Below, one piece after another: positions 1-64,000 of a stretch of 64,000 nucleotides of DNA. Under the pieces are notes generated by a model. It was not told the origin of the DNA. It saw only the letters and a program-made list of their open reading frames with translations, and made no database searches. Numbering within the stretch: the first letter of the stretch is position 1; each line of letters opens with the position of its first letter. Source of the stretch: an uncultured delta proteobacterium. GTDB taxonomy: Bacteria > Desulfobacterota > Binatia > JACPRU01. The stretch is taken from the NCBI GenBank assembly GCA_963745025.1, contig CAVUWD010000005.1, forward strand, positions 32,001 to 96,000, written 5' to 3'. Both the position numbers and the translations under genes were made by a program.

Positions 1-239
1 GCGACGAGAAGCAGAATGGCGGCGAAGATGGCGGCGAGTCCGCGGCCGCGACGGCGCGACGGCGACTGCGGCATCTCGCCGGGAGTCGGCTTCCGGCTCT
101 CGACCTCGCTCGCGGTCGCGCTTCGCTTGGCCCCGCCACGGGCCTGGACGAGGATCGCGCCGCACTCGCGGCAGAACTGGGCGTCCGCGGGATTGGGGTT
201 CCCGCACGAGGGACAGAGTCGTGCCGTTTCCTCCGTCAC
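1..239 (-). CDS. Zinc-ribbon domain membrane protein (partial, runs off window start)
   Basis: Manual translation from GTG at 239 (GTGA overlap with upstream stop): MTEETARLCPSCGNPNPADAQFCRECGA... CxxC-x10-CxxC, then hydrophobic LAAIFAAILLLV; absent from ORF track because truncated. Confidence 0.75.
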   Translation of the reverse strand, partial: MTEETARLCPSCGNPNPADAQFCRECGAILVQARGGAKRSATASEVESRKPTPGEMPQSPSRRRGRGLAAIFAAILLLV

Positions 240-1363
240 CGTTTGCTTCTCCTGACGCCGAGTATCGTGGTCCGAAGCTCGCTCACTTCTTCGCTACCGA
301 GTAGCTCGGCGAGCGGCTCGAGTCGATCCTCTGAAAGCGCCCGAGCCTCGACGGGCGCCGCGACGGCGAGGCTCGCGACGATGCGGTCGCCGATTTGCGA
401 CAGCGTGGGGCGAAGCTCAGTTTCGAGATCGAGGGTGGCCTCGGTCTCGCTCGCGCGGCGCTCGATCGCCTTGGCGAGCGCGATCTGGATCGCAAAGAGC
501 GCGCGGACCGAATCGGGCTCCAGGCCGGCCGCGCGTGCGGCGCCTTCGGCCCGAGCCAAGACGGCCTGTTCACGCTCGGGATCCTCGACCGCGAGCCCGT
601 GGGCGCGCTTCCAGGCCGCGACCGCGGGCATCAGCGCGAGCCGGCGCGCGGCGAGGTCGATCAGGTTGTCGACCTCGTCGCGTGGCGACGCTCCGCCGAG
701 CCAGCGACGGCGCAGCTCCTCGAGGCGCCTCTCGTTGGCGGCGAGCCAGGCGTCGATGCGGGGGCCGAGCGCGCTCGCGCGTTGGGGCGCGATCCAGTAT
801 ACCTTGCGGTCGCGAGGCGGCTCGCAGCGGACCGCGTCGTCGGTCCGACGCGGCCGGCTCGCCGCTTCGAAGGAGTCGGTGACGAAGGCGCTCACGGCGC
901 CGCCCTCGAGGAGCGTCGGCAGCGAGAGATTGTCGTCGACCGCAACGAGCGATTGTGGCGCGAATCGTCGGCGCGCCCAGCTCTCGAGCACCCCGCCCCG
1001 ATTCACCGCGACTAGGCCGGCGGTCGGGTCGCCGACGACGCAAGGGCCACCCTGGGCGACGGCTCGGCTCATCCAGCCGATGACCGCTCGCTCCGGCCGC
1101 CAGGTGATGCCGCTCATCGCGACGTCGAACACGTTGGCGCGAGCGTTGCCGCGGAGCTCCGGCCAGCGGAAGCGAACCCACTCGATGCGCATGCCGAAGT
1201 CGCGCGCCATGGCCTCGACGGCGTCGACGTCGAAGCCCCGGCCGCGGAGCGAGAATGGCGTATAGTCATCGCTCGTCCCGACCCGCAGCACCGGTTCGGC
1301 GGCGACGACCGATCGGGCGAGCACGAGACCGACGAGAGTGGCCAGCGCCAGCGTGCTTGCCAT
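236..1363 (-). CDS. Exported cyclohexadienyl dehydratase-like (SBP family 3) domain fused to C-terminal AroQ chorismate mutase
   Basis: Signal peptide MASTLALATLVGLVLARSVVAA; PheC-like motifs LRVGTSDDYTPFS, FDVAMSGIT, VTDSFEA; chorismate mutase motif RRLALMPAVAAWK...VEDPEREQAVL. Confidence 0.8.
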   Translation of the reverse strand: MASTLALATLVGLVLARSVVAAEPVLRVGTSDDYTPFSLRGRGFDVDAVEAMARDFGMRIEWVRFRWPELRGNARANVFDVAMSGITWRPERAVIGWMSRAVAQGGPCVVGDPTAGLVAVNRGGVLESWARRRFAPQSLVAVDDNLSLPTLLEGGAVSAFVTDSFEAASRPRRTDDAVRCEPPRDRKVYWIAPQRASALGPRIDAWLAANERRLEELRRRWLGGASPRDEVDNLIDLAARRLALMPAVAAWKRAHGLAVEDPEREQAVLARAEGAARAAGLEPDSVRALFAIQIALAKAIERRASETEATLDLETELRPTLSQIGDRIVASLAVAAPVEARALSEDRLEPLAELLGSEEVSELRTTILGVRRSKR

Positions 1364-1418
1364 CGATGACGTTCTCCCATAGTCCGATGACGGCGCGACC
1401 TGGCAGGAGGATCGAACC

Positions 1419-2012
1419 GTGACGCGTCTTCGCATCGACTCCATTTCAGAAGCCATGAGCCATGCTGCGGAGCTCACCGCCGCGAGAGGGATCCAGTGGG
1501 CCGACGCCTATGCGCAGTTCCCCAGTCAGATGGGCCGACTGCTGGTCACGCGGGCGAGCTACGGTGGGCCCTTTCTCGAGCTCTTCCAAAAGATCATGTG
1601 GGATCCCGGGCCGCTGACGCGCCAAGAGCGCGAAATGATCGCCATGGTCGCCTCGCGCGCCAGTCGCTGCAAGTATTGAACGGAAATTCACGGAGAGTTT
1701 CTCCGCTTCGAAAACACCGATCCCGCGCTCGTCAAGCAGATCAAGACGGATTTCCGTTCGGCACCGATCGAGCCCCGCCACCGAGCGCTTCTCGAATACG
1801 CCGAGAAGCTCACGCTCACGCCCCACAAGATGGTCGACGGCGACGTCGACCTCCTCCGCCGCAGCGGCTGGAGCGAGGACGCGATCGTCGCCGCCACGCA
1901 CGTCGTCGGCATCTTCAACTACCTGGTGCGCCTCGCGGACGCGTTCGGGATCGAGTGGGAGCCCGAGGTCGAGGCCTCCGCCACGCATCAGCCGGAGCTC
2001 TGGAAGGACTAG
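1419..2012 (+). CDS. AhpD/carboxymuconolactone decarboxylase-family peroxidase, predicted selenoprotein (CKYU; UGA at 1677-1679)
   Basis: AGGAGG RBS then GTG; ORFs 1419-1679 and 1830-2012 are one frame; read-through gives EREMIAMVASRASRCKY-U-TEIH...ALLEYAEKLT...GWSEDAI...FNYLVRLADAFG; UGA at second Cys of the CxxC-xxx-H motif. Confidence 0.88.
1680..1705 (+). promoter_or_regulatory. Putative bacterial SECIS element
   Basis: 11 nt after UGA: stem CGGAGA (1691-1696), loop GTT, TCTCCG (1700-1705); G-first loop and spacing resemble bacterial SECIS. Confidence 0.65.
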
Positions 2013-2099
2013 GCGCGCCATCAGATTGCCGCGAATCCTCCGTCCGTTCTCACCGCGGGGTTGCATCGCGCGTGCGGAACTGGCGATACGGTGAGGCGC

Positions 2100-3221
2100 A
2101 TGGGCGCGGTCATCAGCGGAAGCGGCCTCTTCACGCCGCCCGAATCGATCTCCAACGACGAGCTCGTCGCCTCGTTCAACGAATACGCCCGTCGCTGGAA
2201 TCGCGAGCACGCCGCCGAAATCAGCGCGGGTCGAGCACGGCCGCTCGCGGAGTCGAGCAGCGAGTTCGTGGTCAAGGCGTCGGGCATCCGCAGCCGCCAC
2301 GTGGTCGACAAGCGAGGCATCCTCGATCCCGACGTGATGCGGCCGCAGATCCGCCGGCGCTCGAACGAGGAGCCGGCGCTGCTTTGCGAGATTTCGCTCG
2401 CCGCGGCGCGCCAAGCGCTCGAGCAGGCCAGACGCGAGCCCGGCGACATCGACGGGGTGCTGGTCGCCTGCTCGAATCTCGAGCGCGCCTATCCCGCGGT
2501 CGCCGTCGAGGTGCAGCATCATCTCGGAACGGGCGGCTACGCGTTCGACCTGAACGTCGCGTGCGCTTCGGCGGCATTCGGCGTGCAGGTCGCGGTCGAC
2601 GCGGTGGCCCGCGGCAGCGCCCGGGCGGTGCTCGTGGTGAATCCCGAGGTCTGCAGTGCGCATCTGAACTTTCGCGACCGCGACAGCCACTTCATCTTCG
2701 GCGATGCGGCGACTGCCCTGGTCATCGAGGCCGCGCCACGCGACCCGTCCGGCCCGCACACCTTCGAGGTGCTTGGCACGCGGTTGCTGACGCGTTTCTC
2801 GAACAACATCCGAAACAACTTCGGCTTCCTGAACCGCTGCGAGCTGCCGCCGCGCGACCCCGACGAGCTGCTCTTCGTTCAGGATGGCCGCCAGGTCTTC
2901 AAGGAAGTCGTGCCGATCGTCTCCGCGCTGATCTCGCGCGAGCTCGGCGAACTCGGCATCGAGGTGTCGGCGGTCAAGCGCTTCTGGCTCCACCAGGCCA
3001 ACCTCAGCATGAACGAGCTGATCCTGAAGCGCGTGCTCGGCCGAGCGGCGGACGAGAGCGCGGCACCGATCGTCCTCGACGAGTACGCGAACACGAGCTC
3101 GGCGGGGTCGGTGATCGCCTTTCACAAGCATCACGAAGGCTTCGTCAAAGGAGACCTCGGCGTGCTCTGCGCGTTCGGGGCGGGGTACTCCGCGGGAATT
3201 GCGGTTCTTCGTAAGCTCTAG
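2100..3221 (+). CDS. fabH: Beta-ketoacyl-ACP synthase III (long FabH-like type)
   Basis: FDLNVACASAAFG (catalytic Cys), HFIFGDAATA, WLHQAN, EYANTSSAGS, FGAGYS. Confidence 0.9.
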   Translation: MGAVISGSGLFTPPESISNDELVASFNEYARRWNREHAAEISAGRARPLAESSSEFVVKASGIRSRHVVDKRGILDPDVMRPQIRRRSNEEPALLCEISLAAARQALEQARREPGDIDGVLVACSNLERAYPAVAVEVQHHLGTGGYAFDLNVACASAAFGVQVAVDAVARGSARAVLVVNPEVCSAHLNFRDRDSHFIFGDAATALVIEAAPRDPSGPHTFEVLGTRLLTRFSNNIRNNFGFLNRCELPPRDPDELLFVQDGRQVFKEVVPIVSALISRELGELGIEVSAVKRFWLHQANLSMNELILKRVLGRAADESAAPIVLDEYANTSSAGSVIAFHKHHEGFVKGDLGVLCAFGAGYSAGIAVLRKL

Positions 3222-3245
3222 CGGCGGTCCGGATCGAGCGGACGG

Positions 3246-4604
3246 CTAGGCGGACGCTAGTTTCGGCAGCCGCTCGAGCGAGGCGGCGATCGCCGCGGCG
3301 GGATGCTGGTAGTCCTCGAGCTCGCCGCGGAAGTACTGGTCGTAGGCCGCCATGTCGAAGTGGCCGTGCCCCGAGAGGTTGAAGAAGAGGACGCGCGGCT
3401 CGCCGCGCTGCTTGCACTCGAGCGCCTCGTCGATCACGGCGCGGATCGCGTGACTCGCCTCTGGCGCCGGCACGATGCCCTCGGTGCGAGCGAAGGTCAC
3501 GCCGGCCTCGAAGGTCGCGAGCTGCGGCACGGCCTGCGCCTCGACGAGGCCTTCGCGGACGAGCTGTGAGACGAGCGGCGAGTCGCCGTGATAGCGGAGG
3601 CCTCCCGCGTGGATCCGCGGCGGTACGAAGTCGTGACCGAGCGTGTACATGAGCAGGAGCGGCGTGAGGCCCGCGGTGTCCCCGAAGTCGTAGGCGTAGT
3701 GTCCGCGGGTGAGCGTGGGGCACGACGTCGGCTCGACGGCGACGAGGCGGATGCGACGGCCGGCGGCCTTGTCGGCGAAGAAGGGAAACGCGACGCCGCC
3801 GAAATTCGAGCCGCCGCCGCAGCAGGCGAAGACGGCGTCGGGATACTCGCCAAGCGTCTCGAACTGCTTTTTCGCTTCCAAGCCGATCACGGTCTGGTGG
3901 AGCAGCACGTGGTTGAGGACCGATCCGAGGGCGTAGTTCGTGTCCTTCCGCGACGCAGCTTCCTCGACCGCCTCGGAGATGGCGATCCCGAGCGAGCCCG
4001 GCGAATCCACGTCGCCCGCCAGGATCTTCTTGCCCGACTCCGTATTGCGGCTCGGGCTGGCGATGACCTCGGCGCCCCAGGTCTCCATCAGCGAGCGGCG
4101 GAAGGGCTTCTGCTCGTAGCTGACGCGCACCATGTAGACCCGCACGGAGATGCCGAAGAGCTGTCCGGCGAGCGCGAGCGCCGAGCCCCATTGGCCCGCG
4201 CCGGTTTCGGTGGCGAGCCGATGAATGCCGGCTTCGGCGTTGTAGAAGGCCTGCGCCACGGCGGTGTTCGGCTTGTGCGACCCTGCCGGGCTCACGCCCT
4301 CGTACTTGTAGTAGATGCGCGCCGGCGTTCCGAGCGCGGCTTCGAGCCGGTGGGCGCGAAAGAGCGGACTCGGACGCCAGAGCCGGTAGGCCTCACGCAC
4401 CGATTCGGGGATGGAGATCCAACGCTCGCGCGAGACCTCTTGCTCGATGAGCGCCGTGGGAAAGATCGCCGCAAGTGCCTCGGGGCCGATGCGCTTGCCG
4501 TCGGGGCCGAGCGGCGGGGCGGGAGGATTCGGCATGTCCGCGACGACGTTGTACCACTGGCGCGGGATCTCGGATTCGTCGAGAAGGACTTTCGTTTGCG
4601 GCAC
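3246..4604 (-). CDS. trpB: Tryptophan synthase beta chain type 2 (TrpB2), no trpA adjacent
   Basis: [17 protein letters not shown] (PLP Lys), [47 protein letters not shown]. Confidence 0.95.
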
Positions 4605-4635
4605 GAGGCCTCCCGGGGAGCGTTCTACGCCTGGT

Positions 4636-6159
4636 CTACGCTCGAACCGCCGCGGGCTTCGTCCCTTCGCCCATCCGCGAATCGAGCGGGGTCGCGAAGG
4701 ACGCGTCCGTCCCGCCCCACTCGCCCAGATGAGCGCACCGCCGCGTGAACTCCAACAGGGGCTTGACGTCGAACTCCCGGACCATCGTCAGCTTCTGCGT
4801 CTCCAGGGATCCCTCGGCGTGAATGGATAAGATCTCGTGGTAGCCGCCGATCTCGGAAGCCATCATGTCCCGGATCAGGTTCATGAGGCGCAGCCGGTCG
4901 CGCGTCGGGACGCCTTTCTTCCCTCCCAGGTACTTCTCGATGTCGCGGGCCGTTTCGGGATTCGCAAGGTCTTCCTCGGCCGGCCCCGTCACCAGCAGGC
5001 CGCCGGCGATGTCCTGCACGTTGCGCACCATGACGTGATAGTTCTCCGCGAAGTGGAACTTGGCGGCGTTCGAGAGCACGGGGTCCGGCACCGCGATGCC
5101 GCCATCCAGCGTGCGGTGCTGGATAGCCGACATCTTGGTGAGCCCCAGCACCGCCTCCCGGTAGTTGATGAGGCGAGCGAGCTTCTCCCGCACGTGGTTC
5201 GCCTTGGTGATCCCGTTGTAGTCGGCCATGAGCATCGCGGCACCCACCATCAGGTCGATCCAGGGCAGCTTGTAGGACGCGGCGGTGAACCGGTGGAACT
5301 GGACGAAGGTGTTGGCGATGGCCCCTGCGTACTGCCACTCTCCGTCCAGAAACACGCGCTCCCAGGGGACGAAGACGTCGTCGAAGATGGTGAGGGTGTC
5401 CACGATCTTGTGGCGCGCGCCGATGGGGTGGTGGAACTCCGACGGTGCGGCCTCGCTGAATGGGCTCATAATCATCCGCAGGCCCTTGACGTTGGCCGGC
5501 ACGGCGAAGGCCACGGCGTAGTCCCGATCCTCCTCGCCCAGAGCGCGTGTGGGCAGTACGGCGATCTCATTGGCCAGGATCGAGCCGGTGGTATGGGCCT
5601 TGGCCCCCCGCACCACGATGCCATCCTTGTTTCGGGAGACCACCCGCACGTAGTAATCCGGGTGCGCCTGCTCCGTGGGGCCGAGGGAGCGATCCCCCTT
5701 CACGTCGGTCTGGGCCACGGCCATGGCCACATCCCGTTCCTGGCAAGAGGCGTGGTAGCGCTCCAGGCGGGGAAGATAGTCCGCCTTGCCCTTGGCGGCC
5801 ATGTGGGTGGCCACGGCGCGCATCGCGAAGAGGAAGTCCGTGCCGATCTCTTTGATCAGAAGGACCACGCCGTGCCCCGCCCGGGTGCTGGCCTCGATGC
5901 ACTCGCGGCGACGGAGCAGATCGTCGCCGTTTCGGGGGATCTTGAAGTAGCGGCTGTGCCGCACCCCCTGTTCGTCGACGTAGGTCAGCAGATCCCGCTG
6001 CTCGGGCTCCTCGGCGATGCGGTAGTCCGCCGCCACGTGGTCGACGGCCCGGCGCGTCACCGGATGCTCGGTGACATCCTTTACCCGCTCGCCCTTATAG
6101 TAGACGACTCGCCCATCGCGCAGACTGTCCACGAACTCCTTCGGTGATTTCAATCCCAT
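4636..6159 (-). CDS. HpaB / 4-hydroxybutyryl-CoA dehydratase family flavoprotein
   Basis: [59 protein letters not shown]. Confidence 0.88.
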
Positions 6160-6186
6160 GGCTCGCTCCTTCTCACGGCGTTCGGT

Positions 6187-6300
6187 CCTTGACCGTTAGT
6201 CCTCAGTCTAGGGATGAGGACGCAGGGCAACGCGTTGCCCCCTCGGTCTCATTGCTGTTGCCTCATACCTCGTTCCTCATCCCTGGGCTAATGGTTAGGT
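6187..6300. repeat. Long imperfect intergenic inverted repeat with internal perfect palindrome
   Basis: AGGGATGAGGA (6210-6220) / TCCTCATCCCT (6274-6284), outer arms GACCGTTAG / CTAATGGTT, internal palindrome GGGCAACGCGTTGCCC (6225-6240). Confidence 0.6.
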
Positions 6301-6315
6301 CAGCTAGCCAGCGTT

Positions 6316-6346
6316 TATCGCTTCCGCTATCCGACGTTTCGAGAAG
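6316..6346 (+). repeat. 31 bp exact duplicate of sequence near the 3' end of the downstream SDR gene (7567-7597)
   Basis: TATCGCTTCCGCTATCCGACGTTTCGAGAAG present at both positions. Confidence 0.9.
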
Positions 6347-6689
6347 ATCATGTGGGACCCCGGACCGTTGGCGCGGGCGGAGCGCGAGATGATCGCCATG
6401 GTCGCCTCGCGCGCCAGCCGCTGCAGGTATTGAACGGAGATCCAAGGAGAGTTTCTCCGCACCGATCCGGCGCTCGCCAAGCAGATCAAGAGTGATTTTC
6501 GCTCGGCGCCGATCGAACCCCGCCACCGCGCGCTTCTGGAATACGCAGAGAAGCTCACGCTGACCCCCTACAAGATTGTCGACGAGGACCTCGACCGTCT
6601 CCGCGACAGCGGCTGGAGCGAGGATGCGATCGTCGCCGCCACGCACGTCATCGGCATCTTCAATTACCTGGTGCGTCTCGCGGACGCGT
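6344..6689 (+). pseudogene. Internal fragment of a diverged second copy of the AhpD-like selenoprotein gene
   Basis: Aligns to 1590-1944 with many substitutions and a 9 bp in-frame deletion; CRY-TGA (6431-6433) and GGAGA-GTT-TCTCC hairpin kept; His changed to Gln; 5' part missing (in-frame TAG at 6305). Confidence 0.85.
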
Positions 6690-6780
6690 CCCGCTCGGTG
6701 TCTGCCCGAATCGCCGCCCGTTTTGCCGCTTCGCCCATGCCCCCGTTTTCTGGCAGAAAGCGGGGCGAGGGCAAGAGTGG

Positions 6781-7641
6781 ATGGCGCGAGTGCTGATCGC
6801 AGGCTGCGGCTACGTCGGGACGGCGCTCGTCGCTCGCCTCGCCGCCGACGGCCACGCGGTGTGGACACTCCGCCGCAGCGGGGCGGCGCCGGCCCCCGGC
6901 GCCACGGCGATTCGGGCGGATCTCAGCGATGTCGACGCGCTGCGCCGCTTGCCGCCGCGTCTGGAAAACGTCTTTTACACGGCATCGGCCGACGGCATGG
7001 ACGACCGTGCGTATCGCACCGCATACGTCGACGGCCTTCGCCACCTCCTCGCGGCGCTCGACGGCCATCCGATCCGGCGGATCGTCTTCGCCTCGAGTAC
7101 CGGCGTCTACGCCCAGTCCCACGGCGAGTGGGTGGACGAGGAGTCTCCCGCCGAGCCGACGCATTTCTCTGGGAAGCGACTCCTGGAGGGCGAGCGCCTG
7201 CTCGCGCTCGCCCGCTTCCCGGCTACCGTCGTGCGCTTCGCGGGCATCTACGGCCCGGGCCGGGCGCGGCTCGTCGAGCGGGTGCGGCGGGGGGAAGCGG
7301 TCGTTCCGGGGGAAGGTCCAGTTTATGCCAATCGCATCCACCGCGATGACTGTGCGGGGGTTCTCCGGCACGTGATGAATCTCGAGCGTGCCGACCCGCT
7401 GTATCTCGCGGCGGACGAAAAGCCGGCCGAGATCGCCGTCGTGTTGCGTTGGATCGCCGAGCGCCTGGGAGTCTCGCCTCCGAGGGTGGACCGGCCTCGG
7501 GTGGCGGGTCGCGAGGGCCGCGCGTCCAACAAGAGGGTCCGCAGCGCTCGGCTCCTGGCTACCGGCTATCGCTTCCGCTATCCGACGTTTCGAGAAGGTT
7601 ACGGGGCACTGATCGTCGGCGGCGCAACCGCGGGGACCTGA
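6781..7641 (+). CDS. Atypical SDR / NAD-dependent epimerase (YeeZ-like)
   Basis: VLIAGCGYVG, FASSTGVY, RFAGIYGPGR, NRIHRDD, FRYPTFREG. Confidence 0.9.
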   Translation: MARVLIAGCGYVGTALVARLAADGHAVWTLRRSGAAPAPGATAIRADLSDVDALRRLPPRLENVFYTASADGMDDRAYRTAYVDGLRHLLAALDGHPIRRIVFASSTGVYAQSHGEWVDEESPAEPTHFSGKRLLEGERLLALARFPATVVRFAGIYGPGRARLVERVRRGEAVVPGEGPVYANRIHRDDCAGVLRHVMNLERADPLYLAADEKPAEIAVVLRWIAERLGVSPPRVDRPRVAGREGRASNKRVRSARLLATGYRFRYPTFREGYGALIVGGATAGT

Positions 7642-7643
7642 AC

Positions 7644-8687
7644 ATGGAAGAACAATCGCGGATCCGGGGAATCAACCTCGAGAACGTGACGCGCTGGTTC
7701 GAGCGTCACATCGAGGGCGCGAAGACGCCGCTCGAGTTCACGCTGATCGCGGGCGGGCACTCGAATCTCACGTTCAAGGTGGCGGACGCCGCGGGTGCGG
7801 AGTTCGTGCTCCGCCGCCCGCCACTTTCGCACGTGCTTGCGAGCGCGCACGACATGGGGCGCGAGCACAGGATCATTTCGGCGCTCTGGCCGACCGCCGT
7901 GCCGGTGCCCCAGCCGCTCGGCTTCTGTCCGGATCCCGAGGTCAACGGCGCGCCGTTTTACGTCATGCGGTTCGTCCCTGGAGTGGTGCTGCACGACGCG
8001 GAGATCGCAATCCGTTCGCTGGGCGAGGTGGAGCGGCGCTCCACCGGCGAATCGTTCGTGGACGTGCTGTCGGATCTCCACGCCGTGGACGTCGACGCCG
8101 TCGGTCTCGGCGACTTCGCCAAGAAGGAGGACTACATCGCGCGCCAGCTCAAGCGTTGGTACGGCCAATTCCAGCAATCCAAGACGCGTGAGCTTCCCAC
8201 CATCGACCGCGTGCACGACGTCCTGAAGGCGCGCATCCCACCACAGGGAAGGGCCTCGGTCGTACACGGCGACTATCGCCTCGGCAACTGCATCACCGAC
8301 CCGAAGCGGGGCAAGATCGTCGCGGTCCTCGATTGGGAGATCTGCACGCTTGGGGATCCGCTCGCTGACGTCGGCTATGTGCTCGCCACGTGGACACAGT
8401 CGACCGATCAGGTCGCGGGCACGCCCGGCGCGCCCTCTCTCGCCCCCGGCTTCCCGAACCGGCAAGAGATCTTCGAGCGCTACGCGAAACGCTCGGGCCG
8501 CGATCTCTCGAAGATCGACTACTACGTCGCGTTTTCCTTGTGGAAGAGCGCCTGCATCGTCGAGGGCGTCTACGCCCGCTATCTCGGCGGCGCGCTCGGC
8601 AAGACGGACGTCAACCTCGATCAGTTCAAAAACCGCATCGACGCGTTCGCCGAGCTCGCCGCGCAGGCGGTCGCGCGGTTTGCGTAG
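7644..8687 (+). CDS. Phosphotransferase family protein (APH / ACAD10-11 N-terminal-like)
   Basis: GGHSNLTF, VLRRPP, AHDMGREHR, VHGDYRLGN, VLDWEICTLGDPLAD. Confidence 0.92.
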   Translation: MEEQSRIRGINLENVTRWFERHIEGAKTPLEFTLIAGGHSNLTFKVADAAGAEFVLRRPPLSHVLASAHDMGREHRIISALWPTAVPVPQPLGFCPDPEVNGAPFYVMRFVPGVVLHDAEIAIRSLGEVERRSTGESFVDVLSDLHAVDVDAVGLGDFAKKEDYIARQLKRWYGQFQQSKTRELPTIDRVHDVLKARIPPQGRASVVHGDYRLGNCITDPKRGKIVAVLDWEICTLGDPLADVGYVLATWTQSTDQVAGTPGAPSLAPGFPNRQEIFERYAKRSGRDLSKIDYYVAFSLWKSACIVEGVYARYLGGALGKTDVNLDQFKNRIDAFAELAAQAVARFA

Positions 8688-8911
8688 AGACGTTTCGCGG
8701 CCACCTCGGGCGGGTTGCCTTTATCCCGGTCGCACCCTGGCCGGACGTGCGCGAGTCGTCGCAGCAGCGACGCGCACGTGACGAAGCGTCGCGAGCGCCG
8801 TCTCGGAGAATCGCGCACGATCCTCGACCCTCTCGCGTTCTAGCCGATGGAGGGGTGGCAGCGGATCGGCTAGGCGGCGGTCAACGGCGAACCGTAGAGC
8901 CACCGGCTCGG

Positions 8912-9709
8912 TCACGACGTCGTCTCCCTCGCCGTGTGTTCGACGGCGTCAGACAGACGCGATCGGCGCATCAGCCACGCCATGCCGAGCATGTCGACGA
9001 TTCCGGTCCACAGGCGGTTGTGAATGCCGTAGTGCGACTGTCCCCTGGTGCGCGGGCGGTGACTCACTGGCACCGACAGCACCCGGCCGCCCGCGCGGAG
9101 CACGAGCGCCGGCAGGAAGCGGTGCATGTGGTCGAAGTAGGGCAGCGCGAGGAACAGGTCCCGCGCGAATAGCTTGAGGCCGCAGCCGGTGTCGAGCGTG
9201 TGGTCCCGCAGGAACGCTCGGCGGACGGCGTTGGCGATCCGCGACGAGGCGCGCGTCACGAAGGTGTCGCGCCGCGTCGTGCGCTGGCCGGCGATGAGAA
9301 GCCACCGCCCGTCCGCCGCCTCTCGGTAGCGGGCGAGGAGCGCGGGGATGTCGGCGGGGTCGTTCTGCCCGTCGCCGTCGAGGGTCGCGATGAGCGGCGC
9401 CCGCGCGAACCGGACGCCCGTGTGCAGCGCCGTGCTCTGGCCGGCATTGCGGCCGTGGCGGATGATTCGAAGCTCGGACATGGACGCGCCGCAGGCGTCG
9501 AGACATGCGAGGGTGTCGTCGGCGCTCTTGTCATCCACGACGACGATCTCGAACGGCAAGATCCCAACCAGTGCGCGGCGGATCTCATCCAGCAGCGGTC
9601 CAATGCTCTCCGCCTCGTTGTGCACGGGGACGACGACCGACAGTTCGGGGGCGCTCACGGGGACCGTGCTTTCTTCTTCAGAATGACAGGAAATGGGTCG
9701 CGGTGCCAC
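8912..9709 (-). CDS. GT2 polyprenyl-phosphate glycosyltransferase (ArnC/DPM1-like); true start may be near 9658
   Basis: LSVVVPVHNEAE, VVDDKSAD, NAGQSTAL, TLDGDGQNDPAD, DTGCGLKLF, MHRFLPAL. Confidence 0.9.
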   Translation of the reverse strand: MAPRPISCHSEEESTVPVSAPELSVVVPVHNEAESIGPLLDEIRRALVGILPFEIVVVDDKSADDTLACLDACGASMSELRIIRHGRNAGQSTALHTGVRFARAPLIATLDGDGQNDPADIPALLARYREAADGRWLLIAGQRTTRRDTFVTRASSRIANAVRRAFLRDHTLDTGCGLKLFARDLFLALPYFDHMHRFLPALVLRAGGRVLSVPVSHRPRTRGQSHYGIHNRLWTGIVDMLGMAWLMRRSRLSDAVEHTARETTS

Positions 9710-9761
9710 GGTCAGCGCTCAGTGCCTGCCTTCCTCGCCATCCGCGCCGTAGGCGGTGTTC

Positions 9762-11657
9762 CTAGCTGCCCCAGCGCTCCAGCCAGCGCTGGAACATGAT
9801 GACCGGCCACAGCCGCCGTGCGTGGTTGGCTGCGCCGCGGCGATGCTCGTCGAGCAGGCGGCGGACGCCATCCGGCCGGATCCACCCCTCCGCCTCCAGG
9901 CGCCGCGACTCCAGCACGCGGTCGACCTCCCCCCGCAGGCTCCCGTTGATCCACGAGGCGATCGGCACACTGAGGCCTCGCTTCTTGCGGCGCAGGATGG
10001 TGCCCGGCAGCAGCGGCCGCGCCGCCTCCTTGAGCACTGCCTTCATCGTGAGGCCGCTCACCTTGAGCGCGCCCGGCAGGCTCAGGGCCAGCTCCATGAC
10101 CTGCCGGTCGAGGAACGGGGCCCGCGCCTCGACGGAAGCGAGCATCGTTGCGCGATCGACTTTCATGAGGAGATCGTCGGGCAGGTAGGTGAGGAAGTCG
10201 AGCAACAGCACGCCGTCCAGCACGTCCCGCTGTGCCAGCGCCATGGTGCCCTTGGCGTCCAACTCCGCGCGCGCCTCGGCGAGCCCCGGCGCGGCGGCCG
10301 GGCCGAGTAGGCCGTCCAGCGCCGCCGCCCCCAGCGCTCCGAACCACTCGACGTGCCGCGCGAGCGGCGGCAGCAGAGCGTTGCTCACAAACCCTTTGAG
10401 CAGAAACTCGATTGTGACCTTGCGGGGCGACGGGGGCCACGCGAGCACGGCGTGCGTGATCGCGCGCCGCACCGGGGCCGGCAGGCCGGCGAAGGCGCTA
10501 GCCGCACGGTGGCCGAGATAGGTCGGATAGCCGCCGAACAGCTCGTCCGCACCCTCGCCCGAGAGGATGACTTTCACGTCCCGCCGTGCCGCCTCAGCGA
10601 GCAGGTAGGTGGGCAGGATGGCCGGGTCGCCGAGCGGCTCGTCGAGCCGGTCGCGAATGATGTCGAGCGCTCGGCGCAGGTTGTCCGGATCGCACGGGAC
10701 GGTGCGGTGCGCCGTGCGGAAGCGGGACGCGACGAGCGCGGCCGGGCCGCTCTCGTCGTACGACGGGTCGCCGAACGAGACGGTGTAGGTGAAGATGCCG
10801 CCGTGGTCGAAGCGCTCGGCGGCGAGGGCGGTCAGTATCGAGGAGTCGAGTCCGCCGCTCAGGAACACGCCGACCGGCACGTCCGCCATCAGCTCGCGTG
10901 CGACCGCCTGCCGGACGACCGCGCACACCGCGCCCGCGGCCTCTCGCCGGTCGGTCGCCAAGGCTCCGTTGCGCGCAGCGAAGTCGTCCGCGCGCCAGTA
11001 GGGTGACAGGCGCACGCCCGACGCGTCTGCGGCGAGCACGTGTCCCGGTGGCAGATTCCGGATGCCGCGGCGCATCGTGCGCGGGGAGAGGACATAGCCG
11101 AGCGCAAAGAACGTCGCCGCGGCGGCGGGATCGAGCGTGCGGTCTACGGCCGGATAGGCGAGGATGGCCTTGGGCTCGGAGGCGAAGACCAGCTCGCTTC
11201 CCAGGTCGGCGTAGAAGAGCGGCTTCTCGCCGCTGCGGTCCCGGGCCAGCAGCAGGCGCCGGGTACGGTCGTCCCAGATTGCCAACCCGAACATTCCCTC
11301 GAGCATGCGCACGCACGCGTCCCCGTACGCCAGGTACAGCGGCAAGACGGACTCGACGTCGGAGCGCGATCGGAACGGATAGCCCTGCGCCGCGGGGTCC
11401 TTCCGCAGGTCTTCGGAGTTGTAGATCTCCCCGTTGCAAACGACCGAGACCTGGCCATCCGGCGACGTGAACGGCTGGTTGCCGCACGCCAGGTCGATGA
11501 TGGCGAGCCGCCGGATCTGCAGCGAGGCGGCCGGGAAGTCCACGCTCCCGGCGCCGTCGGGTCCGCGGTGCTCTAGCGTCTCGCGCATCTTCGGTAGAGC
11601 ATCAGGGAACCGCAGCGGCGCACCGGTACGGGAGACCACGCCGGTGATGCCGCACAT
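9762..11657 (-). CDS. asnB: Asparagine synthase-like glutamine amidotransferase
   Basis: MCGITG start, HRGPDG, RLAIID, NGEIYN, LSGGLDSS, LSGEGADELFGGY, KVDRATMLASVEARAPFLD; TAATG coupling to upstream gene. Confidence 0.93.
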   Translation of the reverse strand: MCGITGVVSRTGAPLRFPDALPKMRETLEHRGPDGAGSVDFPAASLQIRRLAIIDLACGNQPFTSPDGQVSVVCNGEIYNSEDLRKDPAAQGYPFRSRSDVESVLPLYLAYGDACVRMLEGMFGLAIWDDRTRRLLLARDRSGEKPLFYADLGSELVFASEPKAILAYPAVDRTLDPAAAATFFALGYVLSPRTMRRGIRNLPPGHVLAADASGVRLSPYWRADDFAARNGALATDRREAAGAVCAVVRQAVARELMADVPVGVFLSGGLDSSILTALAAERFDHGGIFTYTVSFGDPSYDESGPAALVASRFRTAHRTVPCDPDNLRRALDIIRDRLDEPLGDPAILPTYLLAEAARRDVKVILSGEGADELFGGYPTYLGHRAASAFAGLPAPVRRAITHAVLAWPPSPRKVTIEFLLKGFVSNALLPPLARHVEWFGALGAAALDGLLGPAAAPGLAEARAELDAKGTMALAQRDVLDGVLLLDFLTYLPDDLLMKVDRATMLASVEARAPFLDRQVMELALSLPGALKVSGLTMKAVLKEAARPLLPGTILRRKKRGLSVPIASWINGSLRGEVDRVLESRRLEAEGWIRPDGVRRLLDEHRRGAANHARRLWPVIMFQRWLERWGS

Positions 11658-13360
11658 TACCGGGGCGCCTTCGCGGGCCGCGCGCCGCACGGCCCGTAGG
11701 CAACGAACCGGCCGCCGGCCCCGCCGCCGGCGATGCGCGGCAGCCGCGCGGCGAGCGTTGCCGCCTCCGGGGCTTTGTGACCGACCACGAAGACGGTTGG
11801 CTCCTCGCACGCGTCGAGTTCGGTGCGCCACCAGCCGGCAGGCCGCAGCGGAGAGCCCGGAAGGTCACGGAACTCGTCGACGCGGCTGGCGACGTAGTGG
11901 CTCGTCATCTCGTGCCCAGTGGCCGTGGTCATTAGCATGGGACGGTCGAGATAGTAGCGCAGGGACGTCGGGTACGCAGCAACGCCCACGACGCGGGCGC
12001 CGGGCGCGGCGCGCTCGATCGCAGCCGCCAAGTCGAACGAAGAGCGGTCGTGCCCAATCGCGTGCATCAGCGACGACCCGACGAACGGCACGGCTGCGAC
12101 CGGCAGGGCGAGGGCTGCGGCCCCTACCCATACGCTCCTCTGGCGCGCACCCCACGCCGCCAGCGCCGCCGCGACCGCGAGTACGACGGCGAAGACCAGG
12201 GCAAAGCCCGGGATCGCCTGGCGCACTGACGTCGCCAGCCCCGGGATCGCGCCGACGAACGGCGTGCCCACGGCCATCACGGCCCCGAGCGCCAACATCG
12301 CGCCGGCCGCGATGCGGGAGCTGCGGGCTGCGGACGTGCGGATCGCCTCGTCGCGTAGCGCGTACGCGAAGAAGAGTCCGGCGCCCAGCGCCACGCCCGG
12401 CAGGGCGGGGAGGTAGTAGCCAGGGAGCTTCGACTGCGAGAACGAGAAGAAGACGAGCGGCATCAGCACCCACGCGATGGCCAGAACGGCCGCGCGGCTC
12501 TCATTGCTCCGGCGTGCCGCGCGGCAGCGCACGGCCTCAGCGAGACCTGCGACGGCCGGCACGATCCACGGGAAGCTGCCCCCGAGGAGGACCGGCACGA
12601 AGAACCAGATCGGGCGCGCACGTCCGTGCGTCGTCGTGGCGACACGCTCCAGCGACTCGTACACGATCGCATAGCGCGGGAAGTCGGGGCGCCGGAGCGC
12701 CACCGCGATGAACCACGGCAGCCCGGTGACCAGCGCCCACGGCCACGCGCGCAACGCGAAGTAGCGCCGCAGCCGCAATCCGGCTGCAAACCCCCAGGCG
12801 ACCAGGATGAGCACGGGCACGATGATGGCGACGGGGCCCTTTGTGATGGTGCCGACCCCCACGAGCGCCCACGAGAGCGCGAACCAGCGCACAGCGTGCG
12901 GTTCGTCCTCGAAGCCGCGCCACGCCGCCGCGAGGGTGGCGGTCTCGAGGAAGAGGAGCGCGGGGTCGGGGATCACGGCGCGGCCATAGGCCAGCGGCAG
13001 CGGCATCGTCGCGAGCGCCACCGCGGCGATCTCGCCGGTGCCGGCGGGTCCCATGCGGCGGCCGAGTCGCCAGACGAGGAGCACCGTGGCGAGCACGAAG
13101 GTGAGGGAGGCGGCACGCGCGCCGCCTTCGGACCCCCCGAACACCTCGAGGCCGAGCGCGACGGCGGCGAAGTACGGGGCGGGCTTGTCGAGATAGGGCA
13201 GGCCGTTCAGGTGGGGCAGCACCCAGTCGCCGCCGCGGACCATCTCGCGGGCAACCTGGGCGTTGCGTCCCTCGTCCGGCTCGAGCAGCGGGTAGCCGCC
13301 GAGGTTCCAGCCCAGCGCGAGAAGCGCGCAGGCGCCGACCACGATCCAGGCGCGCGGCAT
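11657..13360 (-). CDS. ArnT/PMT-family (GT-C) membrane glycosyltransferase
   Basis: LEPDEGRNAQVAREM...PHLNGLPYLDKPAPYF, TKGPV, FFSFSQSKLPGYYLP; many TM segments. Confidence 0.9.
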   Translation of the reverse strand: MPRAWIVVGACALLALGWNLGGYPLLEPDEGRNAQVAREMVRGGDWVLPHLNGLPYLDKPAPYFAAVALGLEVFGGSEGGARAASLTFVLATVLLVWRLGRRMGPAGTGEIAAVALATMPLPLAYGRAVIPDPALLFLETATLAAAWRGFEDEPHAVRWFALSWALVGVGTITKGPVAIIVPVLILVAWGFAAGLRLRRYFALRAWPWALVTGLPWFIAVALRRPDFPRYAIVYESLERVATTTHGRARPIWFFVPVLLGGSFPWIVPAVAGLAEAVRCRAARRSNESRAAVLAIAWVLMPLVFFSFSQSKLPGYYLPALPGVALGAGLFFAYALRDEAIRTSAARSSRIAAGAMLALGAVMAVGTPFVGAIPGLATSVRQAIPGFALVFAVVLAVAAALAAWGARQRSVWVGAAALALPVAAVPFVGSSLMHAIGHDRSSFDLAAAIERAAPGARVVGVAAYPTSLRYYLDRPMLMTTATGHEMTSHYVASRVDEFRDLPGSPLRPAGWWRTELDACEEPTVFVVGHKAPEAATLAARLPRIAGGGAGGRFVAYGPCGARPAKAPR

Positions 13361-13723
13361 CCGATCGGTCCCACGGAACGGGGAAACTCCTGCTTCACCT
13401 AGATCAAGTCCGTTCTGCACCCGGTTCCTCGAACTCGAGGCCGGCAAGCAGGTCGGCGAGCGCGATTCCTCGATCGCTGGCGCGACCACCGACCGGGATG
13501 TCGACTCCGCCGCGGCAAAGCCGTTGCGGCTTCAGCTCCCCACCGAGCGCCGCCTTCACCGCTTGCGACGAGAGGCTTGCGCTGCCTGCAGCGGACTCGG
13601 CCTCCACCGCCGTCGGGTGAGCCTCGTCGAGAATCGCGAATCGCTGGGTTCTCATGCGCTCGACCGATATTCGGCGGAAATCCACCTGTCAAACCGGCGG
13701 ATCCGTGCTATGAGCGTCGGCCG

Positions 13724-14815
13724 ATGGAGACTATCAATTTCACACGCGGCGTACCCGCGAACGAATCGTTTCCGATCGACGAAGTGATCGACGCCGCGAG
13801 CGGCGCGTTCAAGTCGCGTGGCGCCGCGATGCTGCAGTACGGCCCGTCGCTCGGTTTTCAGCCGCTGCGCGAGTGGCTCGCCGAGTGGCAGGGTGTGAGC
13901 GTCGATCGCGTGCTCACCGGCAACGGCTCGCTGCAGCTGGTCGAGTTCCTCTGCCTCCACCTCCTGAAGCCGGGGGACGTGGTCTTCACCGAGTCGCCGA
14001 CCTACGACCGGACGATCACGCTGCTTCGCCGTCACGGCGCGCGGGTGATCGGCATCCCGCTCGAGCCCGACGGCCCGAATCTCGCGGCGCTCGAGAAGGC
14101 GTTCGCGCGGACCGCCGCGCCGAAGTTCTTCTACGTGATCCCCGACTTCCAGAATCCCGCCGGCGCGACGTGTTCGGGGGAGAAGCGGCGGAGGCTCGTC
14201 GAGCTCGCCGAGCGGCACGGGTTCCTGCTCGTCGAGGACGCGCCCTACCGCCGTCTTCGCTATCACGGCCGCGAAGAGCCGACGCTCTACTCGCTGGCGC
14301 CCGCGCGCACGCTGCACATGAGCTCGTTCACCAAGCTGATCGCGCCCGGGGTCCGAACCGGGTTCATGATCGGCGACCCGGCGCTGATCGCCAAGCTCGC
14401 CAAGGTTGCGGAGGACACCTACATCTCGCCCGGCTACGTCGCGCAGGGGATCACCCACGAGTGGTGCCGACGCGGATTGCTCGCGCCGCAGATCGAGCGC
14501 TTGAAGAAGCTCTACGCGCCGCGGCTCGACGCCTGCCTCGGTGCGATCGACAAGTACATGCCCGACGCGGTGGCGACGAGGCCTGCCGGCGGATTCTTCA
14601 TCTCCCTGACGCTGCCGGAGGGCATCCAGACGACGGCGGTGCGGCTGGAGGCCGCCAAGCGCGGGCTCAACCTCGCCGACGGGCTCGCCTTCTTCCCCGA
14701 AGGAGGAGGCGAGCGGTTCCTGCGTCTGCCGTTTTGCGCGCTGACGCCGGCGGAGATCGACGAGGGAATTCGGCGGCTCGCAGAGACGGTGAAGGTGGTA
14801 CGGAGCGCGCGATAG
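13724..14815 (+). CDS. PLP-dependent class I/II aminotransferase (LysN/MocR-like, no HTH)
   Basis: LQYGPSLG, ESPTYDR, IPDFQNPAG, EDAPY, SFTKLIAPGVRTG. Confidence 0.92.
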   Translation: METINFTRGVPANESFPIDEVIDAASGAFKSRGAAMLQYGPSLGFQPLREWLAEWQGVSVDRVLTGNGSLQLVEFLCLHLLKPGDVVFTESPTYDRTITLLRRHGARVIGIPLEPDGPNLAALEKAFARTAAPKFFYVIPDFQNPAGATCSGEKRRRLVELAERHGFLLVEDAPYRRLRYHGREEPTLYSLAPARTLHMSSFTKLIAPGVRTGFMIGDPALIAKLAKVAEDTYISPGYVAQGITHEWCRRGLLAPQIERLKKLYAPRLDACLGAIDKYMPDAVATRPAGGFFISLTLPEGIQTTAVRLEAAKRGLNLADGLAFFPEGGGERFLRLPFCALTPAEIDEGIRRLAETVKVVRSAR

Positions 14816-14878
14816 CGAACGCGCGAGCCGGAGCGGAATCACGCGAGCTGCAGACCCGCACTTGTCGCGCCTCGCCCG

Positions 14879-15748
14879 ATGGTCCATGCTTCGCCCGTGA
14901 AGCGAGGGGTGTTCGCGACCGATCGCAAGCCCTCCGAATCGGTCGAAGTCGTGCCGACGACCCGCCTCGCGGGACGGCGCTCCTCGCGGGTTCGCGACTC
15001 GGTGGCGCGCGAGGAGCCGCTCGAGATCCAGCTCGACGGCACCTCGCTGACGGTGCTGATGCGCACGCCGGGTCACGACGAGGAACTCGCGCTCGGTCTT
15101 CTCTGGAGCGAGCGGGTGATCGAATCGCTGGCGGACGTGACCTCCGTGCGCCACGCCACGCTCGCGCCGAACCCCGAAGCCGCCGACAACATCATGCAGA
15201 TCCGCTTGCGAGACGGGGTGCGGGTCGATTGGCAGCGGCTCAAGCGAAACTTCTATGCGAGCGCGAGCTGTGGAATTTGCGGCAAGGCGACGATCGACGG
15301 CGCGCTCGCCGAGGCGCCTCCGCTTGAGGACCGCTCGAAGTTTCGCGCGGCCTCGTTTTATCCGCTCCCGGAGCGGCTCCGAGCCGCCCAGGAGGCGTTC
15401 GGCGCGACCGGTGGCCTGCACGCGGCCGGCCTCTTCGACGCCGAAGGCAGGCTCTTCGTCGTTCGTGAGGATGTCGGGCGCCACAACGCGGTCGACAAGG
15501 TGATCGGCTGGGCGCTCGAGCGTGGTCGGCTGCCGCTTCACGGCCACGTGCTCCTCGTCTCGGGGCGGATCTCCTACGAGATCGCCGCGAAGGCGCTGAC
15601 CGCGCGGGTCCCTGTGGTGGCGGCGTTGTCGGCGCCGTCGTCGCTCGCAATCGCGCTCGCCGAGCGGGCGCACATGACGCTCGTCGGATTCCTGCGCGGC
15701 CACGGCTTCAACGTCTACGGCGACCGCTCGCGGGTGATCGCCGCTTGA
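14879..15748 (+). CDS. fdhD: Formate dehydrogenase accessory sulfurtransferase FdhD
   Basis: EEPLEI, MRTPGHDEELALG, SCGICGK, TGGLHAAG, REDVGRHNAVDK, SAPSSLA. Confidence 0.95.
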   Translation: MVHASPVKRGVFATDRKPSESVEVVPTTRLAGRRSSRVRDSVAREEPLEIQLDGTSLTVLMRTPGHDEELALGLLWSERVIESLADVTSVRHATLAPNPEAADNIMQIRLRDGVRVDWQRLKRNFYASASCGICGKATIDGALAEAPPLEDRSKFRAASFYPLPERLRAAQEAFGATGGLHAAGLFDAEGRLFVVREDVGRHNAVDKVIGWALERGRLPLHGHVLLVSGRISYEIAAKALTARVPVVAALSAPSSLAIALAERAHMTLVGFLRGHGFNVYGDRSRVIAA

Positions 15749-17976
15749 GTGGGCCGGAACGATCTGCCGGCGGCCTGGGGGCGATCGCGGCGACGCTGAA
15801 GAGCCTCGCGCGCACGAGCCTCTGGCGCGGCGGACGGGCGCTGCTGCAGCTCAATCGAGAAACGGGATTCAGCTGTCCGGGGTGTGCGTGGCCCGAGGCT
15901 GCCGCGCGGATCGATTTTTGCGAGAACGGAGTGAAGCACGTCGCCCACGAGGTCACGAGGCGTCGGGTCACGCGCGAATTCTTCGCCGCGTGGCCGATCC
16001 CGAAGCTCCTCGCCGAGACCGATCACTGGCTCGAGCGGCAAGGACGATTGGTCGAGCCGATGCTCAAGCGCGCGGGCTCGGACCGGTACGAGCCGCTCTC
16101 GTGGGATGCCGCGTTTCAGAGGATCGCCGAGACCCTGCGCGGGCTCGACTCGCCGAACGAAGCGGTCTTCTACACATCCGGGCGCACCAGTAACGAGGCC
16201 GCGTTTCTCTATCAGCTGCTCGCCCGACAGTTCGGCACCAACAACCTGCCCGACTGCTCGAACATGTGCCACGAGTCGAGCGGCACGGCCCTCTCGCAGG
16301 TGATCGGCGTCGGCAAGGGCACGGTCGCTCTCGACGATTTCGAGAAGGCGGATGCGATCTTCATTATCGGCCAGAACCCGGGGACGAACCATCCGCGGAT
16401 GTTCACGACGCTGGTCGAGGCGAAGCGGCGCGGCGCGAAGATCGTCAGCATCAATCCCCTGAAGGAGTCCGCGCTCGTTCGCTTCACCCATCCACAGGAA
16501 GTGCTCGGCCTGCTCGGGCGGGGCACCGAGATCTCGGACCTCTATCTTCAGGTCCGCGTCGGCGGCGACATCGCGCTGCTCAAGGGCATCATGAAGGAGG
16601 TGCTGGCGGCCGAAGATCGCGCGCCGGGGCGGATCCTCGATTGGGCGTTCATCCGCAACCACACCGAAGGACTCGAGACGTTTCGCGCCGCGCTCGATCG
16701 CATTCCGTTCGACGACTTGGTGCGGGAGAGCGGCGTCTCCCGCGAAGACATGCACAGGGCCGCCGCGGTCTACCTCGGCGCCGAGCGCGTGATCGCCTGC
16801 TGGGCGATGGGGCTCACACAGCACAAGCACGGCGTCGCCAACGTGCAGGAGATCGCCAACCTGCTGCTGCTGCGCGGCAACATCGGCAAGCCGGGTGCGG
16901 GGGTGTGCCCGGTGCGCGGTCACAGCAACGTTCAGGGCGATCGCACGATGGGAATCTGGGAGACGCCGAAGCCCGAATTCCTGCAGAAGCTCGGCGCGCA
17001 GTTTCGCTTCGAGCCGCCGCGCGCGCCGGGCCTCGATACGGTGGCGGCCATCCGCGCGATGCACGAGGGGCGGGCAAGGGTGTTCTGCGCCATAGGCGGC
17101 AACTTCGCGGTCGCGACGCCCGACACGGCGTACACGGCGCGGGCGCTGCGCCGTTGTAGGTTGACGGTCGGCGTCGCGACCACGCTGAATCGCACGCACC
17201 TCGTCACCGGCGAGGAAGCGGTCCTGCTTCCTTGTCTCGGCCGAACCGAGATCGATCGGCAGAGGAACAAGCCGCAGTTCGTGACGATCGAGGATTCGAT
17301 GAGCGCCGTGCACCGCTCCGAAGGAAAGCTCGCGCCGGTCTCCGCCGAGCTCAAGAGCGAGCCGGCGATCGTCGCTGGCATCGCATGCGCTCTCTTCGGC
17401 GACGACGGGCCGGTGCCGTGGCGAGACCTCGGCGAAGACTACGACCTCATCCGCGACGCGATCGCGCACGTGGTGCCCGGCTTCGAAGACTTCAACCGCC
17501 GGGTGCGCGAGGGCGCGGGCTTTCGACTACCGAGCGGCGCGCAGCGCCGAGAGTTCGCCACCCCTTCGGGCAAGGCCTCGTTCACGACGCTGCCGCTACC
17601 GCGGATGGAGCTCGCGAGCGACGAGTTCCTGATGATGACGATCCGCAGCCACGATCAGTTCAATACCACCATCTACGGCTTCGACGATCGCTATCGCGGG
17701 ATCTCCGGCAACCGCCGCGTCGTGCTGCTGCACCCCGACGACATCGCCGCCGAGGGCGTGAAAGCCGGTGATCTCGTCGATCTCGAAAGCCGCTTCGGGG
17801 CCGAGCGGCGCGCGCTTCGCGGCTTTGCCGTCGTCGCCTATGACGTGCCGCGCCGCTGCGCGGCGACCTACTATCCCGAGGCGAACGCGCTGGTGCCGAT
17901 CGGCAGCGTCGCCGACGGCAGCAACACGCCGACTTACAAGTCGGTGCGCATCGTCATCCGGCGCGCTGCGTCCTAG
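15745..17976 (+). CDS. FdhF/YdeP-family molybdopterin oxidoreductase (Cys ligand)
   Basis: CPGCAWP, FCENG, FYTSGRTSNEAAF, NNLPDCSNMCHE, PVRGHSNVQGDRTMG, TIRSHDQFNTTIYG. Confidence 0.95.
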   Translation: MSGPERSAGGLGAIAATLKSLARTSLWRGGRALLQLNRETGFSCPGCAWPEAAARIDFCENGVKHVAHEVTRRRVTREFFAAWPIPKLLAETDHWLERQGRLVEPMLKRAGSDRYEPLSWDAAFQRIAETLRGLDSPNEAVFYTSGRTSNEAAFLYQLLARQFGTNNLPDCSNMCHESSGTALSQVIGVGKGTVALDDFEKADAIFIIGQNPGTNHPRMFTTLVEAKRRGAKIVSINPLKESALVRFTHPQEVLGLLGRGTEISDLYLQVRVGGDIALLKGIMKEVLAAEDRAPGRILDWAFIRNHTEGLETFRAALDRIPFDDLVRESGVSREDMHRAAAVYLGAERVIACWAMGLTQHKHGVANVQEIANLLLLRGNIGKPGAGVCPVRGHSNVQGDRTMGIWETPKPEFLQKLGAQFRFEPPRAPGLDTVAAIRAMHEGRARVFCAIGGNFAVATPDTAYTARALRRCRLTVGVATTLNRTHLVTGEEAVLLPCLGRTEIDRQRNKPQFVTIEDSMSAVHRSEGKLAPVSAELKSEPAIVAGIACALFGDDGPVPWRDLGEDYDLIRDAIAHVVPGFEDFNRRVREGAGFRLPSGAQRREFATPSGKASFTTLPLPRMELASDEFLMMTIRSHDQFNTTIYGFDDRYRGISGNRRVVLLHPDDIAAEGVKAGDLVDLESRFGAERRALRGFAVVAYDVPRRCAATYYPEANALVPIGSVADGSNTPTYKSVRIVIRRAAS

Positions 17977-17977
17977 G

Positions 17978-18000
17978 CGGCTACCGGCTACCGGCTACCG
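17978..18000. repeat. Tandem heptamer repeat (CGGCTAC)x3 between convergent genes
   Basis: cggctaccggctaccggctaccg directly after the stop; related units at 26300-26361, 36101-36155 and 60444-60465. Confidence 0.7.
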
Positions 18001-18093
18001 CTGAAGATACCCCTCATGGTTTCGGCGAACCCGTGGAATTCTGCCGCAGTCGCTCGAGGCCACGACCGCACGGCTCTGCGGCGGTCGTCTCGG

Positions 18094-18894
18094 CTACGCG
18101 TCGCGGAACTTCGCGGGCCGCTTCTCGAGAAACGCGCGCAGGCCCTCGCGAAAATCTTCGCCGCGGGTGCAGAGGATCTGGTTGCGATCCTCCATGGCGA
18201 TCACTTGCTCGAGGCTCCCCGCATCGAGGCTCATGTTCAGACACTCCTTGGTGAGCTTCACGCCGAGGGGGGAGTTCCGCAAGATGTCGCCGGCGAGCGC
18301 GCGCGCCGTCGACTCGAGCTCGGCGTCGGGGACCACGCGCGAGACCAGCCCGAGCGTCTCGGCGCGAGCGGCGTCGATGAAGTTGCCGGTGAGCAGCAGC
18401 TCCGCCGCGACCGAGGCCCCGACCATGCGCGGCAGGAAATAGCTGACGCCGACGTCGCAGGCCGAAAGCCCGATGCGGATGAAGGCCGCATTCATGCGAG
18501 CCGATTCGCCGGCGATGCGCACGTCGGCGCCGAGCGCGAGCGCGAAGCCGCCGCCCGAGGCGGCGCCGTGCACGCAGGCGATGATCGGCTGGGGCGCGCG
18601 GCGCATCATCAGCACGAGCTCGCTGATCCGGCGCTGCGCGCGGAGGCCCCCCGGCACGCCGCTCTCGACATCCTCCTCGCTGCTCGCCCTCTCCTTGAGA
18701 TCGAGTCCGGCGGAAAATGCCCGGCCCGCACCGCGCAGCACGACGACGCGCGTCTGGCGATCTTCGGGCAGGCTCGAGAAGAGCTCGCGGAGCTCGGCGA
18801 CGAGCCGGCGGCTCATCGCGTTCAGCCGCTCGGGCCGGTTGAGCGTCAGCCAGGCGACTTCGCCCTCGCGTTCGAGCTTCAGAGTCTCGAACAC
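18094..18894 (-). CDS. Enoyl-CoA hydratase/isomerase family protein
   Basis: LNRPERLNA, GAGRAFSAGLD, VHGAASGGGFALAL, DFREGLRAFLEKRPA. Confidence 0.93.
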   Translation of the reverse strand: MFETLKLEREGEVAWLTLNRPERLNAMSRRLVAELRELFSSLPEDRQTRVVVLRGAGRAFSAGLDLKERASSEEDVESGVPGGLRAQRRISELVLMMRRAPQPIIACVHGAASGGGFALALGADVRIAGESARMNAAFIRIGLSACDVGVSYFLPRMVGASVAAELLLTGNFIDAARAETLGLVSRVVPDAELESTARALAGDILRNSPLGVKLTKECLNMSLDAGSLEQVIAMEDRNQILCTRGEDFREGLRAFLEKRPAKFRDA

Positions 18895-18896
18895 GG

Positions 18897-19295
18897 CTAT
18901 CGACCGAAGGCCTGGGTCACGAGCTCGGTATCGAGGTATTCGGTGATCGCCTTCACTTTGCCGCCCTCGACGCGGAACAATTGACAGTAGCGGTTGTTGT
19001 ACGGCTTGCCGCTCTTCGTCGTCGAGCGGCCGCGCGCTTGCACGACTACCGTGTCGCCTTCGGCGACCATGCCGTCCACGGTGAGCGAGAGCCCGCCCTC
19101 GAGCTGGCTCATCAGCGGCGTCAGCAACTTCTCCACCACCTCGCCCTTGCCGTTGAACGTGCCGGAGTACTTCGTGCTGCCCATGACCGTGAAGCGCACG
19201 TCGTCGGCCAGGCGATCGAGGTAACCCGCGCCGTTTCCACGCGAGAGCTCCGCGAACATGGTTTCGATCAGCTTCTTGTTTTCGTCTTCACCCAT
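18897..19295 (-). CDS. SnoaL/NTF2-like protein
   Basis: ENKKLI...LADDVRF, AEGDTVVV, GKPYNNRYC, EYLDT. Confidence 0.9.
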   Translation of the reverse strand: MGEDENKKLIETMFAELSRGNGAGYLDRLADDVRFTVMGSTKYSGTFNGKGEVVEKLLTPLMSQLEGGLSLTVDGMVAEGDTVVVQARGRSTTKSGKPYNNRYCQLFRVEGGKVKAITEYLDTELVTQAFGR

Positions 19296-19305
19296 GATGC
19301 ACCTC

Positions 19306-20088
19306 CTATCCGAGGAACCCGGAGACGGCCGAAACGAACACTTCCGGCTGCTCGTAGGGGACCATGTGGCCGGCCTCGCGGATCTGCACCAAGCGCGAGC
19401 CCGCGATCGATTGGTTCCAGCGTTCGGCGTAGACGGGTGGGATCAGCGCGTCGCTCGCTCCCCAAACGATCAGCGTCTCGGCCTTGATGCGGTACAGCCG
19501 CTTCGAGAGGCGCCGATTCGGGATCGGGAAGAGGATCTTGCCGGCCATCGCCATGCGGCGGGAATTGACGATGTAGAACTCGGCCAGCACCTCGAGGTTC
19601 GAGAAGTCGAGCCCCCCGGTGAGCAGCGCGAGTCCGGCCGCGGGGTCGTGGAAAAGGTACTTCGGGTACTCGTGCGGCAGCATCGCGTAGAGATCCGGAA
19701 TCGGCTGCTCGGGAATCCACAGACCCGCCGCGCCGACGAGCACGAGCTTGCGAAGGTCGTTCGGCGAGGTCGCCGCCATCTCCGCGGCGATCATGCCGCC
19801 CATCGAGTGACCGACGAGGTGCGGCTTGTCGATGCCGAGCTCGGCGACCACGTCGGCGGCGTGAAGCGTGAAATCCAGCATGTCCTCGAGGAGATCCTCT
19901 CCGGTCGAGTCGCCGTAGCCTGGGAGCTCGGGGGCGAACACGTGGTAGCTCTTCGCGAGCGCGTCGAGAAAGGGATTGTCGGGAAAGAGACCCCCGGCAC
20001 CGTGAAGGAAGACGACGGGAGTGCCGCTGCCCGCCTCGAGCACGCGCACCCTGCAGCCTCGCTTGGTCGTCAGGAATCGGCTCTTCAT
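19306..20088 (-). CDS. Alpha/beta hydrolase
   Basis: VVFLHGAGG, PELPGYG, GHSMGG, WGASD, AGHMVPYEQP. Confidence 0.92.
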   Translation of the reverse strand: MKSRFLTTKRGCRVRVLEAGSGTPVVFLHGAGGLFPDNPFLDALAKSYHVFAPELPGYGDSTGEDLLEDMLDFTLHAADVVAELGIDKPHLVGHSMGGMIAAEMAATSPNDLRKLVLVGAAGLWIPEQPIPDLYAMLPHEYPKYLFHDPAAGLALLTGGLDFSNLEVLAEFYIVNSRRMAMAGKILFPIPNRRLSKRLYRIKAETLIVWGASDALIPPVYAERWNQSIAGSRLVQIREAGHMVPYEQPEVFVSAVSGFLG

Positions 20089-21404
20089 CGCGCCACCTCA
20101 CCCTTGCCCTCTGCTGGGGAGCCGCCCCCGTGAGCGCGGCCCTTCGGGCTGGGCTCCGGTGGGCGATCTCCCGGCGGCAGCGACCGCTCGAGCTGCAAGC
20201 GGTTCGGCATCGGCTTGATCCACCATCGCTGGTCGTCCTTCCATTCCGGCCAGACGTCCCTGAGCTTCGGCATCACGCGCTCGGCGAAGAGCCGTGTTGA
20301 GTAGCGCGTCTTCTCGTCGGGCATGTTGCCGACGTGGAGCAAGCAGAAGACGTGGCCGACGTGCAGGCCCTTGATCAGCTCCTCCATCTGCTGCCGCACC
20401 GTCTCGGGGCTGCCGGCGATGACGTAGCGGTCTTCGAGGAGATCCTTCCAGGTGAGCGTCGGGAACTTGGCGAGCGCGTCCTCGGTGAGCGCGGTGAGCG
20501 CGCCGTACTTGAGGGTCTTGATCGTGCGATAGCCCGGCGGATCGGCGAATCCTGGGTACACGTGGAGGCAGCGGTTGTAGAAGTAATGCAGATGCTCGGC
20601 GTAGAGCTTCTCGGCCTCGGCGTCCGTGTCGGCCACGCAGATCGTCTGCGCGAACGCGCCGCGATACGGCGACTCGTCTTTGCCGCGCTTGGCGACCTGC
20701 TCCCAGTAGCCGTCCATCAGCTGCTTGCCGCGCTTGTAGCCGGTGAAGGAGAGGTAGGAGTAGTTATAATCGTTGTCGATGCAGAAATCCCACGTCTCGA
20801 TCGAGCCGCTGCCCGGGATGTAAATCGGCGGATGCGGCTTCTGAACCGGCTTCGGCCAGCAGTTCACGTAGCGAAGCTGATTGTACTTGCCGTCGAAGGA
20901 GAAGATCTCGCTCTCCTTCCAGGCGCGCATGATGAGCTCGTGGGCCTCGGCGTACTTGTCGCGCGTGAGGGCCGGGATCTGCCCGTAGCAGAAGTTGGTG
21001 TCCATCGGCGTGCCGACGGGGAAGCCGGCGATCAAGCGGCCGCCGCTGATCACGTCGAGCATGGCGAACTCTTCGGCCACGCGGATCGGCGGGTTGTAGA
21101 GCGCGATCGAGTTGCCCATCACGCAGATCGCCGCCTTGGAGGTCCGCCGGGCGAGACCGGCGGCGATGAGGTTCGGGGAGGGCATGAGCCCGTAACCGTT
21201 CTGGTGGTGCTCGTTCACGCCGATCGCGTCGTAACCGAGCGTCTCGGCGTACTCGAGCTGATCCATGTAGCGGTTGTAGAGGAAGTGGCCCTTTTCGGGA
21301 TCGAAGAGCGTGTTCGGGATGTCGACCCAGATCGAGCGGTTCTTCTCGCGGAAGTCGTCCGCGAGGTACGGCCAGGGCATGAGGTTGAACCAGGTGAACT
21401 TCAT
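20085..21404 (-). CDS. LLM-class (luciferase-like) flavin-dependent oxidoreductase
   Basis: GYDAIGVNEHHQ, MPSPN, PIRVAEEFAMLDVISGGRL, PKPVQKPHPPI, AGSPETV. Confidence 0.93.
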   Translation of the reverse strand: MKFTWFNLMPWPYLADDFREKNRSIWVDIPNTLFDPEKGHFLYNRYMDQLEYAETLGYDAIGVNEHHQNGYGLMPSPNLIAAGLARRTSKAAICVMGNSIALYNPPIRVAEEFAMLDVISGGRLIAGFPVGTPMDTNFCYGQIPALTRDKYAEAHELIMRAWKESEIFSFDGKYNQLRYVNCWPKPVQKPHPPIYIPGSGSIETWDFCIDNDYNYSYLSFTGYKRGKQLMDGYWEQVAKRGKDESPYRGAFAQTICVADTDAEAEKLYAEHLHYFYNRCLHVYPGFADPPGYRTIKTLKYGALTALTEDALAKFPTLTWKDLLEDRYVIAGSPETVRQQMEELIKGLHVGHVFCLLHVGNMPDEKTRYSTRLFAERVMPKLRDVWPEWKDDQRWWIKPMPNRLQLERSLPPGDRPPEPSPKGRAHGGGSPAEGKGEVAR

Positions 21405-21595
21405 CAACGATCTCCTTTGCGCTCTCCGCGGTGCTGATCAAACTAAGACAAACCGCGCAGGAGCATCAATAGGGCCTTCGCCGGCGCCGCGGAACTCGCG
21501 GCGGCCGACATCAGCGCGCAGGATCGATTGCTTAGACTCGAGGTCGCGCGCGAGCTCTTGCGATAGTTTCAAAATGCGCCCAGCGACTGCTAGAC

Positions 21596-22594
21596 ATGGA
21601 CGCAATGTCCCGTGCCGCAGCGGCCTTCGCGCCCCATCGCCTTGTCGCGAACCCGCATCTTCAGTCGCTGCTGGCGAGCTCGAGGCTCCGGCTGATCCGC
21701 CACCGTCGAGCCGGCGGGCTAGGAATCGTGCGTGAGGCGCGCGCGCAAGTCGTCGATTGCGGCGACGGGTCGCGGCTCGCCGCGCTGTATACGCCGCCGC
21801 GTACGGCGCCGCCCGGCCGTCCCGATCTCGCGGTGTTGATCCATGGCTGGGAGGGATGCGCCGACTCGACCTACATGTTGTCGACCGGCGAGATTCTCCA
21901 TCGCGCCGGCTATGCGGTGGTCCGCCTGAACTTACGCGATCACGGCGGAACGCAGGCGCTGAACGAAGGGATCTTTCACGCGAACCGGATCGAGGAGGTG
22001 GTCGGAGCGATCGGCGCGGTGGCGCGAACGATTCCGCATCGGCGGCTCTGTCTCGTCGGATTCTCGCTCGGCGGCAATTTCGCGCTCCGCGCCGGCCTGC
22101 ACGCGCCCGGCGCGAAGCTCGCGATCACACGCATCGTGTCCGTGAATCCCGCGCTCGATCCGCCCTCGACGGTCGAGGCGATCGATCGACATCCGCTCTA
22201 TCGGCGGGTCTTCCTGCGCCGCTGGAGGCGCTCGCTGCTTCGCAAGCAGAAGCTCTTTCCCCATCTCTATGATTTCCGCGGCGCGCGTGGCCTCGATACG
22301 GTGCTCGCGCTCTCCGAGCACGTGATTCCCCGCTACACTCCGTTTTCCACCGTCGACGAATATCTTGCGGCGTATACGCTGAGCGGGGAGCGGCTCGCGG
22401 AGATGGAGGTCCCGACCACCATCGTGACCGCGGCGGACGACCCGATCATCTCGATCGCTCATTTTCGCGCGCTGCCGCCGATCGCCGCGCTCTCTCTCGA
22501 CGTCCAGGCCCACGGGGGGCACTGCGGCTACATTCTCGGCCCGACCCTCCGCTCTTGGCTGGAGTCCCGGGTGCTCGCCATTCTCGCATCCTGA
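21596..22594 (+). CDS. YheT-family alpha/beta hydrolase
   Basis: NPHLQS, IHGWEG, RLNLRDHG, GFSLGGNF, AADDPII, HGGHCGY. Confidence 0.88.
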   Translation: MDAMSRAAAAFAPHRLVANPHLQSLLASSRLRLIRHRRAGGLGIVREARAQVVDCGDGSRLAALYTPPRTAPPGRPDLAVLIHGWEGCADSTYMLSTGEILHRAGYAVVRLNLRDHGGTQALNEGIFHANRIEEVVGAIGAVARTIPHRRLCLVGFSLGGNFALRAGLHAPGAKLAITRIVSVNPALDPPSTVEAIDRHPLYRRVFLRRWRRSLLRKQKLFPHLYDFRGARGLDTVLALSEHVIPRYTPFSTVDEYLAAYTLSGERLAEMEVPTTIVTAADDPIISIAHFRALPPIAALSLDVQAHGGHCGYILGPTLRSWLESRVLAILAS

Positions 22595-22738
22595 AGCGTC
22601 CCGTTCGGCGGAGTACGGCCCGAGCGGAAAATGCACCGCTCCGAGCCCGGCCAAAGGTAAGACGCGTTGGAAGCATGACGCTAGTTTCGACGGCGCGGCA
22701 CCGGCTATGATGCCGTCGGTGGTTCGGGGGCAGGAGCG

Positions 22739-23113
22739 ATGAAGGCCGGTCGCAGGAGATGCGCCGGTCGGTTTCTTGCTGGGGCACTCGGGGCTTTGCT
22801 CGCGTTCGGCTGCACGCCGGCCTTCTACCCCCTCAACTACCGGTCGATCCGCGGCGCCGTCGGCCGTCGCTTGGATGTACCGTCGCGCGCGCAGTGCGCC
22901 GATCCGCAGGTGTTGACTCCGGCGATGGTCGAAGGGGGCGAGTGGCCGCCCGGCATCACGCTGCAACCGGATGGACTCCTCTCCGGCACCCCGACCACCG
23001 CGGGACATTGGCATGCGATGATTCGGCATGCCCGGGTACGGTGCGGGGACAAGGTCTATCCGAACGAGCGAATGTCGCTGAACTTCGACATCACCGAGCC
23101 GCCGAAGCCGTGA
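22739..23113 (+). CDS. Small lipoprotein with a putative Ig (He_PIG-like) repeat
   Basis: Lipobox-like LAFGC; PPGITLQPDGLLSGTPTTAG; stop overlaps next GTG. Confidence 0.7.
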   Translation: MKAGRRRCAGRFLAGALGALLAFGCTPAFYPLNYRSIRGAVGRRLDVPSRAQCADPQVLTPAMVEGGEWPPGITLQPDGLLSGTPTTAGHWHAMIRHARVRCGDKVYPNERMSLNFDITEPPKP

Positions 23114-24315
23114 GCCGCGCGAATCCCGAAGCGAGGGCGGCCGGGCGCGCGTTCTTCGCGAGCTTCCTCGGTTGGACCCTCGACGCGTTCGACTTCTTCG
23201 TCCTGGTGTTCGTGCTGCCCGCCGTCGCCGAGGAATTCCACCGTCCGGTCGCGGACGTCGCCTATACGATCACGCTGACTCTGGCGGTGCGCCCGATCGG
23301 AGCGCTCATCTTCGGCTGGATGGCGGACCGCTACGGCCGGCGGATCCCGTTGATGATCGACGTGGTCTTCTACTCGATCGTCGAAGTCCTGTCCGGCCTC
23401 GCGCCCGACTATTCGACGTTTCTCGTGCTGCGCGTGCTCTATGGCATCGCCATGGGAGGAGAGTGGGGCGTGGGCGCCTCGCTGGCGATGGAGGCGGTTC
23501 CCGCCGCGCGACGCGGCCTCCTCTCGGGTCTTCTTCAGGAGGGCTATGCGGTCGGCTATCTGCTCGCCGCCGCGGCCTACTTCGTGGTCTTTCCGGCGCT
23601 CGGCTGGCGGGCGTTGTTTTTCCTGGGCGGCGCTCCGGCACTGCTCGTGCTCTACATCCGCCGCCGAGTTCCGGAGTCGCCGGCGTGGCAGCGTTCCCGG
23701 CCGAATCCTCGTCGCATCGTCCGTGCGGTCGCCGAGAACTTCGGGTGCTTCCTCTACCTGATCCTCTTCATGACGATGCTCAGCCTGATGTCCCACGGCA
23801 CCCAGGACATGTATCCGACGTTTCTCGAGAAGGAGCGCGGGCTCGGCCCGCGGATGGTGGCCACGATCGCCATCATCTACAACGTCGGCGCGCTCGCGGG
23901 CGGGCTTACGTTCGGCGCATTGTCCGATCGCTTCGGTCGCCGCCGGTCGATGGTGCTGGCGGCGCTCGGCGGCGCGCTGGTGATTCCGGCGTGGATCTTC
24001 GGAGCCTCGTGGTGGTCGCTCGCGGCAGGCGCGTTCGCGATGCAGTTCATGGTGCAGGGCGCCTGGGGCGTCGTTCCGGCGTATCTCACGGAGCTTTCTC
24101 CCGCCGAGGCGCGCGGCTTGTTTCCCGGCCTCGCCTATCAGCTCGGCGTGCTCGCGGCTTCGGGCGCACCGTATTTCGAAGCCCGCCTGGCGATCGAAAT
24201 CGGCTACGCGAACGCGCTCGCTCTGGTCGCCGCCGTCGTGCTGGTCCTCGGCGCGGTGGTCATCGCCATGGGCCGCGAGCGCACGGCGGTGGACTTCGCG
24301 CTGCCGGAGCGATAG
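23110..24315 (+). CDS. MFS transporter, sialate/carboxylate:H+ symporter-like
   Basis: FLGWTLDAFDFF, RPIGALIFGWMADRYGRR, GIAMGGEWG, SHGTQDMYPTFL, VQGAWGVVP. Confidence 0.92.
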   Translation: MSRANPEARAAGRAFFASFLGWTLDAFDFFVLVFVLPAVAEEFHRPVADVAYTITLTLAVRPIGALIFGWMADRYGRRIPLMIDVVFYSIVEVLSGLAPDYSTFLVLRVLYGIAMGGEWGVGASLAMEAVPAARRGLLSGLLQEGYAVGYLLAAAAYFVVFPALGWRALFFLGGAPALLVLYIRRRVPESPAWQRSRPNPRRIVRAVAENFGCFLYLILFMTMLSLMSHGTQDMYPTFLEKERGLGPRMVATIAIIYNVGALAGGLTFGALSDRFGRRRSMVLAALGGALVIPAWIFGASWWSLAAGAFAMQFMVQGAWGVVPAYLTELSPAEARGLFPGLAYQLGVLAASGAPYFEARLAIEIGYANALALVAAVVLVLGAVVIAMGRERTAVDFALPER

Positions 24316-24340
24316 CGGGGTGTCGCGGAGGAGAATCGAG

Positions 24341-25126
24341 ATGGCCTACAAGTACGTTCGATCCGAGACCTGGGGATCGACCGCCGTCCTCATCCTGAAC
24401 CGCCCCGAGGCGTTGAACGCGCTCACCGACGAGATGAAGGTCGAGCTCGCCGACGCGCTCAAGGCCGCCGAGCGCGACGACGCCGTGCGAGCAATCGTGC
24501 TCACGGGCGAGGGCCGGGGCTTCTGCGCCGGCGAGGCGTTGAACCCGGAGCTCGTCCAGTCCGCCGAGCCGCCGCTCGACCGCACGCTGCGCGATTTCTA
24601 CAATCCGGTGATCGAGCGGATGCGCGCGATCGACAAGCCGATCGTCGCCGCAGTGAACGGAACCTGCGCCGGCGCCGGCGTCAGCCTGGCGCTGGCCGCC
24701 GACCTGCGCCTGGCCGCCGACAAGGCTTCGTTCGTAATGGCGTTCGTCAAGATCGGGCTCGTTCCCGACGCTGGCAGCACGTTCTTTCTGCCGCGGCTCG
24801 TCGGCATGGGCAAAGCGGTGGAAATGTGCATGACCGGAGACAAGATCGATGCTGCCGAAGCCGAGCGGATCGGTCTCGTCAACCGCGTGGTGCCGGCGGA
24901 TCGACTCATGGAGGAAGCCTCGAAGCTGGCGGGGCGGCTGGCGCAATCGCCGACGAGGGCTCTCGGGCTCATGAAGCGGGCCTTCGATCGGAGCTTCCGC
25001 GTGCCACTCGAGGACCAGCTCTCGTACGAGGCCGATCTGCAAGCGATCGCCGCGCGCACCGCCGACTTCCGCGAAGGCGTGGCAGCGTTCCTCGAGAAGC
25101 GGCCAGCGGTGTTCCGCGGCAAGTGA
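24341..25126 (+). CDS. Enoyl-CoA hydratase/isomerase (PaaG-like)
   Basis: GGAGGAG RBS; LNRPEALNA, GRGFCAG, AVNGTCAGAG, KIGLVPDAG, DFREGVAAFLEKR. Confidence 0.92.
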   Translation: MAYKYVRSETWGSTAVLILNRPEALNALTDEMKVELADALKAAERDDAVRAIVLTGEGRGFCAGEALNPELVQSAEPPLDRTLRDFYNPVIERMRAIDKPIVAAVNGTCAGAGVSLALAADLRLAADKASFVMAFVKIGLVPDAGSTFFLPRLVGMGKAVEMCMTGDKIDAAEAERIGLVNRVVPADRLMEEASKLAGRLAQSPTRALGLMKRAFDRSFRVPLEDQLSYEADLQAIAARTADFREGVAAFLEKRPAVFRGK

Positions 25127-25172
25127 GGAACCGGTCGCACTTCGCACTTGCTCCTGCTAGCCTCGGAGCCAA

Positions 25173-26294
25173 TTGAAGCCCGGGAGGGAACCAGCGGGGT
25201 GGAAGGAGACGGGCTCCGCGGTCGTCGAGAGCCCGAAACCGCTCGGCAGGGTCGCCGGGTGGAACGATGCAGCACGGCTCTTGTCGAAGGAGCTCGTCCA
25301 CTTCTACCAAGCGCTCCTCGGCGAGTACATCGCCCTCTTCAAGATCACACCCGGATTCGCGCGCGAGCTTTTCCGCAGCGGCGTGTATGTGTCGAATCTG
25401 ACGTTCCGCAAGCTTCCCTACCGCCGCGAGCGGTCCGACCTCGCGCGCTTGCGCGAGTGGAACCCGGGCTGGATCTTCCGCGAGGACTTCGATCCGCGCA
25501 CTTGGATCATCGTGTTCCTGCACGGCTACATCGACAACACCGGCGCGGAGCGCGTGGCCTACAAGCTCGCCCGTCTCGGTTATCAGGTCTATCTCGTCCG
25601 CTATCCGTTCCTGCAGAGCGTCCGTCGCACCGCGATCAGGGTCATGGAAGTGCTCGAGACCATCCAGCATCGAGAGCACGGCAAGCGCATCGTGCCGATC
25701 GGCCACAGCCTCGGCGGCTTCATCTGGGACCACCTACTGCTCCACCGTCCGGAACTGGCGAAGCGCTACCGCATGCCGCTCTACATCTCGATGGGAAGCC
25801 CTCGCTTCGGCACGCTGCCGGCGCACCTCGGCATCGGTCGCAGCGCCCGTGAGATGCGTCCCGGAAGCGCGCTCGTGCTCGACCATCTGAAGCGCTCGTA
25901 CCCGCCGGCTCTGGAGGTGTACCCGTTCATCAGCCGATTCGACATCTTCGTGCTGCCGATCGAGACTGCGCTCCTCAAGCAGGGGATCAACTACGTCTTC
26001 AGCGAGACGGGCCACCTCGCGCAGGCGACGCGCAACGAGACCGTGCGCGCGATCGAGGAGATCATGGCTTCGCCGCGCGAGATCCTCGAGGCGCGCGCCG
26101 AGAAGCGGCGCTTCCACCCCTCGGGGCTCACCTGGCTGCTCAGCAGACTCCCGAAGCCTGCTCTCGAGCGGCTCGGAGTGGCGGGTATCCTGGATTACGT
26201 GCTCGACGGTGCGGAGTCGCCCGAATTCTGGATCCGCATCGTGCACCACGACGTGCGCAGTGGACGGTTGCCGCTGCTGAAGCGCGGACCGTGA
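25173..26294 (+). CDS. Lipase/esterase-like alpha/beta hydrolase
   Basis: VFLHGY, GHSLGG, MGSPRFGT, SRFDIFVLP, TGHL; start uncertain. Confidence 0.8.
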   Translation: MKPGREPAGWKETGSAVVESPKPLGRVAGWNDAARLLSKELVHFYQALLGEYIALFKITPGFARELFRSGVYVSNLTFRKLPYRRERSDLARLREWNPGWIFREDFDPRTWIIVFLHGYIDNTGAERVAYKLARLGYQVYLVRYPFLQSVRRTAIRVMEVLETIQHREHGKRIVPIGHSLGGFIWDHLLLHRPELAKRYRMPLYISMGSPRFGTLPAHLGIGRSAREMRPGSALVLDHLKRSYPPALEVYPFISRFDIFVLPIETALLKQGINYVFSETGHLAQATRNETVRAIEEIMASPREILEARAEKRRFHPSGLTWLLSRLPKPALERLGVAGILDYVLDGAESPEFWIRIVHHDVRSGRLPLLKRGP

Positions 26295-26419
26295 AAAAAC
26301 GGCTGCCGGCTACCGCGAGAGACTCAAGAAGTCTTTGCCGGTAGCCGGAAGCCGGTAGCCGCGATTGCTTTCACTGCCCTCTGCGCCCGAAGTGCAGGTA
26401 GAACGAGAGCGTGAAGTAG
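26134..26419 (+). repeat. Left copy of ~280 bp direct repeat (hydrolase 3' end, intergenic hairpin, pcs 3' end)
   Basis: Near-identical to 35935-36213; differs by a few substitutions and one extra heptamer unit. Confidence 0.95.
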
Positions 26420-26775
26420 ACAATCGACGTCGGCGCCGCCGTGTCGTTCTTTGACGCCGAGTGAGGCGGTTCCAGGAACGGCTGAGCCGCTCGAGACCCG
26501 CGACATGCTCGGGCTCGCCATCGAGATGTCGCGCGGCGCGCCGATCCCGGACCCGAAGCACGGCGTGTTCTGCATGTGACGCCGGGCCGAGCCGCCAGCC
26601 ATTCACCGACGAAGCCGTTGCCCAGCTGCAACGCGCCCAGCAGCTGGCGCCGCCAGATCTCCGGTTCGCGAGGCCGCTGCGGGCCGTGAACCTCGCCGAG
26701 GCGCCGTCGAAGGCGATCCCTTCCCAGCCTCGCGGGGCGTCAAAGAGCGACACGGCGGCGCCGACGTCGATTGTC
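26419..26775. repeat. 40 bp inverted repeat pair (26419-26458 / 26736-26775, one mismatch)
   Basis: GACAATCGACGTCGGCGCCGCCGTGTCGTTCTTTGACGCC versus reverse complement of GGCGTCAAAGAGCGACACGGCGGCGCCGACGTCGATTGTC. Confidence 0.9.
26484..26579 (+). pseudogene. C-terminal scrap of an acyl-CoA (methylcrotonyl-type) carboxylase carboxyltransferase gene
   Basis: EPLETRDMLGLAIEMSRGAPIPDPKHGVFCM* resembles the family C-terminus ...TRxVLGLAL...AP....FGVFRM*. Confidence 0.65.
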
Positions 26776-26807
26776 GCTTGAGAGCGATCGCTCCGCGCTC
26801 GTAACCT
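26737..26807 (+). promoter_or_regulatory. Putative operator plus promoter of the 26871 gene
   Basis: GCGTCA-N4-GCGACA-N19-TGTCGC then TTGAGA-N18-TAACCT; same architecture at 35691-35760. Confidence 0.6.
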
Positions 26808-26870
26808 CCGAGCATGATGAATCCACGCGCTCGTTCTCACACAACGAGCGCACGACGAAAGGAGAAGCAC

Positions 26871-27482
26871 ATGGACGGTATGATCGGTTTCATGTTCCTC
26901 GCGGGCTACCTCGGACTCGAAGCGACGTCGTTCACTGTTCACGCGCTGTCGTACGGCGCTCAGGGAGCGGTCTACGTCGCGGATGAGGCTCGGCGGGCGG
27001 TCGGCGCCGGGCCGTCGGTCACCACGTTCGAGGTGGAGCTCATCGCCCCCGCGGCTGCGCCCGCGGGCGAGCGGGAAATGTTCGCGTGCGCGCGGCCGTC
27101 GTCCGATACTCCTTACGGTGAGCGGATCCACTGCCTGAATCGCTCCTACTTCACCAGCTTTGCGGGCTTCGCCGAACCCGATGGGGGCTCGAAGGCTTGG
27201 CGGTTCCAGGTTGCCGTCGACGATGCGCCCGAATCGGTGTGCCTCGATTTCTACGACCAGGTCGAGGTCGGGAGAGGATCGTGGTTCATCGCGGGATCTG
27301 ATCCCCGGTACGGGAATTCCCTCGCCGCGCTGCCCACCGTGACCAGCCGGCGGCCGCCGCTCGGCACCTTCTGTCTCTCCGGCGTCCCTTCCCCGGGTGC
27401 AGTGACCGTCGGCGGGCTCTCCTGCCCCGCCGGCAATCCATCCACCTGCGAGTCGGCCGCCGTGGCCATGGTGCCGAAGTGA
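26871..27482 (+). CDS. Hypothetical Cys-containing protein, possibly exported
   Basis: AAGGAG RBS before ATG 26871; hydrophobic N-terminus; 6 Cys; no family recognised. Confidence 0.65.
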   Translation: MDGMIGFMFLAGYLGLEATSFTVHALSYGAQGAVYVADEARRAVGAGPSVTTFEVELIAPAAAPAGEREMFACARPSSDTPYGERIHCLNRSYFTSFAGFAEPDGGSKAWRFQVAVDDAPESVCLDFYDQVEVGRGSWFIAGSDPRYGNSLAALPTVTSRRPPLGTFCLSGVPSPGAVTVGGLSCPAGNPSTCESAAVAMVPK

Positions 27483-27504
27483 CCCGGCGCAGCGGCTCAC
27501 ACGT

Positions 27505-27539
27505 TGTCGCTTGGGCCCGTGCGTCGCTCTGCGCAATGT
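27505..27539 (+). promoter_or_regulatory. Putative promoter of the lipid operon with a TGTCGC half-site abutting the -35
   Basis: TGTCGC-TTGGGC-N17-CAATGT. Confidence 0.4.
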
Positions 27540-27576
27540 CCGCGCCCATGCGAAAGCACATCGGGAGGTCACGCGA

Positions 27577-28212
27577 ATGACCACGACGGCGCTCCACTGG
27601 CGGCTTGCCGCATCCAACGTTCCGAACGCGATCTCGCTCGCGCGGCTGGTGGCCGCTCCGGTCTTGCTCGCCGCCGCGCTGCGCGCCCAGCAGGACCTGT
27701 TTACCTGGCTGCTGCTCGCCTGCCTGCTGAGCGACATCGCCGACGGCCTGATCGCGCGGGGCTTCGCGCTTGCCTCCGAGCTCGGCGCCCGCCTCGATTC
27801 GGCCGCCGACATGGCCGTGTTCTACGTCGCGGTCTTCGGTGTCTTCGTCTTCCAAGGCGACTTCGTATTCACGCACTGGGTGCCGATCCTCGCCGTGATC
27901 GGCCTCTACGTCGTGGAGGTCGTCGCCGCGCTCGCGCGCTACGGCCGGATCTCCAGCTTCCACACCGTGCTGACACGGCTCTCGGCCTACGCGCAGGGAG
28001 GGTTCGTGCTGTCGCTCTTCCTCTGGGGGTATTCGCCAATGCTGTTCTGGGCGGCGATCGGCCTGAGCGTGCTCGCCTACACGGAGGAGCTGGCGATCGT
28101 CTGGTTGCTTCCGCAGTGGAGGGCCGACGTGCGGGGACTCTATTGGCTGTGCCGATCGAGCGACGCGACGGTCGCCGCCTCCACCCAGCCCTGCGCGCTC
28201 GACCGGCGATGA
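27577..28212 (+). CDS. CDP-alcohol phosphatidyltransferase (PgsA-like)
   Basis: GGAGG RBS; NVPNAISLARL; SDIADGLIAR...LGARLDSAAD signature. Confidence 0.9.
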   Translation: MTTTALHWRLAASNVPNAISLARLVAAPVLLAAALRAQQDLFTWLLLACLLSDIADGLIARGFALASELGARLDSAADMAVFYVAVFGVFVFQGDFVFTHWVPILAVIGLYVVEVVAALARYGRISSFHTVLTRLSAYAQGGFVLSLFLWGYSPMLFWAAIGLSVLAYTEELAIVWLLPQWRADVRGLYWLCRSSDATVAASTQPCALDRR

Positions 28213-29108
28213 CCGGCTGGCTCGCCATCGTCAACCCGCGCTCGGGCGGGGCCCGTAACCGCTCGTCGTTCCGCCGGGTCCTGCGCCTGCTCGAGCGGGT
28301 CGTCGAAGAGATCGTCTTCACCGAGCAGCCCGGCCATGCCCGTGAGCTGGCATCGCGGGCAGGACGCTACCGTGGGCTTGCCGTCGTGGGAGGGGACGGC
28401 ACCTTGCACGAGGTCCTCACCGGAACCGACGGCGGCAGCCAGCGGCTCGCTCTGGTGCCGACCGGGCGCGGAAACTCGCTCGCCAGGGACCTCGGCCTCA
28501 CCAGCGCGCTGCGCGGCCTCGGCGCCATCGAGACCGACTTGACAACCCGCGTGGACCTCGTCGACGTGGTCCTCGAAGACGACAGCGGCCGACGATGCGC
28601 GTTGCGCTCGGCGAGCACGGTGGCGATCGGCTACCCGGTCGCGGTCACCGCTCGAGCGGACCGCAGCTTTCGCATGGCGGGCAGCTATTGCTACCTGGCC
28701 GCGGCGATCGTCGAATCGGTCCGCCAGCCGCGCTTCACGATCGACCGCGCGTACGACGGCGCACCGGCCGAAAGCCGGGGGTTGACCGGCCTCATCCTCA
28801 ACAACACGCGGCACGTGGCGAACTTCGTCGGCTTTCCCGACGCGCGCTGCGACGATGGCCGCTTCGACGTGCTGGAGCTCGACGCCGGTTTCGTGCAGCA
28901 GAATTTGCACAACGTGTCGGCTCTGTGCGGCTCGCGGCACGCATTTTCCCCGCCACCCTTCCAGGCCCGCGCTCTCGAGGCTCGCTTGAACGAGCCGACG
29001 AGCGTGATGATCGACGGCCAGATCTACGCGGGCGTCACGAGCCTTCGAGCCTGCCTGATCCCGGCGGCGCTCGAATGCTCGCGCGCGGAACACGGAGCCA
29101 CGGCATGA
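28209..29108 (+). CDS. Diacylglycerol/lipid kinase family protein (YegS/DgkB-like)
   Basis: IVNPRSGG, VVGGDGTLHEV, VPTGRGNSLARDLG, DDGRFDV, MIDGQ; ATGA coupling. Confidence 0.9.
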   Translation: MTGWLAIVNPRSGGARNRSSFRRVLRLLERVVEEIVFTEQPGHARELASRAGRYRGLAVVGGDGTLHEVLTGTDGGSQRLALVPTGRGNSLARDLGLTSALRGLGAIETDLTTRVDLVDVVLEDDSGRRCALRSASTVAIGYPVAVTARADRSFRMAGSYCYLAAAIVESVRQPRFTIDRAYDGAPAESRGLTGLILNNTRHVANFVGFPDARCDDGRFDVLELDAGFVQQNLHNVSALCGSRHAFSPPPFQARALEARLNEPTSVMIDGQIYAGVTSLRACLIPAALECSRAEHGATA

Positions 29109-29839
29109 TCTCGACCCTGCTGCTCTTCACCGCCACCTCGTTCTCCGTTGGCGCGGCCGGCCTCCGCTGGGTCGACCGCCGATCGAGCCCGGAGAGGCGC
29201 CGCGAGCGGCGGGTGAAGCTCGCCGGCTACTTCGCCGTCGTCCACGCCGTGTTGTTCTGCGCCTGGCTCGGCCGCGCGGCGCTCGGTACGCTGTTCCTCG
29301 GGGTGGCGGCGGTCGGGGGAGCCGAGCTCGTCCGCGCTCACGGCTGCGGGGATCGCCGTGTGGCGATGCGCTCGCTCGCTGCGACGCTCGGCTGCTACGG
29401 CGCTCTCGCGGCCGGCCTCGTCGCCTTCGCCCTCACCTCGGCTCCGGCGTCGACGGTCTACGTCTACCTGATCGTGGCCGCCTTCGACGGCTTCAGCCAA
29501 GTCGCCGGAGAGTCGCTCGGGCGCCGCCGCCTGGCGCCGCGAGTCAGCCCGAACAAGACGATCGAGGGAGCGCTCGGCGGGCTCTTCGCCGCGGTCTCGA
29601 CCGCCGTCGCGCTGCGTTCCCTGCCCCAGCTGGACTGGTCGGCGGCCACCTCGGTGGGCGCGCTGACCGCCGCCGCCGCGCTCGGCGGCGACCTCGCCGC
29701 CTCGTGGGTGAAGAGGCGCAACGGGATCAAGGACTTCGGCACACTGCTGCCCGGTCAAGGAGGCGTGCTCGACCGTTTCGACAGCCTTCTGCTCGCCGGC
29801 TCGGCCGCACAAATGCTCTCGAGGACGATTCTGCCATGA
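29105..29839 (+). CDS. Phosphatidate cytidylyltransferase-like (CdsA family)
   Basis: LAPRVSPNKTIEG, GDLAASWVKRRNGIKDFGTLLPGQGGVLDRFDS; ATGA coupling. Confidence 0.9.
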   Translation: MISTLLLFTATSFSVGAAGLRWVDRRSSPERRRERRVKLAGYFAVVHAVLFCAWLGRAALGTLFLGVAAVGGAELVRAHGCGDRRVAMRSLAATLGCYGALAAGLVAFALTSAPASTVYVYLIVAAFDGFSQVAGESLGRRRLAPRVSPNKTIEGALGGLFAAVSTAVALRSLPQLDWSAATSVGALTAAAALGGDLAASWVKRRNGIKDFGTLLPGQGGVLDRFDSLLLAGSAAQMLSRTILP

Positions 29840-30993
29840 ACGTATTCGTCACCGGCGTCACTGGCTTTCTCGGCAGCCACTTCCTGCATCGGCGGCTCGA
29901 CCGCCCGGGGCTCGCCGCCGTCTTGGTGCGGGCCGACACGGACGAGGCGGCGCGCGCACGTTTACAGCGCTCGCTGGCCGTCGCCGCCGCCGCTCACCCG
30001 CCGAGCGTCGCCGCGACACGCACTCGCGTCGCGGTCGAGCGGGGCGACGTGTCGCGCGAGGATTGCGGTCTCGAGCCGCGGCGCATCGAAGCGCTGCGTC
30101 AGGCGGGCATCGACGAGTTCTGGCATTTCGCCGCCAGCCTGGCGTTCGAGGCCCATCGGCGGGACGAGATCGCCGCGCAGAACGTCGGCGGCGCCCGACA
30201 TGCGCTCGAGCTCGCCGCGAAGCTCGGCGCACGGCGATTCGTCCACGTATCGACCGCCTACGTCGCCGGTCGGCGTACCGGGCTCGTGCCGGAAGCGCTG
30301 CACCCCGCCGACGGCTCGTTCAACAACGTCTACGAGGAGACCAAGTGCCTGGCCGAGCACGCGATCGCCCGCGCGGCGTCGACCCGCGGAATGGACTGCC
30401 GAATTCTGCGCCCGTCGATCGTCGTCGGCTCGTCGCGCACCGGCCGCGCCGGCGGCAGCGAGAGCGGGCTCTACGGCTTCATCCGCCTGCTCGAAGAGCT
30501 GCGCCGCGCCTTGCCGAGCGGCCGCCCGCCGATCCGGCTGCTGGGAGACCCGCGGACGCCGCTCGCCTTCGTCGCCGTCGACCGCGTGGTCGACGACATG
30601 CTCGCCCTGGCAGATCGCGGCTTTCCCGCCGGTCCCGTCCACCATCTGACCCCGCGACGCTCGATCGACGCCGCCACCGCTCTGGCGATCGTCTGCGCCG
30701 AGGTGGGCACCCCGGACGTCCGCATCGAGCCGGCGCGCCGAGGCGAGCGAACGCCGCTCGAGGCGCTGATCGACCAGCGCATGGAGTTCTACGGCGGATA
30801 CCTGCGCGACCCCAAGTTCTTCGAGCGCTCTCCCGTCGCCGACCACGAGGTCGGCGAGGACGATCTGCGTCGCCTCACGCGGGAGTATCTGCGAGAGCTC
30901 GCGACCGCACCGGCTCGGCGAGACCCACGGTGCGCAGCAGTTTCGCGAACCGCGGTTCGGAGCGCAGAGGATCGAGCAGCGGCTCGACTTTGA
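29836..30993 (+). CDS. Extended SDR, thioester / fatty-acyl reductase-like (NAD_binding_4)
   Basis: FVTGVTGFLG, WHFAA, HVSTAYVAG, NNVYEETKCLAE, LRPSIVVG; ATGA coupling. Confidence 0.88.
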   Translation: MNVFVTGVTGFLGSHFLHRRLDRPGLAAVLVRADTDEAARARLQRSLAVAAAAHPPSVAATRTRVAVERGDVSREDCGLEPRRIEALRQAGIDEFWHFAASLAFEAHRRDEIAAQNVGGARHALELAAKLGARRFVHVSTAYVAGRRTGLVPEALHPADGSFNNVYEETKCLAEHAIARAASTRGMDCRILRPSIVVGSSRTGRAGGSESGLYGFIRLLEELRRALPSGRPPIRLLGDPRTPLAFVAVDRVVDDMLALADRGFPAGPVHHLTPRRSIDAATALAIVCAEVGTPDVRIEPARRGERTPLEALIDQRMEFYGGYLRDPKFFERSPVADHEVGEDDLRRLTREYLRELATAPARRDPRCAAVSRTAVRSAEDRAAARL

Positions 30994-32593
30994 GGCGCGT
31001 CAGGAAGCCCGAGCGCTCCTCGCACGCCTGCTCGGCGAGGTCGAGCGCCGCCTCCAGCTCGCCGAGCCCGATGTCGACGGCGCACGCATACGCCGCCGAG
31101 ACCGGACGCTCCTTGGAGAGCGCCTTCAGGCTGCGCAGGACCTTCCGCGCCTCGTTGCGCCTTCCCGCCAGCGCGTGCGCGTAGCCGAGGAGCGCGAGCG
31201 GCGTGAGGTCCGCCGGCGCCAACTGCCGCGCCCGCTCGAGCGCCGCGATCGCCTCGTCGTGCAACGATCTCTGCAGGCAAGCCATGCCGAGGCAGGTATG
31301 CGCCAGCGGAAAGCTCGCATCGAGCTCGAGCGTGCGCCGCAGCCGCTCGATCGCCGCTTCGTACTGGCGCGCCTCGTAGAGCGCGAGCCCGATCTGCGTA
31401 CCGACCAGCACGGACACCGGATCGAGCCGCTCGGCGGCCCGCAGCTCGCGCGTCGCCTCGTCGCGGCGCGCGAGCAGCGAAAGGAACACGCCATACCACT
31501 GGTGGGCGATCACGCAGTTCGGCCCGAGCTCGACCGCGCGCCCGAATTCTCGCTCGGCGTTTTTCCAGTCCCAGTCGTAGAGGTAGCTGACTTCCGCCAG
31601 CAGGGCGTGGGCCTCGGGCAGCGACTCGTCGAGCTCGATCGCCTTCTGCGCGGCCGCCCTGGCCTTCGGGTAGACGGCCTTCGGCGGCTCGGCCCCGTAG
31701 TAGGCGAGGAGGTTGTAGTAGTCGGCGAGACCGGTGTGGGGCAGCGCGGATCTCGGGTCGAGAGCCGCCGCGCGCTCGAAGCTGGAAAACGCCCGGCCGA
31801 ACGCCTCCGGCGTCCGCTTGTTCAGCCAGAACCGACCGTACAGGTAGGCCTCGTAGGCCTCCGCGTTCGTCTCACGCCGGCCCCGCGGAGCGACGTGCGG
31901 CGCGAGCGCGACGCGGACCTTCTGTGCGATCGTCGCCGCGACCTCGTGCTGCAGGGCGAGCAGGTCGCCGAGATCGCGATCGTACGTCTCGGCCCACAGC
32001 TCGCTCTGATCCTTCACCTTGATCAGGTGAGCCGTCACCCGCACGTGGCGGTTCCCGCGCCGAGCGCTGCCGCCGACCAGGTAGTCGACGCCGAGCTCGC
32101 GGCCGATCTCGTCGGCGCGCTTCTTTGTTCCCTTGTATGCCATGGCGGACTGGCGGGCGATCACCCCGAGGCGCTCGGGATTCAGCCGGCCGAGCTCGAC
32201 GATCATCTCTTCGGTGATACCGTCGCTCAGGTACTCGTGCGCCGGCTCGCGGCTCCAGTTCTCGATCGGCAGCACGGCGATCATGATGCGCCGCTGCTCC
32301 GCGGCGCGCTCGAGATCGGAGCGCCGCGCCTTCCACCACGCGTCGAGCTCGGAGCGATAGGCGTACACCGAGCCGAGCCGCTGATGGAGATGGCGGTGAA
32401 CGGGCAGGCCCTCGCTCTTCTCCCAGCGCTGGACGGTACGGACCTCTCGGCGAAGCTGAGCGGCGATCTCCTTCCAGGAGTCGAGGCGGTCCGCGTCCGG
32501 GGAACCGGGCGATGGCGGGGCGCCGTCGTTTGCCGTCCTTCGGTCTGCACCGCCCACCGGGGCATCATCGCAAACAGGATCCGCCGCGGTCAA
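30875..32593 (-). CDS. Putative regulator: N-terminal HTH, TolB-N/adenylate-cyclase-associated domain, TPR repeats
   Basis: RLDSWKEIAAQLRREVRTVQRWEKSEGLPVHR; IAVLPIEN...DGITEEMI; EAYEAYLYG; multiple TPRs; DPLRSEPRF; start uncertain. Confidence 0.88.
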   Translation of the reverse strand: MTAADPVCDDAPVGGADRRTANDGAPPSPGSPDADRLDSWKEIAAQLRREVRTVQRWEKSEGLPVHRHLHQRLGSVYAYRSELDAWWKARRSDLERAAEQRRIMIAVLPIENWSREPAHEYLSDGITEEMIVELGRLNPERLGVIARQSAMAYKGTKKRADEIGRELGVDYLVGGSARRGNRHVRVTAHLIKVKDQSELWAETYDRDLGDLLALQHEVAATIAQKVRVALAPHVAPRGRRETNAEAYEAYLYGRFWLNKRTPEAFGRAFSSFERAAALDPRSALPHTGLADYYNLLAYYGAEPPKAVYPKARAAAQKAIELDESLPEAHALLAEVSYLYDWDWKNAEREFGRAVELGPNCVIAHQWYGVFLSLLARRDEATRELRAAERLDPVSVLVGTQIGLALYEARQYEAAIERLRRTLELDASFPLAHTCLGMACLQRSLHDEAIAALERARQLAPADLTPLALLGYAHALAGRRNEARKVLRSLKALSKERPVSAAYACAVDIGLGELEAALDLAEQACEERSGFLTRLKVEPLLDPLRSEPRFAKLLRTVGLAEPVRSRALADTPA

Positions 32594-32745
32594 AGCGGCC
32601 GAGCCTGCTTGTGGCTGCCGTGGCCGCGCCTGCTATGCCCGCGCTGCGCGTCCGTCCGGGGCCCGGCGTGACAGCGAGGCGGCTTCGGGGGTATGCAGCG
32701 CACAGGCCGTCTGGAGGGCGGCCGCCGCTCGCCTTCGACGCGACC

Positions 32746-33693
32746 GTGAAGAGGATCCGCTTCCGCAAGCTCAGCCGGCGTTACCTGGACCTCGAATTCG
32801 CCACCGAGGGCGACGTCGCGGTACGGATCGTGGAGCGGCCGGGACGATGGATGGCGGCGGACGAGGTCGCCAAGATGGTGGAAGAGCTGCGCTCGGTCAT
32901 CGCGCGGGCGCTCGGCGGCCGAGCCTTGGACTACGGCGTCTTCACCGGCGAGAAACAAACGCTCGATCGAGCGGTCGTCACCCTGCTCTGCGAGCGTGCG
33001 ACCGGCAAGCCGATCGCCTTCAACGCGCTGTCGCTCCTCAGCCTGCCGCTGCGCGGACGCAGTGTGGACGTGGTCCATCTCGGGCTGGCGATGGTCGATC
33101 CGGCGCACCGCGGCCGCAGGCTCTCGGCGGTTCTCTACGGGGTCACCTGCATGCTACTGTTCTTCCGCAACCAGCTGCGGCCGATGTGGGTGACCAGCGT
33201 TTCGCAGGTGCCGTCGGTCGTCGGCATGGTGACGGAGACCTTCAGCAACGTCTTCCCGTCCCCCGACCCGCGCAAGCGTCGCTCCTACGACCACTTGATG
33301 ATCGCCCGCGAGATCATGAGGTCGCATCGCGCGGTGTTCGGCGTGAGCGAGCACGCCGGGTTCGACGAGCAGCGGTTCGTCATCACCGACGCCTACACCG
33401 GCGGTTCCGACAACCTGAGGAAGTCGCTCGCCGAAGCGCAGCCGCACCGCATCGACGCCTACAACCAGATGTGCGCGCGCCAGCTCGACTATGCGGTCGG
33501 CGACGATTTCCTGCAGGTCGGACAGATCGACCTGCAGACCGCGCGAAACTTCCTGCTGCGCGACGTCCCGCGCGCCTGGCTGCGGTCGCTCGTCTATCCG
33601 CTGATCTTCCTGCTGGTCGGCCACTCGCTCCTCCCGGTGCTGCACTGGCTGAGCCCGGGGCGCTCGATGGGGGATCTCAGACCACGCACGTGA
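32746..33693 (+). CDS. Hypothetical protein, probable GNAT-like fold
   Basis: VVHLGLAMVDPAHRGRRLSAVLY resembles GNAT motif A; start uncertain (32635 or 32746). Confidence 0.7.
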   Translation: MKRIRFRKLSRRYLDLEFATEGDVAVRIVERPGRWMAADEVAKMVEELRSVIARALGGRALDYGVFTGEKQTLDRAVVTLLCERATGKPIAFNALSLLSLPLRGRSVDVVHLGLAMVDPAHRGRRLSAVLYGVTCMLLFFRNQLRPMWVTSVSQVPSVVGMVTETFSNVFPSPDPRKRRSYDHLMIAREIMRSHRAVFGVSEHAGFDEQRFVITDAYTGGSDNLRKSLAEAQPHRIDAYNQMCARQLDYAVGDDFLQVGQIDLQTARNFLLRDVPRAWLRSLVYPLIFLLVGHSLLPVLHWLSPGRSMGDLRPRT

Positions 33694-33737
33694 CGACGCC
33701 GGCGAGTGCCCGCGTCCCGTTCGGAAGGAGTCCGTCG

Positions 33738-34979
33738 ATGCTCTCGAACCTCTCGGGCCGCGACATCACCGACATCTTCGTCACGTGGGCGGCTGCGTTC
33801 GGCGTGCTCGCCTACGCGACGCACCTCGGCCGCGGCCGCACGCGCAGCACGCTCGAGAGCCGAACCCTCTTTCTTCTCTACTGTGCCGGAGCACTGTTTC
33901 TGGTGCGCGGATTCTACTGGCTGAACGACGAGAAGCCGCTGCTCGGGATGCTGACCTTCGCGCCGGTGACGCTCTTTCCGCTGGCCTCGACGCTGTTCGT
34001 CGAAGCGTTGTTGCGCAGGCACCTGCACATCCTCCTCAAGCTCTACATCGCCGTCGGAACGATCGCGTTTCTCTACGCGGACCTTTTCGCTCGGCTGGTG
34101 TCCCGAACGGACTTGCTGCTCGGGCTGCTGCTCTTCCAGGTTTCGACGCTCGCCGCCCTGACCGTTCAAGTGGTGATGCGCGATCGGCGGCAACTCTCCG
34201 CCGCGGAAAATCGCTTCATCGACGTGATCGCGGCCGCGTCGGTGGCGCTGATTCCGTTGACCGTCACGGACTACCGCAAGGTCTTCACCTGGATCTCCGT
34301 GCCGCGCATGGGCGGGATCGCCGGGCTGCTGTTCATCTACGCGCTGATGAAGCCGGGCGGCGACACGCGGCCGATACGGGCCGTGGGACTCGAAGGTCTC
34401 GGCTTGGTGGCGCGCGGCATGATCGTCGCCATCGTGCTGATCCTCGCCCTGGGCAGGGCGGACGGCGCATCCTTCGCCGACGCGCTGGCCATCGCCTTGG
34501 CCGCGATCTTGACGACGATCGTGCTCGAGCGGCTGAGAGCTCTGCAGCTCGAAAGCCGCGAGGCCTCGTTCCTCCACTGGTTGCTGCGAGCCGACACCCG
34601 CTCGTTCGAGGGCCTGATCGGCTCTCTGCGCGACCTTCCGCTCACCGAAGAGCACGTCACGCTGAAGGGAGCCGACTTGGAGGATTACGACAGCGCGGCG
34701 ATCTCGCGGATGTTCGCCGAGGGCAGCGCGGTGCTGAGCCTGTCGTCGCTGCGACACGAGATCGCCGTGCGCGGCGAAACGGCCGCGGAAGCCATGGAGG
34801 AGCTGGTCGACATTCTCGAGAAATACGACATGACGCACGTCGCGCTGCTGTGTCGCCAGCCGCCGACGCTTCTGCTGCTCAATCTCCCGCTGGTCGGCAC
34901 GCAGCTACACGAGACGCAGATGCTTCTGATCCAGAAGCAATTTCGGCTGCTGGAGCGAGATGCGGCGGCGGTCGCGTGA
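33738..34979 (+). CDS. Hypothetical polytopic membrane protein with soluble C-terminal domain
   Basis: AAGGAG RBS; about 9 hydrophobic segments then ~140 aa soluble tail. Confidence 0.8.
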   Translation: MLSNLSGRDITDIFVTWAAAFGVLAYATHLGRGRTRSTLESRTLFLLYCAGALFLVRGFYWLNDEKPLLGMLTFAPVTLFPLASTLFVEALLRRHLHILLKLYIAVGTIAFLYADLFARLVSRTDLLLGLLLFQVSTLAALTVQVVMRDRRQLSAAENRFIDVIAAASVALIPLTVTDYRKVFTWISVPRMGGIAGLLFIYALMKPGGDTRPIRAVGLEGLGLVARGMIVAIVLILALGRADGASFADALAIALAAILTTIVLERLRALQLESREASFLHWLLRADTRSFEGLIGSLRDLPLTEEHVTLKGADLEDYDSAAISRMFAEGSAVLSLSSLRHEIAVRGETAAEAMEELVDILEKYDMTHVALLCRQPPTLLLLNLPLVGTQLHETQMLLIQKQFRLLERDAAAVA

Positions 34980-34981
34980 GG

Positions 34982-35018
34982 GCGAGCCGAGGCGCGGCTC
35001 CTCGGCTCGCGGGCTTTC
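34982..35018 (+). terminator. Hairpin after the membrane protein gene, possible terminator
   Basis: GCGAGCCGAGG / CCTCGGCTCGC 11 bp stem; only a short T run. Confidence 0.4.
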
Positions 35019-35114
35019 AGTCGCCCTCGAACGTGATCCGCTTTGGGCGAGAGCTCGAAATGCGCGTTGTAGGGCGTCTCGATGATCATAGGCGGTTCCT
35101 CGTGGCCGCGCCGG

Positions 35115-35645
35115 TCAGCTCCCGCAGCCGCTCACGCTCGTCTCGACGCGGCCCAGCAGCTGACACGAGACCTCCTGCAGCGGCTGAGTGAGGCGCACTT
35201 CGCCCCAAAAGACCTCAAAGACCGTGCCTTCGGGGCAGCGGTCGGCGTTTGGCACCAGGAAATGCGTGGTAGATGCGGGCGCGGACCTGGCGGCGGGCTC
35301 GATGGAGGGCTGGCGCTCGCCGCGGCAGATCCGCAGGTCGAAGCGGATGTGCTCCCCTGGAGGATAGAAGAGCGCGTTGTTCAGGTTCGAAGGGTCGAGC
35401 GTCTCGACTTCGAGCTCGCTGCCCGCCGCGTCGAACAAGTGAAAGGCGACGAACGACAGGCAGGTCCCTCCGGGAACATCCTCTCCCGTGTACACTTCCG
35501 CCTGGATCGTGCAGCCCGCGGCGTCCGCAACCAGCGCCTCGGAAACGGTCCTCGGTCCGCCACCGCCGCCGCCACAGCCCTGCAGCAACAGCGGGATCGC
35601 GAGCGCCGCGCATCCAGCCCAACTCGATGATCTCTTTCCCGTCAT
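35115..35645 (-). CDS. Hypothetical Cys-rich lipoprotein
   Basis: GGAGGAG RBS; lipobox LQGC followed by poly-Gly; 6 further Cys. Confidence 0.72.
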   Translation of the reverse strand: MTGKRSSSWAGCAALAIPLLLQGCGGGGGGPRTVSEALVADAAGCTIQAEVYTGEDVPGGTCLSFVAFHLFDAAGSELEVETLDPSNLNNALFYPPGEHIRFDLRICRGERQPSIEPAARSAPASTTHFLVPNADRCPEGTVFEVFWGEVRLTQPLQEVSCQLLGRVETSVSGCGS

Positions 35646-35690
35646 GGCTCTCCTCCCTGAGGCTTTCGCCTCTCGCCTTCGTCGGGCGGA

Positions 35691-35760
35691 ACTCTGGAGC
35701 CAGAGCGGCGGCGGGAAAAGCGACAAGGCACGGCAGAGCGCGGATGTCGCCGTTTGTCGC
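35691..35760 (-). promoter_or_regulatory. Putative operator plus promoter of the lipoprotein gene
   Basis: Minus strand GCGACA-N4-GCGACA-N19-TGTCGC then TTTTCC-N17-CAGAGT. Confidence 0.6.
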
Positions 35761-35934
35761 CTCGACCGCGGGTGGGGTGGGAAGCAGGTCGTCGGGGTCA
35801 GCCGACGGAAGGCCCGGGCGGCATGCCGCCCGCCGGGCACCGGCCGCCCAGGGGCATGGCGGCTACGAAGCCCGGAAAGTAATCGGCGTGGGCTGACGCC
35901 GCACGGCGTGCCCCGCACGTGAACCGCGGGCGCC

Positions 35935-36213
35935 GGCTGCTCAGCAGACTCCCGAAGCCTGCTCTCGAGCGGCTCGGAGTGGCGGGTATCCTGGATTACG
36001 TGCTCGACGGTGCGGAGTCGCCCGAATTCTGGATCCGCATCGTGCACCACGACGTGCGCAGTGGACGGTTGCCGCTGCTGAAGCGCGGACCGTGAAAAAA
36101 CGGCTGCCGGCTACCGCAAGAGACTCAAGAAGTCTTTGCCGGTAGCCGGTAGCCGCGATTGCTTTCACTGCCCTCTGCGCCCGAAGTGCAGGTAGAACGA
36201 GAGCGCGAAGTAG
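35935..36213 (+). repeat. Right copy of ~280 bp direct repeat
   Basis: Near-identical to 26134-26419; holds an orphan 3' stub of the hydrolase gene and the real 3' end of pcs. Confidence 0.95.
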
Positions 36214-36872
36214 TAGAGCGGAAACGCGAGCGAGCCGTAGACGAGAGCGGGGGAGGGCTCGGGTAGGCGAGCGAGCGCGACCATCAATGCCACGCCCCAG
36301 GCGAGTCCGAGCGCGATCGTCAGCGGCCGCAGAAACGGCTGGCGCGTCGGGTAGACGTAGCCGATCGGCACGAAGACCAGGAGCGACAGCAGGGCGAGGG
36401 CAACGGCGTTCGCACTCGGCGGAGCGCCGAGCGCGTACATGTAGAAGACCGTGATGTTCCAGTACGACGGAAAGCCCGTGAAGAAGAAGTCGGCGGTCTT
36501 GGCCGCGCTCTGGCAGAAGCCGTAGGCGCTGGCGAGGAGTGGCAAGGCGGCGATCGCCACCGCCCAACGGTCGGGCAGGAGCTTCATCTCGACGGCGAAG
36601 AAGATCGGCACCAGGACGTAGTTCAGGTAGTCGACGATGTCGTCGAGCTTGCTGCCGTCGTAGCTCGGCACGACCTCTTTGACCCGTGCGGCGCGCGCTA
36701 GCGTGCCGTCGGACGAGTCGATGGCGAGCGCTGCCGCCATCCACAGAAACGCCGCCCGGGCGTCGCCGCGAACCATGGCGACGAGAGCCTCGAGCGCGAT
36801 CACCGCGCCGAGGGCCGTGTAGAGATGCACGGACCACGCGAGGGTGCGCGAAGCCGCCGAGGAGCCGTTCAT
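36165..36872 (-). CDS. pcs: Phosphatidylcholine synthase (CDP-alcohol phosphatidyltransferase)
   Basis: AWSVHLYTALG, IDSSDGTLAR...VKEVVPSYDGSKLDDIVDYLNYV, FFTGFPSYWN. Confidence 0.85.
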   Translation of the reverse strand: MNGSSAASRTLAWSVHLYTALGAVIALEALVAMVRGDARAAFLWMAAALAIDSSDGTLARAARVKEVVPSYDGSKLDDIVDYLNYVLVPIFFAVEMKLLPDRWAVAIAALPLLASAYGFCQSAAKTADFFFTGFPSYWNITVFYMYALGAPPSANAVALALLSLLVFVPIGYVYPTRQPFLRPLTIALGLAWGVALMVALARLPEPSPALVYGSLAFPLYYFALSFYLHFGRRGQ

Positions 36873-38110
36873 TCCCGCAACGCGTTCGGCTCGAAGAGCA
36901 CCTGGACGACGTTGCCGTCCGGATCTTCGAGGTAGAGCGAGCAGCTGCCGTCGCGATGGCGACGCGGCGGCCGGACGACCGCGATCCCGCGGCGCGACAG
37001 CGCGCGGGCGATCGCGAAGACGTGCTCGGCGCTGTCGACGAAGAACCCGAGGTGATCGAGCGGCGATCCCTGCGCGGCACGCGGCTCGCGCGCGCGATGC
37101 AGGGCCAAATTGTCGCGGCCGCTCGACAGGTAGACGTTGTCGGCATCCGGCTGCCAGACGACGCGCATGCCGAACACGTCCTGGTAGAAGCGGACGGTCT
37201 CCTCGAGCTTCGAGACGTTGAGCGCCAGATGCGCAAGGCCGCGGGTCGCGATCGGCAGCTCCTTCTCCGTGAACTCGAGGATCGCCGCGGCGACCGCCTC
37301 GGGCGACTCCATCGGGAACATGTGCGTCGTGGCGGGAAGCGTGCGCCGCTCGCCGTGGACGAGGCGGCCGACGGCGGCCTCCGCGTCGCTTTCGGAAAAT
37401 GCGTCGCTCTCCGCGCCGCGCAGGACCAGACCCGGCACCGTGAGTCGCTCGAGGGCTCCCCAGCCGTCGAAGCCCGGCTCGGGGGCCATGCGGAAGACGC
37501 GGGCCTCGATCGTCGGCGGACATTTCAGGCGCACGCCGCCGTCGTCGGCGGCGAGGCCGTGATCCACGTAGAGGCGAAGCACGTCGTCGCGCCACTTCAC
37601 GAACGGACCGCGCCCGCGGTAGCTCTCGAAGACCTCGTCGTGGCTCCCCCACACCTCACGGCGCTTGAGTGCGCCGTTCGCCATTGGGTTGTCGCCGATC
37701 GATAAGTTGCGAAACTCGCGCGGAAACAGGATCGGATCGAGCAGTGCAACCGCGCGGAATAGGTCGGGCCGATCGGCTGCCGCTCCGGCCGTCGTCGTGC
37801 CGCCGAGCGAGTGGCCGACACCGAGCACCCGACCGAGCCCGAGCGCTTCGACGAACGCGACGAGATCGGCGATGAAGGTCTCCCAGCGATAGCCGTCGGG
37901 CGGCTTCTCGCTGTCGCCGTGTCCCCGGGCGTCGAGCGCGAATACGCGATAGCGGGTCGACAGCGCCTCGGCGATCGGCGTCCACACCCATGCGTGAAAA
38001 CCGGTCGCGTGGTGGAGAACCGCCGGCGGTCCACTTCCCCCGTAGTCGAGATAGTGGAGGCGGACGCCGTTCACGGAGACGAAGCCGCTAGCCGGAGTTG
38101 GGCGAGCCAT
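36869..38110 (-). CDS. Alpha/beta hydrolase fused to C-terminal VOC/glyoxalase domain
   Basis: LDARGHGDS, GHSLGG, THMFPME, then GLAHLALNV, FYQDVFGM, LDHLGF, LYLEDPDGNVVQV. Confidence 0.88.
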   Translation of the reverse strand: MARPTPASGFVSVNGVRLHYLDYGGSGPPAVLHHATGFHAWVWTPIAEALSTRYRVFALDARGHGDSEKPPDGYRWETFIADLVAFVEALGLGRVLGVGHSLGGTTTAGAAADRPDLFRAVALLDPILFPREFRNLSIGDNPMANGALKRREVWGSHDEVFESYRGRGPFVKWRDDVLRLYVDHGLAADDGGVRLKCPPTIEARVFRMAPEPGFDGWGALERLTVPGLVLRGAESDAFSESDAEAAVGRLVHGERRTLPATTHMFPMESPEAVAAAILEFTEKELPIATRGLAHLALNVSKLEETVRFYQDVFGMRVVWQPDADNVYLSSGRDNLALHRAREPRAAQGSPLDHLGFFVDSAEHVFAIARALSRRGIAVVRPPRRHRDGSCSLYLEDPDGNVVQVLFEPNALRE

Positions 38111-38196
38111 GAGCGCCGCTCCTGTTTAGCCGCGGCTCCGGGGCGAGGCAATCACGGGTTGAGCTGGTCGTTGCGGGCTGGTAGCAGGTTCCCCTC

Positions 38197-38976
38197 GTGA
38201 CGACTCTCGAGGACATCTTCGGGCTCCGCGGGCATCGCGCCGTCGTCACCGGGGCGTCGAGCGGCCTCGGCGTGGATCTCGCCGAAGCGCTTGCGATCGC
38301 CGGCTGCGACGTAGCGCTGGTGGCCCGCCGTGCGGATCGCCTCGGCGAGGTCGCTCGCCGCCTCGAGCCGCACGGCATTCGCGCGATTTCGGTGCCGGGC
38401 GATCTCGCCGATCTGGCATCGATCCCGGCGATCTTCGAGCGCTGCGAGCAGGCGCTCGGGTCGATCGACATTCTCGTCAACAATGCGGGCCTGCTCGATT
38501 CGATGCGCGCGGAGAAGACCACCGTGGAGCGTTGGTCCCGCATGCTCGACGTGAACCTCAGCGCAGCCTTCCTGCTCTGCCAGGAATTCGCCAAGCATCG
38601 CTTCGCACGAAGCGAGCCGGGGCGCATCGTCAACGTCGGCTCGATCTTCGGAGCGGTGGCCAGCTCGACTCCCGGCCTCGCGCCGTACGCGGCGACGAAG
38701 GGCGCGATCACCATGCTCACCCGCCAGTTGGCGATCGAATGGGCAAGCCGGGGCATCACCGTCAACGCACTGGCTCCGGGTTTTTTCCCGACCGAGCTGA
38801 ACGTCAAGGATTTCGAGAGACCGGGTGTGCGCGAGCGCGCCGAGGCGTTCATCCCGCTCGGTCGGCTCGGTCGCCCGGGTGAGCTCGCCGCCGCGCTCCT
38901 CTTCCTGGTGTCGCCGACGGCGAGCTACGTGACCGGCTCGACCGTGTTCGTCGACGGCGGATACACGGCCTGGTGA
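38197..38976 (+). CDS. Classical SDR oxidoreductase
   Basis: VTGASSGLG, LVNNAG, YAATKG, NALAPGFFPT, VDGGYTA. Confidence 0.93.
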   Translation: MTTLEDIFGLRGHRAVVTGASSGLGVDLAEALAIAGCDVALVARRADRLGEVARRLEPHGIRAISVPGDLADLASIPAIFERCEQALGSIDILVNNAGLLDSMRAEKTTVERWSRMLDVNLSAAFLLCQEFAKHRFARSEPGRIVNVGSIFGAVASSTPGLAPYAATKGAITMLTRQLAIEWASRGITVNALAPGFFPTELNVKDFERPGVRERAEAFIPLGRLGRPGELAAALLFLVSPTASYVTGSTVFVDGGYTAW

Positions 38977-40652
38977 CGACGCCCGCGCGCCTCCTCGCGC
39001 CGGCTCTGTGGCTCATCGCCAGCGCGGGCCTGGCACAGACCGACTCTGCGTTCCCGCGCATCCGGTCGATCGTCATTGAGCACGCGTCGGTGTTCGGCCC
39101 CGAGGAGAGGCTGGACGAGATCCCCCATGTTCCCGACCTGACGTTCATCTTCCGCCTCGCGAACCTGCTGCACATCGAGACCAAGGAGGAGGTGATCCGC
39201 CGCGAGCTCTTGGTGCACGAAGGAGAGTTTGCCGATCCCGTCTTGATCGCCGAGTCGGAGCGCAACCTGCGAGCGCTGCCGTACATCCGGCAGGTGAAGA
39301 TCTTGGCGTCGCCGGCTCCCGAGGGACAAGTCGACCTGCACGTGCTCGCCCAGGATACCTGGACGACGCAGCCGCGCGCCTCGTTCAGCTTTGGAGGCGG
39401 CTCGCACCGCGCCACCTTTGGGATCGTCGAGGACAACGTCCTCGGCTACGGGAAGAAGGTCCGCCTGCTCTACCGGTCCGGAATCGACCGCGACTCGGCG
39501 ATCTTCGCATACAGCGACCCGCGCGTGCTCGGCAGCCGCTGGGTGGCCGGCGGCGATTACCAAGTTACGAGCGACGGCCACGTGGCAGAAGGGATTCTCG
39601 AGTACCCGTTTTATTCGCTCGACACACCGTGGTCGGTCCGCGGCGGCTATTCGGAGCGGCGCGAGCGCAACAAGGAGTTCGACCACTTCGGGAACGAGAC
39701 CGCGAGCTTTCGGCGCCAGCAGCAGATCACTGCCCCGCGCATCGGGCACCGCCTGGAGATGCTATCCGATGCCGACGTCGTCTGGCGGGCGGGGCCCTTC
39801 TATCGCTGGAACGACGAGACGTTCTCCGACCTGTCGCCGTCGACCGCTCCACCCACGGACCTGCCGGTCGACCAGCGCCAGAGCGAGCCCGGCCTGTTCC
39901 TGCACCGCGAAGTCGTGGACTACGTCCGTGAGCGGCATCTGAACCTCTTCGACAAGATCGAGGACCTCAACCTCGGCAACACGTTCGATGCCGAGATGGG
40001 CTATTCCTGGCGCGCGCTCGGTGCACGGGTCGACGAGCCGATCCTCACCGCTTTCGACCGCCAAGGCTTCGGCTTCGGCGAGGGTCGGAAGTCATTCCTC
40101 TATGCCTTCGTCACCGGTCGCTACCACGATGGGGACGTGCGCAACGCGGTCGCCGAGGTCGAGGGGATCTCCTACTATCGCTTCCACTGGCTCTACGAGC
40201 ACACGCTCGTGTCGCGAGTGAAGCTCGACCTCGCCCGCAATCTCGACCGCGAAGTGCAGATCTTCCTCGGCAACTTCAACGGCCTGCGCGGCTTTGACAC
40301 CCGCCAGTTCGTCGGCGAGAAGCGCTTCATCTTCAACCTCGAGGACCGACTGTTCTTCGTCAACGATCTCTTCCATCTGGTATCGCTCGGCGCGGTCGTC
40401 TTTTTCGACAGCGGATACGTCTGGGCGCCGAATCAGGGCGTCGACTTCCGGCGCTTGGCGACGAGCGCCGGCATCGGGCTTCGCGTCGATGCGCTGCGTA
40501 GCTCGGGTGAGGCGCTCTTCCGCCTCGACCTGGGGTTCCCGATGACGGACGGCGGCTCGGGGCAGCACGGTCTCGGGGTCACGCTCGGGTCCGGCCAGGC
40601 GTTCGAAGCCTTCGATGGACCCTTCGACCTGCAGAGCACGTCGGGACCGTGA
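38973..40652 (+). CDS. Omp85/BamA-TamA superfamily outer-membrane protein (one POTRA plus barrel)
   Basis: Signal peptide; TKEEVIRRELL...ESERNLR; LGNFNGLRGF; FFDSG; GIGLR; RLDLGFP. Confidence 0.82.
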   Translation: MTTPARLLAPALWLIASAGLAQTDSAFPRIRSIVIEHASVFGPEERLDEIPHVPDLTFIFRLANLLHIETKEEVIRRELLVHEGEFADPVLIAESERNLRALPYIRQVKILASPAPEGQVDLHVLAQDTWTTQPRASFSFGGGSHRATFGIVEDNVLGYGKKVRLLYRSGIDRDSAIFAYSDPRVLGSRWVAGGDYQVTSDGHVAEGILEYPFYSLDTPWSVRGGYSERRERNKEFDHFGNETASFRRQQQITAPRIGHRLEMLSDADVVWRAGPFYRWNDETFSDLSPSTAPPTDLPVDQRQSEPGLFLHREVVDYVRERHLNLFDKIEDLNLGNTFDAEMGYSWRALGARVDEPILTAFDRQGFGFGEGRKSFLYAFVTGRYHDGDVRNAVAEVEGISYYRFHWLYEHTLVSRVKLDLARNLDREVQIFLGNFNGLRGFDTRQFVGEKRFIFNLEDRLFFVNDLFHLVSLGAVVFFDSGYVWAPNQGVDFRRLATSAGIGLRVDALRSSGEALFRLDLGFPMTDGGSGQHGLGVTLGSGQAFEAFDGPFDLQSTSGP

Positions 40653-40714
40653 GGCGCTCAGGAGGTTTCACCAGCGCCGTGAATCCGGTCGGAGTCTCGT
40701 CCCGCGCCCCGCAC

Positions 40715-41884
40715 TCAGCGCGCGCACTTGCGCGGCACGAGGAAGTAGAGCTCGCCCCGCGAGCTCATCGAGCCCGCTACGAGCCCCGCGGCTTCGCCGG
40801 TGCCGAAGAAGAGGTCGACTCGGCCCGGGCCGGTAATTGCCGCCCCGCTGTCTTGCGCCAGGACCAGGCGACGGAGCGGCCGCCGGCCGGTCGGCTGACC
40901 CGCGGGATCGACCAGCGGCGCCTCCGTCTCGACGTAGGCGAGCGTGCCGAGGGGGTAGAGCGAGACGTCGACCGCGATCGACCGTCCTGCGGTGAGCTTC
41001 ACGCCGAGGCGGCCGATCGGCCCGTCGGCGACCTCGCGAAGGAAGACGTAGCGCTCGTTGTGAAACAGGATCTCGTCGCGCCGCTCGGGGTGCGCGCGCA
41101 AGAATGCCTGAATCGCCGGAGCGGTCGCCTGTCCCGCAAGGAGCGAGCCGTCGTTCACCAGCAGCCGGCCGATCGACGTGTACGGCTTGCCGTTCGAGCC
41201 GGCGAAGCCGACGCGGAGCTCGGTGCCGTCCTCGAGGCGGAGGATTCCCGAGCCCTGCACCTGCAGGAAATACCGTGCGACCGGATCGTCGAGCCACGCC
41301 GTCTCGAGCCCTCGACCGTCGAGAACGTGATCCCCGTCGATCTCTCGCCGCGTGTAATAGGGAGCGAGCTTGCCGTCCGCGACCCGACCGTAAATCGTGA
41401 CGCCCGCCCATCCGTCCGCGAAATCGCCGAGCCGAATCTCGATGAGATCGTCGGGTCGGCGGTAGAGCGGATGAACGAAGGCTCCCTCGTGCCGTCTTCG
41501 GCCGTCGAGAATCGGCTCGAAGTAGCCCGTGAAGAGCGCTCCGCCCTCCCTGCCTCCCGAGCGGTAGAACTCGAAATGGGCGCGAACGTAATCGGCGAGA
41601 TCCGTGTCCGGCAGCGAAGCCGCCTGACGCAGATCGCCGAGCGAGCGCGCCCGGTCGGCCGCCGAGCAGGAGACGGAGCCGATCCGCGTCGCGGCTTCGA
41701 GGTCGCGGTCAATGGCCGCGACGAGGGTGTCGCGACCCAGATCGTCGTCGATCTCCGGCGGCTCGACACGCACCAAGTCGGGTGTCGGCGTGGGCGGCGG
41801 CGTCGGCAGTGGCGGAGGGGCGGGGAGGGTGCGGCAGGAGGAGACGAGAAGGAGAAGTGCCGCCGCCCGCCGTCTCAGAAGCAC
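40715..41884 (-). CDS. mltA: MltA-family lytic transglycosylase lipoprotein
   Basis: Lipobox-like VSSC; [45 protein letters not shown]...DLFFG. Confidence 0.9.
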
Positions 41885-43067
41885 GCCTCTGCGGCCCCGG
41901 CCGCGACGCCCGCGCGCACGGGCACTCCGGCGCCCGGCAGGATCTGCTCGAGCGCGGAGAACAGCCGTAAGACCTTCTCGCGCCGGCTCGATTCCCCCAT
42001 CAGGCCGATCCGCCAGATCTTCCCCTTGAACGCGCCGAGCCCGCCGCCGATCTCGATGCGAGAACTCGTCGAGCAGCCGCCGGCGAAGACGTGCTTCGTC
42101 CTGCCCGACACCGGCGGCGGCAGGAACACGCTGTTCAGCATCCACAGACGGTGGCCGGGCTGCGACGACGAAGCGGAAGCCGAGCGCCTCGAGTCCGGCG
42201 GCGAGGGCCACGTGGTTCCGGCGATGACGCTCGAAGCGCGCCTCGAGGCCCTCCTCCACGACCAGCCGCAGCGCCTCCGCGAGCGCGTAGTTCATCGAGA
42301 TCGGCGCCGTGTGATGGTAGACGCGCTCGTCGCCCCAGTACTTCTCGATCATCGTCAGGTCGAGGTACCAGCTCTGCACCTTGGAGCGCCGGCGCCGGCA
42401 GGGCCTCGAGCGCGCGCGGCCCGAACGTCACCGGCGCGAGGCCGGGCGGGCAGGACAGGCACTTCTGCGTGCCGCTGTAGCAGGCGTCGATCTCCCAGCT
42501 CGTCGACCTCGACCGGGCAGCCGCCGAGCGAGGTCACGGTGTCGACGACGAAGAGCGCGCCGGCGCGCTGCGACGAGTCGGCGCGATCTCCTCGAGCGGC
42601 TGCCACGCGCCGGTCGACGTCTCGGCGTGGACCATCGCCACGAGCTTCGGCCGGCGCGCCTGCGCGAGCGCCTTTTCGACGTCCTCCGGCTCGACCGACG
42701 CGCCCCCACGGCGCCTCGACGCGGAACCGCGTCGAGCGCCGACAGCGCTCGACGATGTCGGCCATGCGCGTGCCGAACACGCCGTTCACGCCGACGACCA
42801 CCTCGTCGCCCGGCTCGAGGAGGTTCACGAGGCAGGCTTCCATGCCGGCGCTGCCCGTGCCGGAGATCGGCGAAGGTGAGCTCGTTCTCGGTCTGGAACA
42901 CGTGGCGAAGCAGCCGCTTCACGTCTCGTCCATCAGCGCGACGAACGCCGGATCGAGGTGGCCGATCAGCGGGCTGCCGAGAGCGCGCGCAGCACGCGCG
43001 GGTGCGACATCGCTCGGTCCCGGGCCGAGCAGCAGGCGCGTGCGGAGGCTCGAAATTCGCCAGTCAT
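41875..43067 (-). CDS. Alanine/serine-glyoxylate aminotransferase (class V PLP); multiple apparent frameshifts
   Basis: Motifs across frames: [76 protein letters not shown]. Confidence 0.85.
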
Positions 43068-43125
43068 CAGCACGGCTCACGACGGCGTATCTATTCACGC
43101 TGAGGCAGTCGTTGCGAACTCGTCG

Positions 43126-44570
43126 ATGCCCGCGGATGCTCGTCGACGCAGATTTGCGCGATCGTCGGCGCCGACGGCGATCGTCGCTCGGCGCCGAGGC
43201 GCTGCTGGTCTACGAGTGCGACGGCTACACGCTCGAGCGCGCGCGCGCCGGAGCTCGTCGTGCTGCCGCGCACGACCGGCGGAGGTGGCCGCGGTCGTGC
43301 GCCTGCTGCGCCGCCGACGACGTCGCGCTTCGTGCCGCGCGGCGCCGGCACCGGGCTCTCGGGCGGCACCTGCCGGTCGCGGCGCCGGTGATGATCTGCA
43401 CGAGTCGCGCATGAATCGCATCGAGGCGATCGACGTCGCGAACCGCCGCGTCGTCGTCGAGGCGGGCGTCGTGAACCGCGGGTCACGCGCGCGGTGCGGC
43501 GCCGCACGGCCTCTACTACGCGCCCGATCCGTCGAGCCAGCCCGCGTGCACGATCGGCGGCAACGTGGCCGAGAACTCGGGCGGGCCGCACACGCTCAAG
43601 TACGGCGTCACGACGAACCACGTGCTCGGCGTCGAGCTCGTGCTGCCCCGACGGCGAGGTCGTCGAGCTCGGCGGCGCGGTCGAGGACCGTCCGGGCTAC
43701 GATCTTCGCGGCGTCGTCGTCGGCGCCGAGGGCACGTTCGGGATCGTCACGCGCGCGACGCTCCGCCTGCGTGCCGCATGCCCGAAGGCGTGCCGGACGC
43801 TGCTCGCCGTCTTCGAGTCGGTCGACGACGCGAGCGAGGCGGTCTCGGGCATCATCGCGCGCCGGCATCGTGCCGGCCGCGCTCGAGATGATGGACCGGC
43901 TCATCATCGAGGCCGTCGAGGCGGCGTACCACTTCGGCTTCCCGACCGACGCCGGCGCGGTGCTGCTCGTCGAGCTCGACGGGCTCGCGGCCGGCCTCGA
44001 CGCGCAGGCCGAGCGCGTCGTCGCCATCTGCCGCGAGCACGGCGCACGCGAGGTGCGCGATCGCCGCGACGAGGCCGAGCGCGCCGCGCTCTGGAAGAGC
44101 CGCAAGCGCGCCTTCGGCGCCGTCGGCCGGCTGGCGCCGAACTACTGCACGCAGGACGGCGTCGTGCCGCGCACCAGCGTGCCGGACATCCTGCGCGTCA
44201 TCGCTGCGTCGCCGGCGAGCGCCATCGCCTGCGCATCGCCAACGTCTTCCACGCCGGCGACGGCAACATCCATCCGATCCTGCTCTTCGACGAGCGCGAC
44301 CGCCGACGAGGTCGAGCGCGTGCTCGCCGCCGGGCGCGAGATCCTCGAGGCGTGCGTCGCGCTCGGCGGCAGCCTCACCGGCGAGCACGGCATCGGCGTC
44401 GAGAAGATGGACGCAGATGCCGCTGCTCTTCTCCGAGGCCGATCTCGCTCTCATGCGCCGCGTCCGGCGCGGTCTTCGACCCGGAGCGCCGCGCGAATCC
44501 CCACAAGATCTTTCCCGCGGAGTCGGCCTGCGTCGCGGTGCGCGAGCCGCAGCGGCGGGCGGCGTTGTGA
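43126..44570 (+). CDS. glcD: Glycolate oxidase FAD subunit GlcD-like; multiple apparent frameshifts
   Basis: [65 protein letters not shown]. Confidence 0.85.
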
Positions 44571-45877
44571 GCCTGTCCACCCCGGTAGAGCGAGACTTCC
44601 TCGGCCTGTCGCGGCGGTTCCTCGACTTGCTCGGAGCCGACGGGCTCGGCTCGGAATCGGATCAGCGACACTTCGCGGTCGACGGCACCGAGCCCCCGTG
44701 GGTCGTGTTGCCCGGAGGGGCGAACGAAACCGCCCAGGCGCTGCGCGTCTGCGCGGAGCACGACCTCGCGGTGGTTCCGGCGGGGGCGGGCCTCCGTCTC
44801 GGCCGCGGGCTTCCGCCGGAGCGGCTTGACGTCGTGCTGTCGACGTCGCGCATGGATCGCATCGTCGCGCACGCGGCGGCCGACCTGACGCTCACCGTGG
44901 AGGCGGGCGCGACGCTCGCCGCGGTGAACGAGGCGTTACGTCCGTCCGGACAGTGGCTTCCCTTCGATCCACCGCTGCCGGCCGAGACGACGATCGGCGG
45001 CCTCATCGCCGCGCGGGCCTCGGGGCCGAGCCGTCAGGCCTTCGGCACCGTTCGCGACTGGCTTCTCGGCCTAGCCGCGGTGCTCGCCGACGGCACGCCC
45101 GTCAAGAGCGGCGGCCGGGTGGTGAAGAACGTGGCGGGCTACGATCTTCACAAACTCCTCGTCGGATCGTGCGGCACGCTCGCGGTGATCGTCGAGGCGA
45201 CGTTCAAGCTGCAGCCCTTACCGGAAGCGAAGCGGATCGTCTGCTTCGGTTCGCAGACCCTCGAGTCGCTCTGCCAACTCGCCCTCGCGCTCGCCGATTC
45301 GGTCGTCGCGCCGCAGCTTCTCGAGATCCTCGCGGGCTCGGATCGCCCGCCGACGCTGGTTGCGGGGTTTGCCGGCACGCGCGAGGAGGTGGACGACGCG
45401 GCGACACGCGCCGCGTCGATCGGCCGAGAACGCGCGGTGGAGGAATCGAGCGGGCCGATCGACGAAGCGGCGCTCCGAGCCTCGCTCGACGGTGTGGAAC
45501 GAGGCCGCGAGCCGTCCGTGGTCCTTCGGGTCGGCGTGCCGCGAAGCGCGCTCGGCCGCTGGCTTTCGTCGGCGCTCCGGGAATGCAGTCGCGTCGCTGG
45601 CGACGTCGCCTTGCATGCACACGCAGGCGTCGGCGTGGCGCGCCTCCGTCTCGAAGCCGCGAAACGCGAACACGTGCGCGAGGTCGTCGGCGGCCTCCGC
45701 AGCGATGCCTGCGCCCGCGGCGGCTACCTCGTCGTCGACAGCGCGCCGAGCGCTTGGAAGAGCGAGGTGGACGTCTGGGGCCCGCCGCCCGCCGGTTTCG
45801 ATCTCATGAAAGGACTCAAGGCCGCCTTCGATCCCCGCCGGCTTCTCAGCCCCGGGCGGTTCGTCGGCGGACTGTGA
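44567..45877 (+). CDS. glcE: Glycolate oxidase subunit GlcE-like FAD-binding protein
   Basis: ADLTLTVEAG, TIGGLIA, GGRVVKNVAGYDLHKL, KAAFDPRRLLSPGR. Confidence 0.88.
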   Translation: MSLSTPVERDFLGLSRRFLDLLGADGLGSESDQRHFAVDGTEPPWVVLPGGANETAQALRVCAEHDLAVVPAGAGLRLGRGLPPERLDVVLSTSRMDRIVAHAAADLTLTVEAGATLAAVNEALRPSGQWLPFDPPLPAETTIGGLIAARASGPSRQAFGTVRDWLLGLAAVLADGTPVKSGGRVVKNVAGYDLHKLLVGSCGTLAVIVEATFKLQPLPEAKRIVCFGSQTLESLCQLALALADSVVAPQLLEILAGSDRPPTLVAGFAGTREEVDDAATRAASIGRERAVEESSGPIDEAALRASLDGVERGREPSVVLRVGVPRSALGRWLSSALRECSRVAGDVALHAHAGVGVARLRLEAAKREHVREVVGGLRSDACARGGYLVVDSAPSAWKSEVDVWGPPPAGFDLMKGLKAAFDPRRLLSPGRFVGGL

Positions 45878-45881
45878 TTCG

Positions 45882-47150
45882 ATGAGCCGGAGCGAGGACA
45901 CACCGAAGATCGCTTCGCTCGACGAGTTCCTCGCGTGCGTGCACTGCGGGCTCTGCCTCTCTTCCTGCCCGACCTACATCGAGACCGGCGCGGAGGCCGA
46001 CTCGCCGCGCGGGCGGATCTATCTCATGAAGGCGTTGGAGGAAGGACGAACCACCCTCACCGAGGGCGTCGTCCGCCACCTCGACCTCTGCCTCGGCTGT
46101 CGCGCCTGCGAAACGGCGTGCCCGTCGGGAGTCCAGTACGGCGCGCTGATCGAGGGCGGGCGCCAGTACGTTGCGGCGCATGCACGCCGTGGCGGCGGCG
46201 AGCGCTGGAGGCGAGCGATGCTGGCGCGCTGGCTGCCCGATGCGAATCGGCTCGCGCCGGTCGCGGACGTCTTCCGTCTCGCCTCCCGGCTCGGCATGCC
46301 GCGACTGGCCCGCGTTCGATGGGTGCCGCGGCCGATTCGCCGTTTGCTCGCGTTGATGCCGGATGTCGTGCCGTCGCGTCGGCCACCCGCGATCCTCGAG
46401 CCGGACGGTCCGCCGCGCGCCACGGTGGCGCTGCTCACGGGGTGCGTGAGCCAGGCGTTCTTCGCGCGCGTGAACGAGCTCACGGCGAAGCTGCTCGTCC
46501 TCGCGGGCTATCGCGTGGTCGTGCCGCGCGGGCAGACGTGCTGCGGAGCGCTGCTCGCGCATCTCGGCGAGCGTGACGAGGCCGAGCGCAGAGCCCGGCG
46601 CAACGTCAACGTGTTCCTGCGTGACGAGGCCGACTTCATCGTCTCCAATGCCGCCGGCTGCGGGGCGATGTTGCGCGAGTACGGGCGCTGGCTCGAGAAC
46701 GATGCCACCTATGCGAAAGGCGCGCGCGACGTCGCCGCGAAGGCCCGCGACGTGAGCGAGCTTCTCGCTGCGGGCGCGCTGCCCGCGCCGAAGCACGAGG
46801 TCCGTATGCGCGTCGCGTATCACGACGCCTGCCACCTCGCCCACGGCCAGGGCGTGCGCCGCGAGCCGCGTGCTCTGCTTCGCGGGATACCCGGCCTCGA
46901 GCTCGTGGAGATCGCGGACGGCGAGTTCTGCTGCGGCAGTGCCGGCACGTACAACCTGACCGAGCCGGCAATGGCGTGGCGCCTCGGGGAGCGCAAGGCG
47001 CAGGCGGTGCTCGACAGCGGCGCCGAGATCGTCGCGGCGGGAAACCCCGGCTGCATCCTGCAGATTCGCGCGGCGCTCCGTCTCCGCGGCCGCGAGCTTG
47101 CGGTCGTACACCCGGTCGAGCTGCTCGCCCGCGCCTACGGCCTCGGCTGA
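45882..47150 (+). CDS. glcF: Glycolate oxidase Fe-S subunit GlcF-like
   Basis: CVHCGLCLSSCPTY, CLGCRACETACPSGV, CCGA, YHDACHLAHGQ, CCGSAGTYN. Confidence 0.92.
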   Translation: MSRSEDTPKIASLDEFLACVHCGLCLSSCPTYIETGAEADSPRGRIYLMKALEEGRTTLTEGVVRHLDLCLGCRACETACPSGVQYGALIEGGRQYVAAHARRGGGERWRRAMLARWLPDANRLAPVADVFRLASRLGMPRLARVRWVPRPIRRLLALMPDVVPSRRPPAILEPDGPPRATVALLTGCVSQAFFARVNELTAKLLVLAGYRVVVPRGQTCCGALLAHLGERDEAERRARRNVNVFLRDEADFIVSNAAGCGAMLREYGRWLENDATYAKGARDVAAKARDVSELLAAGALPAPKHEVRMRVAYHDACHLAHGQGVRREPRALLRGIPGLELVEIADGEFCCGSAGTYNLTEPAMAWRLGERKAQAVLDSGAEIVAAGNPGCILQIRAALRLRGRELAVVHPVELLARAYGLG

Positions 47151-47236
47151 CGGGAATAAAGGGACCCGCCCGCTTCATTTCGACGCAACGGGCCAAGGGG
47201 ATTCGTGGAGGCGAACGCGTGGCCGGTAAACGAGTC

Positions 47237-47270
47237 TTGCTTCAATGAAACAGATGTTTTAAACGTCTGT
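47237..47270 (+). promoter_or_regulatory. Promoter with palindromic TetR-type operator
   Basis: TTGCTT-N17-TAAACG overlapped by near-palindrome ACAGATGTTTTAAACGTCTGT (47250-47270), 4 nt before ATG. Confidence 0.7.
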
Positions 47271-47274
47271 ATTA

Positions 47275-47946
47275 ATGGGGCGATCGAACGACGGCACCCG
47301 TCAGCGCCTGATCGCGGCGGCGAGCGAGCTCTTTGCCGAGCGCGGGTTCCACGCCACTACGGCGCGCGACATCGCTCGCCGTGCCCGGGTCAACCTGGCC
47401 GCCGGCCACTATCACTACGGCTCCAAGAAGGACCTCTACCTCGAGGTGCTCCGCGCGCAGTTTGCGACCATCCAGACCGAGCTCGAGCGGCGCGGCGGGA
47501 CGCGGCCGGCGGCGGAAATCGACCGGCTCGACCGCGCCGCGCTCGCGGAGCTGCTGTTCACTCGTATCAAGGTGATGCTCGACATGTTGATCGGGCCTCC
47601 CCCGGGGCTGCACGGCGCGCTCATGCAGCGGGAGATGACGGATCCCAGCCAGGCGCTGCCGATGATCGTTGCCGAGTTCATCGATCCGATGATGCGCGAG
47701 ACGGAGCAGATCGTCGCGCGGCTCATGCCGCGTCTCGGCCGGCGAGAGGTCGAGAGCTGCGCGATCAGCATCGTCTCCCAGGCGATCTTCTACCGGTTCG
47801 CGATGCCGGGGATCCTCCATCGCAAGCGCTGGAAGTCCTACCCGGCGGGCTTCGGTGCCGATCTGGCGCGGCACATCGCGGAATTCTCGCTGGGCGGCAT
47901 GGAGCGCGTCGGCGCGCGACGAGCGGGGAAACGACGTGCGTGCTAG
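47275..47946 (+). CDS. TetR-family regulator (CecR/YbiH-like)
   Basis: RLIAAASELFAERGFHATTARDIARRARVNLAAGHYHYGSKKDLY; heads the efflux operon. Confidence 0.92.
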   Translation: MGRSNDGTRQRLIAAASELFAERGFHATTARDIARRARVNLAAGHYHYGSKKDLYLEVLRAQFATIQTELERRGGTRPAAEIDRLDRAALAELLFTRIKVMLDMLIGPPPGLHGALMQREMTDPSQALPMIVAEFIDPMMRETEQIVARLMPRLGRREVESCAISIVSQAIFYRFAMPGILHRKRWKSYPAGFGADLARHIAEFSLGGMERVGARRAGKRRAC

Positions 47947-49470
47947 GAGCCTGCGTTACCGATCGCTCCCGTTGGTCGCGATCGCGGCTCCGGCCGGAGC
48001 ATCCTATCGAGCGAGCGTGGGCGTTCGAGCGGCGGTGGCGGCGATCGGCGTCTGCCTCGCCAGCTGCGCGTCGGTTGCGGATTTCGAGCGACCGAGCGGG
48101 GACGGCGGCTGGAGCGCGGCACGGCGAGTGGAGGAGCTCGGTGCGCTTGCTCGCCGCGCGGGCGTCGACTTCGGCGCCGCGCCCGAACCGACGCCCCCAA
48201 CGTCCCGGCCGCTCGACCTGGAGACGGCGCTCTCGATGGCGACCAAGGGGAACCGGCGGATCGCGATTTCGAAGAGTCAGCTCCAGGGCGTCGCGGAGCA
48301 GGTGCGGGACGTTCGCGGGCGCCTGCTACCGAGCACGGTCGGGTTCGGGCGCTACACCTGGTACACCGACGCCGAGCGCAACGCCGTCCAGCTGCCCGCC
48401 GGCCTCGCTCCCCCGGGCGGCGCCTCCATCGAGATCCGTCCGGTCGATGTCGGCACTCTGAATGGCACGCTCACGCTCCCGCTCGACGTGAGCGGCGAGC
48501 TCCGCTATGCGCTGGCGGCCGCGCAGGCCGGCTATCGCGGCGAGCAGGCGCGCGTGTGGGCAACGACGCTCGACCAGCAACTCGCCGTCGTGCGTGCCTA
48601 TTTCCAGCTGCTGGAGAACGAGCGCCTGCGCGAGGTCACGGAGACGAACGTGACGCTCGATCGCGAACAGCTGGCGAATGCGCAAGCGAAGTTCCAGAGC
48701 GGCCGCCTGACCAAGAACGAGCTCCTGGTCGTTCAGGTCGCGTTGCAGACCGACGAAGAGCAGCTGGACCAACGCGCGCTGGCGATCGCGCAAGCGCGGT
48801 ATGCGCTGAACCAGGCGATCGGCGCCGACGTGAACGCGCCGACCGAGCTCGCGGACGTCGCCGAGCGGCCGGTCGTACCGCCGGTCGAAGAGGCGCTGCG
48901 TGTCGCCTATGCGGACAATCCGGTTCTTCACTCGCTCGTCGAGGAGCAGCAGCGCCTGGAGGGGACGGCCCGCTCGCTCGTCCGTAGCCGCCTGCCGCGG
49001 CTCTCCGCCGGCGGCGCGATCGACTATTCCAACTCGCCGATCCTCGAGCCCCAAGACATCGGCTCGGGCTTCGTCGGCTTCAGCTGGGATCTCGGCACCG
49101 ACGGGCGGCGCGAGGCCGAGATCGCCGAGGCGCGGATCACGGCGGAGCGGAATCGTCTGGAGATCGAACGGCAGCTGCGCGAGCTCGAGGCGCGGTGCGC
49201 TCCACTCGCCAGGCGGCCGCCGAGCGCCTCGCCGCGCTCGCCGCCGCGGAGACGGCCGTCGGCCAGGCGGAGGAGAATCTGGCATCCGCCGGCAGCAGTT
49301 CGACGCCGGCCGCGCCACGAGCGAAGACGTTCTCGACGCCCAGGCGCTTCTGTCCGGGCAGCGCGCGATGCTCGCGAGCGCCCTCTACCAGGCCCACGTC
49401 GTCGCGCCGAGCTGCGGAGCTTGATGGGGCAGAGCACCGCATCCGAATCGAACCCGAGGTGAGCTCATGA
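47936..49470 (+). CDS. TolC-family outer-membrane efflux lipoprotein; 3' part frameshifted
   Basis: Lipobox LASC; LDLETAL; VVRAYFQLL; KFQSGRLTKNELL; FDAGRATSEDVLDAQ in a shifted frame. Confidence 0.85.
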
Positions 49471-50488
49471 ACGCGAAATGGATCGTCGCCGTCGTGCTCG
49501 CGGGCGCAGCCGCCGGCGGTTACCTCTACTGGGGAAGCGATCCCCGTCCTGCCTACTACACGGGTTTCGTCGAAGGCGAGGAGCGGGTCCTGCGCAGCGA
49601 GGTCACGGGCCGCGTGCTGGAAGTTCGCTTCGGCGAGGGAGCGACGATCGCCGCCGGCGCGGTCGTGGCGGTGCTCGACGCGCGCGACGTCGAGACGCAG
49701 ATCGAGACCAAGAAGCGCGAGATCGCGATGTTCGAGGCAGAGATCCGCACGCAAGCGGAGCGCGCCACGATGATCGACAGCACCTGGAAGCGGGACGTGA
49801 GCGCGCAGCGGGCCGGGCTCGAGCAGGCGCAGGCGGCGCTGGAGCTCGCGGAACGGACGTTCGTGCGCGAGCAGGCGCTGGTCGAGACCGGCGCCAGCAC
49901 CGCGCAGCTGCTCGACGACGCCCGCGCCGCCGCGACCAGGCGCGAAGCGCCGTCGACCGCGCGCGGCAAATGCTCGCCCGCGCCGAGGCGCGCTCAGCCG
50001 CTCGGGGATGGCCGCGCAGCGAGCTCGAGATGCTGCGCCGCAAGCGCGAGCTCGCGCGCGCCCAGCTCGCCGAGCTCGAGGTGACGCACGCGAAGTACGA
50101 GATCCGCGCGCCGGACGTCGCCACCGTCGTGCAGACGCAGTACATCTGGCCGGGCGAGCTCGCGCAGCCCGGAACGCCGATCGTCTCGGTGCTCGATCCG
50201 CTCGACAAGTACGTGCAGATCTACGTGCCGGTCGCCGACGTCGAGCGCTTCCGCGTCGGCCAGCGCGTCGAGATCGAGCTCGACAGCGGCCGGGCCGCCG
50301 CGTCCCGGGCGAGGTGAGCTTCGTCGCCGACCAGGCGAACTTCACGCCCGAGAAGATCGAGACGCGGAGCGACCGCATCGGCCAGGTCTATCGCGCCAAG
50401 GTCCGCATCCTCGAGGACGTCGAGCGCTTCCAGCCCGGCACCGAGGGCAACGTCTACCTCGCCGCGGCGACGGCAAGGATCACGGTGA
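49467..50488 (+). CDS. HlyD-family membrane fusion protein (YbhG-like); frameshifted
   Basis: TGFVEGEE, SEVTGRV, IRAP, PGELAQPGTP, ANFTPEKIETRSDR. Confidence 0.85.
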
Positions 50489-51429
50489 GCGCGCCGCTGC
50501 TCCGCTGCGCGGCCTCGAGAAGCGCTACGGCGCGACGCCGCGCTCTCGCCGGCGATCGATCTCGAGCTCGACGCGCGAGATCGTCGGCGTCGTCGGTCCC
50601 GACGGCGCCGGCAAGACGACGCTGCTGCGCTCGCTCGCCGGGCTGCTCGAGGTCGAGGCCGCCGACGCCGCGCGTGCTCGGCCACGACCTGCGCGGCGAC
50701 GTCACGGCGCTGAAGGCGCGGATCGGCTACGTGCCGCAGGTCTTCAGCCTGCATCGCGATCTCTCGGTGATCGAGAACCTCCGCTTCACGGCGCCGCCTC
50801 CACCGCTTGCCGGCGGAGGAGTTCGACGGCGCGCGGGCCGCGCTGCTCGAGCGCACGGGACTCGCGCCGTTCGCCGACCGGGCCGCCGGCGCGCTCTCCG
50901 GCGGCATGAAGCAGAAGCTGGCGATCGCGAACGCGCTGCTGCCCGAGCCGCGCGCTGCTCGTGCTCGACGAGCCGACCGCCGGCGTCGACGTGGTGGCGC
51001 GCGGCGAGATCTGGGCGCTGCTCGAGCGCGGCGCGAGCACGCTCGCTGGTCGCTCATCAGCACGAGCTATCTCGACGAGGCCGCCGCCTGCGACCGGCTC
51101 GTCTACCTCGACGACGGGCGCGTCGTCGCGATCGGGACGCCCGGCCGAGCTGCGCGCGCGCGTGCCGCTCGAGCTCTACCGCGCCTGGGGCGAGGACCCG
51201 CGCGCCATCGCGCGCGCGGCGCGCGCGCTTCCCTACGTCAGCGCGCGCGCGCGCCAGCGGCCGCTTCGCGCGCGTCGAGGTGGCGCGGCGCACGGACCCC
51301 CGGCGCGAGCCGAGTCCTCGCGACCTGGCCGCGCTCCCCGGCGCGCGCGCTTCGCCGAGCCGCACGCCGGTCGACATGGAGTCGACGCTGCTCGCGCTCG
51401 CGCGCGACGACGCCGAGAGCCTGGCATGA
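50485..51429 (+). CDS. ABC transporter ATP-binding protein 1; frameshifted
   Basis: [33 protein letters not shown] in different frames. Confidence 0.82.
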   Translation: MSAPLLRCAASRSATARRRALAGDRSRARRARSSASSVPTAPARRRCCARSPGCSRSRPPTPRVLGHDLRGDVTALKARIGYVPQVFSLHRDLSVIENLRFTAPPPPLAGGGVRRRAGRAARAHGTRAVRRPGRRRALRRHEAEAGDRERAAARAARCSCSTSRPPASTWWRAARSGRCSSAARARSLVAHQHELSRRGRRLRPARLPRRRARRRDRDARPSCARACRSSSTAPGARTRAPSRARRARFPTSARARASGRFARVEVARRTDPRREPSPRDLAALPGARASPSRTPVDMESTLLALARDDAESLA

Positions 51430-52388
51430 CCGACGCCGATCATCCCGCCGCACGGCCTCACCAAGCGCTTCGGCGACTTCACCGCCGTCGACGCCCTCGA
51501 CCTCGTCGGTCGAGCGCGGGCATCGATCTTCGCCTTCCTCGGCGCCAACGGCTCGGGCAAGAGCACGACGATCCGCATGCTGATCGGCCTGCTCCGACCG
51601 ACGGCGGGCGACGATCGAGGTCGACGGCGTCGACGTCATCGCAGAGCCGCGCCGCGTGCGCGACCGCATCGGCTACATGGGCCAGAAGGTGAGCCTCTAC
51701 CAGGGCCTCTCGCTGCGCGAGAACGTCGAGTTCTACGCCGGCCTGTACGGCCTCACGGGCGCGCGAGCTCGAGCGCGCGCTGGGGGGCGGTGCGCGAGCG
51801 CTTCGCTCTCGGCGACGGCCGAGCAGCGAGCGGCCCGAGGACCTGCCCGCCGGCGTCCGCCAGCGCGCCGGCCTCGCGCTCGCGACGCTGCACGGCCGCG
51901 CCTGCTCTTCCTCGACGAGCCGACGGCGGGCGTCGACGTCCAGAGCCGCGGCCTCTTCTGGGAGATCATCCAGGAGGAGGCCGACGCGGGCGTCACCGTC
52001 TTCGTCACCACGCACTTCCTCGAGGAGGCCGACTACTGCGACTGGGTGCGCTTCATCGACGCCGGCCGGCTGATCGCCGAACGCCACGCCGGAGGAGCTG
52101 CGCAGCGCGTTCTCCGACGGCTACCGGATCGAGATCGACGTCACGGCCGGCGCGCGCCCGCGCGTGCTCGCGCGGCTCGCCGGCGCGGTCCCCGCGCCCG
52201 AGCCAACCGCGACGGGCGCTGCGCTGCGCGGCTGCCGACATTCGAGCCCGACCTTCTCGGACGGCTCGCGCGCGCTGGCGCAGGAAGCGCCGAGCGCGCG
52301 CATTGCAATCGAGCAGCCGACGATGACCGACGTGTTCCGCCGCGTGCTCGCGAGCGTGGCATCGCAGGATCCGCGAGGCGCGCCGTGA
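51426..52388 (+). CDS. ABC transporter ATP-binding protein 2; frameshifted
   Basis: [48 protein letters not shown]. Confidence 0.82.
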
Positions 52389-53538
52389 ATCGCCGCCGGC
52401 TGCGGACGCTCGTCCGGCGCGAGGTCCAGGCGACGCTCCGCGATCCGTTCACGGTGACGATCCTCATCGCGTGCCGCTCGGCGCGCTCCTGCTCTTCGGC
52501 TTCATGCTCTCCACCGAGGTCAAGCACCTCGCGCTCGGCGTCTACGACGCGAGCGAGATCGGCGGCGAGCCGCCGCCTCGTCGCCGATCTCGCGGCGAGC
52601 GGAACCTTCGCTCACCGCGTACGCGTCGCCCGAGAGCGATCGAGCACGCGCTCGGATCGCGGGCCGATCAGCGTCGGCGTGGTGATCCCCGCCGGACTTC
52701 GACGCGATCGCGACACTCGAGGCCGGGCGCGGCGCCGCCCCGCAGTCCAGGTCCTCTACGACGGCGCCGAGGCGGTGCTCGCCGGCAACGCCGAGGCCTT
52801 CGTAAACTCCCTGCTGCAGGCGAGCGCGCCCGCCCTCGGCGATCAGCGCGCGATCCCCGGCGCTCGATCGTCCCGGGCGCCGAGCGCGCGGGCGGCGGGA
52901 TCGGCGTCGTGACGCGCGCGCTCTTCAACCCGGGCCTCGACGGCACGCCGTTCATGGTCGCCGGCACCTTCGGCTTCGTGCTCTCGTTCCTGACCACGCT
53001 CATCACCGCGGTGTCGATCGTCAACGAGCGCCTCGCCGGCACCTTCGACCAGCTCCAGGTGACGCCCGCGACGACGCTCGAGATCCTGCTCGGCAAGCTG
53101 CTGCCGCTCGGCGCCGTGTTCGCCTTCGACGTCGTCGCTGATGGTGGTGGTCGCCGGCTTGGTGCTGGCGTCTGGCCCGCAGGGCAGCGCGCTGCTTCTT
53201 CGTGGTCGTCTCGGCCTTCTACGTGCTGATCTCGCTCGCGCTCGGGCTGATCTTCTCGGCCACCTCGGCGACCGCCGCCGAGGCGGTGCAGAAGACCGTG
53301 CTGTTCAGCATTCCGCTCGTCCAGCTCTCCGGCTTCGCTCTTCCCGATCCGCAACATGCCGACTGTCGTGCAGTGGCTCGCGAAGCTGATCCCGGCCACC
53401 CACTACATCCGGGTCAGCCGCGCGATCTACCTGCGCGCGGAAGGGCCGGATCGACTGCTGCCCGAGCTCTTGTTCCTCTTCGTCTGCGGCGTCGGCTTGA
53501 TCTACTACGCGCGCCGCACGATCGAGGCCCGCGCATGA
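52385..53538 (+). CDS. ABC-2 type permease 1 (YbhS/YbhR-like); frameshifted
   Basis: RALFNPGLD, SIVNERLAGTFDQLQVTP, LLGKLLP, LIPATHYI. Confidence 0.82.
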
Positions 53539-54673
53539 GCCGCTGGCGCCGTTCGTCGTCGAACGTGCTCGCGATCGCCTACAAGGAGGCGGCGTCATCC
53601 GGCACGACAAGGCGTTCCTCGGCATGGTGCTGATCCAGCCGATGATGATGCTCCTGCTCTTCGGCGACGCGCTCTCGAACAAGCCGGCCAACGTCCCCTG
53701 GGCGGTGCTCGACCAGAGCCACACCGCGCTGTCGCGCCGGCTCGTTCAGAGCGTCCAGGCGACCGGCTACTTCCTGCCGCCGCAGACGCGAACCGAGCTA
53801 CGAGAGCGCCCGCGAGCTGCTGCGCGAGGGAAAGGCTCTGGTCGTGCTCGTGATTCCGCAGAGCTTCGCGCGCGACGCCGAGCGCGGCGAGCCGCGCGTG
53901 CAGCTCCTGCTCGACGGCAGCGACCCGCTCACGGCGGCGCGCGTCGGCGGCTACGTTCCGCAGGTGGCGGCGTCTTTCGAGCCGCGCATCGGCCCCGGTC
54001 GCCCGCGATCCCGACCGCCCGATCCGGCGCCGGCCCGATCGACATCCGCCAGCGCTTCTGGTTCAACCCGACGCTCGCGACCGCGACTTCTTCCTCGCCG
54101 CGCTCGCCGGCATGCTGCTCACCAACCTCTGCCTCTCGGTGACCAGCCTCGGTCTCGTCGGCGAGCGCGAGAGCGGGACCTACGAGCAGATGCTCGTCGC
54201 TGCCGACGCGCCGCTCGAGATCGTGCTCGGCAAGCTCGTGCCGTACGTCGGCGTCTGCTACGTGCTGCTGCTCTTCGCGATCGTCGTGCCGGGACTCGTG
54301 CTTCGGGATCTGGCCGCACGGCAGCTGGCTCGCGCTCTTGTGGCGACGCTGCCCTTCGTGCTCGCGTCGCTCGCGATCGGCGTGTTGGTCTCCACGCTCG
54401 CGAGACCTCGGCGCAGGCGGTCTTCATCACGGTCTTCTTCATCTTGCCGTCGTTCGTGCTCTCCGGCGTGATGATGCCGTACCAGCTCATGCCGCACGGC
54501 GTCCGCGAGATCGGCGCGGTGCTGCCGCTGCGCTGGTACCAGATCGCGTGCGCCGCATCATCGAGCGCGGCGGCGGCATCGTCGACACGGCCGGGCCGAC
54601 GCTGGCGCTGTTCGCGATCTTCGCGGTGCTGCTCGCGCTCATCCGCTGGCGGATGAAGCCGCGGCTCGGATGA
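53535..54673 (+). CDS. ABC-2 type permease 2; frameshifted
   Basis: IAYKE, VQLLLDGSDP, FWFNP, VGERESGTYEQML, LPSFVLSG. Confidence 0.82.
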
Positions 54674-54758
54674 GCGCAGCGGTGACGAACGATAACGGAA
54701 TCGGCTGGACGGCCCGGATGCGTTGCCATGCGATGAGCCCGTTCGGGCTCGCCGCGGC

Positions 54759-57113
54759 TCAAGCGACGATCTTCTCCGCGCGGAGCTCGGTGATCTCGCT
54801 CGCCGAGAGCCCGAGCACGTCGCGCAGTACGCGGTCCGTGTGCTCGCCATGGAGCGGTCCTGGCGAGTCGATGAAACCCGGAGTGTCGGAGAGCTTCAGC
54901 GGCAGACCGTCGAGCTGAAGGACGCGCCCCTCGGGGTCGCGGAGGCGCGCCCAGTAGCCTCGCCACTGGAGGTGCGGGTCACGGGCGCAGAGATCTTCGC
55001 CGTTGGCCACCGTGAACGCGGCGACGCCGAAACGCTGACAGAGGGCCGTCACTTCTTCGGGGCCCCGCGTGCTCGTCCAGCGCTCGATGGCGTCGTCGAG
55101 CGCACGCGTGTGTTGCAGACGCGCACCGTTCGTCGTGAAGCGAGGGTCGGTGGTCCACGGTTCCCCGACGAGGTCCGCGAAGCGGCGCCACTCTTCGTCG
55201 CACAAAATCGAGATTGCCACCCAGCGGTCGTCGCCGCTGCAACGATACACGCCGTGCGGCGCGCCGGGTGCCTCCTGGGAACGGTTGACCGTCGGCTCGG
55301 GGACCGTCCCGTTGTTGGCGAGGTCGAGGAGCATGGGCCCCATGTAGGCGGCGACGCTCTCGAGCTGGGAGAGGTCGATGAATTGTCCCTCGCCGGTCCG
55401 CGCCCGATGATGGAGCGCGGCGAGCACGGCGAGCGCACCGTTCAGGCCGCCGCAGATGTCGGAGTGGGAGAAGCCCCAGCCGGCCGGATCCTTTCCGGGA
55501 GGCCGCATCAACAGGGTGTGACCGCAGAGCGCATGCAGCGTGGGGCCGAAGCTCACGTAGTCCTTCTGCGGGCCCGTCCTGCCGAAGCCCGACATGCCGA
55601 CGGCGATGATGTCCGGCCGGAGCTTGCGCAAGCCCTCGTAGTCGAGACCCCAGTTGCCCATGACCCGCGCGCTGAAGTTGTCGGCGACCACGTCGCTGGT
55701 GGCCGCCAGGCGCTTGGCGAGATCGACGCCGCGAGGATCGCTCATGTTGAGGATGAGGCTCCGCTTGCCGCGATTCAGGTTGCCGAAGAAGCCGCCGCGG
55801 CGCTCGCCGAGGTCCAGCGTCACGGTGCGCTCGACCTTGATCACCTCGGCGCCGTGGTCGGCGAGGATGCGCGTGGCGATCGGGCCGGCGACGACGTGGG
55901 TGAAGTCGAGGACGCGAATGCCGTCGAGGATCCGGCGGGAACTCTCCCCGTTGCACGCGCGTCGCGCGGCCTGCCCCCCGGGGAGAGAAGCGGATGCCGG
56001 CCACGACGAGCTTCCGAGTCGTGGCGCTTCGGACCGCGTCACGAACGGCGTCTTCGACATCCGAAAGGGCGCCCCGGGGAAGCGAAGGCTCGTTCCGCGA
56101 ATCGGCGCGAAGAACCCTCGATCGGCGAGCTGCGCATCCTCGAGCAACGCTTCCGGCGGCCGCACCGCGGCGAACGGCAGGCGCCGAAGCTGCGCGCCTT
56201 CGAGGATCTCCTCCGCCGTCTGCTCCGCCGCCCAGCGATCGAGCACGGCGTAAATCTCCTCCCAGTGCTCGCGGCGATAGTAGAAATCGTGCCACTCTTC
56301 GCCGGCGAGCTCGGTGCCGAAGCCCCGTTCCATCATCCAGCCGACGAGCGTCGTCCAGTCGCAGAGGAGGCAGAGCATCACGTAGCCGTCCCGGCAGCGG
56401 CTGGTGCGGAACACGCGCGTCCAGTGGACCGGCCCGCGGCGGATCTCGATCCGTCGCTCGCTGTTCCAGGCGGCGCTGGTCTCCTCGAGCGCGCCGGCCA
56501 CCGCTTCTTGAAGGCTCACGTCGATGACCTGGCCTCGGCCGCTTCGCTCCCTCTCGAGGAGCGCGAGCAGGGTGCCGATCACGGAATACGCGGACGCGGC
56601 GTGATAGGCCTGCAGGCCGAAACCCTGTAGCGGCGTGTCGTTCGGAAAACCGTTGGTGAAGACCATGCCGCCCGCCGCCTGCGCGACGAGATCCGAAGAA
56701 CGGAAGCCGGCGTACGGCCCGGTCAGGCCGAACGGTGTGACGCGCACGATCACCAGGCGTGGATTCGCTGCGCGGAGGTTGTGGACGTCCAGCTCCCAGG
56801 GCAGCGGTTCGCTCGGGGGAGTCGAGTCGAGCCAGACGTCGGATGAAGCGATGAGCCTCCCGACGCCTTCGCGGTCCGCGCGACGCGACGGGTCGGCGAC
56901 GAGGCTCCGTTTACCCGCATTGTAGAAGGTGAACGAGAGGCTCTGCGTGCGATCTCCGCCCAGAAACGGCGGGAAGCGACGCGACGCTGCGCCCTCGGGC
57001 GGCTCGATCTTCCATACCTCGGCACCGAGGTCGGCGAGCAGGCGGCCGGCGAATTCCGCTGCGATGCCGGCGGTCTCCACCACGCGAACGCCTCCGAGCG
57101 CGTGGTCAGACAC
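54759..57113 (-). CDS. Class III CoA-transferase with two tandem CaiB/BaiF domains
   Basis: ALGGVRVVE...LADLGAEVWKIEPP...NAGKRS; second LDGIRVLDFT...GAEVIKVE...NRGKRS...SHSDICGG...GEHTDRVL. Confidence 0.93.
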   Translation of the reverse strand: MSDHALGGVRVVETAGIAAEFAGRLLADLGAEVWKIEPPEGAASRRFPPFLGGDRTQSLSFTFYNAGKRSLVADPSRRADREGVGRLIASSDVWLDSTPPSEPLPWELDVHNLRAANPRLVIVRVTPFGLTGPYAGFRSSDLVAQAAGGMVFTNGFPNDTPLQGFGLQAYHAASAYSVIGTLLALLERERSGRGQVIDVSLQEAVAGALEETSAAWNSERRIEIRRGPVHWTRVFRTSRCRDGYVMLCLLCDWTTLVGWMMERGFGTELAGEEWHDFYYRREHWEEIYAVLDRWAAEQTAEEILEGAQLRRLPFAAVRPPEALLEDAQLADRGFFAPIRGTSLRFPGAPFRMSKTPFVTRSEAPRLGSSSWPASASLPGGQAARRACNGESSRRILDGIRVLDFTHVVAGPIATRILADHGAEVIKVERTVTLDLGERRGGFFGNLNRGKRSLILNMSDPRGVDLAKRLAATSDVVADNFSARVMGNWGLDYEGLRKLRPDIIAVGMSGFGRTGPQKDYVSFGPTLHALCGHTLLMRPPGKDPAGWGFSHSDICGGLNGALAVLAALHHRARTGEGQFIDLSQLESVAAYMGPMLLDLANNGTVPEPTVNRSQEAPGAPHGVYRCSGDDRWVAISILCDEEWRRFADLVGEPWTTDPRFTTNGARLQHTRALDDAIERWTSTRGPEEVTALCQRFGVAAFTVANGEDLCARDPHLQWRGYWARLRDPEGRVLQLDGLPLKLSDTPGFIDSPGPLHGEHTDRVLRDVLGLSASEITELRAEKIVA

Positions 57114-58689
57114 GAGTGAACAGATCGCGCACGCCGTCGTCGGTGAGCTCCGAGACCCGCGAGATGCGGTCGGCGATCTCGGCGAGCGTCTCGAGCGTCG
57201 ATCCGCCGACGTCGATCAGGATCGCGTAGAGCGAGAAGTCGAGCCGTTTCTTCTCGCGGAGGAAGCGCTCTCGCCACTCCTCGCTCACGCGGCACTCCCC
57301 GTCGGTGATGAGCACGATGTCGCCGCGGCGGAAGCGCGAGGAGCCGAGGCAGTCGAGCGCGGCGTCGAGCGGATGCTCGAAGTCGGTGCCGCCGCCGGCG
57401 AAGTAGTCGGCGAGATCGAGAGCACCCTCGAGGTCCGACGCATAGCGCTCGCCGCGGTTCAGATCGAGCGTGTAGAGGCCGGTCTCCGGCGAAGAGAAGA
57501 GGATGGCGCGGAAGCGGCGCCGCTCGCGCCGTGCGATGTCCAGGAGCGTGAGCGCGACCGCCTTCGACCAGATCTCCTTCGGGCCCGCCATCGAGGAGCT
57601 GGTGTCGAGGCAGACGATCATCGGCCCCCGGCCGCGCTCGTCGTCGCCGCGCAGGCGATACTGCAGGAGCGAGCCCTCGACGTAGCGCCGCTGCCAGTCG
57701 CGGCGAAGCGCGGGATGATGAAGCGCGAGCAGCTCTTGCGGCAGCATGCGCGCGATGTCGCGGCCGGTTTCGACCTCGTAGACTTCCTCGGTCGGCCGCT
57801 CGAACAGCCGGTGGCGGAGCGCGAGGGCCTGCTCGCGCATGCGGCCGAGCAGCGCCGCTAGCTTGCGGAGCTTCGGATTGCGCGCCAGCCGACGGCCGAG
57901 CTCCAGGCTCCGTCCGACGGAGCCCGAGCCCTTGGCGCCGAGCGCTCGGCCCCAGCTCTCGGCCTCGTCGGCGGCCTCGTCGAGCGTTTGCGCCACGCCG
58001 AGGGCTTCGGCCTCGAGCCGCTTCTTCGCCGTCTGCGCCTTGGCGGCGACGTCGCGGGAAGTCTCGCCCGCCTTGCGCGCCAGGCGCCGCTCGGCCATGC
58101 GGGATTCGCGGCTGAGCCGCTCGCGCAACTGGTCGAATGTGTGGCGCGACTCGTCACCGAGAGACGGATCTTCGGCCGCCTCGGCCGCCCGTGCCGCTTC
58201 GCGCAGGCGCTCGGCGTCCTCCTCTTCGTCGCGTTGCAGCGCGAAGTGATCGAGCAGATCACGGCGTGAGAACAGCTTCTCCGATTTGAGCAGTTCCAGG
58301 GCGCGCTCGCCGAGCAAGACGGTCGCGAGCCCGGCGCGCGCCTCGTCGAGCTGCGTGCGGGTCTTCAGATGCTCGTACGGAGCGGAGGCGAGCAGCCCGT
58401 CGAGCAGCACTCGGTTGACGCGTGCGCTCGGAGCGATCGCCGGGGTCGCGAGAAAGAGAACGTTGTACTTGAAGAGCGCGGCGAAGACGTCGCGCAGGAG
58501 CGCACCGAAATGCGGAAGCAAGACGCGTCCCTGTTCCTCCAGCGCCCGCAGCGAGCCGGAATCCCGCCGCAGATCTTCGAAGCGCGCGCGATCGTACGAA
58601 TCGGTCTCGATCCAGGCCGTGCCGCTCGGAACCGTGACCGGCAGGGTCGGGGCGGCGGGCGCTGCGGGGGATTTGCGGCGGCGGCTCAG
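57106..58689 (-). CDS. VWA-domain protein (ViaA/CoxE-like partner of the AAA ATPase); start uncertain
   Basis: GRDIARMLPQEL, GPMIVCLDTSSSM (MIDAS), GGGTDF, IVLITDGE. Confidence 0.88.
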   Translation of the reverse strand: MSRRRKSPAAPAAPTLPVTVPSGTAWIETDSYDRARFEDLRRDSGSLRALEEQGRVLLPHFGALLRDVFAALFKYNVLFLATPAIAPSARVNRVLLDGLLASAPYEHLKTRTQLDEARAGLATVLLGERALELLKSEKLFSRRDLLDHFALQRDEEEDAERLREAARAAEAAEDPSLGDESRHTFDQLRERLSRESRMAERRLARKAGETSRDVAAKAQTAKKRLEAEALGVAQTLDEAADEAESWGRALGAKGSGSVGRSLELGRRLARNPKLRKLAALLGRMREQALALRHRLFERPTEEVYEVETGRDIARMLPQELLALHHPALRRDWQRRYVEGSLLQYRLRGDDERGRGPMIVCLDTSSSMAGPKEIWSKAVALTLLDIARRERRRFRAILFSSPETGLYTLDLNRGERYASDLEGALDLADYFAGGGTDFEHPLDAALDCLGSSRFRRGDIVLITDGECRVSEEWRERFLREKKRLDFSLYAILIDVGGSTLETLAEIADRISRVSELTDDGVRDLFTRV

Positions 58690-58892
58690 TGGTGGAACTC
58701 CTTCTTCGCATAGAACTGCTCGAGGCCGGACAGTACCTCGACGAGGTGCGCGAACTCGTCCTCGTTCAGGTAGACGTCGAGCCCGTGGTTGTAGAGCGAG
58801 AAGGCAATGTTCGTCTGCCCCTCCTCGTCCCAGTACCGAAGCACGCGGAAGCAGTCGCACTCGTAGAGAACTTTTTCGTCCTTTTCGCCCAT
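58686..58892 (-). CDS. Small acidic hypothetical protein (68 aa)
   Basis: AAGGAAG RBS; MGEKDEKVLYECDCFRVLRYWDEEG...KKEFHH; fills the gap between AAA and VWA genes. Confidence 0.75.
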   Translation of the reverse strand: MGEKDEKVLYECDCFRVLRYWDEEGQTNIAFSLYNHGLDVYLNEDEFAHLVEVLSGLEQFYAKKEFHH

Positions 58893-58920
58893 GGAGCTTC
58901 CTTTCCCGTTCAGCGGAGCG

Positions 58921-60039
58921 TTATACGGATCGCAGCGTCTCCTGCTCGATTGCGGCGATTTCGCCGCGGATCTCGAGCGCGCGATCGAGCGGCCGGCCGC
59001 CCTCGCGGGCGGAGTGGAGGATCGCGTCGACACGCTCGAGGATGTGACGGAGCTTGGTTTGCACCTCGAGCACCGCCCGGGAGCGCATCTCCCGAGTCTC
59101 CCACTCGCGCAGCGCGTAGTCGCGGAGCTCGCGGCTCTGGAAGAGAAGTTCCTGCACCTCGTCCTCGTGGCCGCGAACGAGCGCACGCAGCGTCGCCCGC
59201 ACCTCGGCGCGCTCGCCGGGATCCCGCCAGAGCGCGTGCTCGAGAAACAGCAGATCTTCCTCTTCGACTGCGGAGCGGCCGGCGAGGAGCGCCCGCGCCC
59301 GCAGCACCGCGAGCGCCTGGCGGTAGCGACGATCCGATGCGACGATCTGCTTGCGGCCGAGCTCGCGGCGCAGGTCGGCGAGGCGGCGCAGCACCGCCGG
59401 CGGGATCGGCAGGCTCGCGGCGGCGTTCTGCAGCTCGGCCAGCGCGGCGAGCGGAAGCGTGGTTCGCTGCGTTGCCGACTGCGCTTCGAGCATGCGCAGG
59501 AAGCGGAAATCCTCCTGCACGTAGCCGAGCACGAAGCGCAACAGAAAGCGATCGTAGAGCGCGGCGAGCTCGTCTTCTTCGGGAAGCTCGTTGGTCGCGC
59601 CGAACAGCGTGACCAACGGGACGGGCTCCACCGATCGCCCGTTGTGGAAGAAGCGCTCGTTCACGATCGTGAGGATGGCGTTCAAGATCGAGGAATTCGC
59701 CTTGAAGACCTCGTCGAGGAAGGCGATGTGCGCCTTCGGCAGCTTGCCGGTCGTCACGCGCCGGTATTCGTCCGCTTCGAGCGCCTTCAAGCTGACCGCC
59801 CCGAAAATCTCTTCGGGCGTGGTGAACTTCGTGAGCAGCCATTGAAAGTAGACACCGCCCTCGATCCGTCGGCAGAGCTCGTCGGCGAGCATCGACTTGG
59901 CGGTGCCGGGCGGACCGATCAGCAGCACGTGTGCACGCGCGAGCAGCGCGACCAGCGCGCCTTCGATCACTTCGCTGCGCTCGACGAACGCCTGCTCCAG
60001 CTCGTCGCGGACGCGCGCCAGTGTCTCGATCGGGGTCAT
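58921..60039 (-). CDS. MoxR/RavA-family AAA+ ATPase
   Basis: LLIGPPGTAKS, TKFTTPEEIFG, AFLDEVFKANSSILNAIL, ATNELP, ALYDRF, SDRR. Confidence 0.93.
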   Translation of the reverse strand: MTPIETLARVRDELEQAFVERSEVIEGALVALLARAHVLLIGPPGTAKSMLADELCRRIEGGVYFQWLLTKFTTPEEIFGAVSLKALEADEYRRVTTGKLPKAHIAFLDEVFKANSSILNAILTIVNERFFHNGRSVEPVPLVTLFGATNELPEEDELAALYDRFLLRFVLGYVQEDFRFLRMLEAQSATQRTTLPLAALAELQNAAASLPIPPAVLRRLADLRRELGRKQIVASDRRYRQALAVLRARALLAGRSAVEEEDLLFLEHALWRDPGERAEVRATLRALVRGHEDEVQELLFQSRELRDYALREWETREMRSRAVLEVQTKLRHILERVDAILHSAREGGRPLDRALEIRGEIAAIEQETLRSV

Positions 60040-60058
60040 GGCGGCGCCGGGGGAAAGG

Positions 60059-60340
60059 TCAGTCGACGCGGTCGATGTCGGCGGCGAGCTGGAAGTCGCG
60101 CTCGGTGAGGCCACCCGCCGCGTGCGTCCAGAGAACGAGCGTCACGTCGCGATAGTGGATGAGGATGTCGGGGTGGTGGTCTTCGACCTCCGCCAGATCG
60201 GCCACCCGATTGACGAACCCCATCGCCGCGCGGAAATCCACGAAGCGAAACTTCTTCTCGATCGTCTTGCCCTTCAGCTGCCATCCGGCGAGCGAGGCCA
60301 GGCGACGAGCGATCTCTTCCGACGAGAGGAGGGCCGGCAT
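60059..60340 (-). CDS. phhB: Pterin-4a-carbinolamine dehydratase
   Basis: FVDFRAAMGFVNRVA, DHHPDI, WTHAAGGLTERD. Confidence 0.93.
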   Translation of the reverse strand: MPALLSSEEIARRLASLAGWQLKGKTIEKKFRFVDFRAAMGFVNRVADLAEVEDHHPDILIHYRDVTLVLWTHAAGGLTERDFQLAADIDRVD

Positions 60341-60468
60341 CCTCTCGTCATCCTATCGGGGCTCGCCGGCAGCGACAAGGCGATGAGGCGGCCGCTGACT
60401 CCTCAAAGCCCGCGCATCGCTTGAGGCTCCGGCTCGGATCTTTCCCGTAGCCCGAAGCCCGTAGCTTC

Positions 60469-60873
60469 CTAGGGCCTGGCCGTCGGCTTGCCGGCGTCGT
60501 TCCAGCCCTTGATACCGTCGGCCATCACGCTCACGTCCGTGTAGCCCGCTTCGGCCGCCCGCCGGGCGGCCTCGTGAGAGGCCATTCAATGCGTGTTCGC
60601 GCAGTAGAATACGAGCTTGGCGTCCTTCGCGGGAGGAAGGTCCTCGGCGACGTCGAAGCTGTCGGACGAGGACAACAGCCGCGCTCCCGGCACGATGCCT
60701 TCCCTCGCTCGTACGCTCGGCGGATTGACGTCATAGATCCACACGGTACTCGAGTTGGCGGCGGTCAGTGCCGCGAGATCATCGACGTGGATGATCTTGA
60801 ACGACTCGACGGCCTGGCCGCGCCCGGTGAAGGCGAGGGCGAGTGCCACGACCAGCATGACGATCTTCGGCAT
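60469..60873 (-). CDS. Exported rhodanese-domain protein, predicted selenoprotein (CANTH-U; UGA at 60586-60588)
   Basis: Signal peptide; IYDVN...GIVPGA...KLVFYCANTH-U-MASHEAARRAAEAGYTDVSVMADGIKGWNDAGKP; rhodanese C-terminal motif lies after the TGA. Confidence 0.85.
60553..60585 (-). promoter_or_regulatory. Putative bacterial SECIS element
   Basis: 14 nt after UGA a perfect stem GGCCGCCC-GGC-GGGCGGCC with G-first loop. Confidence 0.6.
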
Positions 60874-61229
60874 GACCTCGTGGTTAGCCTCCCCGAAGCC
60901 GCGACGCAAGGCCAGCGCCCAGAGCGAAGTCGCTCCGACTTTGCGGTGCCACGTCGCCGCCGGATAGATCCTTCGTCGCGCCGATCAAATCGACGCGCTG
61001 CTCGCAGGCTGAGTCGGCCACCGATCCGAAACAAGGGCGCACTACGAAGTTAAGAAGTTATACGAAGCACGAAACTAGCTCTCCCGGGAACGTAATGCAC
61101 TCCGGATCTTGCTCTCGAATTTGTCGCGCAGATGCTCGCCGGCGTCGCCCTCGCGAATCGACGCCGCCTCACCGAGGCTCTCTGCAAAACTTGGGGTACA
61201 CCCGAAAGAACGAGCCTGAGCAGCTCGCG

Positions 61230-62243
61230 TCACCCCGGTCGGGCCGCCGCGGCGCGCGCGCGTGCCACCATGAATGCGATGGTGTCGCTCATGCCGACCG
61301 GCTCGAGCGTCACGTGCGGATGGGACCCAGAAAAGACACGGAAGACCTCGTCGCAGAAGCCCTGCCCCACGACCTCCACCCCCGAGAAGTCGAGCGTGAC
61401 GTGCGTGAAGTCGGTCAGCCGGGCAACCAGCCGCTTTGCCTCCGATCGGGAAACGAGCACGGTGCCGACGGCGGCAAGTTTGATCGTCGCACGGGTGCGG
61501 GTAAACCGCAGGGTCTCGGGATCCGTGTAGGCGGCAAACACGTCCTCGAGCCGCGGCACGTGCCCCGAGACGACCTCGAGCGTCACACGCGTACCCCGCC
61601 GCACCTCGCTCGGGCCGATGCCGCTGTCCTTCACGTCGTTGTCCACGATCCAGGCGATCCCTTGGCTCTCCAGCCGAAAACGCGTGACGGCCTTGGAGGA
61701 GAAGAACAGGCCCTCGCCGCTGTGCCGTGACGGATCGCTGGTGAGCTTGCCCTTCTCGAGCTGGACGATGGCTTCGCGGGGCGTGGCGTAGCCGAAATCG
61801 TCACACACCCGCCGAAACACCCCGATCCCGTCGTCCTGCACCGTCGTGACAGTCGTTCCACCCCCCTCGAACGCGACGCCGACCTCGACCGCTCGTCCGC
61901 CCGAGTGATCGACGGCGTTGTTGACGATCTCCGACGCGGCATACGCGAGACTGTGCGCCGCATCGGGGTCGAGCGGGCGAATGCGCGCGATCTCCGAGGC
62001 CACGTTCTGCCAGACCAGATGCTCGTCGAGCCCCTGCCGGCGAAAGCGACGGCGTAGCGCCCGCAAACGATATTGCGCCGCCCGACCCTTCCCGTGGCGT
62101 TGGAGCACGCCCCCGAGGACGAGTGCCTGGAGGAGCCGATGCGCCGTGGCGGGGGAGATGCGCAGGGCGGCCGCCACGTGGCGATTCTGAACGACGCCGC
62201 GACGGTCGACGAGCCGCCGCAGGCGCTCGGCGGGGGTCACCAT
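61230..62243 (-). CDS. HTH + HATPase-like + STAS-like (DUF4325) protein
   Basis: VAAALRISPATAHRLL; SEIVNNAVDHS, DDGIG, HSGEGLFF; LVSRSEAKR, LDFSGVEVVGQGFCDEVFR. Confidence 0.88.
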   Translation of the reverse strand: MVTPAERLRRLVDRRGVVQNRHVAAALRISPATAHRLLQALVLGGVLQRHGKGRAAQYRLRALRRRFRRQGLDEHLVWQNVASEIARIRPLDPDAAHSLAYAASEIVNNAVDHSGGRAVEVGVAFEGGGTTVTTVQDDGIGVFRRVCDDFGYATPREAIVQLEKGKLTSDPSRHSGEGLFFSSKAVTRFRLESQGIAWIVDNDVKDSGIGPSEVRRGTRVTLEVVSGHVPRLEDVFAAYTDPETLRFTRTRATIKLAAVGTVLVSRSEAKRLVARLTDFTHVTLDFSGVEVVGQGFCDEVFRVFSGSHPHVTLEPVGMSDTIAFMVARARAAAARPG

Positions 62244-62250
62244 GGACGCG

Positions 62251-62285
62251 ATACTAATAGAATCACCTCATAATGTCGAGGTGAT
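62251..62285 (-). promoter_or_regulatory. Sigma70 promoter with overlapping palindromic operator; probably leaderless
   Basis: Minus strand TCGACA-N17-TAGTAT, 7 nt before ATG 62243; inverted repeat ATCACCTC-N8-GAGGTGAT (62262-62285). Confidence 0.72.
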
Positions 62286-62295
62286 ATAAGGGGAA

Positions 62296-63024
62296 TCATC
62301 TCACGGCCCGTGGGCTTACCACGGGATCGTCTCGGCATGCGGCGGCGACTCCAGCGTAGAGCAGCATCACCAGCCACGCGACGGCGTTGCCGGCCGATAG
62401 CGCTGCCCGCGCCGGGATCGAAGCGAGGCCGGCGACGACCATTAGCCCACCGGCGACGCACACGGCACCAGCGAAACGAGCGACCGAACTCCCACGCGCA
62501 AACATTGCGACACCGGCGCAGATACACAGCACGGCAAGGGCAAGGAACTTCCCGGTGCTGCCGATCGCCAGGAGCGTGAGCGACGTGGGACTGCCCGGTA
62601 GCTCCGACGTGATCCGCAACTGCGTCGCGGTCTCGAGCACGTCGAAGGTGAGCGCGGCCCCGACGCAGGCGAGCCCGATGCGGGCCACACCCGCCCCCGC
62701 CCGCAGCAAGGCGACAAAGAAGCATGCGAGGAAAGCGCTGTAGGTGGCGATGAAACCGACGAGGTCGACGGTGTTCGCCCGGTCCATCGCCGCGATCATC
62801 GATGCCCGGCACGGATCTCCGGCAGCACCAAAGACCGCCTCGATGTCAGCCGGTGTGCGCGACAGCTGGTATGTGAGCAGCGCCGACACCCCGGCCGGGA
62901 GCGGGCCGCTGCACGTCGCAGTTGGAATGACCCCGCCAAACCACACGACGAAGGCGATGACGCCCACACCAAAAAGCGCGCAGAGCACCCACCAGCGTCG
63001 CGATTGGTCGCTCGTCGTCGTCGT
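62296..63024 (-). CDS. Hypothetical membrane protein (about 6 TM); start uncertain
   Basis: Several hydrophobic segments, DLVGFIATYS, FDVLET; frame open upstream of GTG 62988. Confidence 0.7.
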   Translation of the reverse strand, partial: TTTTSDQSRRWWVLCALFGVGVIAFVVWFGGVIPTATCSGPLPAGVSALLTYQLSRTPADIEAVFGAAGDPCRASMIAAMDRANTVDLVGFIATYSAFLACFFVALLRAGAGVARIGLACVGAALTFDVLETATQLRITSELPGSPTSLTLLAIGSTGKFLALAVLCICAGVAMFARGSSVARFAGAVCVAGGLMVVAGLASIPARAALSAGNAVAWLVMLLYAGVAAACRDDPVVSPRAVR

Positions 63025-63231
63025 GTCGGCTTCCCCCTACCCTCAGGGTGTGCCCCGGAGCGGGAGAAAAAATCAACCACCGATGTTGTCTCAGTTTGGT
63101 GAATCGCCCCGGGTTTCCCGGAGATCTTGGGCTGCCCGAGCCTGGACCGCTCCTTGCCGTGCGGGGGCTCGCGAGCGTGCGCCCCTCGGGGTCCTTGAAC
63201 CCCGGGCCCCGCAAATGGCATCTTGCGCGCG

Positions 63232-64000
63232 ATGGCGGACCCGCACGCAGGACCGTACGATCACGTCGTCTTCTTGCACATTCAAAAGACGGCGGGGACG
63301 TCTCTTTTCAGGATGCTGGTGGAGCGCCTCGGCAAGCCGGCGATCTCACACGGCGATTTTCTCCGCTACCAGCCGACGGACCTCGCCCCGTTCCGGCTCA
63401 TCGCGGGACACTTCGGATACGAGTACCTGCGGGCGATACCCGGTCGCAACTTCACCTTCACGTTCCTGCGCGAGCCCGTGGATCGAGTCGTTTCGCTGTA
63501 CCATTTCATGCAGAACCGGGATCCGAAGGAGTACGAGATCTATAAGCTCGCCCAGCAGATGAGCTTCAGCGAGTTCGTCCGCTCCGAGCACCCCGTCGTG
63601 AGCGCGCACATCGACGACGCGCAGGTGTGGCAGCTGGCGCACGGTTGGCCGGACGGGCAATGGCAACCGACGCGCGAGGAGCTACTCGCGCGGGCGGTCG
63701 CGAACCTCGAGACCCTCTGCTTCTTCGGATTCCAGGAGACGTTCGACGGCGACGTGGTCGAATTGGCGCGGTGCCTCGGCTTGGAGATCTCACCGCATCA
63801 GCTGTCGCGCTACAACCGCTCCGAACGCCCCGCGGTGGACGCCTTGCCGACCGACGTCGTCGAGGTGATCCGTCGGCGCACTGCGCTCGATCGGCGGCTC
63901 TACGAAGGCGCCCTCGCACGGCGCGGCGCCCGGGCGGGGCGCCGGCGCCTGGAGATCGGCGCGCTTCGCCAAGGGCTCGGGTGCGCAATTGTCGCGCTGG
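63232..64000 (+). CDS. Sulfotransferase family 2 protein (partial, runs off window end)
   Basis: Manual translation: VFLHIQKTAGTS (5'-PSB), GHFGY, FTFLREPVDRVVSLY (3'-PB), LDRRLY. Confidence 0.88.
   Translation, partial: MADPHAGPYDHVVFLHIQKTAGTSLFRMLVERLGKPAISHGDFLRYQPTDLAPFRLIAGHFGYEYLRAIPGRNFTFTFLREPVDRVVSLYHFMQNRDPKEYEIYKLAQQMSFSEFVRSEHPVVSAHIDDAQVWQLAHGWPDGQWQPTREELLARAVANLETLCFFGFQETFDGDVVELARCLGLEISPHQLSRYNRSERPAVDALPTDVVEVIRRRTALDRRLYEGALARRGARAGRRRLEIGALRQGLGCAIVAL

Follow-up and report, generated by a model that had tools for sequence, protein, structure and literature searches.

Do six neighboring genes, several of them resembling lipid enzymes, constitute one phospholipid pathway, or do they owe their proximity to separate histories? 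The question is raised by a 64,000-nt stretch of DNA (the window) from an uncultured delta proteobacterium, in which a preliminary description had seen a six-gene route to a phospholipid with a nonstandard backbone. The reading that we favor, and consider probable, is that a single island holds two unrelated modules: genes A–D, an accessory and horizontally mobile phospholipid operon, and genes E–F, a pair made of a GNAT-fold protein and a membrane protein.

A Probable 9.8-kb Island Carries a Coupled Four-Gene Operon

The island (window 26134–35934) is flanked by direct repeats of about 285 nt, whose left and right copies were matched in a repeat search as families D1 and D2, 99% and 97% identical (Table 1). 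In a three-way alignment, a genome of the same genus (G401) lacks window 26305–35934 and shows a clean empty site with the repeat in single copy; it matches window 35935–38136 at 88.7%. Homology to locus L146 of genome G403 likewise stops at 35935. Searches of the island for mobility genes turned up neither an integrase or transposase nor a tRNA. Just beyond its border comes the pcs-like gene, which the island-free G401 has as well. The earlier view of an island adjoining pcs is borne out by the empty site and the repeats. The Pcs models matched by this gene gave 209.6 (NF045886, cut-off 440) to 142.9 bits, against cut-offs of 300–440, and PF01066 gave 19.2 bits against 22.

Table 1. Features of the island and its borders, in window coordinates. 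Assignments are predictions; boundaries of A–D are from third-position GC frame analysis and the list of open reading frames (ORFs).
Feature	Position	Strand	Basis
Left direct-repeat copy	26134..26419		3' end of upstream hydrolase-like gene + spacer + 3' pcs fragment
Unnamed island gene, 222 aa	26814..27482	+	ORF with coding GC3 pattern
A, CDP-alcohol phosphatidyltransferase, distinct subfamily	27577..28212	+	Pfam PF01066, conserved motifs
B, soluble DgkB/YegS-type lipid kinase, DGQ replacing DGE	28209..29108	+	Pfam PF00781 + PF19279
C, second, accessory CdsA-like cytidylyltransferase (PGQGG)	29105..29839	+	Pfam PF01148
D, stand-alone thioester-reductase-type extended SDR, fourth operon gene	29836..30993	+	PF07993
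R, HTH + TPR putative regulator	30875..32593	-	TPR families, weak HTH_23, NF047558 TPR end domain
E, GNAT-fold protein with C-terminal hydrophobic helix, conserved family	32746(GTG)..33693	+	Structure prediction, homologues
F, polytopic membrane protein (~8 helices), C-terminal alpha/beta domain	33690..34979	+	Constant partner of E
Putative lipoprotein gene, last of island	35115..35645	-	MTGKRSS... start, Cys past hydrophobic stretch
Right direct-repeat copy	35935..36213		Island end = 35934
pcs-like gene, phosphatidylcholine synthase family	36165..36890	-	Five best NCBIfam matches all Pcs models

Genes A–D are translationally coupled: ATGA start/stop overlaps at 28209, 29105, and 29836 join A to B, B to C, and C to D, as the preliminary description had it, and a GGGAGG motif precedes the start of A. 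Judged by sequence, the catalytic motifs of all four are intact, the sole exception being the change of DGE to DGQ in B. The regulator gene R is convergent with D, their 3' ends overlapping by 119 nt, and divergent from E; beyond it come E and F, co-oriented as previously noted and joined by a GTGA overlap. An N-terminal fragment of R, 70% identical and divergent from A, occurs in a metagenome locus (L103), and R was found beside E in just one of 80 loci.

The nucleotide identity to L146 of G403, a genome of another genus, differs sharply along the island: A–D reach 97.8–99.5%, R 94.5%, E 90.3%, and F 85.0%, while other window DNA matches G403 at 76–85%. These unequal values indicate that A–D and E–F have separate histories within the island. 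The 222-aa gene, for which no Pfam or NCBIfam match was found, is 95.2% identical to the same locus; the lipoprotein gene, also without a family match, shares fragments with it at 85–87%.

A, B, and C Are Extra Relatives of Enzymes of the CDP-Diacylglycerol Pathway

Gene A belongs to the CDP-OH_P_transf family (PF01066), for which it scores 58.7 bits (cut-off 22). An alignment of 20 sequences showed an invariant motif D53xxD56G57xxA60R61...G70xxxD74xxxD78 and, also invariant, a subfamily motif around R121-Y122...I125-S-S-x-H-T130. The highest NCBIfam scores were for ClsA, archaetidylserine synthase, PssA, and PgsA, but A reaches none of the equivalogs, with 38.9 for ClsA (cut-off 240), 33 for PssA (107), 30.9 for PgsA (109.1), and 16.6 for PIP synthase (170). 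Its closest solved relative is S. aureus PgsA. The window's genome has nine PF01066 matches, i.e., eight CDP-alcohol transferases besides A.

Gene C scores 133.5 bits with CTP_transf_1 (PF01148, cut-off 24), aligns to TmCdsA (4q2g) over the catalytic half (E 3e-15), and carries the C-terminal CdsA signature ...KD.G..LPGHGG.LDR.D apart from an H-to-Q change. Both this PGQGG and the DGQ of the kinase had been pointed out before and are indeed present. PGQGG is common in the subfamily of C (10 of 19 sequences, the other 9 having PGHGG) and therefore not diagnostic. The score with the equivalog PRK11624, 81.7, is below the cut-off of 385. PF01148 has two matches in the genome, the other being a higher-scoring CdsA on contig C16, which by this comparison is the housekeeping copy, with C as the extra one.

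Gene B matches DAGK_cat (PF00781) with 74.8 bits (cut-off 23.6) and YegS_C (PF19279) with 27.3 bits; with TIGR00147 it scores 55.8, the cut-off being 118.65. PF00781 has two matches in the genome. The best solved relative of B is S. aureus DgkB (2qv7, E 5.9e-8), and its GGDGT motif is retained. At the DGE motif, all 19 locus homologues have DGE, and 82 full-length representatives have 77 DGE, 3 DGD, and 2 DGQ, the site being acidic in 80 of them, which marks DGQ as a rare and derived state. In human SK1, changing the equivalent Asp341 or Glu343 to alanine leaves the enzyme inactive (PMC4466670); by analogy, DGQ may cripple the kinase activity of B. The operon might be losing function in this lineage, B being a dead kinase and the cluster decaying cargo, which would fit both the rarity of DGQ and the need for the equivalent Glu in SK1. 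We find such decay very unlikely: none of the four ORFs is disrupted, their starts are coupled, the remaining motifs are preserved, A–D are nearly unchanged between the two genera, and Gln could still bind metal.

When compared to the canonical CDP-diacylglycerol pathway (a DgkB/YegS-type kinase, CdsA, and PgsA/PssA/ClsA/Pcs), genes A–B–C share its three families and its order of chemistry, A and C keep the catalytic motifs, and B keeps GGDGT. They differ in 1) being extra paralogues in one mobile operon, with the housekeeping genes elsewhere in the genome, 2) falling under the NCBIfam equivalog cut-offs, and 3) having an own motif in A, DGQ in B, and PGQGG in C. The likeness could mean ordinary recycling, where B would act as a kinase of diacylglycerol, and C (a CdsA) and A (an enzyme of PgsA or cardiolipin synthase type) would both be redundant, the operon doing no more than returning diacylglycerol to phosphatidylglycerol or cardiolipin. 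Although the best solved relatives (DgkB, TmCdsA, and S. aureus PgsA) and the top NCBIfam rows of A speak for it, we hold recycling to be unlikely. The scores of A and C lie far under the equivalog cut-offs, A forms a subfamily of its own with extra invariant residues, the genome already has its housekeeping CdsA plus eight CDP-alcohol transferases besides A, and a common lipid built from a common precursor would need no dedicated CdsA retained beside A in distant lineages.

The A–B–C Order Recurs in Uncultured Bacteria

Among 40 metagenome loci with an A-type gene, we found A–B–C in 15, A–B up to the contig end in 8, A–C in 9, and A alone in 2; the remaining 6, having <300 nt downstream, were set aside as untestable. 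B or C thus lies directly 3' of A in 32 of the 34 testable loci. The contigs with A–B–C vary widely in G+C content, and a genome of the same phylum as the window (G210) has A–B–C without D. Eight A–B–C or A–C loci extend for 8 kb downstream, and D, E, and F are absent from all of them.

Some observations speak against the two-module reading. The module is scarce in reference genomes: in samples from three phyla, it was present in 2 of 401, 1 of 301, and 0 of 401 genomes (E ≤ 1e-30). In four reference genomes, moreover, the 1.5 kb around an A-type gene (29–42% identity) contains neither B nor C, and two metagenome loci show A alone. Among seven other genomes of the window's family, A was found in one. 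The metagenome loci and G210 show A–B–C (or A–C) to be a gene order conserved across many uncultured bacteria, which we interpret as a separate module. The part of the preliminary description in which kinase, cytidylyltransferase, and CDP-alcohol transferase act jointly gains support from this recurrence (the 15 A–B–C loci, the 8 A–B loci, and G210).

On the two-module reading, B would phosphorylate a membrane lipid alcohol, diacylglycerol being the default candidate, C would convert the lipid phosphate into a CDP-lipid, and A would move the lipid phosphate onto an alcohol head group, yielding a specialized minor phospholipid. All the steps that lead from a lipid alcohol to a phospholipid with a head group would thereby be packed into one mobile operon, and A–B–C may be the sign of a minor phospholipid so far overlooked in bacteria. 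A literature search turned up no paper describing the A–B–C module; A–B–C–D is probably a variant of known phospholipid chemistry. An accessory "membrane phospholipid remodelling" cluster of Pseudomonas (PMC13541209) combines a CDP-alcohol transferase, PldB-like, PAP2, PlsC, and CdsA. Like A–D it has a spare CDP-alcohol transferase and a spare CdsA, but its other members are of acyltransferase, phosphatase, and hydrolase type, whereas A–D add a reductase and a lipid kinase of the soluble type; for this cluster, too, no product is reported (PMC13541209).

D Is a Predicted Clade-Specific Addition

Gene D scores 143.1 bits with NAD_binding_4 (PF07993, cut-off 20.1), 111.5 bits with TIGR01746 (cut-off 213.35), and 126.4 bits with PRK07201 (cut-off 549), of which it matches the N-terminal half; both TGxxGxxG and YxxxK are present in the translation. 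Thioester and fatty-acyl reductase models are thus its best-scoring matches. While it resembles fatty acyl-CoA/thioester reductases (PRK07201-type and NRPS terminal R domains) in PF07993, TIGR01746, and these two motifs, D is a free-standing protein of 385 aa that lacks a carrier, an adenylation, and a second SDR domain, it does not reach the subfamily cut-offs, and its place in a phospholipid operon is a feature seen in the window's clade alone.

D is missing 3' of C in the eight loci with long downstream flanks and in G210, and it appears to be a clade-specific addition, since it follows C in no clade but that of the window. Its four best homologues (57–71% identity) probably share contigs with four of the five best homologues of A (72–79%), as judged only from equal contig size and source. 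A further metagenome contig of 36,747 nt probably holds homologues of A, D, and E.

In this clade, D would convert an acyl thioester into a fatty aldehyde or alcohol, feeding or modifying the route of A–C. A bolder version is a CDP-alkanol route, where the fatty alcohol made by D from an acyl thioester is phosphorylated by B and turned by C into a CDP-fatty alcohol, which A couples to a polar alcohol; if true, this would yield alkyl-phospho lipids of a single chain, with neither a glycerol nor a sphingoid backbone. The coupling of D to C, its apparent retention with A in the relatives with 57–71% identity, and its best-scoring models are consistent with such a route. Since most A–B–C operons are without D, the core would act on a lipid already in the cell, and this absence weighs against the CDP-alkanol route, as do the CdsA catalytic signature kept by C save for H to Q and the DGQ of B, which coincides exactly with the D-bearing copies among those examined. 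We therefore regard the CDP-alkanol route as quite improbable. A literature search found no description of it, and we know of none in any organism.

E and F Appear to Form an Independent, Widespread Pair

Neither E nor F has a Pfam or NCBIfam match. The GTG start of E is backed by 1885 homologues of ~315 aa, and the family has a mean column identity of 67% across phyla. The AlphaFold models of E and F reached pLDDT values of 82.5 and 83.3. Foldseek gave 45 matches for the E model at E ≤ 0.001, those listed being mostly GNAT-type acetyltransferases, with NatD (4ua3, E 2.8e-6) as the best; VIA aligned 147 residues with Naa50 (6yzz, Z 10.9, rmsd 2.7), and the rows shown among its best 50 were all GNAT-type acyl/acetyltransferases. 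The model of E thus has a GNAT fold, in agreement with the earlier GNAT-like label, while that of F found no PDB match at E ≤ 0.001. The invariant residues of F include E105, R110, H111, K117, and D194. As a lead only, Atlas points from F to HisKA_7TM-bearing clusters (score 0.90). In the second module, E would be a membrane-anchored GNAT-fold acyltransferase and F its polytopic membrane partner.

We found relatives of E encoded in 574 of 598 pattern-matched stretches of genome contigs, hence in at least 574 genome loci. In the 80 best genome loci, E is followed by F in 79, and A–D are near E in only 1; no D-like gene stands beside E in the other 79. A whole-genome search (E ≤ 1e-20) of three genomes with E–F found no A-type gene in any, and a locus with E at 73% identity (L005) has E–F with no A–D within 10 kb. 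The further partners that E has elsewhere belong to the ThiF-like, GNAT, and Acg-type oxidoreductase groups, and in about half of the E–F loci F is flanked by one gene of the ThiF family and one of Acg type. Rv1355c-type ThiF-nitroreductase fusions and Acg/Rv3131-type FMN oxidoreductases are such partners, whereas the window has the bare pair; no Acg-like match was found in the window's genome (92.65% complete) with the query used. Gene order across genomes indicates that E–F are an independent pair outside the chemistry of A–D.

How, then, does the six-gene pathway fare? It would put the whole set of six under control of the HTH-TPR protein, with D and E building a ceramide-like or otherwise nonstandard backbone and B, C, and A adding a phospho head group. 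Bacterial ceramide synthesis employs serine palmitoyltransferase, a GNAT-type ceramide synthase, and a reductase, and there are ceramide kinases. The island's likeness to this system is at fold level only, with a GNAT-fold protein, an SDR-type reductase, and a DAGK_cat kinase close together; it has no gene for an aminotransferase of the serine palmitoyltransferase kind, E is paired with F and not with D, and D is of the thioester-reductase type. This distinction is drawn from gene content and family. The ceramide analogy of the preliminary description is thus left unsupported, also in view of the partners that E has elsewhere.

The six-gene pathway itself can point to the presence of all six genes on one island in two genomes, to the 36,747-nt contig, and to the GNAT fold of E next to a reductase. 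The conservation search gave a split answer: the A–B–C order recurs, but the six genes do not travel together, as the counts for the 80 best loci, the three E–F genomes, and the long-flanked A–B–C loci holding neither E nor F all indicate. Together with the unequal identity of A–D and E–F to G403, this makes a single pathway very unlikely indeed. A–D and E–F are neighbors in two genomes and probably on one more contig, and therefore a functional link within the clade is possible. The window's neighborhood offers no ground for annotating E–F as lipid genes. They are a large, highly conserved family pair, and their occurrence in cultured Bradyrhizobium, Cupriavidus, and Ensifer makes genetics feasible.

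A Predicted Four-Gene Lipid Module on a Putative Mobile Island

Genes A-D (a CDP-alcohol phosphatidyltransferase, a DgkB/YegS-type lipid kinase, a CdsA paralogue, and a thioester-reductase-type SDR, respectively) are probably a new form of known phospholipid chemistry carried on a putative mobile island. Since the G+C content of the window is ~69%, we placed genes by third-position GC together with the ORF list. The four genes had been described as chained by ATGA overlaps, and this coupling was confirmed at 28209, 29105, and 29836. None of A, B, C, or D reaches an NCBIfam equivalog cut-off. R, a putative HTH+TPR regulator, is convergent with D, the 3' ends of the two genes overlapping by 119 nt (30875-30993); over its final ~40 codons, D appears to read through into the strand antisense to R. 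The following pair, E (a GNAT-fold protein) and F (a polytopic membrane protein), has no match in Pfam or NCBIfam. A scan for promoters and terminators was uninformative, with 1 promoter-like site vs. 0.5 expected and 10 terminator-like sites vs. 4.7 ± 2.3. Our search of the full-text literature found no paper on an A-B-C(-D) operon or on the E-F pair, the nearest item to the former being one table row in PMC13541209.

Features of the island and its surroundings (window positions unless a locus is named)
Feature	Position	Strand	Description
Gene of undefined family	26814-27482		Island content, upstream of A
A	27577-28212	+	CDP-OH_P_transf, 58.7 bits (Pfam)
B	28209-29108	+	DAGK_cat, 74.8 bits, plus YegS_C (Pfam)
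C	29105-29839	+	CTP_transf_1, 133.5 bits (Pfam)
D	29836-30993	+	NAD_binding_4, 143.1 bits (Pfam)
R	30875-32593	-	HTH+TPR gene, convergent with D
E	32746-33693	+	GNAT fold (model)
F	33690-34979	+	Membrane protein; start overlaps end of E by GTGA
Putative lipoprotein gene	35115-35645		Island content
pcs-like gene	36165-36890		Top five NCBIfam matches all phosphatidylcholine synthase models
Direct repeats	26134-26419, 35935-36213		~285 nt
Inverted repeat	26419-26467, 26727-26775		49 nt, spacing 259 nt
A-C variant and GtrA-like observations	L116 7713-9719; L101 7497-7931; L096 654-1103		Homologous loci elsewhere

The limits of the island show in a genome of the same genus, G401: window positions 26305-35934 are missing from it, whereas the DNA to either side aligns at 85-90%. 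Direct repeats (99% and 97% identical) bound the resulting 9.8-kb island, and the empty site in G401 is clean, with a single repeat copy. Besides A-D, R, E, and F, the island holds a gene of undefined family and a putative lipoprotein gene. Its reported position beside pcs is correct: the pcs-like gene lies just beyond the island edge and is also present in island-free G401. Searches at the island for a tRNA, an Rfam family, or a recombinase family found none, so there is no nearby recombinase or tRNA to account for its insertion. The inverted repeat, 92% complementary, begins at the very position at which the left direct repeat stops, on the island's inner margin.

A-B-C Is a Rare but Recurrent Gene Order

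A falls in a distinct CDP-alcohol transferase subfamily. Its best 120 homologues have 52-100% identity, and a cluster look-up yielded no informative taxon names for A homologues. In an alignment of 20 sequences, the catalytic motif is invariant, as are additional residues around R121-T130. A metagenome scan for A recovered 40 loci, with the order A-B-C in 15; the remainder comprised A-B followed by the contig end (8), A-C without the kinase (9), A alone (2), and loci with <300 nt downstream (6). The loci span 39% to 58% G+C and have varied neighbors. A genome of the window's phylum, G210, also carries A-B-C. Nevertheless, few reference genomes carry the module: A-type genes at an E value ≤ 1e-30 were present in 2/401, 1/301, and 0/401 sampled genomes of three phyla, and the weaker A-like matches had no B or C adjoining. 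Two A-B-C loci have a GtrA-like membrane gene immediately upstream of A. On low-GC contigs, a 218-aa gene overlaps the end of the A-C variant lacking the kinase; Pfam has no match to it at an E value ≤ 1e-4, and NCBIfam gives no more than a weak lipase row (19.4 bits vs. a cut-off of 300).

While the order A-B-C recurs, D is a local addition: there was no D in any of the eight loci with 8 kb downstream, nor in G210. The top four D homologues (57-71% identity) come from metagenome contigs that agree in length (36,747, 19,540, 11,776, and 6,907 nt) and source with those of four among the five closest A homologues (72-79%), so that the two appear to share contigs, and D therefore appears to have been retained beside A throughout the window's wider clade.

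Predicted Activities of A-D

The families, motifs, translational coupling, and conserved gene order of A-D are established, and a reaction sequence can be proposed from them. The substrate of B would be a lipid alcohol of the membrane, by default diacylglycerol, since most A-B-C operons lack D; C would convert the resulting lipid phosphate to a CDP-lipid; and A would move the lipid phosphate onto an alcohol acceptor. In the window's clade, D would contribute a reduced acyl chain; a CDP-alkanol route is a less likely rival. A profile search of A against solved structures aligned only the PgsA/PssA motif region and is therefore silent on the head group, and an Atlas look-up of A returned the generic family only. 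Elsewhere, the window's genome encodes a higher-scoring CdsA and another DAGK_cat gene, along with eight further matches to CDP-alcohol transferases. Ordinary recycling to PG or cardiolipin is a less likely rival reading. That A is consistently accompanied by a CdsA of its own (C) speaks for a dedicated donor pool or a special lipid, two readings that sequence does not separate.

The preliminary description had also pointed to residue changes in C (PGQGG) and B (DGQ), and both are present. Among 19 aligned C-type proteins, 10 have PGQGG and 9 have PGHGG, so the former is an ordinary variant within the C subfamily. The change in B is rare: all 19 homologues from B loci have DGE, as does G210, and 82 full-length representatives divide into DGE (77), DGD (3), and DGQ (2). 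The same Q occurs in the B copy of L004, a homologous locus elsewhere. In human SK1, Asp341 and Glu343 occupy the equivalent positions; both have been proposed to bind Mg, and their alanine mutants are inactive (PMC4466670). PMC5021689 contributed nothing further about this motif. By analogy with these mutants, B may be weakened or altered in the window's lineage. An operon in decay is an unlikely rival reading of such a change, to be set beside the translational coupling of A-D.

E-F Is a Module of Its Own

Homologues of E (n = 1885, ~315 aa) have a mean column identity of 67% across phyla, and relatives of E are encoded in 574 of 598 pattern-matched stretches of genome contigs. We counted neighbors in the best 80 of these 574 loci, among them loci of Bradyrhizobium, Cupriavidus, Ensifer, Arenimonas, Gemmatimonadota, and Acidobacteriota. 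In 79/80, F comes after E, with a ThiF-family gene between them in 47/80 (e.g., L006 10949-15187), and genes for an Acetyltransf_1 GNAT and an Acg/Rv3131-type FMN oxidoreductase lie beyond F in 39-41/80. By this gene order, the extended E-F set (with ThiF, GNAT, and Acg-type genes) is a conserved system in cultured Proteobacteria, with no function assigned. L004 alone among the best 80 loci has A, B, C, D, and R beside E, and whole-genome searches of three E-F genomes found no A-type gene at an E value ≤ 1e-20. Of 400 other genomes in the window's phylum, a single one gave a match to E, and that a weak one; one query found no Acg-type partner of E-F in the window's own genome.

Judged by these neighborhoods, E-F is a module separate from A-D. 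All six genes had been proposed to form a ceramide-like pathway to a phospholipid with a non-standard backbone; the conservation of A-B-C supports that proposal in part, but a single six-gene pathway is unlikely.

The predicted structure of E (pLDDT 82.5) has a GNAT fold with a hydrophobic helix at its C-terminal end. The best Foldseek match was NatD (E value 2.8e-6), and comparison with VIA gave a Z of 10.9 and an rmsd of 2.7 over 147 aligned residues. The model of F (pLDDT 83.3) combines ~8 membrane helices with a small alpha/beta domain, and Foldseek gave nothing in the PDB at an E value ≤ 0.001; weak 7TM-receptor rows and an Atlas HisKA_7TM link are leads only.

Mosaic History of the Island

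Among seven other genomes of the same family, A is present in one, G403, which belongs to a different genus. Its island (locus L146) lies in a different genomic context and has an extra 2.3 kb, including an M48 peptidase gene. No direct repeats were found around the L004 copy. Nucleotide identity to L146 is 97.8% for A, 98.9% for B, 99.3% for C, and 99.5% for D, compared with 95.2% for the gene of undefined family, 94.5% for R, 90.3% for E, and 85.0% for F; other DNA of the window is 76-85% identical to G403. Since identity across A-D is far above that of E-F, the A-D block was probably exchanged or homogenized much more recently, which suggests a recent exchange limited to this block. These differing ages again mark A-D and E-F as separate units. 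Outside the island, an ~80-nt element at about 47932-48021 has >25 scattered matches in G401 at 81-88% identity and looks like a dispersed short repeat.
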